Shown: positions 1 through 64,000 of the stretch, in pieces
How the letters are laid out: each line of letters starts with the position of its first letter
Numbering within the stretch: position 1 is the stretch's first letter
Source: Podarcis erhardii
Lineage: Eukaryota
DNA: 64,000 nt
Reading direction: 5' to 3' (one strand)
Assembly (NCBI GenBank): GCA_964252035.1
Contig: OZ176205.1
The notes under the pieces: model-generated
Seen by the model: the letters and a program-made list of their open reading frames with translations, nothing else
The model's database searches: none
Told to the model about the DNA's origin: nothing
Translations under genes and position numbers: made by a program

Positions 1-612
1 TCCTCAGAGCTATTTCATTTACTTCTTAAATAGCTACTTAGTCTATTTTCTTTCCTACACAGGCAAGAAGATAGCATCATAGACAGAATTACATTATGTC
101 CTGGAAAATCTGCATGCTTTACTCCTTGCAACTGCTGGTAAAGGATTCTGAAATGGCCAAAAGTAGATGCCCATTCCATCATAAATATAGCAGCCTAAAA
201 TAGCAGAATGGCCTTTTGAATATGCCCTCAATTTCACCAAGTTTCCTTCTTACAAGTTCATGTTTCTAATTTCAGCATAAATAAATACAATTTTATCAAA
301 TTCCTGCATGAGCCAACCTCAACTTATTTCTGTCAGTAACAAGTAAAAATGAAAGTCTGGATATAGCTCTGAAAAGTTATTGAGCAGTAAAGTGGATAGG
401 TCATTTGGTCAAAACAGTAATTTTCTCCCTCAAAAACTCACATGAACACCCTGACCAATAAACAAAAAAGAGCAAAAGTCAACCTGGAGTAGGACCCCTT
501 CACTATCAGTGCCTTTCATATGCTCAAAACTGCCTTTCCTATAGCTTGACTATAGTCTATGGGTACATCACTCTAGATTGTGAATTGTTCAATACATGCT
601 AATCAGTGACTA

Positions 613-846
<234 letters not shown>

Positions 847-1127
847 TCATTTTTTAAAAAAAGAAGCAAGTTGTAATTAAAGAACTATTTACACAATATT
901 TGCAAATGTTGTTCATAACCCAAGAGGTCCCCAAACGTAACTAATATTAAAAATAAGTTGCCATTTCAAATTGCAGAATGGTGCATGCCAGAAGCACAGG
1001 TGCTGCCCAGTCAAGTGAGTCAAGGTACAGGCAATGGGCTGTATACCCACCCCAACTGTGAACAGGAAATAAAATTTTAAAATGAGCAATTCCCTCCCCT
1101 TACCAGCAGCAGCCACTTAGTTAAGTT

Positions 1128-1450
1128 GGGGCTGCCCTTGGAAAATATTCAGAACTTTCAGTTAATGCAGGATGCTGCTGCTAAAGATTTGACCATCACT
1201 ACATTTCAGAAACATGTTACCCCTTTGCTATTCTCAGCTGCACTGGTGGTTGGTCTGTTTCTGAATGTAATTCTAGGTTAAAGCCCACAATAACTTAGGA
1301 CAAGTTGTCTAAAAGCCCTTTTTCTTCCCATTGAGTCTCTCTGCCCTCCAATATCTAGAAAGCCCTTTTATGCATTCTGTTGCCTTAAGAAGTGTGTTAC
1401 CACCCACTATACAAGACTCCTTTTTGTGTCATGGCACCCGGTATATTAAC
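1128..1450 (+). mobile_element. Degenerate L2-type LINE ORF2 3' fragment
   Basis: Translates GLPLENIQNFQLMQDAAAKDLT...HVTPLL, resembling the L2 C-terminal motif GLP..IQKLQLVQNAAAR...HITP. Confidence 0.5.
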
Positions 1451-2616
1451 TCCCTGCCCAGAAATATTAGGTTTATATCCTGTTCTGCTGGTTTCCTGTT
1501 GTTTGAAAACCTTTCTAGCAAGCCCTTGTTTTTAAGCTTATGTGTTTTTTGGCGTTTGTTGCTGCTATTTTACTGATACTGGCATTGGCCTGGTTTGTAA
1601 GTTACAGTATGTCAAATTATGGCTAAGTGTGAATGAGGGAGTGTGTGAGTATTTAGAGTAAAGATCATGACCCCTTTGCTCCTCTCCTGGTCCTGCTGCT
1701 GTGCTATTCAGAGCTAAGCCATAGTGTGGCTTAGGGCTATGTCCAAACCCAGGCCCACAGTTTCCAGACAAATGAGCTGCAGGCCATGTTTGTTCTTGGC
1801 TTACCACTCGTGGTTTGTGGAGTGAGACAAACCCTGAGCAATGCTAATTCAAATTATGAATTGGCTCTGGGTAGTGTGGCAGCAGCAGGACAAGGGAAGA
1901 GCAGAGCGGCTACAATTTTTCATCCAAGTTCCCACCTACTTTCTTGTTCATGCTTAGCCATGGATTGACTTACCAATGCCTTTTGAAATGAGCCATTGGT
2001 TTTTATATTTCATAAACTGTCTTCGTATCTCCATTTTAGAAGGAGAAAATGATTATAAATCCTAAAATAATTAAATATTGCTAGTGTGAAAACACTATAT
2101 CCACCAGCACAAGCAAACGGTTTCTTAATTTCATTTTCCTTCTATAGCATCATATTCATACCTGAACATGCATGAAAATTGATCAGCACACATGTATTCA
2201 ACTTTTGATGCTCAAAACTTTTAAGGCAAGACTTACAGCATGATCCCATGAAAGCTTTCTATGAACAAGTCCCATTAAGACTTACTCTTTAATAACTGTG
2301 CATACAACTGCAGTTTTTGCATAATAAATACTAAATGTTGAATTAAATTTAGATAAAGATGGTGAGTTGGAGATGTAGGTTCAAAAACATCTCATCCACA
2401 AGCTGGAAAAACTTAAAATGGAAGTTACCACATTCCATTTGGTGATTACAGAGTTTCTTTTTCCTAGAAGGCTCTCTTCTGCCTTCCATGCATTCCAAAG
2501 TTCCCCACAAAATGATAATTTAAGATATCCCATCATGAGTGTAATGATTCTAGCAGAAAAGAAGAACTCCACATTGCTTGCACATTCTTACTTTTGACAT
2601 CTGCATACTCTCATTA

Positions 2617-2715
<99 letters not shown>

Positions 2716-3491
2716 CTAGAAGTTGTGCAAAAACAATGCACATATTAAAACCCATTTCAGCCATTTTTTTTAAGACAAACAGTTACGGAAAGGAGAATTA
2801 GGGGAGGAAAGTGCTCTGTTTTGGGGATGACTGAACAATATATAGAGCCTTCTGTACCTACCAGTGTAGTATATCTGGTTTTCAGCTGCTATGGAGCATA
2901 ACACTATCTGGCATTGAGTCAATTATTATTTTTCCTTCCTGGCTGACATTCATGACAATGCTACCCTTCATAATAAATTACAGTAAGAGATATGGTGAAT
3001 ACATATAACTGAGAGAGGCCTAGGGTACACCCAAAATATTTGGATAATGGGTATAAATAAAGCAGAATATTATTACTATAGCACTACAATGGAACAGGGC
3101 AACTTAGAAAAGGTGTAGACACAGTATATTAAGAGAGTTAAGTTTGGAAAACAACAACTGCTGCTTAGAGCATTACCTGAATTCTGTAAATAACTACATG
3201 TAGTAAACAGGTGTTACCAGATAACTGTTAGGGAGCTCAGCATAAAACTACACTTCATTTGGCCAACTGTGTTCAATGTTAACAAATCAACTATGTCCAA
3301 TTGTCCATTACCTTAAGAGGATTTTCAAATTACTAACATCTTTTTCAGGAGTGTAGAAACTACTTTTATTGATGGGATACTTGCGCTGAAAGCAAACTCT
3401 GTGTATTTGCATTTAATAACAGGGTGATAAGAGGAACCCACAGCTGTTTGATGGTGTTGGAGGGTCAGAAGTTGGCTGTCTATATTTTTTA

Positions 3492-3641
<150 letters not shown>

Positions 3642-3924
3642 CTAGAAGTTGTTCAAAAATGGGGGGGGGGGTATTAGTGTCATTTTCTATTAATAAAAAA
3701 TAAAAAAATCAACAGCTAGACCAGAATCATTCACAGGAAAGGCTTGTTATCTTTACTCTGGTCTTTGATACCTAAAATGTATATTCTTAGGACCCGTCCT
3801 TCTTTTTGTGGCTGCATTCCATAACTGTATGTTTTAAAACGATTTTTAATGTTGTATTTTAAATTTTTGTAATCCATCCTATGACCTTACGGTGAAGGAC
3901 AGATAATAACTTTAAATTACTGGT

Positions 3925-3948
3925 GATGATGATGATGATGATGATGAT
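3925..3948. repeat. (GAT)n microsatellite
   Basis: Direct reading. Confidence 0.9.
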
Positions 3949-4002
3949 ACAGGGGTGATGAGAAACAAGCACCAAGAAAGCATGTTTCAGCATATGCAAT
4001 AC

Positions 4003-4054
4003 CTCTTCATCTTTTAAGCCTTCTTCTTCCATAACTTTTTCTAGCTTCTTCTGT
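4003..4054 (-). CDS. STK38: STK38 coding exon 2 (QKKLEKVMEEEGLKDEE)
   Basis: Joins in frame with previous exon (AG|A = Arg); 52 nt; canonical splice sites. Confidence 0.97.
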
Positions 4055-4825
4055 CTGGAAAAAAAATGAATAAAGTTCATGCATATAACTTCAGCATAGA
4101 ATAGAGCTGCCAGGAATTGGAACACTGAATTCCAAGGCTTCATTTCTCAATGCACACAGCAATCAAGATAATCACCCTGCTTCTGCTTGAACTTCTGCAA
4201 AATGAACAGGAAATTTGCTCTTATCGTGCATTTGCATCATACAAATTAAGTCTTTTGTAAAGAAAAGGGGCACGAAACAAGAGCAGAGTTTAATCATTTA
4301 TAATAAAAAGGACGTACAAACAAACTGATTGCAGGATGAGCAACTTCTGGAAGGTATCAAGACCTGATTTAGATCAACCATCAAATATCTTACTGCCAGG
4401 TCAAGGTGTGTCTGTGGTGGGAAAGGGCTCACAGGAGATAGCTGGCAAAAACAGAGGCCACATCACGCAGCCAATCTAATACCCAATCCATAATGCACAG
4501 CACAACTGCATTTGTCACTGGGTGGAACAGTAGAATGTAAAAAGTGGAAAGGACTTCATTTCAAAATGACCTTTGAAACACTATAGAGAGCTTCTTAGAC
4601 TATAAGCTACTTCCATTTCTATGAAAATGATCAATCTCTTCAATTCTAACCAATCTGTCAGCTTAATAAACCTTTAGTTATTCTGTATATGCAAACAAAA
4701 AGCTGGATAAATTTAGGGAGGATATAGAAGGGAGTAGAACTGATGAATTTTAGTAAGGCCTTTCAAGAAAATTGCTCAAAGGCAATGTATTTCAAAAAAA
4801 CTGAAACACCTTACGATAGAATTCT

Positions 4826-5152
4826 GAGGCAAGGGTTCCTTTGAGCTTCATTCAGGTGGTCTTCAGAATGTCCACATTAAATTATTATGTTGATTTTAAA
4901 CTGTATTGTATTGCTGCTTCTTTTATTATATTTTACTGTATTATAATTTGAACTCCATAAAATGCAAATTGTAATACAAAAAATACAATATAAGAAATAA
5001 AAAACAATAAAAATACAGCATCTACCACAGCACATTACCAATTATACAACACACAGGAGTGAAACATGAAGCACCCCCCCTCAAGATCATCAGCAAACCT
5101 GAAGTGGTCCCCCAATATCATCTGGGTTGGGGGAAAAGGAACCACTGTTCTA
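4826..5152. mobile_element. Non-autonomous DNA transposon-like repeat (related copy at about 35826-36020)
   Basis: Blocks gagcttcattcaggtggtct and atacagcatcta.cacagcacatta recur at 35.8-36.0 kb; ggaaccac terminus. Confidence 0.45.
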
Positions 5153-5192
5153 GGGTACCAGTCAAGCACACACAATCAAATGTACCTCACAG

Positions 5193-5264
5193 TTAGAACC
5201 ATAGAATTGTAGAGTTGGAAGGGATCCCAAAGGTCATCTATAACAACCCACTGCAATGCAGGAA
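5193..5264 (-). mobile_element. CR1-like 3' tail of tRNA-Lys-derived SINE (tail only)
   Basis: Matches tails of copies at 11460 and 39434. Confidence 0.7.
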
Positions 5265-6100
5265 TGTTATTCCATGTGAACTGGCAGCATAACCTAACAA
5301 AGATTTCACATGGCTGTATGTCATAGTAAAAGACTGGCAGCAGTGACAAGCTATTTCTATAACTGATCTTCTCATTGATAAGCCTAATAAGTTTTCAACT
5401 ACAACATCTAGAGAGACGTTGGTGGAGTTTCCCCACCAAGCGAAGGGAAACCAGAGAGGTGTGTTTTTCAGCAGTGGCTTCGCCTTCAAGGACCTATGTT
5501 CCAATTGGCATTCAACAGAATGAAGAGAGGGGTGTTTGTTAAATATTTCAAAGAAGGGAAAGCTAAACTGGAACAATGGTTTTATGCATTAAACATTTTT
5601 TTACGGAGCACATTTGACCACTACTTGTAGCAGGAAGTAGTTAATATATTTTACAGATAAATATAAAATACAATACTTAGAAGGGAATGAAATCCAGGAA
5701 GGAGTAAACTGTGTTTAGAGAGGCTGCTTTTGATTATAGTACACAGTAGAGCCAAGTGCATTTCGCAATAAAAACTGTTTATACTGGACACACTGAAATA
5801 AAAATAAAACATAACACTAGAGAGACAAAAACAACTTTCATTCCAGGAAAATGCTGCTACTAGTTTTCATCAAGCATCTGCAACATATGCCTTTCTTGAA
5901 ATGCACAACAAGAGGATAGCATGGGCACTGAAAAATATCATCATACTAAAATATTTTAACGGCTTTTTGAGGACTTAAAAGTGTTATAAAAACTTTTAGC
6001 AGGATAAGATGATCAGCGTATTTGTGGCATCCATTGTTTCTTAAATCTTGATATAAGGAAAATAGCATTACTTCCATTTTCATGAAGCTGGGATATTTAC

Positions 6101-6231
6101 CTCATTTCTCGTTCCTCATGCTGCGCAATCAGATTACTGTAGAAGTTTTCCAATGTCACCTTTGTCATTGTAACTCGCTCCTTGGTGTGGTTGCTCATAG
6201 ATGAACAAGGTGCTGGGCCAGTCATCGCCAT
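6101..6231 (-). CDS. STK38: STK38 first coding exon (MAMTGPAPCSSMSNHTKERVTMTKVTLENFYSNLIAQHEEREMR); exon starts at 6236
   Basis: NDR1 N-terminus; ATG at 6231 in ACCATGG context, 5 nt after acceptor; donor GTAAAT at 6100. Confidence 0.97.
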
Positions 6232-6959
6232 GGTTCCTGGAAGAGAGAAATTAAAAAATATCTGTGATCCTAAACCTTGAAGCAAGAAATCTACACTACA
6301 TGATGGCTTAAATTTAAATAAAGCAGCCAATTTAAAAATAAACAAAAGCTTTGCAAAACGCAATATGTCCAAACTGGAAGCTACAAGTGTAAAAGGCCAC
6401 AATGTTGCAAAACTTCCTGTTTTTCTACATAAGTTATGAACAAGGAGGAAAGAAATGTGATAACTATTAAGTCTCTGAATGACATTTGCAGGTTGCATTA
6501 CAAATGTCTTTTATTACTTTCATCTCCAGTCAATTAAAATTCTACCAACATGTTTTAAACCAATAATATTACGTATTTCCAAGAAAAAGTATTTACAAAC
6601 ATAGCACAAGCTCCATTTATTTCCTTGGAACTTGCTTTTATTGAGTAAGAGTCAATATCTGCAGGGCTGTCAACAAAGAGTGAGCAAATTTGTTTCTGTT
6701 GCTCTAGAGCCTACGGAAAGGGAATATTGATTACACTTTGGAAAGAAAGAATGTCCTGACCATATGAACTGCTAGACAGTGGAACAGGCTGCCACACAAG
6801 GTAAAGAACTGTTGGAGGTTTCTAAGCACAAGATGGATGGCCACCTAGTTATTGTAGAAAACTAGAGTAGCAGATAATATACCTAAGTAAAGTGGACTAG
6901 ATGGTTTTTAATCCTTCCAACTAAGATTCTAATCAGTAATTTTCAGTTCAAATTTACTT

Positions 6960-7022
6960 GGAGATAAGTCCCAGTGATTTCAATGGAGCTTACCTGCAAG
7001 CAAGTGTTCATAGACTACAGCC
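6960..7022. repeat. Short interspersed squamate repeat (agtaagtccca...ttcaatgg..cttac); related copies near 11930, 13360, 13460, 16070, 37690, 38700, 61020
   Basis: Motif recurs several times in the window; family not identified. Confidence 0.55.
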
Positions 7023-8049
7023 CAAGCAGTATTTTTCCTTGTATGACAGCAGAAACAAAGATTTCTGTTCCTATTTTCTTCACAGTGTAACTAACCGACC
7101 TAGAACCAATTAGCTCTTACACGTTTGCTTTAGTTAACAATTGTAACTGCTTTTAAAATCTTCCCAATTTCATCAGAACTTCTAACCAAACAAAGGTTAT
7201 ATAAAATAATTCTTTGAACTAATTAGAGTATTTTGCTCGCATGGCTCTTTGAATGCAATCGTTTTACGGTGCACTCCCTTCCAAGAAAAGCTGTACATAC
7301 TATAAATTATCTCTTTGTCATACTAGGCAACTGCAGCTCCTTTTTGCCAGTTGAAATTTCCCATTTTAAAAATTATCATCATCCCCAAGGACCAGAGTGT
7401 CACTATGGCCCATCTGCAGTGTACCTAGCCTCTCATGCCAGTTACAGGATCATGCCACATGATACAGCCATGGCGTCCCACAAAGTTTGTTATGGGTATT
7501 AAGGGTTGTTAGGCAGACACCCGTTTCTCTTAAGGAGCTACAGTTTTCAGGATCTCTGGGAATTGTAGCTCTGTGCAGGGAATAGGGGTATCCTAACAAC
7601 TCTTACCATGCTTAACAAACCACAATTGCCAGGATGCTTTTGGGGGGAAACCACGGATGTTTTAAAGTGGCATGGTACAGCTTTAAATGTACAGCACAGG
7701 TGGGGCCTACTAGAATTCAAAGCAAAGCCTTCCCCTATGCATCCAAAGCACATTTCCCCCCAAAGAATCCTGGCAACTGCAACTTACCCCTCCCAAAGCT
7801 GCAAATTCCCAGCACCCTTAACAAAATACAGTTCCCAGAGCTTTGGAGGCGGGAAGGGGCAAGAATTGTGCTTTTTACATGTAGGGCTTATACAATGTCT
7901 TAGAATCCCAGGAGACTTAACTATAAAGGAGCTGCTTCACTCCTAGGCACATTTACTCGGGAGCAATTCCCTCTCCTCAAGTCAGCAAAAGCCTCACTCG
8001 CCAGCAAAAACGACAAGGAGAAGATGAAGGAAAAAGGAGCACGAGGTCC

Positions 8050-9060
8050 ATTTTCCACAGAAGTTGTTTGCGAGGGGGAAGAGGCGAGCAGGTGTAAACA
8101 GAGGAAGGAAAGGCAGAGCCAGGCGTCACGCTAAAACCCTAACAGGAATCTATGTGGTCAAGAAGCAGAAAATGGGGTTTTTTTTAGAGGGGGGAGGCAG
8201 GAGACTCAAGAGGAGGAGGAGGAGGAGGACGGGGCAACTTGAGGCGTCTCCCCTCCCCTCTGTGGATGCTACAAAAGTACCTACCTGGCAAGAGGGGGCG
8301 GGACAGGATGGCGCCCCGGGAGGCAGCTCAGCCTGAGGGGGGAGGAATAACTTTTGGGTGGGGGGGTTAAGAGCAAACACCGGAGGAAGAGACGCTTACC
8401 GGACCCCCTTCTGGGAGCAGCGCCGAGGAGCCCCCGCCGTCCAATGCCTTCCCAGCCGACCAACACGGGAGAGAGACCGGGAGAAGCAGTTCCCAGAGGC
8501 CGAGCCCCGCCCCTTGCTCCCCGCTCAGCCGCCCCCACCCCAAAGGAAAGCTGGAGCCCGCGACCGGACAAGCGCCGACTGGAAACTCTGGCACGGCCCG
8601 CATGCGCAGAAGAGCTCTTTCTCTCTCTCTCCCGGCCGTGGCGCCGCCCCCTTCAAGGGGCGAGGCTCGCCTGATGGCCCGTTCCCCGCCCGCAGCCCCA
8701 GGAGGCGGGGCGCCGCCGCACTTTTGCCTAGCCTCCGGCGCTGCGCATGCGCCGGCTGCCGCTCTAGCGCCTCGGCGAGCGGGCTGGGAGGTTCGTGGCT
8801 GCTGTGCGCCGCTCCTTCGGCGTATGAGGAAGTCGGCAACTGTTTCCCGGGCGGCGCGAGGCGGCGGCCTCCTCCTCCGCCTCGCCCTCCGCTTGCTTAC
8901 GCGGAAGTAAACGCGGCACGACGGGCGTTTGCTCCCCAAGTTAGGGGAGGTGAAGGGGAGGGTTGCGGGGTTTTAGCGGCTTTGCTGGGAAGTATGTTGG
9001 CTTCCGCGCTTAGGATCGCGCTGCGCCGGTGTTTTGGACGGTCACCATCGAGCCAGGGCT
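8050..9060. promoter_or_regulatory. STK38: STK38 CpG-island promoter with non-coding exon 1 (best donor CCG|GTAAGC at 8400/8399, minus strand)
   Basis: CpG-rich; GC box 8701-8712; NRF1 motif TGCGCATGCGC 8742-8752; ETS motif GCGGAAGTA 8901-8909. Confidence 0.8.
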
Positions 9061-11459
9061 TACGCACGTTTTTTCAAAAGAAAAAAATCTCTGTTTTTAG
9101 GACACTCCACCCACAGAGCTCCCAGTTAGGATGAATCGACGCCTTCATATGTGGAAAGCAAGTCAGGAAGGTTCGTTGGTTCCTCAGGGTGTTTTTCCAC
9201 AAACCCAAATCCACATAAAGATTGTATTAATTTCAAAAGATCCGAGTTCTTACGCTGTCTTTTCAAGAGACAGGAACCCGCCTTGTTCCTGATCATTGTA
9301 CAGTTCTTCCATTTGGCTTTTCCCTGCTTTTCCAGACATTGGAACTGCACAAATAGGGAAATAGTGATGCTCACTAGTTTTATCAGATCACACCAAAAAC
9401 GTTTGCTTTTATTGCTTGTATTGTGGCACTGTAAAAACGCCATATGCCAGGTTTATTTGGCATACACCTTTGTGGACTAGAGCCCACTTTGTCTGACACC
9501 TATGCCAAAATAAATCTGTAGGTAAAGTGCCAAAGGACTTGTTTTTCCTGCAAGAGGCTAGCCTGGCCACCTCTGTTGAATTTTTTAAAAACAAGAAGTT
9601 CTTTAAAACCATTTCCAGAAGAACAAAGGGCAGTATTTTACTTCAGCTCTCTCTTTGTCCTGATGATCTACTGAGACAGACACTTGAGGGAAGGACTCTA
9701 GACAATGGATGGATTTATGCAACTAATAGAAGACTGGATATGTACCATAAGCCGTACTCTGTGTCTACTAACCCTATGAAGAACCTCTGGTCCCTACTCG
9801 TTAATATCCATGAATTTGGAAAGTTGATGCCCTAAAGACGAAATTTTGAAATAAGCAACCATCGCTTTGTGGTTAAGCTGAGGTGTGTATATTTGAGACT
9901 GCCCGTTGCACATGCACAGTTGACAGCTTCAAGAATAGAAGTTGCGGGAAGCTGCAGGCATGGGAAAACCAAACGGGTACGGTCATACATAGAGTGAAGA
10001 CACCCCTGCCCCTTCTTGGATGTAAATGTGACTTGAAGGGGAGTGGGCAGAACAAATTTGCTGTGTTTTAAGCTGCTAATATGTACCGGTATATAGCCTC
10101 TCATGAAAATTCCATTTCTACTTTTAAATCCACTTACAGGATAATATTATAACTCAGATGAACAGTGACAGCAAATTGTACATAGCTGTGGAAGTCCCTG
10201 TTGTTGCCAACATAGCTATCCAGTGTTTTTTTCATTTTAATGGCATTTAATATCTTTTCCATTTTATTCAAAAATGCATAGCTATTAGCAAAATATAACC
10301 TTGCTTTATTTTATTTAGATTTCCAGCATTAATGATGTACAACATTTTGATAAATTTCATGCAAAAAACATGTACCTTAATGCGTTCCATAACACTGAGG
10401 ATGGACAGTTTGTTTAAAATGGATCACTGTAAAATATGATCTATCAACATTGTATCATTATCAAAATATTATTTTAAGACAGCTTAAGCATTATATTTAA
10501 AGTAACTGAGACCTTGAATATTTTCGGTGACCCGAATAACAAAGCTATAGCAATACTACATATGTATTTTAGCATTTGTACATATTGTTTAACATATTAT
10601 TATTAAATATGAAGGACAAAATGTGTTCTTGCCATTTATTACTCCTTTGGAATGCACAAAGGTGGCTTTGTATAACATCTCAGCCCTGCACTTGTTGGCT
10701 TGGGAATATTCAATGGGACTTATTTGCTAATAATTGTACTGTATTTAGAATTCTGCATTCAGAATTTTGTATGTTTCCCCAAACTAGTTTAGATCTGAAA
10801 TATGGCATTAGAAACTAGGAAACCAGTCTCCTTGCTCATGACAAAAATGGTATGCAAAGGCCAGATCCAGCCTCTACTTATGATAGCCTTCAGAGATTTT
10901 CCAGGGGGAAGTTGAGATATAAAATGCAAATGTATTTGCAAAAGAAAAAAACAAGCAAGCAAGAAAAAACAAACTTGTCCCACATTAAGTAATAAGACGC
11001 TCAGGCAGAGTCCCCCAAAACAAAATCTGCAAGGTGGTTTAGTATCTGGTGCCTGGACAACCAAAATCTAACCAGTCTGCGATCTGCTCATGACCAAACA
11101 TTGATTATACACTGAATGTCAGTGGTGTACAACATAACTTCATGTTGTGCATCAGTATGAGCCCATTTTAAATTGTTACATTCACCATCTGTGTATTATG
11201 GTTTCTATGTTGTATTCAGGTAGAGTAAATTAACAGCACTGTCTCTGAAAGTTGACCCTATAATTACCCACTTTCCTAGGATTGGGAGAAACCTGGATGC
11301 AGAGCTGTTTAGAGACTTCCCGGGGAGCTGTATTTAACCCGCTCTTAATGCCAATTACGTTACCAACCCTTGTGTGGAGCCTAACAGAACAATCAACATT
11401 TAGTTCTCACACATCACATTGTTTTAGGTTTAAGGTACGCAATCTGCACCTCTTATCTA

Positions 11460-11594
11460 TCATTGAATTGTAGAGTTGAAAGAGACCATGAGGGTCATCT
11501 AGTCTAACCCCCTGCAATGCAGGAATATTTTGCCCAATGTGGGGCTCGAACCCACAACCCTGAGATTAAGAGTCTGATGCCCTCTGGACTGAGC
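11460..11594 (-). mobile_element. tRNA-Lys(CTT)-derived SINE with CR1-like tail
   Basis: Head gctcagt...actcttaatctcagggttgtgggttcgagccccac.ttgggc follows tRNA-Lys-CTT, then ttcctgcattgcagggggttagactagatgacc tail. Confidence 0.85.
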
Positions 11595-12605
11595 CCAATA
11601 GACTTTGGAACTTTTCTGACAAAACCTTTTCATCCCTCTGGAAAGTGGGAACTCTCAGCATACTTCTTCCAGAGGTATGTAGTATCTGAAATATTTTGTT
11701 CAAGCAGCTAACCAGTTACTTGCAATGGTTGCTTTCAATTCCACATCTTCAGAGTTGCAGCAGAATGTTTTTACATTTGAAAATATGTATATTTGGGCTT
11801 TTCTACTAAGTGTTCTAATCAGATAGCTGTGGGTGATAGGCTGAGGCATTATTCTGGATGACTTGATTCCTTTTGAAAACCTTGAGGTGGTCAGAATTGC
11901 TGCAGCCTGATCCAATGCATGTTTACTCAAAAGTAAGTCCCATGGTGTTCAATGGGTCTTATTCTTGTTTGCCTAAGATTCCAATCTTACTGTAAGACGT
12001 AATCTTTCTGCAGTAAGGAGACCATATTAATATGCTCAAAGAACCAGGGGTGCATATTTAGAAGTATGCATTTTACATGAAAAAAATGTATTATAGAGCA
12101 TTTGAATTTGCTTTCCAGCCTAGGTGTTTTCTCAGCCATGTGCTTTATTATAACTTAAACCCACATTGCTAAAGGGGAACAGTAGAAAACAGGCACAAAA
12201 GACCTCAAGTACTTATATGGGTGGTGGAAGCAGGAAAGGAGCATAAGGGACAACGTGTGAATACTTTCCACATACCCCAGCAGAATCTGCATGCACAAAT
12301 ACCTCAATAATATTGTTCAACAAATGCAAAGGAGTGAAGCAGCAATAATAATATATAGCCCCTGGCAATATTGCTAACAGTTATAAAATATTTGTCTAGA
12401 AGGGAAAATTTTAACCCCTGCACATTCCTGTTTAATAATCGGAATAAGGGGGAAATGTTCTGACCTTTCAACAATGCCAGATTACAATACTACAAAGGAG
12501 TAGTAAATGGCACAAACACACATTTTCTTTGTTAATCAACTTTTCTTTTGATCTCCCTCAGTGTATCAAGTAGCAGATGGACTACAATAGGTTCGGTCAG
12601 GAAAT

Positions 12606-12996
12606 CTATGTCTGGGTGCTGAGATTTCTTTTGCCATCTTGATCTCCACCTTGAAATATGTCAGAAAGATCTTGCCGGTCCTGATTGCCCTTTACATTCT
12701 TTAGATACTGCAACACATTTGTTTTCCTGAGGACAGCAACAGGCTCTTCCTTCTCCGTCAATCCCAGCAGCAGTTGCTTCATCATTTCTAGAGACTCTTC
12801 TCTGCCAGTTCCATCAGAGAGATCGGAGAGGTCTTGGTTCTTTGGGGAGGTCCACACAATGTGTGCCTGCGGGATGTCCCTGCCCACGGCTGTGTGCACT
12901 CCTCCCATGGCTTGGTGGAGCCAAATCAGTCGGTTTAACTCTTCACGGAGATTTCCTTTGTTATGCAAGAACTGGAATTCTGCCACTCCTCTCTTA
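12606..12996 (-). pseudogene. CCT7-like remnant, 3' segment (C-terminal equatorial region)
   Basis: QFLHNKGNLREELNRLIWLHQAMGGVHTAVGRDI vs recalled CCT7 [32 protein letters not shown]; polypyrimidine acceptor at 12998-12997. Confidence 0.55.
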
Positions 12997-14069
12997 CTGA
13001 AATGTGAAAAAGCCAGTACTGTGCTTGAGAAGCAGAAACACATTCACAACAAAGCAAGAAAACATTTCAAGTATATTAGTTAAAGATGAGGAAACCAATA
13101 TCACTAAGGGATTGTCTCCAACCTCGTTGAACTATCTGGTGCCATCTAACTGCTTGCAAAAATAGTGTATGGTATTCCTGGGGTCTGAACCAGTGCTGAC
13201 CACTTCAGATGTTTGACATCTGCATTCATTATTTTCTTTGTAGAATTGGACCGATGCAAAGTTGACAGTCCCCAAAGCCATGCAAGTCATTGTCCCACAG
13301 CTCCTCATCTGCCTTTATTTGTAATTCTTTAAGGCTGGAATCCTATAAAGACTACCTCAGAATAAGTTCCACTGAACTCAGTAGGGCTTACTTCTAAGTA
13401 GGCATATACCAGTATAGGATTGGACTGTAAGGCTACAGTTCTATGCATGCTTGTTTTGGAATATGTTCCACTGAATTCAATGGAATCTGATTTTTTTCAT
13501 GTCTGAATTTGCACTGGTGTTTCTTATTTGCCTACCTCTTGCTAAGAAATCTTTTCATGGCTACCCTCTAGCAAATATTATATGAGTTTTCAGTGTTGGA
13601 CTTTGAGTTTTGTTTCAAACTGGGAAACCTAAAATTCAGTAAAGATTAGCCACTGACAGATGCACAACTAACTTTAACCTAATATATAAAAAGACAGATT
13701 ACTGTACAAGCATATTAACATTGTCACTGTTCACATGGCTGTTTCAGGTTCTTGCATTATAGTTTCTACCCAGTGACTTTTTTGCAGTGTAAAATGAAGG
13801 TGGCATAACTAGCTTTTATTTACAAAACCTGTCTGTTCATTATAGTACCATGGACCAAAGAGAGCCCACTGAGGGCCATACTTGGGAAAGACTCCTATCC
13901 AGTTGTGGACAGCATGAATGGGGATGGTGCCTGACCTCCCAACATCTGTGTTTGAGGGGTAGAGTGGCATAGTGGTCAGTGCAGTGCAAACACACCACCA
14001 AATGCATCGGATTGGCTCTGCCAGTGCATTTGAACCATGCCGACCTCCCCACGGCCTCACCTCTCTCCT

Positions 14070-14135
14070 GCCTGAAACCTTGGAGAGTGGTTAGGGCTTC
14101 GCTGGACGGACCAATGGTCTGATTCATTATAAATA
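14070..14135 (+). mobile_element. Squamate SINE/L2-like tail fragment
   Basis: cctgcctgaaaccttggagag...ggaccaatggtctga, a recurrent reptile SINE motif. Confidence 0.45.
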
Positions 14136-14187
14136 TGTTCCTGTGTCCTATGTTAGACATGATGATGGCAGTCACATTTCTTTATTA

Positions 14188-14404
14188 CAGTGGTACCTCG
14201 GGTTACAGACGCTTCAGGTTACAGACGCTCCAGGTTACAGCCTCCACTAACCCAGAAGTAGTACCTCAGGTTAAGAACTTTACCTCAGGATGAGAACAGA
14301 AATTGCATGCTGGTGGCAGCGGGAGGTCCCATTAGCTAAAGTGGTACTTCAGGTTAAGAACGGACCTGTGGAACGAATTAAATTCATAACCAGAGGTACC
14401 TCTG
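14188..14404. mobile_element. Tc1/mariner (Tigger-like) MITE
   Basis: TIRs cagtggtacc / ggtacctctg with TA on both flanks; same family at 42987 and 50519. Confidence 0.85.
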
Positions 14405-16216
14405 TATTTGTGTGTGTGCTCCATCTTTGTAATAAAGTGGTGGTGTACTCCCTGCTCCATAAACTGGGCTAGGAGAAAAGGGACTGGGCTGACGGAGTGC
14501 AGGGGGTTAAAAAAGGGGGGTCATATTTCTGATCCATACACCCATTTTCATGTCAAGACTACCACATACTTTGGCCTGTTTCAGACATAATAGGAAACCA
14601 TGATTCCATAATGGGAAACTCCATAATGGGAAGCTCCATGAAAGAGCCTGTATGAGTCTCAAGTTTCTATGCATCTCTCTCCCGTGGCCACAAGGATATT
14701 GGAAGCTTCCATTTTTAAACAAGCCGCAGTTCCTCTTTATGCCCAGGCTGGAGAGATTGTAGCAAGAGGTACTAACCTTATGACCAGAAGACCATGTGAG
14801 CCTGAGGTTCATGTGGGCTCACTCATGTGGTGAGCAACTGGTTTCCCATTATGTCTAAACCAGGCTAATATATGTGAACAGGACAGACATGTGAATAAAA
14901 CATGTAGCTGTCTTCATTGTTTCTTATTTTGCTATGGATTTGTGCTTTGATGTGTTAAAAGAGGTAGCTCTCTCGCCCTTATCATCACTATCTAGGAATG
15001 AACAGAAGATCACTTTATGGTTTTCGGAACCATCTTGGAAAGTTCTAACAACAAGAAGACTTTGCCCTTTCCCTTAGCTATCTTGTGACTTTCACTACAG
15101 GATAATCTTGTTTTGAAAAGCACCTTCCAAATGTATCACATTTTAAAGAAAAATCATGTTAAAAATTACAAACGATGCTAAACATATGTTTGCACAGTGA
15201 TCTCCTTCAGAAAAATACATTATATTGTAAAGCATTACTGCAATGTTATCATTTTGCATCCAAAAGTCAACACAGTAAAAACAACAACCCCAAAACCCAT
15301 CATAGTAAAAGAAAGCTTATCAAAAATTTAACTAAAAAATATTCTTACGTTTTTGTTTCTTGACATGTTGCAAACCAAACAAGAAAAAAAATGGACAAAA
15401 ATGTTACCATCTGTAGATATCTTTGGGACAAAAGCATCTTCTGTCCTGTAAACTATTAAACAAGATGAAATAAGATGGACATTGAAATGCAACTTGCAGC
15501 TATAACATATTCCACTTAAATAATGGATAGTAAAATTAAACCATAGTGGCAGATAGGAAGTATTGGCCTGAAATATATATATTTTAAAAATATTACTCTT
15601 TGCCTTTTCATATTTACTGTGACAACAGAAGCCAAATAATTCCATAGTGTATTTCATTTGTATATTAGGACACAAAAGGTTTTAATTTGAAACAGTAGGA
15701 AACCATCTTTTAAATATGTATTCCAAATATTCCTGTCATAATTATATTACTGCAATCTTCACTCAGGTTAGTATAGCCTATGAAAATCAATAGCATAATA
15801 TGTATATAAAATTGTTTGCTTTTGGAGGGAACAAAACAAATATTCTGATCTGAACCAGAACTGGTTTTTTAGAAATATGTGAATACACAAAATACATCCT
15901 GAATGGCACAAGCCATTGGTTCAATTTTTCCAGTACTGTAATCACTTATTGACAGATTTTGTCAATAATATATCTGAGATATATTTGTATAGCTACATAT
16001 AACCGACAATATCTTAATTAAATATTAGTTGAAAGAAAATATTTAACAGTGCAACCCTATACATGTCTACTCAGAAATAAGTTCAATGGGGCTTATATCC
16101 AGGTAAGTGTATATAGAATTTAAAGCCCAAACAGGTTTAAAATAGCAGTGTAATGTAGAGTACTTACTATTTCTCCTTGTATTGGAGTATGGTAAAGTTG
16201 GTTTGTGGAGTCTTAC

Positions 16217-16647
16217 TTGTTGCTAACAGATCTCTAGTGAGCCTCCTCCGGCAATGACAGTGTGCGCCTTCCTAGCTTCTTTTATAGTTCTGTAGCTGCA
16301 CTTAACAATAGGGATGAACTGCGCATCATATTCTATGACTAAGATCTTTTTCTCCTTGTATAAATGAAAGATGTGCTTCTCCCAGAGACAATCACCCTTG
16401 GACAATAAAGTTTACTATTTGGCTAGTGATTAAGACACTGGGACCTCCTGTTTTGAAATATCTCTCATCCTGTCATTTTCATAGGATCGTAAAATCATGC
16501 TATGGAGGTTGGGATCAATAGCAAGGCTGAAGAATTGGAGACTTTTTATCACTGGGGGACTTATTCCAACCATTACTTGCTGGAAAACTTTTGATATAAT
16601 TTCTGGATCAGCGCCACATGTTTAAGGTAAGAATCAGCTTGATTTTT
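16217..16647 (-). pseudogene. CCT7-like remnant exon (apical to intermediate region, ending after the AGGG..E motif)
   Basis: Acceptor ttctccacttctccagctgccttctAG before KNQA; donor CAA|GTAAGA at 16216; TIKEARKAHTVIAGGGSLEI vs recalled [20 protein letters not shown]; frameshifts and stops. Confidence 0.75.
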
Positions 16648-17376
16648 CTAGAAGGCAGCTGGAGAAGTGGAGAACTGACCATATGAACAAGGCAAGGGGG
16701 AATCTTCCTCTTCTTGACATTGTTATATTTTGAATTGGACCAGGATTTACAATGGTGCATGGTCACAATGTGCCTTCAGTGCCAGGGTTCAGCCCACTTC
16801 ATGGGATATTAATATATGCAACTGAAAATGCAGAAGCATAAATAAAACTTCTTGCTCAGTAGAAATTAAAGACATACTTCATACAGCCCACCCCAAATTT
16901 TGGGTTGATGTTTATCAGTCTTGGTTGAACTATGGCAGCCTCAATGGCAAACAAATATTCAGGATGCTCCCAGTGAATTCGCCTGCATCCACCCAGTGTC
17001 ACCAACAGTAACTTGCAAACTGACCCATAATATCTCTCTGGCGTAACTGGATGGGGCTTTGCTATTATACATGCAATACTTTCCTCAGATGCTGCATAAG
17101 CAGATGTCACTGCCCATCCACAGATGAGAAATGTGTGCATATGGGGCATAGCTAGAGTCAGAAGATGCAGGACTGTGAGGGCTCACCTAAATACTTTCCC
17201 AGCGGTCCTATCTCGGCAGGCCCGCTCTTTTTTGAGCTTTGATATATGGCAGCAACCTGCTACTCTGAACATCAGAACTGATCTTACATATGTGCCTCTC
17301 AGCCTTGCACAGAAAAAGAATTCTTCTGCCTTCATCTATTATTTAGTTTTCCTTCTTTATAGTTGTTTGTCTAGTG

Positions 17377-17513
17377 CAGGCATCCCCAAACTTGGCCCTC
17401 CAGATGTTTTGGGACTACAATTCCTATCATCCCTGACCACTGGTCCTGTTAGCTAGGAATGATGGGAGTTGTAGTCCCAAAAACATATGGAGGGCCGAGT
17501 TTGGGGATGCCTG
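17377..17513. mobile_element. hAT-family MITE
   Basis: TIRs caggcatccccaaact / agtttggggatgcctg; 8-bp TSD gtctagtg. Confidence 0.92.
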
Positions 17514-18929
17514 GTCTAGTGGATTTTAGGCTCAGAGCAGCACCTTCAGAGCTCCCCAAACCCCTCATTCCTCTCATCTTCATAGATAAATAAATCACAG
17601 CTCTATTTCCCTTGGTTCCTGTCCCCTTGCTCCAACCTCCACTCCACTGCCAGGTAAATGAGTCTGCTTCTTTTCCCAGTACAGTACCCTTTCAGAGCAA
17701 GTTTGTGTTCCTGAAGCTTTTAGACCCACGTCAGTCTCTTCTCTGTGGTAAAGGTGAGTTTCTCTGGGTGCATCTGAGGCCTGTCCCTCCTCTGCTGGCT
17801 GCTTCCCCCCTCTATAGTCCAGTGGTGAAGGCAACAGCATATGCATGGCGCAGCCATTTGCGGCTGGCGCAAGTTCACTTCCATTTAGGCCAGAGTCAGC
17901 AGAGAGTGGACATCACCAGCAGCCACTTGCAGTATTGCCTCTCAGATTTGGATTTCCAAGGCACCTTTCAAGAATTACGGAACAAATAAAATAAGACAAT
18001 AGAAATGTAGAGCAAATAATATAATACCAGCAGCTAAGCAAGCCTGAACAGAGCCAGTACCTCACAACCTGGACCTTTCCTGCACAACAGGATTTCCTTT
18101 GTGCCTGCCCACTGCCCATCTACTCAATGATTCCCAAAGTGTCCAACACAGATTCTGGGAGTTTGCAGGAGCTGAAAGGTGAGGGTGAGAGGACAGGAAT
18201 GCATGGGTGAAAGCCCATTTTGATAGCATATGGACACAATTGAATGTCATATATATTTTCTATGCAGTCATATTGGTATAGCTGTTTGTGCCTCATTGCA
18301 GCTGCAGTTAAATGTAGGATTGTTTTCATGATGTTAATAACATAAAAAGTAGTAGCCAAATACCAATGTACAGACCTAACTGGTTCTGCCTTGTACCATC
18401 TGGGGCTAGAATTGTTTATTTTGAGCCATTGTGTTCATCAACTAATCACTACAGGCTTCTAGCTTTGTAACAACTCTGTTCCTGGCGTAAGAGCCATTTA
18501 TTGAAAAGGTCAAAACTTGTAACCAATTAAAGATTTACATAGAGGTTGCTAAATTGGTTGCTAAACTCTTGTGATCTCTTTTTAGTTTCCAGGACACCCA
18601 AAAAGTTAACGTAAATGATGTGTCTGCCACAGCAGAGCTTTCTAGTTACGTGTTTCCAGGCTAATAAGCACTAGCCATAGCCAAGTCTAAAACATCTGAT
18701 CTTTATAAGCACCTTTATGTAATTGAGGGGCAACTACCATTATCATAAGAACTATGATTCCATTTGTCTGAGCAAGTGAATGTCAGCCAGAGAAATTGAA
18801 AGATGCTCATTGAATGACAACTTAAAGCATTCTATCATAGACAAAGTGTGCTGCCATGGCTACTCAATTCCACTACCCTTGGGAAATTGCATTATAGGAA
18901 ATATCTCAGCAGCTCTACTTTTAGAGAAT

Positions 18930-19438
18930 GGGTGTTGTGTCCAGCAGCAATTTTAACTCCTGCAGTAGAAGTTATGGAAGCTTCAAACTGTGCTGGCCTT
19001 CACTGAACAATAGTTACCAGATGGTTACAAGGTGGCTTCCAGTACTGAGTTCAAGAGTATCCCAGGATTGAATAAAAGTGTCTAAAGAAGTGGAGCATAT
19101 TGCAGGACAAAAAATCCATGCTAAATCCTAAACCTGCCCTCCATTTTTATCTTTGAAGACTCCATAAAGATGTGATTATATTAACTGTGGCTAAATCCAC
19201 CACAGAAAAGCTGTGGAGGATTTTGAAAGCAAACTTTAAGTTGGACTGGCAGCAGCAGCTCTGGAACTTGTGTGGCTTTGAACGAGAGACTGGCCCATTA
19301 TGTGTCAGCATATCAAAGTAATTAGACAGTTTTGAAATTATACTTGTTATTTTTTGTTTGTGTTTGTTTTCATTGTAGTTGTTTTGTATTTGTATGTTCT
19401 TATTGGAAAATCTAATAAATATTATTTTTAAAAAAAAT
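18930..19438 (+). mobile_element. Degenerate L1/Tx1-like LINE 3' end
   Basis: Residual W-rich frame (ILTVAKS...DWQQQLWNL), T-rich 3' region, AATAAA at 19414 and A tail. Confidence 0.45.
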
Positions 19439-19576
19439 CAAAGTAATTAGACAATTTCTATGCTATGCACATCAACTTTATTAAATAGTTACCAAAGAAC
19501 ATGAGCTTTGGCCTCTGGCAATGTAAGGGAACTTGTAGCAAGATATTATGGTTTGATACAACATATGTAATCAGTG

Positions 19577-19708
19577 ATTCAGGTAATGTAGCCATGTTGG
19601 TCTGTCGTAATAAATAACAATGATGAAAGATTAAAAAAAATATATTGAAAGATGTTCCAGTAGCACCTTAAAGACCAACTAAGTATAAGCTTTCTAGGTA
19701 TGAGCTTT
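19577..19708 (-). mobile_element. Older Penelope-like 3' fragment
   Basis: Shares ccagtagcaccttaaagaccaactaagt with the 19914 element; flanked by 13-bp direct repeat tatgtaatcagtg (19564-19576, 19709-19721). Confidence 0.8.
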
Positions 19709-19913
19709 TATGTAATCAGTGTTTTCTTATTTTTGAAATGGTATGTATATTTCTCTAAATTGTTGATGCATTTCTTTCAAATAAATAAAATGCCTCCCTT
19801 TCTCTGCCAAATGTTTTGCATTTGATGTACATTTCAATGACCAGGTGTGTACCCAAGTTTCAGTTTCCTTGGAATGAGGAACGGCAGAGACTATGGTGTC
19901 TTTAGGATCAATG

Positions 19914-20227
19914 TCAAAACAAAACAAATTCCTTCCAGTAGCACCTTAAAGACCAACTAAGTCAGTTCTTGGTATGAGCTTTCGTGTGCATGCACACTTC
20001 TTCAGATATTCTTCAGATACTTCTTCAGATATTCTTCAGATACTTCTTCAGATACTTCTTCAGGTATCTGAAGAATACTTCAGATACTTCTTCAGGTATC
20101 TGAAGAAGTGTGCATGCACACGAAAGCTCATACCAAGAACTGACTTAGTTGGTCTTTAAGGTGCTACTGGAAGGAATTTGTTTTGTTTTGACTATGGCAG
20201 ACCAACACGGCTACCTATCTGTAACTG
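19914..20227. mobile_element. Penelope-like retroelement end with perfect 96-bp inverted repeat
   Basis: Arms 19913-20008 and 20097-20192 are exact reverse complements; 13-bp TSD tttaggatcaatg (19901-19913, 20228-20240). Confidence 0.85.
20095..20134 (+). ncRNA. Minimal type I hammerhead ribozyme motif in Penelope-like element
   Basis: GGUAU-CUGAAGA-A-GUGUGC AU GCACAC-GAAA-GC-UC/AUACC: helix I 5 bp, core boxes, helix II 6 bp, palindromic AGCU helix III. Confidence 0.75.
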
Positions 20228-20260
20228 TTTAGGATCAATGGTTTATATACATATATACAA

Positions 20261-20336
20261 CCTGGCGTGCCTGGCGTGCTCTGGTCCATGGGGTCACGAA
20301 GAGTCGGACACGACTAAACAATAACAAAACAACAAC
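20261..20336 (+). mobile_element. BovB/RTE LINE or Sauria-SINE 3' tail
   Basis: cctggcgtgct..gtccatggggtcacgaagagtcggacacgact plus (aac)n tail. Confidence 0.85.
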
Positions 20337-20389
20337 CTGTGGCTGAGACAGAAATCAGGCATAGTTCTGTCTTCCAGCTTCTAGCTTAC

Positions 20390-20737
20390 ATCACTCAACT
20401 CTCAATTCTCGCTTTTGTCTTTCTAACAAAGGGAGTGGGGGACCCACGTATTTGTTATCTGGCAGAGAACCACTTCCTTTGTTACCTAATGGCCCATACT
20501 TAGAGAGTCATTACCTCACCAGGAACCTAACCTGGCTATTCCAGAAATTGAATCAATGCTGCCTCCAGGAATTAGAAGGAAGCTCAGGCATACAACCTAC
20601 CCCACCTAACTCATAAAACTATATTAAGAGCACGTGACATGTCCAGCTTTTTACATAGCATTCATGCGAAACACAAAACTAGTTGCCTCCATATGTCTGA
20701 TATCTTTATAGGCCTTGTGGCCTTCTGGGGTTTTAAC
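20390..20737 (-). pseudogene. CCT7-like remnant exon (intermediate to apical region)
   Basis: 31-residue gapless match VKTP...*KA to recalled VKKA...QKA; same frame continues to IPGGSIDS; then KYVGPPLPLL and ELRV; donor GAT|GTAAGC at 20389. Confidence 0.75.
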
Positions 20738-20891
20738 CTAGAATAACTTCAGACTACTCTACAACAGAAAGCACTCCTGTGTGGGTGACAAAATAGCAGA
20801 GGAGCTATGGATTATTCAGATAGAAAACTGTGGGGAAACAGTTAAGACAGACAGGCTTTTAGCTCCAGAAAAGCAAACAGGTTTCTTTGTT

Positions 20892-20908
20892 TGCCACTAG
20901 ATGGCAGA
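20892..20908 (+). promoter_or_regulatory. Consensus CTCF motif
   Basis: TGCCACTAGATGGCAG; core 20894-20907 matches CCASYAGRKGGCRS at all positions. Confidence 0.65.
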
Positions 20909-21028
20909 CCGACAGGGTCACGCATACTACAATGCAATCTACCAAATGTAAGGATTCACAAAAGTGTACTTTTTAGAAGTATAAGTCCCAAAGAGGAGGA
21001 AGAAGAGGTCACACAACAGAACACTCAC

Positions 21029-21719
21029 ATGGAAATAGGATATTTCTTTCACCACATGGCAATAAGCCTGCAGAAAGGACCCTGTTTAAGATGCTCAGGG
21101 AATACTTTTTTTTTAGCCAAGCAACTGAGAGGGATTAGGACGACACACGAAAAGGGGGACCACAGCTACATACTATCACACACTGCTAGGACTATCCCAT
21201 AGTGGTGCCCTACACAGGAATCAAGGTTGGAAGCAGGTGGTGGGATTTTGACCCCCACTGAGGGAAAATGGCCTCACTCATCTTTTGCATACCTGGCCAA
21301 AAACTGTTAGATTACAGGGGTGCCAACTTGAATAAAATATTTGGGGACCTAGGTAAGCCCTTCCCCACATAATCACATGATGGGGCACACCCACACTATT
21401 TGAATGGCAATTTCCATCAACTTTGTGTGGGGTGGTGCCCCCCGAAATATTCTCGGGGGGGGGGGGGCAAAGGGACCTCAGCCCCTAGGAGTTGGCAGGT
21501 AGCATCCCAAAACACTTTGCCCTCATCACCTCTCCGCACAACTTGCCAGCCAACGGACTGCCTCATCTGTCACAGCAGGGGCAAAAGCCATCCCACACTT
21601 GCCTTTAGGGCCTGCATCCCACCTAACCGAACACAGAATGGAGGTACCACTCGCTCCGACAGCATCCGATTCCTTGTCCTTCCTATTCTGAGGCCAGCTG
21701 AAGCCAGATCAGGTGTGGG
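21029..21719 (-). pseudogene. CCT7-like remnant, N-terminal part, interrupted by a transposon
   Basis: VPTP, QGI, ILCSVRWDAGPKG, GKV..DAT, H....TLI, AY...VKEIS in CCT7 order; donor CAT|GTGAGT at 21028. Confidence 0.6.
21315..21497. mobile_element. DNA transposon-like insertion
   Basis: Terminal inverted motif caggggtgccaact / agttggca; splits the CCT7-like N-terminal region. Confidence 0.55.
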
Positions 21720-21879
21720 AACGGGGTCCCTATCTAGCAACCCCTCTAGGAACAAAGTCACAGCACAGTTGGCAAAAGTATAGCTTTTTTCGTACAGCAC
21801 CTGGGATGGGCAACACCTATGCAAAGGGAAAACATAGCTCTTCGGAAACAAGCCCCACTTTGTAAATCGTTAGGAGAAA

Positions 21880-22960
21880 AGAATCAGAACTGCGGCCGCC
21901 TTAAATTCCCTTGTAAGGATTAATGGCGAGGTGGGTTCCCTCCACAATCCAGTGCGGGTTCAGGTTAAAGCTGAAGCGAGAGATGCCGCGCTTCTAAAAT
22001 AGGGACGCCCTTTAATACAAAGAGCTCATCCGGGAAATTTGAAAAGCGGTTGCGTCGAAGTGGAAATGGAGCAGTTGAGCGAAACCCCACCGGCTTTTAG
22101 TAAATACTGGGACACCTCCCGCCCCACACGTTTCCACCATAAGCTCTGAGCCTCCGTGGGGCACTGTCGGCCCCGCCCCACCCATTCTCTCCCCCCTCCC
22201 CGTCCCACCTATTCTCTGGTTGCCACGGTGACAGTGGCCCGGCCTACTGGGCAATAGGAGCAGGCACTACTAAGCTAACAAGAAGCGTCAGGAAGGATCT
22301 GCTCCTTGAGGCGGAGCCGTCTCTCTGAGAAAGGGGGTAGGGCGCAAGGAACCGTCGATCACCGGAGAAGCGACGTGCAATTGGTGAGAATCCTGGTCAC
22401 GTGCTAGATGGGCAGGACATATATAAACTCGGGGTGTGTAGGCGCCTTCCGCCATTTTGTCCAGTGCGACGAAGTGGGAGAGGCGGCGGAATCGAGTCTT
22501 GGCGGGAAAACGGGCGACGCAGCGATCGAGCTCGGTGGCTGAGGGGCGAGAAGCGAGGGAGACTGCGGAGCCGACCGAAAATTAATAATCATAAAACCGT
22601 GTAGCGGTTACTCGCGAGAGTCGGTCACACTCCTGGCCCGGCAGCCGGTGAGGGAGGGGCTTGGTCGGGATGGAAGGCCTCGCGGTTGCGGCAGCGGACA
22701 AAGAGCCGCCGCCATTTTGTGTGGTTGAAGTAACGTCAGGTCTCCCGCCGGGATGTTGGTCCCGGGGAGGAGATGAAAGGGGAGGCGGATTGCCTGAGCG
22801 TGAGGGGCGGCGTGGTGGGTATTATATGCGCAAGCTGGAGTCGAACCGAGGGAGAATTGTGAGGGCCAGAGGCCGCCGCGATGGGCGGGAAACCGCTCAG
22901 TAGTAGGCGCGCCAGTTACCCAAGGCGTAAGAAGCCCTTTTCGTCTCCTCGTGAGCGAGG
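21880..22960 (+). promoter_or_regulatory. SRSF3: SRSF3 CpG-island promoter and non-coding exon 1 (TSS about 22450; donor 22647 or 22729)
   Basis: TATATAAA 22420-22427; GTCACGTG 22396-22403; YY1-type CCGCCATTTT at 22449 and 22709; ACTCGCGAGA 22610-22619. Confidence 0.85.
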
Positions 22961-23386
22961 AGCCTGAGGCCCACCTGAAATCACCACAGGCTGCCTTGAG
23001 GGAGACCTGCTTTGGGGATCTGAACACAACATGCCCTTCCAAGACCAGTTGTCAACCCCTGGATGCCCTCAAATGGGGGAAAGGATCGGCAACTCCTTTC
23101 TTATATCAAGGTCTCTTAATTTTGACTTTGCTTGTGGGTTTTAAGGGCCCGGAGTATGGGCCTTCAATATAAGATGATTAATACCTTGGAACAATGGATT
23201 GTATTTCTAAAGTAGATTATAAAATGGACTGAAATGTATGAATAGTTATGCGTTGTAAGTCAAATCATCTGCACCGTGTTTTCAAAATCATGAGCCTGTT
23301 TCAAATACCTTATAACCCAAAAGGTTCCCTAACTAATAAAATATGAACAGAAGGCAAACCAGTTTTTCCTTGCATGTCTTCCAGAG

Positions 23387-23592
23387 ATGCATCGTGATTC
23401 GTGTCCACTGGACTGCAAGGTTTATGTAGGTAACCTTGGGAACAATGGCAACAAAACTGAATTGGAGCGAGCTTTTGGCTACTATGGACCACTACGTAGT
23501 GTGTGGGTTGCTAGGAATCCCCCTGGTTTTGCTTTCGTTGAATTTGAAGACCCACGTGATGCTGCTGATGCAGTCAGAGAACTAGATGGGAG
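23387..23592 (+). CDS. SRSF3: SRSF3 coding exon 1 (RRM; [18 protein letters not shown]...RELDG)
   Basis: Matches SRp20 N-terminus; RNP2 VYVGNL, RNP1 PGFAFVEF; acceptor 23383-23384, donor 23593. Confidence 0.99.
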
Positions 23593-24305
23593 GTAAAAAT
23601 TCACTTACATTTGGGTTGAGCTTGTGTGTATACTCTGATATATTAATGTAATATACTGCTTTGATTGAAAAGAAAGTTGGTCACAAATAGCCTGGCTTAT
23701 GTACTTGGAGATCCAAAAGAAATAGAACTGATTTTCTGTGGGGGCTAGTTGGGTTGGGAAGTAATTCTTACTAACAGTCTGTTAAATTTGTGTGAAATGT
23801 AATCCTTTGCTTGTGTTAGAAGAGTTTATTTTGAGTACAGTTTAAACATGTTGCATATTATTCCTGAGCTTCTAGATTTTGTACAGCTATCAAATTTTGG
23901 AAACACTGGTTGTGAGCTCTTGTGGTTCTGAGTGCCCTGGTTCAAACATTTAATATTTTTTTAAAATGGAAATAATGCTGCACGTTGCAGGCTCTTAATG
24001 GCTCAGTCTGTAGCTGAATTTCACTCATGTTGACTTAAAAACATTTTTATTTTGACATCTGTAATAAGCCTGAAGCTGAATATGCGTTCTATATGATCAA
24101 AACAATTTTAAGTGCTGGCTGCTTCTTAGGAGTGAAATACTGGTCCCCCGTCTAATTTTCAGTTAAACAAAACAAAATTAGACTGACTTGGTATGGTTTT
24201 GTGTTGAAGTTTAAATAACTAGGGAAATACAGGGGCACTAGTTGAAGTGTCTGGCTTAGTTTTATTAGGCTGTTAGAACTAACAACCCTTCCCTTTTTCT
24301 CTTAG

Positions 24306-24440
24306 AACACTTTGTGGGTGTCGTGTCAGGGTGGAACTCTCCAATGGTGAAAAACGTAGTCGGAACCGTGGTCCACCTCCCTCATGGGGTAGACGTCCTC
24401 GAGATGACTATCGTAGGAGAAGTCCTCCACCTCGCCGCAG
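24306..24440 (+). CDS. SRSF3: SRSF3 coding exon 2 ([44 protein letters not shown])
   Basis: In-frame join, canonical splice sites, 135 nt. Confidence 0.99.
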
Positions 24441-25168
24441 GTATTTGGGAGCAAAGAACTTGTATAGTAATGTTTGGCAGTATTACCATTTGGCATAATA
24501 GACTTTTTAAAAAATATATATATGCTTGTCTATACCTACCCAGGCACAGAATTTTAAAGCATTGAATATGTGTTAGAGGGATACATTGTGTTGAACACTG
24601 ACTTTTATCCTTAGGTGTCTATGCCAGTTGATAGTGCCCTCTAACACGGGTTATCATCTTTCCTTCTGAAGTCTGTTCATCTTCTAGTCACTTTCTTTTT
24701 CTTCCCAGTACTCCAACTTGGTTTTTTTTTGCTTTTCTTTACACCATTGTTGTAAACATTGCATACAACAGCTTGGCTTTTTCACCCACTTGAGATTTTT
24801 CCACTTTAGCACAATGATGCCAGGCAGGCAACTGTTTTAAAAATGCTGAAGCAATGAACAGTTGCTTAGCTAAATCTGACAATAGTAAATCTGTTGAAAT
24901 ATGACCAACTTTTGAGTTATGCAGGAATAAATTTCAAAATAAAGCAGGTTTTTACAAGTAATGCATTCTCTGACCCTGACAGATTGGTTGGGTGTTTATT
25001 AGTTGTACTTAAGGTCTTTATTTCTGCAAGGGCTGATTTTAGCCTGTTTCAGGTAAATGAAGTCCATACAAGATAAGAGAGTGAAATTTGTTCCCTTTCA
25101 CTGTAGAACACAATAGGAGTATTTGTTAGCTAATAGATGGTTGTACTGATGGCTTGTTTTTCATTTTT

Positions 25169-25716
25169 NNNNNNNNNNNNNNNNNNNNNNNNNNNNNNNN
25201 NNNNNNNNNNNNNNNNNNNNNNNNNNNNNNNNNNNNNNNNNNNNNNNNNNNNNNNNNNNNNNNNNNNNNNNNNNNNNNNNNNNNNNNNNNNNNNNNNNNN
25301 NNNNNNNNNNNNNNNNNNNNNNNNNNNNNNNNNNNNNNNNNNNNNNNNNNNNNNNNNNNNNNNNNNNNNNNNNNNNNNNNNNNNNNNNNNNNNNNNNNNN
25401 NNNNNNNNNNNNNNNNNNNNNNNNNNNNNNNNNNNNNNNNNNNNNNNNNNNNNNNNNNNNNNNNNNNNNNNNNNNNNNNNNNNNNNNNNNNNNNNNNNNN
25501 NNNNNNNNNNNNNNNNNNNNNNNNNNNNNNNNNNNNNNNNNNNNNNNNNNNNNNNNNNNNNNNNNNNNNNNNNNNNNNNNNNNNNNNNNNNNNNNNNNNN
25601 NNNNNNNNNNNNNNNNNNNNNNNNNNNNNNNNNNNNNNNNNNNNNNNNNNNNNNNNNNNNNNNNNNNNNNNNNNNNNNNNNNNNNNNNNNNNNNNNNNNN
25701 NNNNNNNNNNNNNNNN
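25169..25716. other. 548-nt N-run at the expected position of the SRSF3 poison (NMD) exon
   Basis: N count read directly; begins immediately after gatggttgtactgatggcttgtttttcattttt, which I recall preceding the mammalian poison exon. Confidence 0.8.
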
Positions 25717-26474
25717 GAGTAAGCGGCTTATAAGTAATTACTTTTTCTCAATCAAAGGCTGGCTGTGCATAATTTCGTGGTAACATACATATGTTGCTTG
25801 AATAAAACTTTTAAGGGTGTTAAGGAAACTTAATATAAGAAACTAAACTGCAGTATATTTGCATGTGAGATGGCAAACTACATTTAATTGCTAACTTAGT
25901 TCTTCCTTGCAAAAATCTGCCAACTCCTTTCACCTTTAAACTGTTTTACTAACAGTTTTCGGAACTTAAAACAATTACTTTTGGGATAAACTGGGCAAAC
26001 TAAGGTTCTTAGACTAAACACACTATGACATTTTAAATTTTTACATTCACAAATATGCAGTTCTAATGGTGTTTAATGGCTTTGTCACGGTGTGCGTTAG
26101 TCTTTCACTTGGTACCTTATGTCCTGTTGCGGACTTTTACCTTGCATGGGTTCCAAAATACTGGTTTATACCAATTTTGGGACTACTTGTGGGACATTAG
26201 TATAGTGTTCTAGGCAGTGGATTTAGTTGAGATGGAAGTGCTGCATTGGACAGGTTTGCTTATGACGTGGTGTTAGTTAAAGCAAACTCATGGTTGGAAG
26301 CGTGCTGATCACACTGAGTTTTTAATGCCTGAATCTTTCCATTTTGCTGGACGATGAGTGCCATGTTATTTGGCACATTCACTGGGCCCAACAGTGACTT
26401 GACAAGTTGGGAATTGCCTCGCCCCACTAATGCTGAATTGATGAAAATACTCACTTTTCTATTTTTGATTGTAG

Positions 26475-26513
26475 ATCTCCACGAAGGAGAAGCTTCTCCC
26501 GTAGCCGCAGCAG
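26475..26513 (+). CDS. SRSF3: SRSF3 RS-domain exon (SPRRRSFSRSRS)
   Basis: 39 nt, AG/GT, in frame. Confidence 0.98.
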
Positions 26514-26548
26514 GTAATCTATTGGTGCTGCATTTGGGTTGTCTAGAT

Positions 26549-26868
26549 AATGGGTAGGCAAACTAAGACTCAGGGGCTGGATCCGGTCCAATCACTTTCT
26601 AAATCCGGCCTGCGGACGGTCCGGGAATCCGCATGTTTTTACATGAGTAGAATGTGTCCTTTTATTTAAAATGCACTTCTGTGTTATTTGTGGGGCCTGC
26701 CTGGTGTTTTTACATGAGTAGAATGTGTGCTTTTATTTAAAATGCACCTGTTATTTGTGGGGCATAGGAATTTGTTCATTTTTAATTTTTTTTTCAAAAT
26801 ATAGTCCGCCCCCCAAAGTCTGAGGGAAAGTGGACTGGCCCCCTGCCGAAAAAGTTTGCTGACCCCTG
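26549..26868. mobile_element. hAT-family MITE in SRSF3 intron
   Basis: 8-bp TSD gtctagat (26541-26548, 26869-26876); degenerate TIRs; internal ~43-bp duplication. Confidence 0.85.
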
Positions 26869-27480
26869 GTCTAGATAGTGCTTATAGAATAAGGGACTCC
26901 CCACCCCCTTAAACAGATGGCACTGTGGTGCAGATGACACAGGTGTGACATTTCATACCCAAAGGATAGTTTAAATTAATACACTTGAAGTGCCATAAAT
27001 CTCTGACTACTTTGAAAGTGTACTTGGCCAGCATAGTTCTGTGTTAAAATGCATGTCAAATGTGTTTATTAAAGTATAGTCTACTCTGAATTCAGCTTTC
27101 AACAATTTAAAAGTTTTTTTCTGCCATCAAATGCTGTGATAAACTAAAAGACCTTTTGTTTTGAATCCAGTATCAATGATGATACTAAAAAGTATTTATT
27201 TATAATATTATTCTAAAAAGTGCCTCATAAACTTAAGACTTTCAAGCATGTTTACAAGCACTGTACTAGTTAATGCATTGGTACCATGCATTACTCAAAT
27301 ACAAAGTAAAACCTGTGCTTATACATTAGTATGTTACAGCCATTAATTCGCAACATATTTAAAAATATGAATTTAAGCTACAAGGAAAAGGTTATTCAAG
27401 GAGTGAGATTTGAGTATGCTGTTTTTCAAGAATTGCATGAAAAATGTATTCTCTTGAAATCCTGATTATTCCTTTTATAG

Positions 27481-27567
27481 GTCCCTTTCTAGAGATAGAA
27501 GGAGAGAGAGATCACTGTCAAGGGAGAGAAATCACAAGCCTTCTCGTTCATTTTCCAGATCTCGTAG
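27481..27567 (+). CDS. SRSF3: SRSF3 RS-domain exon ([28 protein letters not shown])
   Basis: 87 nt, AG/GTAAGA, in frame. Confidence 0.98.
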
Positions 27568-27775
27568 GTAAGAACACTTCCATAACCTTAATGTCTGAAT
27601 ACAGAGTTTAATTCTGTAGCGTATTTACTAGAGAAATGTCATTTTCACTAGTGCACTAATTAAAAGCCTTATAATATGTGCATTTGTCTAGTTGAAATTT
27701 CAGATGTATGTTTAAATAACGATACTGAACTACTTCCATTGTTTGACTGAGAATCTCAATGTATATTCTATCTAG

Positions 27776-27803
27776 CCGTTCCAGGTCAAATGACAGGAAA
27801 TAG
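27776..27803 (+). CDS. SRSF3: SRSF3 last coding exon (RSRSNDRK*)
   Basis: Exons sum 206+135+39+87+28 = 495 nt = 164 aa plus stop. Confidence 0.97.
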
Positions 27804-28110
27804 AACTTCAGGAACAGCAGTGTACAGGAAGTCATATTAGATCTGAAGAAAGGAGTATGTGAAAGGAGTATGTACAGAACATTGTTTTCTTTTAAGACTT
27901 CATAAGCTTGGTGCATTTTTAAAATGTTTTAGCTGTCAAATTTTGTTTTTCTTGTCTCTTGTAACAGGTGACAAATGTAACAGTTGTGAATCTGTATATG
28001 GTTCTGAGCAGGTCATATGAAGTGTAATAACTTGTTGCTTTACAGTGTACCCTTAAGCATAACTTTGATTTGCATTAATGTTTAGCTAATAACCTTGCAT
28101 AGACTTACCA

Positions 28111-28116
28111 AATAAA
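28111..28116 (+). terminator. SRSF3 proximal poly(A) signal AATAAA
   Basis: About 310 nt after the stop, at the end of a 3'UTR resembling the mammalian one. Confidence 0.7.
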
Positions 28117-31100
28117 ACCTCAAAAGCCATGCAAGTGGCAAATGTTCTTCATATAAATATTGTCTTCTGGAATCTGCAGGATCTAAACTTGAAAGGAAGT
28201 ACACAACACACATGACCTTTTAATCCTGAGCATTTGCTACAATCACAAATGGGCAATCTATGCAGGGTGAGAGCAGGGTTAAAGGACAGGATAAAACCAA
28301 TAGTAAGCAAAAGGGTTATGAAAGCCTTGTAGGAGCTATATGTTTTTGATACTGTTTTACAAGTTCTGATTTATACCAGTTTAGTCAGAACTACCTTCTA
28401 CCATGTAAAAGTGTAGATTAAGTTTTGTATCTTTGTGTGGATCAGTACTTACTGCTGAAATGTGAACTGCCTAATCTGTTCATTATAGAGCAGACCAAAA
28501 GAACAGATGATTAGCTTAAAGGATTTGGGTGCATAAGGGTACATTGTAGATGCGAAATTTTCTTATTGTGCATAAGTTGTCATGTCACTGTAAACTCTTT
28601 GAGATCTTTGGATTAAAAGTTTGGTTACAAATCGTTCTAAGTATTTAACTTTCGTATTTTGACATACTTTCGTGCAAATATAACATTCAGATGGACTTGT
28701 GTACAGTTTAATTCAAATCTGTTATTGTGAACAATTTGAAGCCATAATCAAATTTCACTGTGTTAATATTTGGATAAAGAGCTATTCAGAGAACGTTTAT
28801 ATGTAAGTAACAGACCACACATAGTTCCTTTTAAAATACCTCTTCAAATACCTAGAGGCAATTGCCTCAGTCATCGTCTATGGTAATACATGGCTACTTA
28901 CTACAACACATTCACAACAAGTTACAGTAATGATTGGCTTAGCATGCTGCACTCCAATGAGCATTCATTTTAGTAATGAAGCACTCAAACTTGTATACCA
29001 AAAGTGAACTTGCTATGCAGGGATTCAAGTTAAGCATAAAAATTAAGCTTTGTAATGCCGACAAAGCTTTAAATGCTCTGCATTAAAACAAATGTTGCAT
29101 GCAACGTTTATCCATTGGTCTTGTGCCCAGAAAATAATTGGTCTTGTGAATTTTAGATTAAATCCATACTACTTGAAAACATTTGGTTTAATTTCATTAT
29201 CTAGCCTTTTAAGGAAAATTACATGGTCATCCAAAGATTGTTAATGTTTAATATTCTATCTTAAACGGCTTCAAAAAGGGGAAATGCATGCTTCATTAAA
29301 GACTTGTCTTGCAGAGTTCCATTGTGCCTTGTCAACCTATGTGGATAAAGCATTTGTAAAAAAACAAAAAAACTCAAAGCAGAATGAGCTGTTGAAGTAG
29401 GTGTCTTTTTGGGGAGACAGGCTTGGAGGGGGGCAATTGCAAACTAAACCCTATGAAAAACAACACTCAAGAAAATCCACATGAGTCGCTTTTATGTACT
29501 ACCTTGAACCCCTTTGCACATGGGTCATATCACATGTAACCCAGGTATCAGAAGCCTTGCTGAAAAATGTGAAGGAAGGGATATACATAGTTAAAGCATG
29601 TCAAATTGCAGAGTTAGAAGTACCTGCACTATGCCATGTAGTAAACATCCAGCTCAGTAGTTTTAGTGTGTAAGCTCCCTGTACCATAGAGGTTCTGAAA
29701 CGTGTGTGAGGGGAGCACGAGGTACTGCAGAGTATCAGCCCAAAAGAGTTGCACATTAAATCCTCCTGGTAAATTTATTGGTTAAAAAAAATACCTCTGG
29801 TGGCTTCCTGATCCCCTTTTTATTCTTTGTGCAGTACAAATGTTTCCTTTCCCTGGCAAGCTTGCATCTGGGTCTGGTGATGCTCATCTGTGCAGGTACC
29901 TATGATGGATGTGAATTGTGCGTCCCCCCTCCAACTGTGTCCAAAACAACTGGTGTAAGCATACAAAGGGGGAAGAAGTCACATTCTCAAACTGTAATTG
30001 AAATTTAAGGGAGTTTTGGGTATAATGAGAGGTGCACATGTACTCTTCAAGGTAGCTGTCAATATCTCATTGTCAAGGCAATTTAAGTCCACAGAGAAGT
30101 GCATCGTTCTTCACAAAATGGCAATAGTATACAAACAGCTTATTCTACTTTTAGAAGAAATTGTACCATCAAGTGATGTTTGCTTTCTCTTGCCCTAGGC
30201 ACATGGCAGTAGTTGGTTTCTTTGGATATGCATCATAAAGTTGCAGTAAACTAAAATTGCTACTGTGGGCTCCTACTGAGTAGCTAGGAGATACTCTCTG
30301 GCTGAAAAATATTTACTTGACTGCCTACAGCAGTAATTAGGTTGCCTGTTTCTCTTGACATTGGTCAAATTACATTTTCTTTGTAGATAGATTTCCAGAA
30401 CAGTTAATTGTTTTTGTTAGAGGGAACAAGGTAGTAAAGTTTAAATGGCAAAATCTGAGATCTCAAATTCACTACTTCAGAGAAATGTCCTTGGTGTGTG
30501 AATATGGAGGCTTGTATCCAGTGCAGAACTAGGGATATACACTTGAGCAATGGAGCTCTTCCCCCACCAGTACCCCATGAGTCTACTGAGGTTCTTCCAA
30601 CACCGTGTGTGTGTGTGTGTGTGTGGATTTGGGGAGGATACGTGGTTGCAGGTAAGAGTCATGGTACACAAGCAGGAACTGACAAGCTGTCTGGACACTC
30701 ACCAGAGCTTACAGTGCTGTTTTCCTTGGTTCCCTTCATGCTTGAATAATCATTGGTTCAGTACAATCAAGAGCAAGAAGGCCATAAACCATGTGACTGG
30801 ATGAATATTGACTGAACGAACGACCATCTGCACTTTACTTCATCTGTACTGCACTTTACAACGCCGAAGCCTCCAATGGAGGTTGAGATTCTGGTGGCAA
30901 ACATTCCAAATGATCACAAAACAAAGTGTCAACAATATCACAGTTTTTGTGAGAATGGGATTAAAATGTCATCTTGGGGGAAGGAAGAATCAGGGCTGGA
31001 AAGCTGACTGGGAAGGAGATACTAGTAGGTTGCAAATCTTTGAAAATAAGAAATCCTAGAGGGCAGTGTAAGTAGATTCAGGAATTTGTGTGAAGGGCAG

Positions 31101-33842
31101 ATAGATAGGCCTTGAGAAAAAGGCTTTTGAATTTCCAAGACTAGTCCCTAAGAAATTCCTGGAACTTGCATGGAACAATTCTGCTTCCTGTGGCTTCTGC
31201 GATAAACTGCAGTGGGGTTACATTCTTTTATATGCTACATGCTAATGTAGTCAACTAATTCTTTGTGGCCTTCTAGTATCAATAAATCAGTACCATAACA
31301 CTAATATATTTAATTAGATCAGCTTCTGTTGGGTATGCATGTACATACTTTGAATACCATACTCTTTAATCAGATTGCCAGGAAAGACACATTATAAGCA
31401 CACGTGAACTACCTGCAATATTAAAATCTCTTAAATAAAAGCATGACAATGTATTTGTTTTCAGTGTTAATATTTTGGTAATAAAAAGATACAGTATAAG
31501 CTTGTTTATAGTTGTGTGGGATACGCTTGCCATTGGATATGGGAAACCTATGTAAGTGTCCCTTGCCTTCTGCCAAGAAGAATCCCAAGAAATTTTGGAG
31601 TTGCTTGCATGTGCTTGTGGTTTGAATATGAAGAAACAGGCATTTCTTCTGGCTTATCGATGTCTCCAGCACTAGTGAAACAAGATAACAACTCCTTTTC
31701 CTCTAGAATAGATACTTTGTAGGAATCAAGGAAAAATTGAGATTTAGCTAGCAAGCCAAAGTGATAATTTGTGGAACCCAGTCAGCTCATATGTAGGGGT
31801 GGAGTGGCACAGTGGATTTTACCGACAGCATGGAAAGCAGTCTCCTGTTACAAACAGGAGGATACAGTACTCTTTCCATGCTGAATTCAGTCTGCAGTGG
31901 ACGGTTGTTAGCAGGATACTTCTTTTTAAAAAAAACTTGTCGTACTTTAGTGCTGAATAGAGAAGGAATACTCCCAAGATTGAACGAATGGATTTATTAT
32001 GGTCACAGACCAGAAATCTCCCAAGATTAAGCCCCTTGTGACAAGAAAAAATTATTCATCTATGTCAGAGGTGAGTCAAATATGTTGAGAAACCTCTTTT
32101 AAGGCCATCTAGTGATGTCCTTTAAGAATTTTTATCTCCTTATCCAGGCACTGCTGGAGGCACTAGGCGAATGAAATTGCATGGCTGCCTAGTTACTGCA
32201 ACTTTGCTGTTGGGACTAAACTCTTACTGTAATGCAATATATAGTAGCTGCCACCATCTTAGATACTGTAATAGATAATTGTTAGGAGTAGTTGCTTGAG
32301 GCATCCAGTTGTAATGCTAACAGCTGCTAGTTTTCACTAACCTCAAATATTAACACATTCTTCATAATTTTGACAAAAGAACGCTGGTGGTGTTGCTACT
32401 CCAAAATCAGTTGGGCTTAAACACTTCCCGCACATATTCTAGCAAGGTAATGGTCATATTTGTGACTGCAAAAGAAAGTGATAGAGTCCTAGTGCTTGGC
32501 ATTCTGAACTGGAGCACCTGGCTGTCACTGGAGATGGGAGAAGCCGTCTGAGGACCAAATTGGAAATGATGCTCCACCCACATCTTCACAGCTCCCTGTT
32601 GAGTTATTTAAGAAATGTATATCCTGATTTTCACTTATTTCAAAGCAGCTAGGCACGCTCCTAGAATCATGAAAACTGCAGTCGCTGACTTAAAAAGACA
32701 AAATCTTGGTGAGGACCTTGTTTCATTTAAATAGGGTATATGGGATATGGATAGTTGCAAGTTAAATTTTGGTTTAATTCACTACGATTAAAACACCTTC
32801 AAAAGGCATCAAGTCTGTGTGCTCTATTCATACTACCTGTTCCTTGAAAGCCTTAACGTGGCATGAAATCATGGGAGGGAGGCTGACATGCCTGTTTATA
32901 TTTGGTGGGGGTGGAATGCAAGATTATGAACTTGTATGGCAGTTCTACCTAGCACATAGCATTGGTTTGTGGCAAATTAAAATGGCACTGAAGATGGCTT
33001 TTTTAATTACTGTGGGGATTTACAATGGTGATTGGCTCCCAGAAACAGCTGCCCTGTTGGGTCCCTCGTAGGTATTGAAGGATGTTGCGTGTCTCGGACA
33101 GCCATGCAGTTACAGTTCACTCGCTTACAGATCTATTAATGTGCCACAGTTCCTAATTTAGAAACGAAATTTCCTTTCTGCCACCTGGGGAGTCTGGGTG
33201 TATCATAGAAAGCAGACAGCATAGTTTTTCCATTAACTTCGGACTAATGACAATTTAAAACAGTCAGCTGCATTCTTACATATAAGCTTGGCTGTTGACA
33301 CAGCCTTAGGCATAACATGATCCTGGAAGTTAGAGTAACAGAGAAGGAAAATTGCAGGCTTGTTCTGGTCACGTAAGACACATCTGTGGTAGTTTCTTCG
33401 TGTTTGTGGTGATCAGCAAACAACAGCTGGGATTAAACGCCTCTCTGTAACCTGGTCTCCTAGGAACAGCTGCAACTAACCAATGCAGACACATATTTAT
33501 AAAATAAATATACCTCTGATAGGTGGTCATCTTGGTCCATTTACAGGAAATGTCCAGCATCCCGTAGGCATAGTCAGCTGCAGTACTCCAGCTTGCTAAT
33601 TTCACCACCTCTAATTCTTCATTCTTAAGTGAGAAAGGAATTCCCAAGAACTGGGTGTTATTTTTCCTTTAGAGATGGTGCAATTACCTGTTAAATCCTC
33701 ACTTATCACTGGGCAAATTCAGCCTGTTTTACCGTTTTCCTGCACTTAGTTAAAGCATGTAGTGCAAAGAGGTATAGCACACACGGGATAATTCCTTGGA
33801 ATATACATTCCATTTTAAAAAAAACAACAACTGAAGAATGTG

Positions 33843-34200
33843 GGTAAAGGTAAAGGGACCCCTGACCATTAGATCCAGTCGCGGACGACTCTGGGGTTGT
33901 GGTGCTCATCTCACTTTACTGGCTGAGGGAGTCGGTGTACAGCTTCCGGGTCATGTGGCCAGCATGACTAAGCCACTTCTGGCGAACCAGAGCAGTGCAC
34001 GGAAACGCCATTTACCTTCTCACCGGAGCGGTACCTACAGTATTTATCTACTTGCACTTTGACATGCTTTCAAACTGCTAGGTTGGCAGGAGCAGGGACC
34101 GAGCAACGGGAGCTCACCCCGTTGGGGGGAGGGGGGTTCAAACTGCCGACCTTCTGATCGGCAAGCCCTAGGCTCTGTGGTGTAACCCATAGCGCTACCC
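33843..34200 (-). mobile_element. Sauria SINE (near full length)
   Basis: tRNA-like head, tatttatctacttgcact core, ggtaaaggtaaaggg terminus. Confidence 0.9.
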
Positions 34201-35018
34201 ACGTTAGTTAAAAAACCAAAACACATTGCTTACTAAGTAGCCGGCTCTAGACAGAAACTCTTAAAGGGGAAGGATCACCTATGATATTCAATAGCAGATA
34301 CCTGAAGAGACAGAAAGGATGACATCATCTTAATTTTTATCCAAATACTCAGAGGAGGGGCAAGAGTATATTTTAATTTGATGTACCCATTGTAGGTATG
34401 ATGAGCCATCTTTGAGCGCTTTGGGGCATGGCGTTCCACATGGGCAGGGAACCTTGGGCCCTCCAGATGTTGAACTGTATCTCCCATTGTCATGCTCGCT
34501 GGGACTGGTGGAAGCTGGAGTCTGGCAACATCTGGAGAGAGACAGGTTCCCCACCAAGGAAACTGAGCCATTAATACTTTGCAACAACCCAAGAAGGTAC
34601 AAAAATAAGAGGTGTGAACTCGGAGAGATTTCTTATTTACATTTGATACACCCATCAAAGGGGGAAATTCCGTCCTGTGTATTTGAGAGGTGCTTGAAAC
34701 ATCACAGAACAGCTGTTCTGGATTGGTTAAACTAGGCCAGTGGTCCACAGATAGAGGGATTTTTTCTTTAAAGAAAGAGACGTGGCATTTTCCTTGAGCA
34801 AGCTTTCAAGTTCTCCAGCTTGGATGGAAAAAGGAGAGAATGGGGAAGATTAGTCCTTGCAGCAACACGTTTTGTACCCAGAGCAATTTAATTAAGTCTG
34901 CATAACCCCTCCTGCACTCCCAACTTCAGACTTACAAACTGCAGAATGAGATTTTTCTATCCTAACTTTAGTGTCTTTCCTTTTGGAACTTTATATTGGA
35001 AGGCCTTAATCTGAATAA

Positions 35019-35157
35019 CAGGTATCTGAAGAAGTGTGCATGCACACGAAAGCTCATACCTAGAACTAACTTAGTTGGTCTTTAAGGTGCTACTGGAAGG
35101 AATTTTTTTATTTTGTTTTGACTATGGCAGACCAACATGGCTACCTATCTGTAACTG
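35019..35157 (+). mobile_element. Penelope-like 3' end, single arm, with intact hammerhead motif at 35021-35060
   Basis: Near-identical to 20093-20227. Confidence 0.85.
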
Positions 35158-36795
35158 GTAAAAATAAAGGCACGGCATGCTCCTGATAACTGGCTCCAGT
35201 CAGAAGTCTCACAGCAACATTATGTTCAAGTTTTTGAACATTTTTCAATGGTAGCCCCATGTAGCTGGAGCACCAGATTCAGCTAGGCAAAATTGTTGAA
35301 GGATACATCTGCCACCAAAGCATCTAGGAGCACGCTGAATCTGCAAACTTTAAGGAGAGTGCTCCTTCATCCAAGATTGGTTATTTTATCAACAGGGACA
35401 CTTCTGACTTGTCTGGATTAATCTTTAGTTAGTTAACCCGCATTTGCTTTGTTAACCCTTGCTCAACATTGCTGATTCCAGGCAGTGATTCAGAATCTCC
35501 ATGGCTTTCCTTGATTAAGATGGAAAGAAGAAACGAAAGCTGAGCAACAGCTGCATACTGATGGCAGTGAGCTCCAAATCTTCAGATCTTGATAAGTTTC
35601 ATATAGATGTTAAACAGCATGGGAGACAAGATGAGCAGTCGTCCTCAGCACCATCTTTCAGAACTGTGTGTTTCCATTAAGGACTGGAACCGCTGCAAGC
35701 AAGCAGAGTCTATCCAAGGCAGGTCCATGAGAACCATATTGTGGTGGATAGTACTGAAAGCTGTTGACAGGTCCAGCAGACCACCAGAGACAAGACTCCC
35801 TGGGTCTAGTTCCTAGTGTAGATTGTCTAGAGCAGTAACCAAACTGTGGCCTGTGAGCTTCATTCAGGTGGTCTACGCAGTGTTGGTAAAATTAAAATTA
35901 AAAATCATACAGCATCTAGCACAGCACATTATAATTGCTACAACAGGCAGAAAAATCATTAAGTAGTCTGTCAAGCAATATTCAAGTGGTTTGAGGGCAA
36001 AAAAAGAGTTGGGAACCACCAAATCCATTTCAGTACCAAAGTCAGGCCAGAAATCAGATTGAAATTTATATTGATCCTCCATAAAGCTTTGGCAGGGAGA
36101 CACCATTGCATGCTTGCCCCCAAGATAAATTAGTGACTAGCCAGAAATTATCCAGTATGGTGAATTCAATCAGACAGGGCCCTTTCAACAATCTTACAAC
36201 AATCTTCTTCAACAGTTTTCCGGTAGAACTATTCACCCACTGAAGGTACCATAGCCCATTGGCACACGCTTTTCTTATGCACTTGGCCAGCTGTCCTCTG
36301 ATGGGTGAGGACTGAGTGTGCAGGTGATTGCCCTAAACACTTCAAAGATCCTATTCTCATACAAACTGGAAAGTACATCTGAAACTACTGCTAACGTGGT
36401 GTCCAAATTGGAACAGATGTGAGTGATTTTTACCCATGAAGAGCTCTGCAATCTGGTCACAGCGGCTTACTGAGTGCTGGGATGTATGCTACACTGATGT
36501 GCTCCTATTGCATGCATTTCATTTAAATCCGATACCTCCCAAGGTTTATAAACACAGCAGGTAAGTCATAATCAAACACACACACACACATATTTAAATT
36601 GGGCTTCAAGGATGGTCAGCTTTTTCTCTGCACCTTTTAATATCTGTATGACTGGGCATAGCCCTCCTACAACTCCCAGTATCCCTAACTATTGGCCATG
36701 TTGGTTAGGATTTATAGGAGTTGGGAACCCAACATCTGGAGGGCCATCCCTATATTAAGGCATAGAGCCCCTGTCAACATAGTGCTATGGTAGTA

Positions 36796-36986
36796 GGGAC
36801 GCGGGTAGCACCGTGGTCTAAACCACTGAGCATCTTGGGTTTGCTGATCGGAAGGTTGGCGGTTCGAATCCTTGTGATGGGGTGAGCTCCCGTTGCTCTG
36901 TCCCTGCTTCTGCCAACCTAGCAGTTTGAAAGCACACCAGTGCAAGTGGATAAATAGGTACCGCTGCGACAGGAAGGTAAAGGGTG
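36796..36986 (+). mobile_element. Sauria SINE 5' part
   Basis: B-box ggttcgaatcc; reverse complement of the 33843 copy. Confidence 0.85.
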
Positions 36987-39433
36987 ACTCCCTTGGCCTG
37001 AAGCAAGATGAGCACCGTACCGCCCCCCATGCTCACCTTTGACTGGTCTTAATCATCCAGGGGTCCATTACCTTTTACCTTACCTTTGCTATGGTAGTAG
37101 TTTTGTCAGTGTGAGCATTTCAACTTCCCAAAAGGAACAATTCCCCCTCTTCTACTTCCAAATGCTGATCTGGGGGACGGGGGGTGGTGGGGACAGGGGA
37201 AGCGGGATTCATTGCACTAGTGGAAGTCCTGCACAGGCTTCTGCTAGCAGGATTCATTATTTGAATCTAGCCTGATGTGAAAATATAAAACTGCCCCTTG
37301 GCTAAGCCTAAGCGATGAAGAAAAACCTGAAAGTCCATTTGCAATGGTTGAAAGACTGTAACCCTGATTGGGAAGCAACATCTTCTGGAATTGGTGGATA
37401 TATGACAAACTATAAAGAATAGTTTGTTATTATTACAATTACATTAATTTTAAAATTACTGGTTTTTGTGCTCCTTGTTCTCAGGTTCTTCATGAGACAG
37501 GTTGCCTTTCATTTTAATTTTCCAGGGACCTGTTTCTGCGTTTTTTCCCCATACACGATATTAAAACAGTAATTTGTGCACCATAAAAGTGTTTGTTGTG
37601 TGATTTATGGCAGTTCTCATGGGATTTTCTGGCTTGATGTGGCAGCTGAAACAAGCTGCAGTTTACAAGCCTGTACATGTCTAATCAGAAGTAAGCACTA
37701 CTGAGTGCAAGGGGACTTACTCCCAGGTGAAGATAGGATTGCAGCCTAGGAGTCGTTCAGCAACTGTGGCTGCAATTTTGTGGTCACCTATTGGTGCGTA
37801 AGCCCCTCGGTTTTCACAAGCTGGTGATGCGGAGGGCAAAAGGGAACCCCCAGCCACGTGGCCGCAGCCTCTGGCACCCAGCATTCAGCTGTGAATGGGA
37901 CAGGTGCAGCCAATATGCTTAGCTGTAATTAAACTTCAGCAATTGGAGTGAGTCAGCAAAAAAAGGAAAAAAAAATGTTGAAAGAAAAGCCCAGGTAGTC
38001 CCTGCTGTCTTTTGAATGCAGGAACAATGACATTTCTTTTCTGCGAGCCAAAAATCTCCGCCAGCCACAAACAGGGAGAAGAAGAAGAAAAAGTTCCCGG
38101 AGCAATTACGTTAATGACTGTGAATGAGCCCAGAAACAAGTTTGGGTGAAAATGAATGGGGAGAAAGAGGGGGAGGTAAGAATGAAATGAGCAATTCAGC
38201 GGATGCATAAAGCAGACTGCCTGGGTCCAGCAATGTCACCAGGAGCCAAGAAAACTTGCTTTGGAGAATGTCTCATCCAGCCTGTGTTTGGCAGAATTCT
38301 GTTTACACACTGGTGCATTTTGGGTCTCATCAAGCTGCCTTCATAAATGGAGCAGACAATGGCTGAATATGGCCAAGCAGGGAGGGAGTCAATTAACATG
38401 ATCCAAATTAGTTAGAGGGGCAGAGTTAATCAAGCATTCAGTGCTTTGTCATTCTTGTCTTTCTTTCATGGGAAAATCCTATTAGTAGAAAATCACTTAA
38501 TAGAGGCACTTCAAAGGGCTGACTGGGAAACATTTTTCCCTCGGATGTAAGCACCATTCAGCCGAACACTGGATTCATTTAGGCTCTTGCTGAAGCATGA
38601 GTTCCATTAAGGGTGTTCACGTTTCCTTGCTTTCAGGAAAGATGCTTGTCAGTAGAGATAACAAATTCCACCAGAGAATTGTGCCACAATCCTCGGCGTG
38701 TTTACTTGGAGGTAAGCCCCACAGAGCACAATGGGGCTGGAACACAGATAAATCTGCATAGGATTGCAGTCTTAAGAGCCCAAGCTCTGCTGTTGACAGT
38801 ATCACATTATGCATGGACTTGGCAGACTAGGTGTGAAACATTAGATTCGCTAGCAGGAAGCCTTTCTCTCCCCTTTCTCTCCCTCTTCGGAAAAAAGATA
38901 CAGGATACTCTCTTGGGCATTTCAGGTCGGGGTAGTGAAACCTTCAAAATAAAGAGGGTTTTCAGCTCGTGAAACTCATATATGGCAGGTTAAGACCCAC
39001 AGAATAGTTCCTGGCTTCCTGTGGATAGATCACACTGCTGGCAATTGACACATGATTTTAACTGGTTGAATGATATCCAGATCAAATCTGGAACCAGCTG
39101 GTAAATCCTGTCTAAAGACACAGTTTTACTGCTACTTTCCCAAGTCAATACCATTTCGTAAGGAGTGGTAATTTCCTGAGACCAGTTTCGTGAGCAGGAA
39201 GTATACATTTATCTCATCTCTGCCTCTTGGTGACTTAAGTGAGTCTCTTCACATACATGTGCTGGGATCACATCCTGTCAGCTTTGTCCTAAAGTGGGGT
39301 GGGGACAGGTGCCCCCCCCCCTAGGTCAGCAACTGCTTTCAACTCTGGCTATCAGCCATGCTGGCTGGGACTGATGGGAGTAGGAGCTGAAAAGCTGCTG
39401 GTTCCCCACCCCTGTCCTAGTTATATTTATTTT

Positions 39434-39548
39434 TAGCTCTGTTGGTAGAGCATGAGACTCTTAATCTCAGGGTTGTGGGTTTGAGCCTCACGTTGGGCAA
39501 AAGATTCCTGCATTGCAGGGAGTTGGACTAGACAACCCTCATGTTCCC
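39434..39548 (+). mobile_element. tRNA-Lys(CTT)-derived SINE with CR1-like tail
   Basis: tagctc.gttggtagagcatgagactcttaatctcagggttgtgggtttgagcctcacgttgggc then aagattcctgcattgcagggagttggactag. Confidence 0.85.
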
Positions 39549-41551
39549 ACACTACATTTCTGCAATTCCATTATCTTACTTGACTGAATTCAAAAAAACT
39601 CTTAAGTGGTTTAATTAAAATAGGTGTTGAAGGTTGACAATAAAAAAACAGGTTAGCCTATGTTTCTAAAAGATAAAATCAGCTGTTTTGAAAGATATAC
39701 ATTGTAAAATAAAACCACATATTAAAACACAGGTCAAATTTTACATGTCTGGATAGGCTTGCTTAAGCAAAAAACATTTTAGTAGGCACCGAAAACACAG
39801 TGAAGGTGCCTGCCTAATACCAAGATGCAGGGAGTTTCAAAGGGGAGGTGCTTTAGCGGTTGGGGGCATACAGGTTGGGGGCCATAGCTAAACAGACAAT
39901 TTATTCCCAGCAATGCATTCTGATCCCTGCCCTGCCAGAAGTTGAGGAAAAGCATGGGGCGGGGGCAATCCTGCCTGGAACCTTGTTATGCTGTTTTCTT
40001 GCTTGGGTACATGGAAATGTCATCTTTCAATATCTTTTACAGAAGGAGGGTAGTAGGCAGCTCGCATATAGTTGGATATATTTTGAGAGTCACAGAATCT
40101 GAGCGACTAAGTGCTCCTGTGCAAGGTTTCAGCCAGCCATATCCTGTCCCAGGCTACTTCGTTCCATTGTCTCCTAGTTTTCAACACAAACACACACACA
40201 CACCTGTATGCATTCCACGGCCACTAAGCACACCCAGTTCTCACTGGACTGTGTGTGTTTTTTTAATGTCCTCTTTCTTAGAATTCTTTTTCCTACAAAT
40301 TTGTGGGTTTTAAACTCCCACCCCCACACGTTGGTCATACTTCTGCAAATCTTGGGAATTTCCCTAAGCCTGTTGGTGCATGACCTCTTCTTGGGTGTGG
40401 ATAGGTCATTCTTCAATAATAGGATTTTAGAGACTTACAAAGCGCCATGGAACACCTATTTCTGAATGTAGACAGGGTGGCAAAATAAGAGGACAAAGAC
40501 TTTCAAAAACTTTGTGAAGGCTGCTGTGTATACTTAGATACAAATTTAGAAATAATTACTATTTAAAAAATAGAAATACAATCCATTTCATCATCACAGC
40601 TATCAAGGTGTTATCAAATTATTGGCAGGCACCTCCACCTCCCCCGTTCTCCTTTTTTATGGTTCTTAAGTGCAGGTAGAGGACTGTAAAATGTAAATGT
40701 AAAAGACCCCACTCTGTTAATAATCTGTTTTTTAACTGAACAATTATTTCAATGTATTGCACAATTACACACTTCCAGGGCTATACTGTAGTTCCTTTAC
40801 ATAGCAGCCTGTAGGAATTGTGAAGTATAGTTTCAAAATCTTTTTTTAAAAATGTATTTTATATACCTCTTCAATCAGTTGCTACAGTACAGCCTGGCCT
40901 CATTCATCAGGTGGTTCTAGGAATGACTTGGTTTTCTTTTAGGTTTGCTCTTTAATTTCAGGTAGTACTGAATAAAATCAAGTGTACTCTTATTCCCCAG
41001 TGGTAAATGTGGAAAAGGAGAAGTTTCTGCCTGTTTACAAGCAACTCCTTCTAACCTTGTAACTCCATTCTCGATTCCCAGTAAGCTGTAGTTACTCTTT
41101 GTGGTTACAGAATTGTTGACAGAAGCATTTTTAACTATAACTATGTTTATATATATCACACACACAGTCACATGTTAAATCAGAACTGGAGTCTGATTTT
41201 AATGTGATGCTTGACTTGTGAGAAAAACATATCCATGCAGTTTCTTATGGTGCTTATTTCTGGTTTAAACTGGCTTCCTTTGCCTACATGGGCAGGATTG
41301 GAATACTAGTGATCCGTAGCCCAGGAGGACTGAATGCTTGCAAAGTCTGTACACACAGTGGTGCTGGGACCACTGCTTTACGTATGAAGAAGGCCTTGTG
41401 GAGCACCATCCAGTTAAGCTTTTGATTCTTGGCTGATGCCACACATTTCTGCCCAGGGATAAAAGAACCTGAGGAAGTTCTACTTGAGGAAGTTCTACTT
41501 GAGTTTTCCCTTTTTGTTCTTGTTGGCATCCATCTGTCTCAAGAGACAATG

Positions 41552-41553
<2 letters not shown>

Positions 41554-41588
<35 letters not shown>
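41554..41588. repeat. (GT)n microsatellite; others at about 30603, 36575, 47246, 55694, 55882, 57310
   Basis: Direct reading. Confidence 0.95.
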
Positions 41589-41590
<2 letters not shown>

Positions 41591-41800
41591 GTCAAACCAC
41601 TGAAGACTCACAGTGCCTGCTGTGGCTGCAGAGACAGTAACTGCTGCCTCCTGTGTTGTTTTTACTGCCTTGACAGCACCAAAGTGACCACTCTGGGGCA
41701 CAAGCCTGGGCAGTGTGTATGGAGGTCCTAGTATTTGTCGATTTGGTCCAAAGGAAAGCAGAGCAATGCATTTGGCACCAGCTGGGCTGCATGAGTTGCC

Positions 41801-42075
41801 AGAAGAAGAAGAAGAAGAAGAAGAAGAAGAAGAAGAAGGGGAATTTGGATTTGATATCCCACTTTATCACTACCCGAAGGAGTCTCAAAGTGACTAACAT
41901 TCTCCTTTCCCTTCCTCCCCGACAACAAATACTCAGGGACGTGAGTGGGGCTGAGAGACTTCAAAGAAGTATGACTAGCCCAAGGTCACCTAGCAGCTGC
42001 ATGTGGAGGAGCAGAGACGCAAACCCGGTTCACCAGATTACGAATCTACTGCTCTTAACCACTACACCACACTGG
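41801..42075 (-). mobile_element. Squam3/MIR-like CORE SINE with (CTT)n tail
   Basis: Head ccagtgtggtgtagtggttaagagc, core gtgaccttgggctagtca, (GAA)n run 41801-41838 as tail. Confidence 0.8.
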
Positions 42076-42986
42076 AGGCGTACAAGGCACCATCCAACCG
42101 TCTTAAGAACTCTACTCTGGATATGTGTAGGGTTTACTCCTGAACCTTTTCTGCTCCCAAAGATGTCCTGCAAGGCGGTGGGGACAGATTTTCCCTCAGT
42201 CTTTCCTTTACCACATAGTTATTAAGTAGATGCAAGTCAGCAGTGGCTTAGTGGCAAGTTCTGAATTTGAAGGAAAGGCCACAGCCCCTCCCGTGAAGGG
42301 AAATCCAAACATGAAGGCAGGTGTTTTGACTGCACGTATCGCAGGGCCAGCCCATGAGATTTTGCTGCCTGATATGAAGGACAAGATGGCGCCCCCTCCC
42401 ATTTCAGAAAAGAAGCATTTGGTCCCCACTTGATTGCTTTCCTCATTCTCTTGAATTCCTTTATGTCACACAATCTATCACAAACACACCTGAAAACCTC
42501 ATTATCATCTCATTCACTTTTGCCACAGCAAAAGCAAGTGAATGAGGCAGGCCTGGTCCTCTGCAAAATAATATCATAACCCCTGCCCTGGGGAGGGCAA
42601 GTCCCGAAGTTGCACTTCCCAAACCTCCAATTTCTGCTCCACTACACCACTATAAGTCATGGCAGCTTTCGAAAGCGCAACCATTCCAGGGGTGGAATGT
42701 CCTGTTTAGCTGTGCTGCTCTGCTGCCAATACCTCCTTTACCTAGGTTGTGCGGCAGCACCTGCAAGGTAGGAGCAGCAGCAGTGGTTTCGAACAATGTT
42801 GTAAAATCTTGCCCGAAACCACTGCTGGTGCTGATTCTCTGCCAGTGATGAAGGTGGTGGGGCAGATGGGGCTCCTATGTGGGCACCACCTCTTGAGCTT
42901 CCACCACCTGAGGCAGCTACTTCACCCCACCTCATGGGCCCTGAACCATCCTGATGTATTGCCTCTTCCATCTGTGGCTGTTAATA

Positions 42987-43217
42987 CAGTGGTACCTTGG
43001 GTTAAGAACTGAATTTGTTCTGGAGGTCCGTTCTTAACCTGAAACTGTTCTTTACCTGAGGTACCACTTTAGCTAATGGGGCCTCCTGCTGCCACCGCGC
43101 GATTTCTGTTCTTATCCTGAAGCAAAGTTCTTAACCCGAGGTACTATTTCTGGGTTAGCGGAGTCTGTAACCTGAAGTGTCTGTAACCTGAAGTGTCTGT
43201 AACCTGAGGTACCACTG
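42987..43217. mobile_element. Tc1/mariner (Tigger-like) MITE
   Basis: TIRs cagtggtacc / ggtaccactg, TA flanks. Confidence 0.9.
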
Positions 43218-43550
43218 TACTTGCTTGCCTTGTTGAAGGGGATCCTGCCTATGAAGGCTGTGCAGGCTCTGAAATCACACACGACCAAGTGCCACATAGA
43301 ATACAGTGGGCAACCAGATTTCACCTTGGACTGACAACAATTCTTAGTCTTGATGCTTCCCAGAGGCACCTCGCTGATTGAAAAACAGGATGCTGGACTC
43401 AGTGGATCCAGCAGGACTCTTACTAAAAATTCATCCAAAGCTTCCCTCAGTCCCAATACATCCTGTTTGGTCTAAAAACATGCAGCTTTGTTGGTTTTTT
43501 TATTATTTTAAAAATGACCCAAAACTTTAGAAGAAACCAAGGGGCAAAAG

Positions 43551-43570
43551 GAATATGTTCAGACATGTTT
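43551..43570. promoter_or_regulatory. Candidate far-upstream p53 response element
   Basis: GAATATGTTC AGACATGTTT, zero spacer, one mismatch (in core C). Confidence 0.35.
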
Positions 43571-44656
43571 GACTGAATCCTCCTCTCCCAGTGAATCTTC
43601 TTTTCCTCTGGTGCAGAACCACCCTCCAGGACTGTCTTCTTGCTGAGCTGAGGATTACTCATCTTATACACAGTCACTGTAATGAAAAACAAAAAAAACA
43701 GGCATGGCAAGTGGGGTTCCAGGTTGACTGGTTTGCCAGCTGATCTCCACCTTCATCACAGGAGGAGTGTCTGCATGAAAGATGAGCAATTAGTACCCAG
43801 AATTGGCCTTCATATTCAGGCAGGCATTTGACATTTGTTGCTACTCACTTGTTTCCTTGGATTGTGGTTTATTGACTTCTCTGAATGGTTCACTTTGTGG
43901 TGTTGTTGCTTTTCTTGGACTTTGCATCCCACTTTGAGCTAGGCTGCCCTGATGGGGGAGGACAAGGCTCCTGCAGTTTTAATGGTTGTATAGAAGAGGG
44001 AATTTCAGCAGCTAAACTATGCTTCTTCTACACAACAGTTAAAGCTCCAGAGGCCTTCTTTCCCATCGTCATATGGCCACCCTACTCCAAGTGTGCATTT
44101 GGATGGAAAGATAGACAGTAAACCTAACACACAGTTGAGGAAAAAAATCAGTTGTTTAAGTCAGGTATCAGTTACTTGGTTCTTTCACTGATAGAGTTCA
44201 GAGTGAGCACAGTATTGACAATGGCACAGTCTGGTCATTTTAAACAACAACTCAAAGTGTAATGAAATGAAAACAAGACACAGAGCCAAAATCAGTTTTG
44301 GCTCAGTTGCTTCCATTCAGGTATGCATTGTATTATCGTATATTGTAGACACATTTTGTGACATATATACTTACAGTACTAAAAGCATAATGTGACATCA
44401 TCTTGAAGAGAGCTTAGGATCTTAAGTCCCTTGCTTTTAGCCTCAGCAGAATTGCGTCAGCAAGTAGGGCTACACCGCCATAACAAATGCGCTGGTGTAA
44501 CCCTGTAGTATGCCAGCATGAAGTCCTTCATCTTTAAGATCTCCAAGGCTCCTGGCATTAGCTGAAACCAAAGCATAGGATTGAACTGAAACTAAAGCCT
44601 AAGACTGAGCTGTAAGTGTGGTCCTGAAAGTTCACGAGCCAGAGATCTCTCTAGGC

Positions 44657-44790
44657 CAGGGAGAGCAAATCCATGACCCTCCCAGATGTTGTTGAACTCC
44701 AACTCCCATCAGCCCCAGCCAGCATGGCCAATAGACAGATAATGGCAGCTGTAGTCTAGCAACATGGAGGCTACAGTTTCCCTCTCCCTG
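44657..44790. mobile_element. hAT-family MITE
   Basis: caggga...tccctg termini; near-identical 8-bp flanks ctctaggc / ctctatgc. Confidence 0.75.
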
Positions 44791-45442
44791 CTCTATGCAT
44801 GAGGCAAGCCAAGCCTTTTTAACAACCTGGTCAAGGGTGGAGAGCTGTTGTGTAAGGTCTACTTCCGATCGCTAAAAAAGATTTGCAAAGTATCTGGCAG
44901 AATGAATCCACAAAGCCTTTTTCTGCCTCTGTCTCTTTGAGGTTGCTATGTTCCCTCTGAGATGTTGGAATGTCCGTTTAATCTAACCTTGCATAAGGGC
45001 TTGACTGCAGATCTCCACATCCGATCTGTTCTTGCAGAAGGCTGCCTTTTAAATCCCATGCTAATCTCTCCAGTGAGTAAATTTACACAAGCCTAATCAA
45101 ACAAATAATCTGAAGTCGAGAAGAACCAAACTTTATGGACTGAAATTTTATGGACTGTCGTCACACAAATGCTGTTACTGGCTTCTGTGGTGGCCAGGAC
45201 TGAAATATGACATTTAGGATTTTTCTTTTCTTTTCCTCCTTACTAATATTGGGAGTTTAATATTTGGTTATCTAAGGCAGGGGACCAGCTGAGACATTTT
45301 ACTGCCTATGGTAGAGTAGCAAATGTCCTCCCTTGCCAAATTAAGGGGTAAAGTCATAGTACTGTTAAACTTATTTTGGCACCTGCAAGGCATAATCCCA
45401 CAATTACTTACCCCACCCTGCTCACAAACCCTCCAAGTGTCC

Positions 45443-45810
45443 CTATTTTCCAGGGACGTCCTTGATTTAGAGAAGCCATCCCAGTTTCTAATTTGATCCC
45501 GGAATGTCCTGCTTTTCCTTAGGATGTCCCTATTGGAGAAATGTTGGAGGGTATGGAGTTATCCAACCCTTGAGCCGTCTGAAGGCAGTCCTGTATAGGG
45601 AAGGTGTTTTTTTTATTTTAAAAAAAAAGTTGAATGACCCCGTGACGGAAACCAGAGCACAAGGAAACACCGTTTACCTTTCCGCCACAGCAGTACTGTA
45701 ACTATTTATCTACTTGCACTGGCGTGCTTTTGAACTGCTATGTTGGCAGGAGCTGGGACAGAACAATGGGAGTTCACCTCATCCTGGGGATTTGAACCGC
45801 CGACCCAAGA
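45443..45810. mobile_element. Composite: DNA-transposon-like fragment plus minus-strand Sauria SINE fragment (about 45650-45805)
   Basis: SINE part matches 33990-34150. Confidence 0.65.
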
Positions 45811-46756
45811 AGCTCAGAGGTTTATGCAATGCTATCCTAGGACTTCCCCATCTTGGGGAAATGGATATAAAGACACTCTTTTGCATTGTCATCATGGTAG
45901 ATTATTTGTATGCCATTTTTCCATGACAACATTGCTCAAAACAGTTTACAACTTCCAAAATTTCACTCTTATAATTCACCAATTATAACAGAGTTTAAAT
46001 AGTCATAGAACAGGCGAATGGCAACACTGCATATTAATAGCCAATAAAATTAATCAATCACCAGATAACTCATAACAGTCCAACAAGAAAAATACAAAAA
46101 TGCTCACAGTGAGACCTTTATGACTGGGACATGGCAAACAGGGTCTAAAAACATGGAAGTGAACTGTTTGAATAGTATGAAAGGCTCCCAAACTACCAGA
46201 CACTTAGTTATGCAGCTGCTTGTGACCTGGCAGAGCTACAAACAATCCATGCTGCCCACAACATGTGAAAGCGAAGACAAAAAGAAGGCCTTGGTGCTGC
46301 CCTAAATAGGCAAAGAACTCCAGGATGAGGAAAGGATAACTTCTCAACACCTTATAACAATAAACCCATCCTGCAATTTGTAGTGACTTTTTTTGCTGTC
46401 TAGTAGATAGGCTTAGCATGCCTCTTACATGTAACAATGCCTCTTTTGTATTCAGATTAAATTCTCAGCAGGGAGGAGAAAGTGACTGGGAATACACAAG
46501 TGTCTCTCCCCCCCCCCCAAAAAAAACCCCAGCTCATTTATAGCCCAACAAGTAATTGACTAGGAAATGGCCCTGGGCTCTAAGCTAGAGGAAATATGCC
46601 TTGATTCCTTATCTGTGAGCAACAGGCCTTTTCTACCTCTGAATGTACATTTTAAGATTGCTTTAACAGGGACAAGTAGACAATACACACAGCAGACAAG
46701 GGCTTCTTTTCACCACAGGGCGATATATCTGCTTTCAAATGCTGAACCTCCAGAGG

Positions 46757-47190
46757 TGTTTAAGATTGTTCAAGGTGTGGAGAAAATGGGTAGAGAGGAG
46801 TTTCCCTCCCTCTCCCATAACAAAAGAGCTTGCAGACATTCAAGGAAGCTGAATGCTGCAAGATTTCAGGACAGACAAAAGAAAGGACTTATTCACACAG
46901 CCCATAATTAAAGGATGGAATTTGCTCCCACAAGATGTAGTGAGGGCCACCAATCTGGACAGCATTAAAGAAGGATTAGACAAATTGATTGAAGATAATA
47001 AATCTATCCATGGCCCACAAGCCACTAATGCTACATTCTGCCTCCAGTGTTGGAGGCAATATGCCTCTAGACATTGGTTGCCTGGAATCACAAATGGGAT
47101 GAATTGCTGTGCAGAGCCAGCCCTACCATCAGGTGGCACAAGGCAACTGCCTCAGGAAGCAGACACTGGAGGGCAGTCATTCCTCTTGGT
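46757..47190 (+). mobile_element. CR1 LINE ORF2 3' end
   Basis: EVFKIVQGVEK...FRTDKRKDLFTQPIIKGWNLLPQDVVRATNLDSIKEGLDK is a typical CR1 C-terminus; frameshifted. Confidence 0.9.
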
Positions 47191-49297
47191 TGGAGATTCA
47201 ATAGCTAGGCTAGTTGGCATCTATATGTGGAATTGGGGGGGGGGGGACACACACACACACACACGACATCTTGTCCTTTGGCCGGCCTTATTTGAGTGAC
47301 TGTCAGGCATAACTCTGAAGCTGGATAGAAAGAGGTATCTGGCTGGTCCCACTGTGAGAGCTTCTCCTTTCTTGAATTATTTGCCTGCCTTCAAATGCCT
47401 TGTGTTTCCATACATGCACACATAATTTTATTTGTATGCTATGCCAAGGCAGATTACAACCTGAAAAACCAAGCATAACATAACAGCAACATAACAAAAG
47501 GAGTCACAAACAATAAATAAAACATTTAAAAGTACTGAACTATTTCCACAATATTTAAGATATTTATATATTTAAAATAAAGAAACAATATTTAATATTT
47601 AAAATAATATTTAAAATAAAGAAACAAAGGGGAAGAAAAATTAAAAATAGCAACAACAAAAGACCCCAGCCAAAAAGACTTCAGCAACCTCAGCTTCTGC
47701 ATCTGGAGTCAGTCAGGGTCCTGTCCTTCAAGGCAGGGTGGAAAAAGGCTTGCAGGGCAGGGAGCAGGTCTTCACAGACAAGAGGAGTGAGGGCCTGCCT
47801 CTCAGTTTAAGAACCACAGCTCTAGAGATAAAGTCACCATGGAGCAGCTGGGAGTAAGAGGATATGTGAGCAGTGGGTAGATCTGGCTCAGATGGCCTAG
47901 TTTTTCAAAGCAGCACATCTCCCACATTCTAGTACACAATGTGTCCTAGGCATGTGATAATATTATTTTCTTAAAAATAAAAACAGGACAGCACCTGCTA
48001 TTGTTCTGCACGTAAGAGTTTTGACTTTGTTGGTAGCATTCAAATGGTGTGAAATAATAATAATAATAATAATACCAACAATATCCCTTGTTGCTAGCTT
48101 GTAGTAGCAAGAGTTTCTGGCATGAAATTAACACTTTCCCATGCCCTCTACTCTAATTTATTTTAAAGCGTAATTTCTCTGCTCTGTTTAGCAGAGGGAG
48201 AGGGCACTGACTGGGCACAATAAGGGAACTCTATTCCACAGGGCCCTGTGCCAAGGGGAGGTCCTACGGCAGCAGCACCAAAAAGGAGCCAGTCACGGGT
48301 TTGAGCAGTTATTAAATGCAAAGGATGCAGAGATTTAATTGGTCTTAAAGCCTCTTTCTTTGTACCCATGCAATCTATGCATGTTACGATGCTGGGTTTG
48401 GAATTTTAACTTGCCCATTAAAAACTGACTGAGTCAAATCAAAAACTTAAATGCAAGGGAGAAATAATGGGGACACTTCACAGGCATGAAATGTTCTAAG
48501 GAGAATAGTTCCTGCTAGGTTTTATTCCACAGCATGTAGTATCTATAGGCGGGGTTCAATCTCGCACTATGACGAACGTTTTGTCTGCATGAGCATTTCA
48601 ACTTGCCAGATGGAAAATCCCCCTCCCCTCCCCTCCACCCCCACATCCCACCCGCCACATCCTGTTCTCGGGATTCACCTAACACATCCATCCCCATTCA
48701 TGGGGAGGGGGGTTAGACATGAAGGGGGAAGAAAGGGGGGAAAGCATTGCTGTCCAAGTGGAAGTGCTTGCCCAGGACTTCCACTGATGGGTCTTGTTAG
48801 CTGCATCCTGCCGTAATTGTTCTAAGATGGTAATAGCCAACTTCAATCTGACCACAAGTCTCTCTTCATCTACACAGCCTGGACGTTAACAGAATTAGCA
48901 CCTGGCCAAACCCTTGTGCCTCAAGAAAAGCTGCACAGCAGGCAGAAATGCCACATCTTAATGGAATTGCAATGATAGAGGATACTGCATCTGTTGGATT
49001 TCTACCTGTCACCCAGCTGTTAAACACACAGGGGCTGTGCCGCCAACAAATGTGAGAATGGCAGTAGCCGTCCCATCCACCCACAAATAAGTGCACACAG
49101 GCTCAGGTATGGTAAATCGAACCCTTAATGTGCAGCCCTAATTTCAGCTGATGAGCACAAAGGTGCCACAATCAATGCAACTCCAGTCTAGCATCTTATC
49201 TGGATGCTGTGAACATAGCAGCATATTCTACTTTTCAAACAAGGACTGTTACTAACTCAGAAGAAGGCCACTTCATCAGGATGCAGCCTCCTTAGTA

Positions 49298-49317
49298 TAA
49301 CATGCCCAAACATGTTC
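49298..49317. promoter_or_regulatory. p53 response element, probable orthologue of the distal CDKN1A site
   Basis: TAACATGCCC AAACATGTTC: 19/20 to RRRCWWGYYY x2, both cores CATG, zero spacer. Confidence 0.8.
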
Positions 49318-50518
49318 CTCGTTAGAGCACTTCGCTCTGAAAGCTGCTTATCCAGGCACTTTTACTATGAAGGCTCACTTCTTATCCCTGGAAGCCAATT
49401 TTCAAAATCTGGCTACCAGCTGATTTAATTGATTTTCTTTGTATTCTGAAATAGAAGATAATGGGGTTCTTTAGCCATGAACCAATGTTGCCTTAGATAT
49501 GGAAAAAGCAGTCTAGATAATAGTTCTGCTGCTTACCTCATCCCAATCCACAGTGGAGAATAGAGTCCTGCGCAGTTAGAAATTCTGCCCCCACTCCAAT
49601 GCTGTCTTTAAAAAAATAATAACCCAGAGGCTGCTAGACAAAAAGTATTTAGTGTGACCTTGTGCCATACTTTGCAGAAGGCTGTCTTCTGTTTGAAGGC
49701 ATCCTCTGTTTGAAGGGCTGCCTGACCAAGTCTATTTTAAAGATAAAGAGCAGTTAATAAGGGTCAGCAACGATGATGTTTGTTAGCAGCTGGACAGCAG
49801 ACTGAGCAGTCACACAGGTCAACACTATGGTGAGATGCATTTCTATTTAAATTACAGTAATTCTTTCTAAAATTGCATCTCTTCATAGAAATTAGCATAT
49901 ACACTTTATGCAAACCTCTGTCCCCCCAACCCCTTTTTTTCCCTTTTTTGGCCACTCTGGAAATGATACAATTAACCGTGACTGGGTTTTCTCAGTGAGG
50001 TGAGGGCCTAGCTGCACGGCATGCAGATTTTCAATAAGTGTCTTTTCTACTAGTGCATAGTAGCAGCGAGGAAAGCTCTGCCTGGTAGATTTCAGCCTGT
50101 TACACAGCTTATAAAGGTGCAGAAGCCCAGCTCCAAAAGGTGGCAACCTACTAAGTAGACAGCTAAGACTTTTGAAGCAGGTGGCTAACAATGTTGCCTA
50201 GCAATGCCCTGCCATGTTAAATATTGATATATGGAGGGGGGGCAGATGCATGGTTCCCTTTGTTAAAGGTCCTGATTTGGCTCCAGACAGGTTGGTAGCA
50301 ACCTTAGAGTTGTAGCTCAACAGCCCTGAAGTGGAGCATCTTCACATGTCACTGAAAGTTCATATGACCAAGGTGTAATTTGTGAATGATTATCTCAATA
50401 CTTTATTATGAAGTTAAAAGAACAGTCCAGTAAGAATAATGAAATAAAATAAACAAAAAGAAGAGAACAAAACAGTACCTTACAAAAAGAATCAAGGGTC
50501 ACAGCCTTGTATCAAATA

Positions 50519-50760
50519 CAGTGGTACCTCGGGTTAAGAACTTAATTTGTTCCGGAGGTTCGTACTTAACCTGAAACTGTTCTTAATCTGAAGCACCACT
50601 TTAGCTAATGGGGCTTCCTGCTGCCGCCGCGCTGCCGGAGCACAATTTCTGTTCTCATCCTGAAGCAAAGTTCTTAACCTGAAGCACTATTTCTGGGTTA
50701 GCGGAGTCTGTAACCTGAAGCGTATGTAACCTGAAGTGTATGTAACCCGAGGTACCACTG
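50519..50760. mobile_element. Tc1/mariner (Tigger-like) MITE
   Basis: TIRs cagtggtacc / ggtaccactg, TA flanks. Confidence 0.9.
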
Positions 50761-50944
50761 TAAAGTACATTCTCCAGACAATTAGATGTTACAACAAAAA
50801 TTGACCTGATACAGAAAAAATATAAAACAAATGCTACGAATACCAAATGATTGGGACTTTCCATCCTCATGATTGGCCTATCATGGCAGGTGTGAATGAC
50901 TTTCATGGATTTGAATTCAGGAAACTAGATTTTAACTTGGTTTG

Positions 50945-51215
50945 AGGGTATTGCCATATGTCCCCTTTTTCCAGGGCATGTCCTCTTTTTCATGGGTAGA
51001 GTCGTCATAGCGATCCATAGTTAAAAGTAGAAGTTGGCAAATGTGTCCTCTTTTTTGGGCTTCAAAATATGGCTTCAAAATATGGCAACGCTTGGTAGGC
51101 CCAGTGTGACGCCGGGTTCACATTCCAACTCAGTGAAGGTCACTGGGTGACCTTGGGCCTGTCATTCTCTTTCAGCTCAGCCTTCCTTGCATGGTTGTTG
51201 TGGGGGATAAAATGC
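50945..51215. mobile_element. MITE-like element (ttgccata / tatggcaa) followed by MIR/Squam3-like fragment
   Basis: Inverted termini; gggtgaccttgggc core motif. Confidence 0.45.
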
Positions 51216-51762
51216 AGGCAGCAGGAGGTGCGTTGATGTTGCCATGGTTTCCTTTGAGAAAAGGCAGGATATAAACCTAATAAGCAACTAAGCTAAGCTC
51301 CTGCAACAATTTGGTGATGCACAAAGAGAAAAGTGGGTGGATCTACAGTTGCCTTTCAGCCTTCATGTGACTTTGGGGACACCTAGGAATAGAGCTGTTC
51401 CACTTCCAGCTGAAGCTAATCTCAAGGCCTCTACCCAACATGAGCAGCTTGTGTGCATGACAGAAAGAGGGACCTCTGAAGCAACAGCGAATTATTTTAT
51501 TTTTATTTTTTGCTTTATTTTTTATTTAACAACAGGAAATTATAAAAGAACACCAAACTGTGGGGAATCCATCCCCCCCAGGAGAAATCTGGAATAAAGT
51601 GGGAAGGGGGCTACAGCTGGACTTTGGTGCCGATGATGCCATGCAGGGGAGAACCTGGAGATAGAATGAGGTGAACAGTGCCAGCTGGCTGCACCTGCTG
51701 CAGTGCTTCAGATTAAACAGTTTTTAATTCGCTGGGAGGAAGGAGGGAGGAAAGGTGTGTGA

Positions 51763-51861
51763 GTTGGTTGGTTGGTTGGTTGGTTGGCTGGCTGGTTAGT
51801 TGGTTGGTTGGTTGGCTGGTTAGTTGGTTGGTTGGCTGGTTAGTTGGTTGGTTGGTTGGCT
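51763..51861. repeat. Compound (GGTT)n/(GGCT) tetranucleotide repeat
   Basis: Direct reading. Confidence 0.95.
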
Positions 51862-52289
51862 GCCAGCCGGCCAGCCTAAGGAGTGCGGATGTTCTAAGTG
51901 CTCATATTTGCAGAAATTTTCAAGGCATGTCTAAAAATACTTTTGAGTGCTTTTCCACACAGGACACGGCAGTTAATACAGGGCAGGGAAAACGTACAAA
52001 GAGTCGCTGAAGAAACAAAGCGCAACCGAGCCGACACTCTTCCCGGTGTTTTGCATCAGCGTCAGAGGAGACACGGTCCGTTTACATCTTGCAGCATATT
52101 CCCCTGCGCTCCTCGAGTCGGGGCCGCGGCTCTTTGTGCTCGTAGACGTGGATGCCGGCGTACCTTTGCGGAAGAATTTGTCGGCGGCGCGATTCCTTTT
52201 CGGGCGTGTGTGCAAGCGAGGATCTAGGCAGTCAACAACGGAGACCAGGAAGGAGGCGCTCTGGAAATTCCTCGGAGGCGGGGAGGAGA

Positions 52290-52415
52290 GGCGCGAGGCC
52301 CCGCCCCTTCACGAGAGGGGGCGGAGTCTTGGAAAGGCTTTATGTAGTCCTGCCGGGAGCTGCTACGCTCAGAGCTACCGAGAGCAGAGGGCGCCTCCGA
52401 GCGAAGGAAGGCAGC

Positions 52416-52450
<35 letters not shown>
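52290..52450 (+). promoter_or_regulatory. CDKN1A: CDKN1A proximal promoter and non-coding exon 1 (TSS about 52365; donor GAG|GTGAGC at 52450/52451)
   Basis: Tandem GC boxes (gccccgcccc, gggggcggag), TATA-like tttatgtag about 52340, strong donor; layout resembles the mammalian p21 promoter; CpG island extends about 52020-55260. Confidence 0.65.
52416..52450. repeat. (AG)n microsatellite at the end of putative CDKN1A exon 1
   Basis: Direct reading. Confidence 0.9.
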
Positions 52451-53817
52451 GTGAGCGCTGCTTTCTCCCGTCTGGGAGCCGGAGGGTCTTGGGCAGCTCT
52501 CAATGCTGAGTAGGGGGAGGGCGGCATTGTAACGTGCATGGGAAATATTTAAGGTATCGGAAACAGGAACATTTATCCGTGATTGTGATGGAGAAACTGC
52601 GTCGTTGTCTCCCACCCTAGCCCCATTTCGGAGGTGGCAGCCCCCTCGCTTCCTCCCTTGATGTCCTTCGATCTCCGCTCCGCCTGGGATTTTTTCCTCT
52701 CATCCTTATTTGCAGGGGTCAGCTATGCTGCGGAGGGAGAGAGCGCATCCCGGTTTCTTACTCCCATCCACCTTGTGTAAAGTCGAAGATCTCGTATTTT
52801 GTCTCCGGGTGGGGAAATATGAGTGGACCAGCCCTGACCCCGTCGGTGGGTGGGTGGGGGGGATTCTCTTTCGCTCCCCACCCTGCTCTCGTTTCCCAGC
52901 GTCCAGGAGACGTCGCCTTCCCTCTTCATCCCTTGAGCCACCTGTTCTTTCCATCTCTAGCCACTCCCTTAGACAGCCTGGAGAGCTTCGGCGTGGCTTT
53001 TCGACTTCACCTCGGAATTCTCCCCACCTGCTGACAAGAGGAGATGGCAAGGGGACCCTTAAAATGGGTTCGGTCGGTTTTGCGGGTACGTGCACCTCCC
53101 CGAAGTGCGCGATGGCGGTGCCGTCCATCGCAATCGGAGGAGCCTGGCGACTCCTCCGCTCGCTGTCCAAACCCGACGGCATTGTTTGTTCGGATTTGCG
53201 TGTTGCTTATGTATGTCACCCTGTTCCTGAAGACTCGGGGGGCTACAATCTGAGCGCTTAACGGGAGGGGAGAGGGGCAGTGATGCGCGCTCACTTGCGC
53301 GTAACCAGCACTGATCATGCACACCGAAACCAAAAACGTCTCGGGTAGGTGCTACGCCTACTACTAATCAGTTGTTGACAGATGAGCAGACTGACGCTCC
53401 CCAAAAGAAGCGCGGAGCGGCCAGTGCGGGTGAGGAAGCGGTACATTGTTTTGCTGGATGACGAGTGACTTTATCTGTGCGCCTTTGCAGGGAGGTGCCT
53501 GTGTTTGTCTGTCTGAGTCAGGTAGCGGCTGGAGAGCTGTCGGGGCAGAAGTCTCGGGCCCCGCTCGGCGCAAGGAGCAGGAGGGCCTTGCAAAGCAACC
53601 TTTGGAAGCCAGGGTGAACATTTGGAGAGGGCGCGGGGTGGGGCAGAGAGAAGGGAGAGCACCTTAGGACCGTGAAAGGATCTGGGCTTCATCGCACCGC
53701 TTGGGTAATGGCGATGCCCCACGCAGCCCTTGGCGGAGGGTTGCGGGCCCTTCCTGCGCCTTGCGAGAGGGGGCGCTGTCGAGCCGGCAGCCGGACGGTG
53801 ACTTTGCACGGCCAGGA

Positions 53818-53847
53818 GAGCCTGCCGGGGCATGTCCCGGCTTGCAG
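53818..53847. promoter_or_regulatory. Candidate intronic p53 response element (three abutting half-sites)
   Basis: GAGCCTGCCG GGGCATGTCC CGGCTTGCAG; central half-site perfect. Confidence 0.5.
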
Positions 53848-55881
53848 GAGGCGGCGACTACCGCTCGGCTTTGCGGGGGGGGGGGGAGAGGTAGTCAGGC
53901 GGCGGCTGTGACTCAGTGGCAGTCACTCGCTCGCTCCCCGCCGGGGCTGATGTAAGAGGGCCAGGCCAAGCCCTGGAGTATTATCGGGGCAGCCGCCCGG
54001 CGGGGCTGCCTTTCCTATAGTAGGGGGTAAAAAGAAAGAGGAGGCTGCGGGTTTTCGCTTCGCTCCCGGCGCTTGAAGACAGGAAGAGGCGAGGGGGGGG
54101 GAGGGAGGAGAAGCCCCGCCTGGGTGGAACTTGCAAGACGCGCACGAGCTGATTTTTGACTCTCCGCCCAGCCCGCCGCGATGTTCTGTTCTCTCGGGCC
54201 GGGAACTCCTTGTTCCCAAGCCGAGTTTTATTTTTGTGCTTGTTGTGCTCACAGGAGCGTCACTCAGCCCCATTACGCCGCTTTGAAAGAGGCGCGCGCA
54301 AACCAGACGCTGCGCTGCAGGAGGAGGAGGAGGAAGCGGCTGGAAAGAGACCTCGGTGGGGAGGAGGAGAAAAAGAACAAAAAAAACCCCCACATCTTTC
54401 TCCACCCCCCCAAAAAAAACCCCACGCTTGGGGAGTTCTTTCGTTTACGCGGCTTGAGCAGCCGAAGCCCGCTTTTGCGAACTGCTGTGTGTTCCCAGCC
54501 ACTTTTTCCCTCCTAAAAAGGCACTGGGGGGACCCCCGAAACAGCTTATTGGGGTGGGATTTCCGCCCCCCCTCGCCTTTTTGAGCCGAAATCTCCAGTT
54601 ATGAGCTTTTGCCAACTGCTGTGGTTCTCACCCCCCCTTTTCTCTTTTTTTTGGGGGGGGGTGGTAGGTGGAAGGAAGCGCCTTGAAACCGGCCCCCAAT
54701 CCGCCGGATGCTCGTTGGAGGGGGCGGCGAGGCGGGGCCGTAGTAGGTTGTCTGGGGGCCGTGTTTGTTTCCCTGCCTGTGGCAGAACTAGGTCTGTGTG
54801 GCAAGCGCGATTTCGCAACTTCCCTCCGCCCCTCCCTCCCTCCCTCCCCCACAGCGCGGCACGTGACGCAGCTGCTGTGGTGCCAGATGACGTAATCCCG
54901 GGGCGAGCGCCGCGAGCGTCTCGCACACCTCCTGGGCTCCTCCTATTACGATAAGCAAGTCCTGTTTGCTTTGCTCCAGCCTTGGGGGCCGAAGGAGCCC
55001 GAGCTCCCTGAGCTCACCCTGTGCCCGGCAGGCGGAGCAGCTGATCGCCAGCGAGACAGGCCACCAAGCGGTCGGGATTGTTTTGCAACTGCGAGAGACG
55101 CTCCTCTGAACTACGCGCAGGGTTTTTAAGCTACTGTTTCAACAACAACGGTGACCTACATTGTGATTGGCTGGCTCTTAACCGGCAACCACCAAAGCAT
55201 GTTTGCAGGATAAATAGGAAATACTATAATGCGGCGCTGTGTTTAGTAAGGTGGCCGACTTATGCGCAAGCCCCTCTGAAAGAGAGTGCGTATTGTCTGC
55301 AGAAGGTCCCTGGTTCCCTTCCTGGCACCTCCACCTAAGGCTGGGAAGGCCTGCTGTCTGAAAAGCTGCTGTCAGAAAGTGGAGACACTGCTGATTTGGG
55401 TGGGCTAAGTATGGGCCTTCAGCAGCTGTTAGACAGTGATTTTGTAGCTGCAGCCTCTATCCCAAATGCAGAATCGAGCAAACTGCCTAGTCCTTTCCAG
55501 CAGCTGTCTAAGGTAGCACCTGTGCAATGGCAACAGAGCAACTCTAGCTGTGATCTCAAGTAAGAAGTGAATAAGAAAGATCTTTGAAAATTAACATCCA
55601 GGGTTGACTTTCAGGACCTTGGGGGTGCAGTTGCTGCAAGAAAAGCATTTTAAAACGTTGGATTTTATGAGTTGATTTCTAGCCTCTAGCTGAGTGTGTG
55701 TGTGTGTGTGTGTGTGTCATAGCTGTCAACTTTCAGATTTGAAAATAAGGGATCAGCAGCCACACCTGTCCCGGGGACAGTCTATGGGATATCTAACAAT
55801 CCGGGATAGTAGCGCGAAGCAGTGGGAAACGGCACTAGAATAAGGGAATTTCCTACAAAAAAAGAGAAGGTTGACAGCTAT

Positions 55882-55919
<38 letters not shown>

Positions 55920-57305
55920 CATGAACCAATGTGCATAACATTCAATTTGACAACCCACTGCAAAAGTTGCTCTTTGAACCTTTTGTGGTGGTTTTGTTAG
56001 AGACGTGGTGGCACTTTCCTGTGATGCGAGTGAATTGTTTGCCTGCATGCAATCTAATGTGTTTAAGACTGGAAAGGGGACACTGTTCCCTCAGTAGAGG
56101 ATTAGTTAATAAACTATGTGAATTCATAGAATTGGCTAAAATGACAGCAGCCATTAGACTTCACTCAAATCAAAAACTTAAGAAGGAATGGAATTGCTTA
56201 TATGACAAAACATCGCTCCAAAACGAATTTATTGATATGCATGGACTAACTTTGTAAAGGTGTGAAAAAATTATTGCAAGAGGGTTTTGAGAGCCAAAGG
56301 AACCAATATATATAACACAATCACTAGTTCAATATATATCAAAGGAAGTCGAGCTGTGGTGGAGGGAAGTCACAATAGAATGAGATAGACACAGAATGGA
56401 AAACGGGAATTTTATCAATTTAGTATCTTATACTGTATATTCTGTATACTTTAGCGCATATATTCCATGTTATAATCATTAAATGAAATAAAGATTTAAA
56501 ACTCAATGTGTTTAAGGCTGCTGCAGTTATTGTGGTCACAGAAATAGCCTTGACTCTTCTCTCTCAGCAAGAGGAAGAAGCAGTTCAGAACTTGCATGGC
56601 ACCACCTTTTGCAGGGTGAGCAGCTGAGGGAACTAAAGGTGCCTTGTGGGCACTCTGCTTCTGTGGCCTGAAGTGGCAACTTAACAAGATATCAAGTTGA
56701 GGCCTGCCCTCGGCAGCCACGCTACCTGCCAGGACTTGTTCTGGTATGCCTAAACCTCTCAATGATGTCATTCAGCATAGCTGTTTATAAAGAGAGCATG
56801 AAGGCTGCTGCTATTTTTAACCTCTTTGCCTCTTCCCAAGCCTGAACACTGGAGGAAAGGCAGCCTTGCAAACACATTGGCCAGTGTAGGTGGTGGTGGT
56901 GGTCTGGAAATATACTCTCTAGACAAAACACAGTCCACTTAAGCATCCTGGTAACCCAAACCTTATAAACCCAAATGTGTGTATGCGCAGTAAACCTTAG
57001 AGGTGACTTCACGCAAGACTCTTAAATTGATCTACAGTGTGATGTCAAGATGGGTCATTATTTGGCTGCATTCTGTCTCTCACTAATGCCATTCAGCACT
57101 AGAGAAAATGTGTAATGATGGCGTGGGAGGGCCTTGTATTGATGGAAACTCTGTCTCCCTTGATGGCCTTGAGATCAGCTTTGTCTGCAATATGGATGGA
57201 TGAAAGGGGGGCAGGGCAAAGGTCAAAATGCTAAGATTATGTGGGCCAAAGGCATCAGATTTGATGAAGCCAGGAACCCCAACTCAACTGTACAGATCTC
57301 TCTCT

Positions 57306-57337
<32 letters not shown>

Positions 57338-58049
57338 TGAATCCTGAACAGTCCGTGATGCCCAAGTCCATTAGCAGCTGGTGACTTAACATTTTATTGT
57401 AAATTGTAGCTAGTTCTACACTGCATATGCACTGCAGGTGGTGTTTGGCCACATTCAGTGCTAAAAGTACATGAACAGTGCAATCTTTCATGCACGTTAA
57501 CATGAGAGAAAGTCACACTGCATTCAATGCAGCTTGCTCCCCAGCTTTTCAAGGCTGGAGATCTAAAACAATTCTTGGCAACAAAAAACACCCATTTCAT
57601 AGAAGAACTGGTAATGCTCAGAAGCCTCTCCCAAACAGGCAAAACATCTACACCCTCCCTCCCAAAATAAAGCACAGAAAAAAGGAGGCAACTTTCCCAA
57701 CCCCACTCAATTAAAAAAAACCCAACACATTTTTAGAGTGGGGGTGAGGGCTTGGGTCGGAAGGTGCTGTAGTGCCCAGGTGCCATGCTGAGGACCGTAG
57801 CCCTAGGAAGTGTGTTTAGGATTGCAGCTTTTGCAATGCAGTATACTGTACTGAACTCAAGGTCTTCCGGTGCAGCCACATGCTTTTTAAAAGAGGTACT
57901 TGGTCATCCTAGGACTGTACCAAGACAACTGAGGGTGTATTTTCTATATAAATATTGGGTTCTGACTCTGTCCTTCTGAATCGTCCAGATTTGGGCAAAT
58001 GTGGACTATTCCTTCAGGGTGCTCCTATGCTCCTTTATTAGGTCTCATA

Positions 58050-58280
58050 TCAGTATAGCCGTACCTTGGTTTACGAACTTAATCCATTCCGGAAATCTGT
58101 TCTTAAACCAAGGCGTGCTTTCCCATAGCAGCGGGGGACTCAATTTACAAAGGGGACACATGCAACATGTTCTGCTTGCAAGGCAAAGTTCACAAACCAA
58201 AACACCTACTTCTGGGTTTGCAGCGTTCTTTTATCCAAGTTGTTCATAAACTAAGCTGTTCTTAAACCAAGGTACCACTA
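58050..58280. mobile_element. Tigger-like MITE, related subfamily
   Basis: Degenerate TIRs ..gtaccttggttt / aaaccaaggtaccact. Confidence 0.7.
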
Positions 58281-59223
58281 TTTAAAAGCATAACTAACAA
58301 CCAACACAATCAAGATTCTGTACAGAAACTATCATTTGGAATGAGTGCGTACAAACTGACAAAACAGACACTTTTATGCAACGCAGTTCACCTGCATCCA
58401 ATTGTCTGGAGGGGATCAATAAATAGTGGAAAGATCTGATGTGGAAGATTCTGCTTCACGTTAGGCCAACCATAAAACTGCAAGTGCTGTTCATGGAAAA
58501 CATGGGACTGCCTCCTTGAGTGTGTTCAATGTGCCCAATGATAACTGCTGTGGCAATGCTTTCCTAATTTAACAAGAGTTGTCTGATGGATGACTGCATG
58601 GAAATAATTATGTAGGAGAAAGGGAATACTAAAAATGGAACACCGCCAACTAGATCTTGGCTTGCAACCCCTTTTTAATCTCCAAGGAGCTCTACTACAT
58701 GTAGCTATTGGGTAGCTTTCTTCTTGGTTGAAGGCTGTGGTTCAAAGGGTAGGGATGATGAGGCTTGTGTGTACAGTGCAAAGAGCAGCTTTCTTGGTGA
58801 CGTTGGCAGTTACCGGTATTCAGAGGAATCCTTAGCAGTTTCAAACGTCATCTGAATGATGTTCTCCTGGCTGAGAATTTCCCTACAGATTCCATCCCTA
58901 GTTTTATGTTGCTCAGTTCTTTCAAAGGTAAGGACTGTTAAAACCGTTGGGCCCAACTTGTTGGTTTATATATTCAATTGTTGGTTTATATATTCAATTT
59001 ATTTGCTACTTCTTAATGTCAACTGAAATCTCCCAACAAAAAGGAATCGAATACAATACAAATTCCTTACTCAAAAGTAAACAATATTCCTAATCACACC
59101 ACCATCATAATTCTTCATTTGGAGTTTTGAAACCAAATATATATCTAAACAATGTACATAAGTAAAGTGACTAAGAATGCCTAATTAACAGTTAAAAATT
59201 CATAACTGTTAACCAAAAAAGCT

Positions 59224-59499
59224 TGATACAGTCATGGCTTCAGCCCCGGAGGTGTACTTTATTGTCTCTCAAGACACCTCTGATGCCAGCAATAACAGTC
59301 ACCTATACATTCACTCTACACAGGAACTATTCTAAGCACTCAACCACCACATACACAATCGCACATGCACCACTTCACTCAGTCCGCTCGATTCTCACTT
59401 CATTAAAAATTGCCGTGGTCCTTTTATATACGTACTGCATTTTTCACAAGTAAATCTGTGCTCGAAGAAGTTTATGGAAAATAGAGTAACACAGTAACA
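59224..59499 (-). mobile_element. Solo-LTR-like element
   Basis: Minus strand TGTTAC...GTATCA termini, TATATAAAAG (59430-59421) then AATAAA (59263-59258); no TSD found. Confidence 0.4.
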
Positions 59500-59866
59500 G
59501 TACATAATAAGACATATACTTGATTAGGCCTTGCTGCTGGTCTTGCCGCCATTAGGAGGTGTGGTTGGTCAGTGACTTGGGACAGGGTCTCTTCTGTATT
59601 GGAACCAAGCTACAACATTTCCTCCCCTCGAGGCTCGTCTTGCTTCCACCTTGAAGGCCTTTCATTGTGATGTCAATGCTGATATTTTTGCCAAGCTTTT
59701 GACCTAGTAAAATTAGCTTTGCCATGGCACTTAAATTTTTTATTTTTATCAATTTATTTTACTTGCTGAATTGATTTATAAGTTTTATTGTTAATTTATA
59801 GCAGTTATAAGTTGCCTGTTGTAACTTTCCTTAAAACTTTCGCTTGTATTTCTCCTAGCTGGAAAC

Positions 59867-60254
59867 ATGCCTCTGTCTAAGGGCAACCTCCTTCGGTCTC
59901 CCTGCAGCAGGAAGCTTTGCAGAAACCTCTTTGGACCAGTTGATCATGACCAGCTTCAAAAGGACTTCCAGTCCTTGATGAAGGCCCAGCTGGAGGAGGC
60001 TCAGCAGAAGTGGAACTTTGACTTTGAATCGGAAACTCCACTTGAAGGGGACTATAAATGGGAAAAGGTCTCGCATCTAAACAGGTTGCCTTCTCAAGAT
60101 CTGCTGAGCCCCACAAAGGAGAACAGTTGTGCCGGTGAAAAGAGCTTGAGCTCCTCCCCAGTGCTTCTCAAGATGCACACAAAGACAGACAGGCCAACGC
60201 AAGTGGGCTTTGAGGCTCGCAAGTCTTCCAAGCGAAAGCAGACAACTATCAAAG
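59867..60254 (+). CDS. CDKN1A: CDKN1A (p21) main coding exon; exon starts at 59859
   Basis: CDI domain CRNLFGPVDHDQL...KWNFDFESETPLEGDYKWEKV; acceptor ttctcctag; donor G|GTAAGG. Confidence 0.95.
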
Positions 60255-60833
60255 GTAAGGAGCTACCAGCTTTGTTTGTCTTCCGTGTTTACATTTGCAG
60301 AGAGGAGGGTAGAATTACCGGTAATGGCCAAAGCTGCCCTGGACGTGGATTTCACTTTTGTGAAATTGCATTTGTTTCAAATTCACCAGTTGAATTCTGA
60401 ACCTGAGCTCAAAACTGGAATTTGATTTTGGGAATTTTGATTATCTTGTCATCAGTTTAAGAGGAAGTTTTCTTATACCCCCCCTTAAAAAAATAAAATT
60501 ATATTTTAAACCAAACCTTCATCCTGAAGGTTCCCAGGATGCAGTCGAACATTTAAAATAAAATTGAACACATAGCTATAGAAGTTTAAACCGAACAGTC
60601 ACGTTTAGTAACTATCTCTTAAAACTTCAGTAGCAAAGAATCCAGCAGAATGCAACCAGTAGTCATATTGGTGGTCTTCAGCTGACAAGTGAAAAACCAA
60701 TAACAGGACATGGAAATATCTGCTAGGAGGGAATTCCACAGCTAAGCTGCCATGATTGAGAGTGTTGCACCAACCAAACAAAGCACCGTTGTTGACGAGA
60801 TCACCAGCACAGTCTGTCCTGCAAATCTTAAAC

Positions 60834-60969
60834 CAGGCTTCCTCAACCTCGGCCCTCCAGATGTTTTGAGACTACAATTCCCACCATCCCTGACCACTGG
60901 TCCAGCTAGCTAGGGATCATGGGAGTTGTAGGCCAAAAATATCTGGAGGGCCGTGCTTGAGGAAGCCTG
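60834..60969. mobile_element. hAT-family MITE in CDKN1A intron 2
   Basis: TIRs caggcttcctcaa / ttgaggaagcctg; 8-bp TSD tcttaaac. Confidence 0.92.
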
Positions 60970-61249
60970 TCTTAAACCATGGGCTGGCAAGGCCACTCCT
61001 TCATGTACATGACTCTCAAGTTGTAAAGTGCGACCTTGAAGTAAGCTCACTTGAATACCATGGAACTTCTGGGTAAACATTCATAGAATTGCGCAGTTAC
61101 GGTTGTGTTGGGAACTCCAGGATCTTGGCTGGTGATTGCCTTGCAGTCTCTGAGCAGACTGCTCTTGGGCATGAATGAATATCTCCCAGGCACTCACACG
61201 GACACTCCCTTGGCTGGCATGTTCAATTTGTCCTTCTGCTCTTTTCCAG

Positions 61250-61299
61250 ACTTCTACAGCTCCAAGCGGAGAACTGTCCCCTGCAAGTCAGACCCATGA
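61250..61299 (+). CDS. CDKN1A: CDKN1A last coding exon (DFYSSKRRTVPCKSDP*)
   Basis: Completes PIP box QTTIKDFY; 388+50 = 438 nt = 145 aa plus stop. Confidence 0.95.
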
Positions 61300-63398
61300 C
61301 AACTACACTGCAAGCAAAATGCATCCACACAGTCTCTGGGCTAAAGGAGCTGACCTGCCTTCACCGCTATTAGCTGGAATGGCCGACTTGGACACGACAC
61401 TCAGTGCAGGCAGCAGACTTGACTGTTTGAAGGAGCAGCTAGTTAGAGTAATGACTTCTGCTCTGAGGCTCTTACTTTACATAAAAACTATGTAGCGGAC
61501 TAGTGTAACACTTCAGAAGGATGTAGAGTTATTTTCCTTATTTATGATGGCACTGGAGCTTTATGTGCAATGGAATATATTGTAAAGCCTTATCCTAAAA
61601 TAGACTTAAGTTGCTGGGGGAGATGCTTAAGCATGATGGCAAGAGGGAAGGATCAGTGCAAGTACTGCTTGTGGCTGAGACCTTTCACACACCTGTCTCA
61701 GGTATGAGTCACTTTGCAGGTGCAAGGTCTGAAGGATTGTATTTTCCTAGGTCTGTGATCTTGCGCTCTCTCTCTCTCTGTTGTTTTTTGTCCTGCTAGG
61801 TTTAAAGGAATATGGTGAGGGGGGGGGAGAAAAAAGACTTCCAATCCAGAAAGCTAATCCATTCATTTTACAAAGATGAAGATCTTCCTACTGTGGGCAG
61901 TAGTATCACAAATCAGTACCATTACTGTTGCAGGAAGGATTCCATTATCAGACAATACTGGATAGTGTGTGAGCATTGTGACTTCCTTCCCCTTCCTAAA
62001 ACTATTGAATAATACTGTAATTCAAGTCATGCAAATAACACTAGCCTTAGGGGGGGAAATGTAGCCAGTGGGAACCAGAAGTTTGAGCTCGGAAATATTA
62101 CTCTACTTCTGCCATGTAGCCTGTAGGCACATATTGCCAGCATAGGGACTCATCCATCCTTCGACAGCATACAGCCTTTGGTATGGTACTAATTGGTGAG
62201 AATATTGTGGGATTTGGGTTCCCAGTGAGTGCTAGCGAGGCTTGATAAGACATGCCCATGGAGTTTCCATTGCCTCTGGAAACATGGTTCACTTGTGACA
62301 TCTCTCTCTAGCATGAAATAATGATAAAGGATTTACCTTGTGTTTGCTTTCCATGCTTTCTGCAGCTACCTGTGATCTTGCCAGCTTTCCTTTACCCTTT
62401 TAAAATTGGAAAGTAAATTGCTTAAAGCTTAAGCACATCTACTTGGTGCAAGAAAATTAAACTCACTGCTGTTCCTGTCTGAATTTGGGACTGATATTTC
62501 GGTCTTATTGGCATCTTATTGTCAAAAGCACCACCTGTTAATATTGGGTGCAGTGTTTAACACTGGAATCTGAAATGTAGCCTTTTGCCATGTGCAAGTC
62601 AAATCAGACTTTCATGTGAATCATCACTATGTTCCAAGTCAAATCTAACTTTGCCTTTATTGTTCTACCCCTTTGCAACGGGTTCTTTACTGCTGTGCTG
62701 CTGGAATAGCACCCGCTGCTGAAATCTTGAATCTTTCATCGCGGTGTGCTTTTTGGGAGCTATTGCTTTATTTCAGAGGCTGGAGCTGGGTTGGAACACT
62801 TGGACCTCCTGAGGATCGCATTTTAGTTAAACGAAGGGTGTGTCCCATTTAACTGCATCTGCTTTGCAAGAGCGGTGGGGAAATCCCTACAACCGTGGGA
62901 AAGGATTAATGCTAGCACATTACTGACGAGCACAATTTTGCCTTTGACAGACAACGCAGGAGCATATTCGTGCTTTGTTCGGCACCTTCATCTTTTTTCC
63001 TCCAAGAAAAAGTTGGGTGGGGGGAGATGTCAAGCACTTGGCCTAGTGGGTGGGTTGTTGTTATAGGCCTGGGATGGAGGGGGGGGGAATGTAGCAGCTG
63101 AAATTGGGAGTACTGTCAGCCATACTGTATTAGACTAGTTACAAACAACAACTGTGGCTTGTGAGCAAGATGTTGGAAGAAGACCTATCTTACCCAGAAG
63201 CACAGCTTCAGGCACTTCCTTAAGATAGTATGTTTGCCTGTGGATTTCTGACCTTTCTAGAGTTGCCATGGACAGGCCTGGCCACTTCGGACCACTGCAC
63301 TTCTACATTCAGGGTAATGCATAATGCTAGGACTCTCGGCACTAATCCATTTGTTTGTGAATATAATGCTGCTGAACTGACTTAAGTATAGACCTTAA

Positions 63399-63404
63399 AA
63401 TAAA
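63399..63404 (+). terminator. Candidate CDKN1A poly(A) signal AATAAA
   Basis: Clear AATAAA about 2.1 kb after the stop. Confidence 0.45.
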
Positions 63405-64000
63405 AGCTGTTTCATAATGGAGCAACACTTTTGTCTGATTTAATTGCACGTGGGATTGATCAAGCTTGAATTTTCTGGGTGGTGAGGGCTCTTTCCTTGG
63501 GGGTTGGTTAGTTTTTTTTAATGGAGATAATAGACAAATGGAAAGACACTATTCCTCCTACTAGTTGTGTAAGGCAAAGTGGGACAAAACCACGGCAAAG
63601 GGCTGCCATACCACCATCAGGAAACACTGCAGAGGATGCCATAGGTGGCAGAGGTCAAATTTGATTGCCGAATGCATGCCGTGACTGTTAATCCATGCAT
63701 CGTCTATCAAATATGAGCTGGAGAACTTAGTGGTATTACTATGCCAGCTGTCAGTCAGTTTCTTCTTTCCATCCTTAGATTACTAATCTCTTGCATGCTG
63801 AAGCATCATGGTAATAGTATTTGCTCTCTAATGGTTGGATTGTTGCAGTGCCTTATAGAATATCCACAGGCATTCTAATTTCAAAGACCGAAAACCATGT
63901 TTGCAAAAATATTTTAAGTTCATGAAAGTGAAAGTTTTGGTGGTGAATGCCACAATAGGCCTAAGAACTTAATGTAAGGGCAAAAAGATAAGGAAGTTAA

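What the first reader, a model, noticed from the sequence alone, without database searches (positions are those of the whole stretch)
49298..49317. Near-perfect p53 response element about 3.05 kb upstream of the inferred p21 TSS
Seen: TAACATGCCC AAACATGTTC, 19/20, two CATG cores, in unique sequence. Established: the human distal p21 element GAACATGTCCCAACATGTTG lies a little over 2 kb upstream. Inference: the p53-p21 switch is conserved in sequence and position in squamates, relevant to regeneration and senescence work.
Basis: partly seen in the sequence, partly recalled or inferred. Interest (0 to 1): 0.7.

Follow-up and report, generated by a model that had tools for sequence, protein, structure and literature searches.

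The report
Conserved p53 site upstream of lizard p21
A near-perfect p53 binding motif really does sit about 3 kb upstream of the lizard p21 (CDKN1A) promoter. It is the best-conserved 20 bases of its neighbourhood across lizards, a gecko and a turtle, so it is very probably the reptile version of the well-known p53-to-p21 switch: an expected but previously undescribed case.

Summary
The 20-mer at 49298-49317 matches the p53 consensus at 19 of 20 positions, has no spacer and has two CATG cores. The window holds 2 such sites against 0.2 expected by chance.

The gene downstream is CDKN1A, shown by its CDI domain, its C-terminal PCNA-binding box and close matches to annotated squamate p21 proteins.

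I fetched the p21 locus from 11 other sauropsid genomes:
- **Two other lacertids:** the site is identical.
- **A cordylid and a gecko:** it differs only by purine-to-purine changes that keep the consensus.
- **A turtle:** it is present with one core change.
- **A garter snake:** it is half decayed.
- **Turkey:** it was not found.

In a 320-bp alignment the motif is the conservation peak (0.84 against a median of 0.38). It is single copy and not part of a repeat.

Two further p53-type motifs are also conserved, one in intron 1 and one at an alternative TATA promoter in intron 1.

Verdict: a real, conserved p53-family response element and a new member of a known kind, of moderate interest.

The parts
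49298..49317 (.). Site A: full p53-family response element, 19/20 to consensus, no spacer, two CATG cores
   Evidence: Orthologues. Conservation peak.
49219..49541 (.). Conserved non-coding block around site A; the core that aligns with turtle is 49276-49362
   Evidence: BLAST hits; alignment A1.
52263..52347 (+). Canonical CDKN1A core promoter: GGAAATTCC (52263), GC boxes (52297-52326), TATA-like CTTTATGTAG (52338-52347)
   Evidence: Alignment A5. The same motif order occurs in Rhineura, Tiliqua, Hemicordylus, Sceloporus (a true TATATATAG), Thamnophis and Paroedura.
52370..52450 (+). Non-coding exon 1a. The start is inferred from the TATA box; the splice donor G|GT lies at 52450/52451.
   Evidence: The junction is reproduced in the annotated Lacerta agilis protein P0002 (...SERER|AGNMPLSK).
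59859..60254 (+). CDKN1A exon 2 (ATG at 59867), CDI domain
   Evidence: Pfam CDI, E = 2e-24. Sequence. 100% identical to a Podarcis p21.
61250..61299 (+). Coding part of CDKN1A exon 3. It completes the PCNA-binding box QTTIK|DFY, whose first five residues lie at the end of exon 2, and carries the stop codon.
53818..53837 (.). Site B: p53-type motif in intron 1, about 1.45 kb downstream of the transcription start (2 mismatches here)
   Evidence: Alignment A2. The second half-site GGRCATGYCC is kept in all 10 squamate sequences. The full site has 0 mismatches in Sceloporus and 1 in Paroedura.
56732..56751 (.). Site C: p53-type motif (perfect first half-site) about 50 bp upstream of the TATA box of an intron-1 alternative promoter
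   Evidence: Alignment A3. The turtle orthologue has 1 mismatch.
56600..56870 (+). Conserved element acting as alternative promoter P2: TGATGTCAT (56763), TATA box (56784), CTATTTTTAA (56811)
   Evidence: The coding sequence of Sceloporus isoform X1 begins about 140 bp after the orthologous TATA box.
43551..43570 (.). Second motif with 1 mismatch, about 8.8 kb upstream of the transcription start
   Evidence: Identical in Lacerta agilis. Not covered by the other loci.

Best explanation
Site A is a functional response element of the p53 family that serves as a distal enhancer of CDKN1A. After DNA damage or other stress, a stabilised p53 tetramer would bind the two abutting decamers, one dimer per half-site. 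It would recruit co-activators and raise transcription from the TATA/GC-box promoter 3 kb downstream, and possibly from the intron-1 promoter. The resulting p21 blocks cyclin-CDK complexes and PCNA and arrests the cell cycle. What is shown: the motif, the identity of the gene, the promoter position, and purifying selection on exactly these 20 bases for at least the age of Squamata and probably since the split from turtles. What is inferred: that p53 is the factor that binds, and that binding activates p21.
For: The motif matches 19/20 with two CATG cores and no spacer. The gene is p21. A promoter conserved across squamates gives the -3.05 kb distance. Orthologous sites lie in collinear blocks: identical in two lacertids; A-to-G changes at purine positions only in Hemicordylus and Paroedura; present in Trachemys. 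The motif window is the conservation maximum, 0.84 pairwise identity against a median of 0.38. It is single copy, so not repeat-derived. The 19.5 kb around the gene hold 6 motifs with at most 2 mismatches against 1.07 expected; 0 of 300 simulations reach 6. Positions 3, 13 and 18 are A/T, as in the high-affinity human p21 type (PMC7817693). The CDKN1A response elements are known to be unusually conserved in mammals (PMC1934401).
Against: The Thamnophis orthologue has lost the first half-site (4 mismatches there). The turtle copy has CATA in its second core. Turkey shows neither the block nor any site within 10 kb upstream, although a 100-N gap lies there. The region chosen for the enrichment test was picked after seeing the data. 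Four of the loci did not reach far enough upstream to be informative.
Confidence: 0.72

Rival explanations
1. The conserved element is read mainly by p63 or p73, which recognise almost the same motif. It would then control p21 in epithelial or developmental settings rather than in the p53 damage response.
For: The three family members share the binding consensus (PMC7498329). AACATG-type cores with A/T-rich flanks suit p63 as well. This last point is from established knowledge, not tested here.
Against: Nothing in the sequence separates the paralogues. In mammals the equivalent p21 site is a prime p53 target.
Confidence: 0.13
2. The block is conserved because it is the promoter or first exon of an upstream alternative p21 transcript or a divergent non-coding RNA. 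The p53-like motif would be one part of that promoter rather than a distal enhancer of the main promoter.
For: The locus uses several first exons: annotated isoforms start at different places. The conserved flanks extend about 100-250 bp beyond the motif.
Against: No TATA box, CpG island or annotated exon was seen at 49.2-49.6 kb. GC content there is about 0.43. This reading would still make it a p53-responsive element.
Confidence: 0.08
3. It is a chance match without function, and its apparent conservation is an effect of aligning on the most similar words.
For: Consensus-like 20-mers do arise by chance (0.2 per 64 kb). p53 sites turn over quickly between species (PMC7498329). The site is decayed in a snake and absent in turkey.
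Against: BLAST found the blocks independently. They lie in the same order between an upstream conserved block and the promoter in every species. All substitutions among the lizards keep the consensus. The motif is the conservation peak.
Confidence: 0.05

Closest known systems
Human CDKN1A 5' (distal) p53 response element at about -2.3 kb
   Same: It is a full site without spacer and with two CATG cores. 16 of 20 bases are identical to the lizard site, and also to the turtle site. It lies on the same side of the gene, a few kb upstream of a TATA plus GC-box promoter. Positions 3, 13 and 18 are A/T-rich.
   Different: Position 8 is C rather than T, and positions 1, 11 and 20 differ. The distance is 2.6-5.2 kb in squamates. 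Homology of the flanks to the mammalian site was not tested, so orthology is open. No binding data exist for any reptile.
Human CDKN1A 3' (proximal) p53 response element at about -1.4 kb
   Same: Like site B, it combines one perfect GGGCATGTCT-type half-site with a poor partner half-site (alignment A2).
   Different: Site B lies downstream of the transcription start, in intron 1. The shared half-site alone cannot show orthology. A check of the longer shared context in the literature only hit an artificial sequence.
Conserved cell-cycle class of p53 response elements (Horvath et al. 2007, PMC1934401)
   Same: It shows high interspecific conservation, with substitutions that stay within the consensus.
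   Different: That study covered mammals only. Here the depth is squamates plus a turtle.

Membership tests
Canonical p53 response element | Two decamers RRRCWWGYYY with few mismatches | tested here: met
   19/20 match; the only mismatch is at the weakly constrained position 1.
Canonical p53 response element | Spacer of 0-13 bp; 0 bp in strong activating sites | tested here: met
   The half-sites abut.
Canonical p53 response element | Association with a p53 target gene, within a few kb of its transcription start | tested here: met
   About 3.05 kb upstream of the conserved CDKN1A promoter.
Canonical p53 response element | Occupancy by p53 and p53-dependent transactivation | not testable with these tools
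Orthologue of the mammalian CDKN1A 5' site | Homology of flanking sequence, or placement in a whole-genome alignment | not tested
Only the published 20-mer was compared (16/20 identical).
Orthologue of the mammalian CDKN1A 5' site | Same relative position and orientation to the gene | tested here: inconclusive
   It is upstream of the TATA promoter in both, at -2.3 kb in human and -2.6 to -5.2 kb in squamates. This is compatible but not decisive.
CDKN1A (p21, Cip/Kip family) | N-terminal CDI domain plus a C-terminal PCNA-interacting box | tested here: met
   Pfam CDI, E = 2e-24. QTTIKDFY spans the exon 2/3 junction. The best hits are annotated squamate p21 proteins.

The most novel reading that the evidence does not exclude
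Site A is the direct orthologue of the human -2.3 kb p21 element. That would make it one of the oldest p53 response elements known, dating to the amniote ancestor more than 300 million years ago, in a factor whose sites otherwise turn over fast. It would also be one part of an ancient three-part p53 architecture at CDKN1A: the distal site, the intron-1 site B, and site C at a TATA-driven alternative promoter. Snakes and birds would have partly dismantled this architecture.
Probability: 0.35. Interest if true: 0.55.

Novelty: new member of a known kind. Interest (0 to 1): 0.36.

Why it matters
p21 is the main effector of p53-driven arrest and senescence. A review reports that fewer than 13% of p53 binding sites are shared even between mouse and human (PMC7498329). 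A p21 site held nearly unchanged across squamates and into turtles therefore shows that this one edge of the network is under long-term constraint outside mammals. It also gives people working on lizard tail regeneration, reptile ageing or cancer resistance three concrete sequences (A, B, C) and two promoters to mutate or assay. The apparent decay in a snake and the absence in turkey are testable leads on lineage-specific rewiring. No paper in the searched library combines 'p53 response element', 'reptile' and 'p21'.

Tried and rejected
- **Transcript evidence.** The transcription start rests on promoter conservation and annotated protein models only.
- **Zootoca.** Isoform X2 was not on record.
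- **Loci that fell short.** The Rhineura, Anolis, Tiliqua and Sceloporus loci end before the expected position of site A. They say nothing about it.
- **Turkey.** There is no alignable block and no site with at most 3 mismatches and intact cores in 10 kb upstream. A 100-N gap lies at 9582-9681 of that locus and was left as it is.
- **Human 3' site context.** I suspected that site B shares a longer context with the human 3' site. The literature hit for that string was an artificial crystallography sequence, so I dropped the idea.
- **Repeat origin.** Rejected: site A is single copy apart from a local inverted duplicate in the gecko.
- **Lacerta N-terminus.** The annotated 193-aa Lacerta protein starts upstream of the conserved TATA box. 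I treat that N-terminus as a doubtful model and use only its splice junction.
- **Search restrictions.** No human contig was fetched; human 20-mers come from papers.

Full report
**The observation.** The window reads TAACATGCCC AAACATGTTC at 49298-49317. It matches the p53 consensus, two copies of RRRCWWGYYY, at 19 of 20 positions. There is no spacer and both cores are CATG. Allowing one mismatch, the 64-kb window holds two such sites against 0.20 expected from dinucleotide-preserving shuffles. The other site is at 43551.

**The gene.** An open frame at 59867-60254 carries a CDI domain (Pfam E = 2e-24). It is spliced to a short last coding exon at 61250-61299. Together they spell the PCNA-binding box QTTIK|DFY that marks p21 among the Cip/Kip proteins. 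Exon 2, searched by reference, is 100% identical to an annotated Podarcis cyclin-dependent kinase inhibitor 1 and 70-90% identical to those of other squamates. The Podarcis locus I fetched is only 92-96% identical in DNA. The window therefore comes from a lacertid close to, but not the same as, that assembly. Notes from earlier in this scan place STK38, PTH4 and SRSF3 upstream, which is the mammalian gene order. I did not re-test that.

**The transcription start.**
- A block at 52263-52347 is kept in order in Rhineura, Tiliqua, Hemicordylus, Sceloporus, Thamnophis and Paroedura. It contains GGAAATTCC, GC boxes and a TATA-like CTTTATGTAG. Sceloporus has a textbook TATATATAG at that spot.
- This places the start near 52.37 kb.
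- Exon 1a ends at 52450 (G|GTGAGC). The annotated Lacerta agilis protein reads straight across this junction into exon 2.
- About 240 bp of that distance is a dispersed repeat at 50523-50760, absent from the two other lacertids.

**Conservation of site A.** I fetched the p21 locus of eleven other sauropsid genomes. Isoforms that start in upstream exons were used where possible, so that the 10-kb flank reached far enough.

| Species | State of site A |
|---|---|
| Second Podarcis, Lacerta agilis | identical |
| Hemicordylus (cordylid) | one A-to-G change at a purine position |
| Paroedura (gecko) | two A-to-G changes at purine positions; a second, inverted copy of the block 0.9 kb away |
| Trachemys (turtle) | position 1 is G, so the first half-site is perfect; the second core reads CATA |
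| Thamnophis (garter snake) | flanks and second half-site kept; first half-site has four mismatches |
| Turkey | neither the block nor any comparable motif within 10 kb upstream |

The Rhineura, Anolis, Tiliqua and Sceloporus loci stop short of the expected position and are uninformative.

In every informative species the order is the same: an upstream conserved block (48092-48283 in the window), site A, the TATA promoter, site B, site C, exon 2. The distance from site A to the promoter motif is 2.6-3.0 kb in lacertids, 3.8 kb in the snake, 4.2 kb in the cordylid and 4.3-5.2 kb in the gecko.

In a 320-bp alignment of five lineages, the 20-bp window on the motif has the highest mean pairwise identity, 0.84 against a median of 0.38.

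**Other p53-type motifs at the locus.** Only seven motifs with at most two mismatches occur in the whole window. Six of them lie between 43.5 and 62.3 kb. For that 19.5-kb stretch, simulation expects 1.07, and none of 300 runs reaches six. The caveat is that I chose the boundaries after seeing the hits.
- **Site B (53818, intron 1, about +1.45 kb).** It keeps a GGRCATGYCC half-site in all ten squamate sequences. It is a perfect full site in Sceloporus and has one mismatch in Paroedura. Its spacing from the promoter is stable at 1.3-1.75 kb.
- **Site C (56732).** It lies inside a strongly conserved element that has a TGATGTCAT motif, a TATA box and a CTATTTTTAA motif. The coding sequence of Sceloporus isoform X1 begins just downstream of the orthologous TATA box, so this element is an alternative promoter. 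The turtle version of site C has one mismatch.

**Most likely mechanism.** Site A is a p53-family response element working as a distal enhancer of p21, as in mammals. The motif, the gene, the promoter and the selective constraint are shown. Binding by p53 and activation of p21 are inferred. The bases at positions 3, 13 and 18 are A/T, which in human sites goes with high-affinity, arrest-type binding. Position 8 is C, and the gecko also has G at position 13, a combination that lowered affinity about fourfold when engineered into the human p21 site (PMC7817693).

**Rivals.**
- The element may be read mainly by p63 or p73.
- It may be a promoter for an upstream alternative transcript.
- It may be a chance match, which the conservation pattern makes unlikely.

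**Comparison with what is known.** The human 5' site (PMC1888811; -2.3 kb, PMC6539464) shares 16 of 20 bases and the same general position. Two consensus-matching sites are expected to share most bases anyway, and I could not compare flanks with any mammal. Orthology is therefore plausible but unproven. CDKN1A sites are known to be unusually conserved among mammals (PMC1934401), while p53 sites in general turn over fast (PMC7498329). No paper in the searched library combines 'p53 response element', 'reptile' and 'p21'.

**Verdict.** This is a new member of a known kind and of moderate interest. The added value is the depth of conservation, the two further conserved motifs, the alternative promoter, and the possible losses in a snake and a bird.

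No human contig was fetched or compared. The N runs were left untouched.

Noticed in passing
window 53818-53837: Site B is a p53-type motif in the CpG island of intron 1. Its second half-site is kept in all ten squamate sequences, and its distance from the promoter is stable (1.3-1.75 kb). A similar GGGCATGTCT half-site sits at the edge of the turtle CpG island (L010 6034).
   Followed up: partly
window 56600-56870: A strongly conserved intron-1 element (74-86% identity in non-lacertid squamates, partly alignable in turtle) looks like an alternative TATA promoter. It has an ATF/CRE-like TGATGTCAT, a MEF2-like CTATTTTTAA and a p53-type half-site cluster about 50 bp upstream of the TATA box. Sceloporus isoform X1 starts just after it.
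   Followed up: partly
window 48092-48283: A second upstream conserved block lies 1.1 kb before site A. It aligns in Hemicordylus, Thamnophis (80%), Paroedura and Trachemys. It contains a forkhead-like TGTTTAGC and an ACAACAAGGGA motif but no p53 motif.
   Followed up: partly
window 43551-43570: A second p53-type motif with one mismatch (the first core reads TATG) lies about 8.8 kb upstream of the transcription start. It is identical in Lacerta agilis and is not covered by the more distant loci.
   Followed up: partly
window 51923-51942 and 62238-62257: Two more motifs with 2 mismatches. One has a perfect AGGCATGTCT half-site about 0.45 kb upstream of the transcription start and is kept in lacertids and Rhineura. 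The other lies about 0.9 kb past the stop codon and is kept in lacertids only.
   Followed up: partly
L009 3942-3961 and 4838-4857: The gecko Paroedura carries the site A block twice, the second copy inverted about 0.9 kb downstream. This is a local inverted duplication of the enhancer.
   Followed up: partly
window 50523-50760 and 42993-43194: Two copies of a dispersed repeat of about 200 bp. The copy at 50.5 kb is absent from the other two lacertid genomes, so it is a recent insertion between site A and the promoter.
   Followed up: partly
window 52414-52450 and 51760-51860: A GA microsatellite forms the 3' end of exon 1a and is longer here than in Lacerta. A TGGT-type tandem repeat lies about 0.5 kb upstream of the promoter.
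   Followed up: no
L002 10001 (Lacerta agilis): The annotated 193-aa p21 protein starts at an ATG that lies upstream of the conserved TATA box and reads through the GC boxes. This N-terminal extension is probably an annotation artefact.
   Followed up: partly
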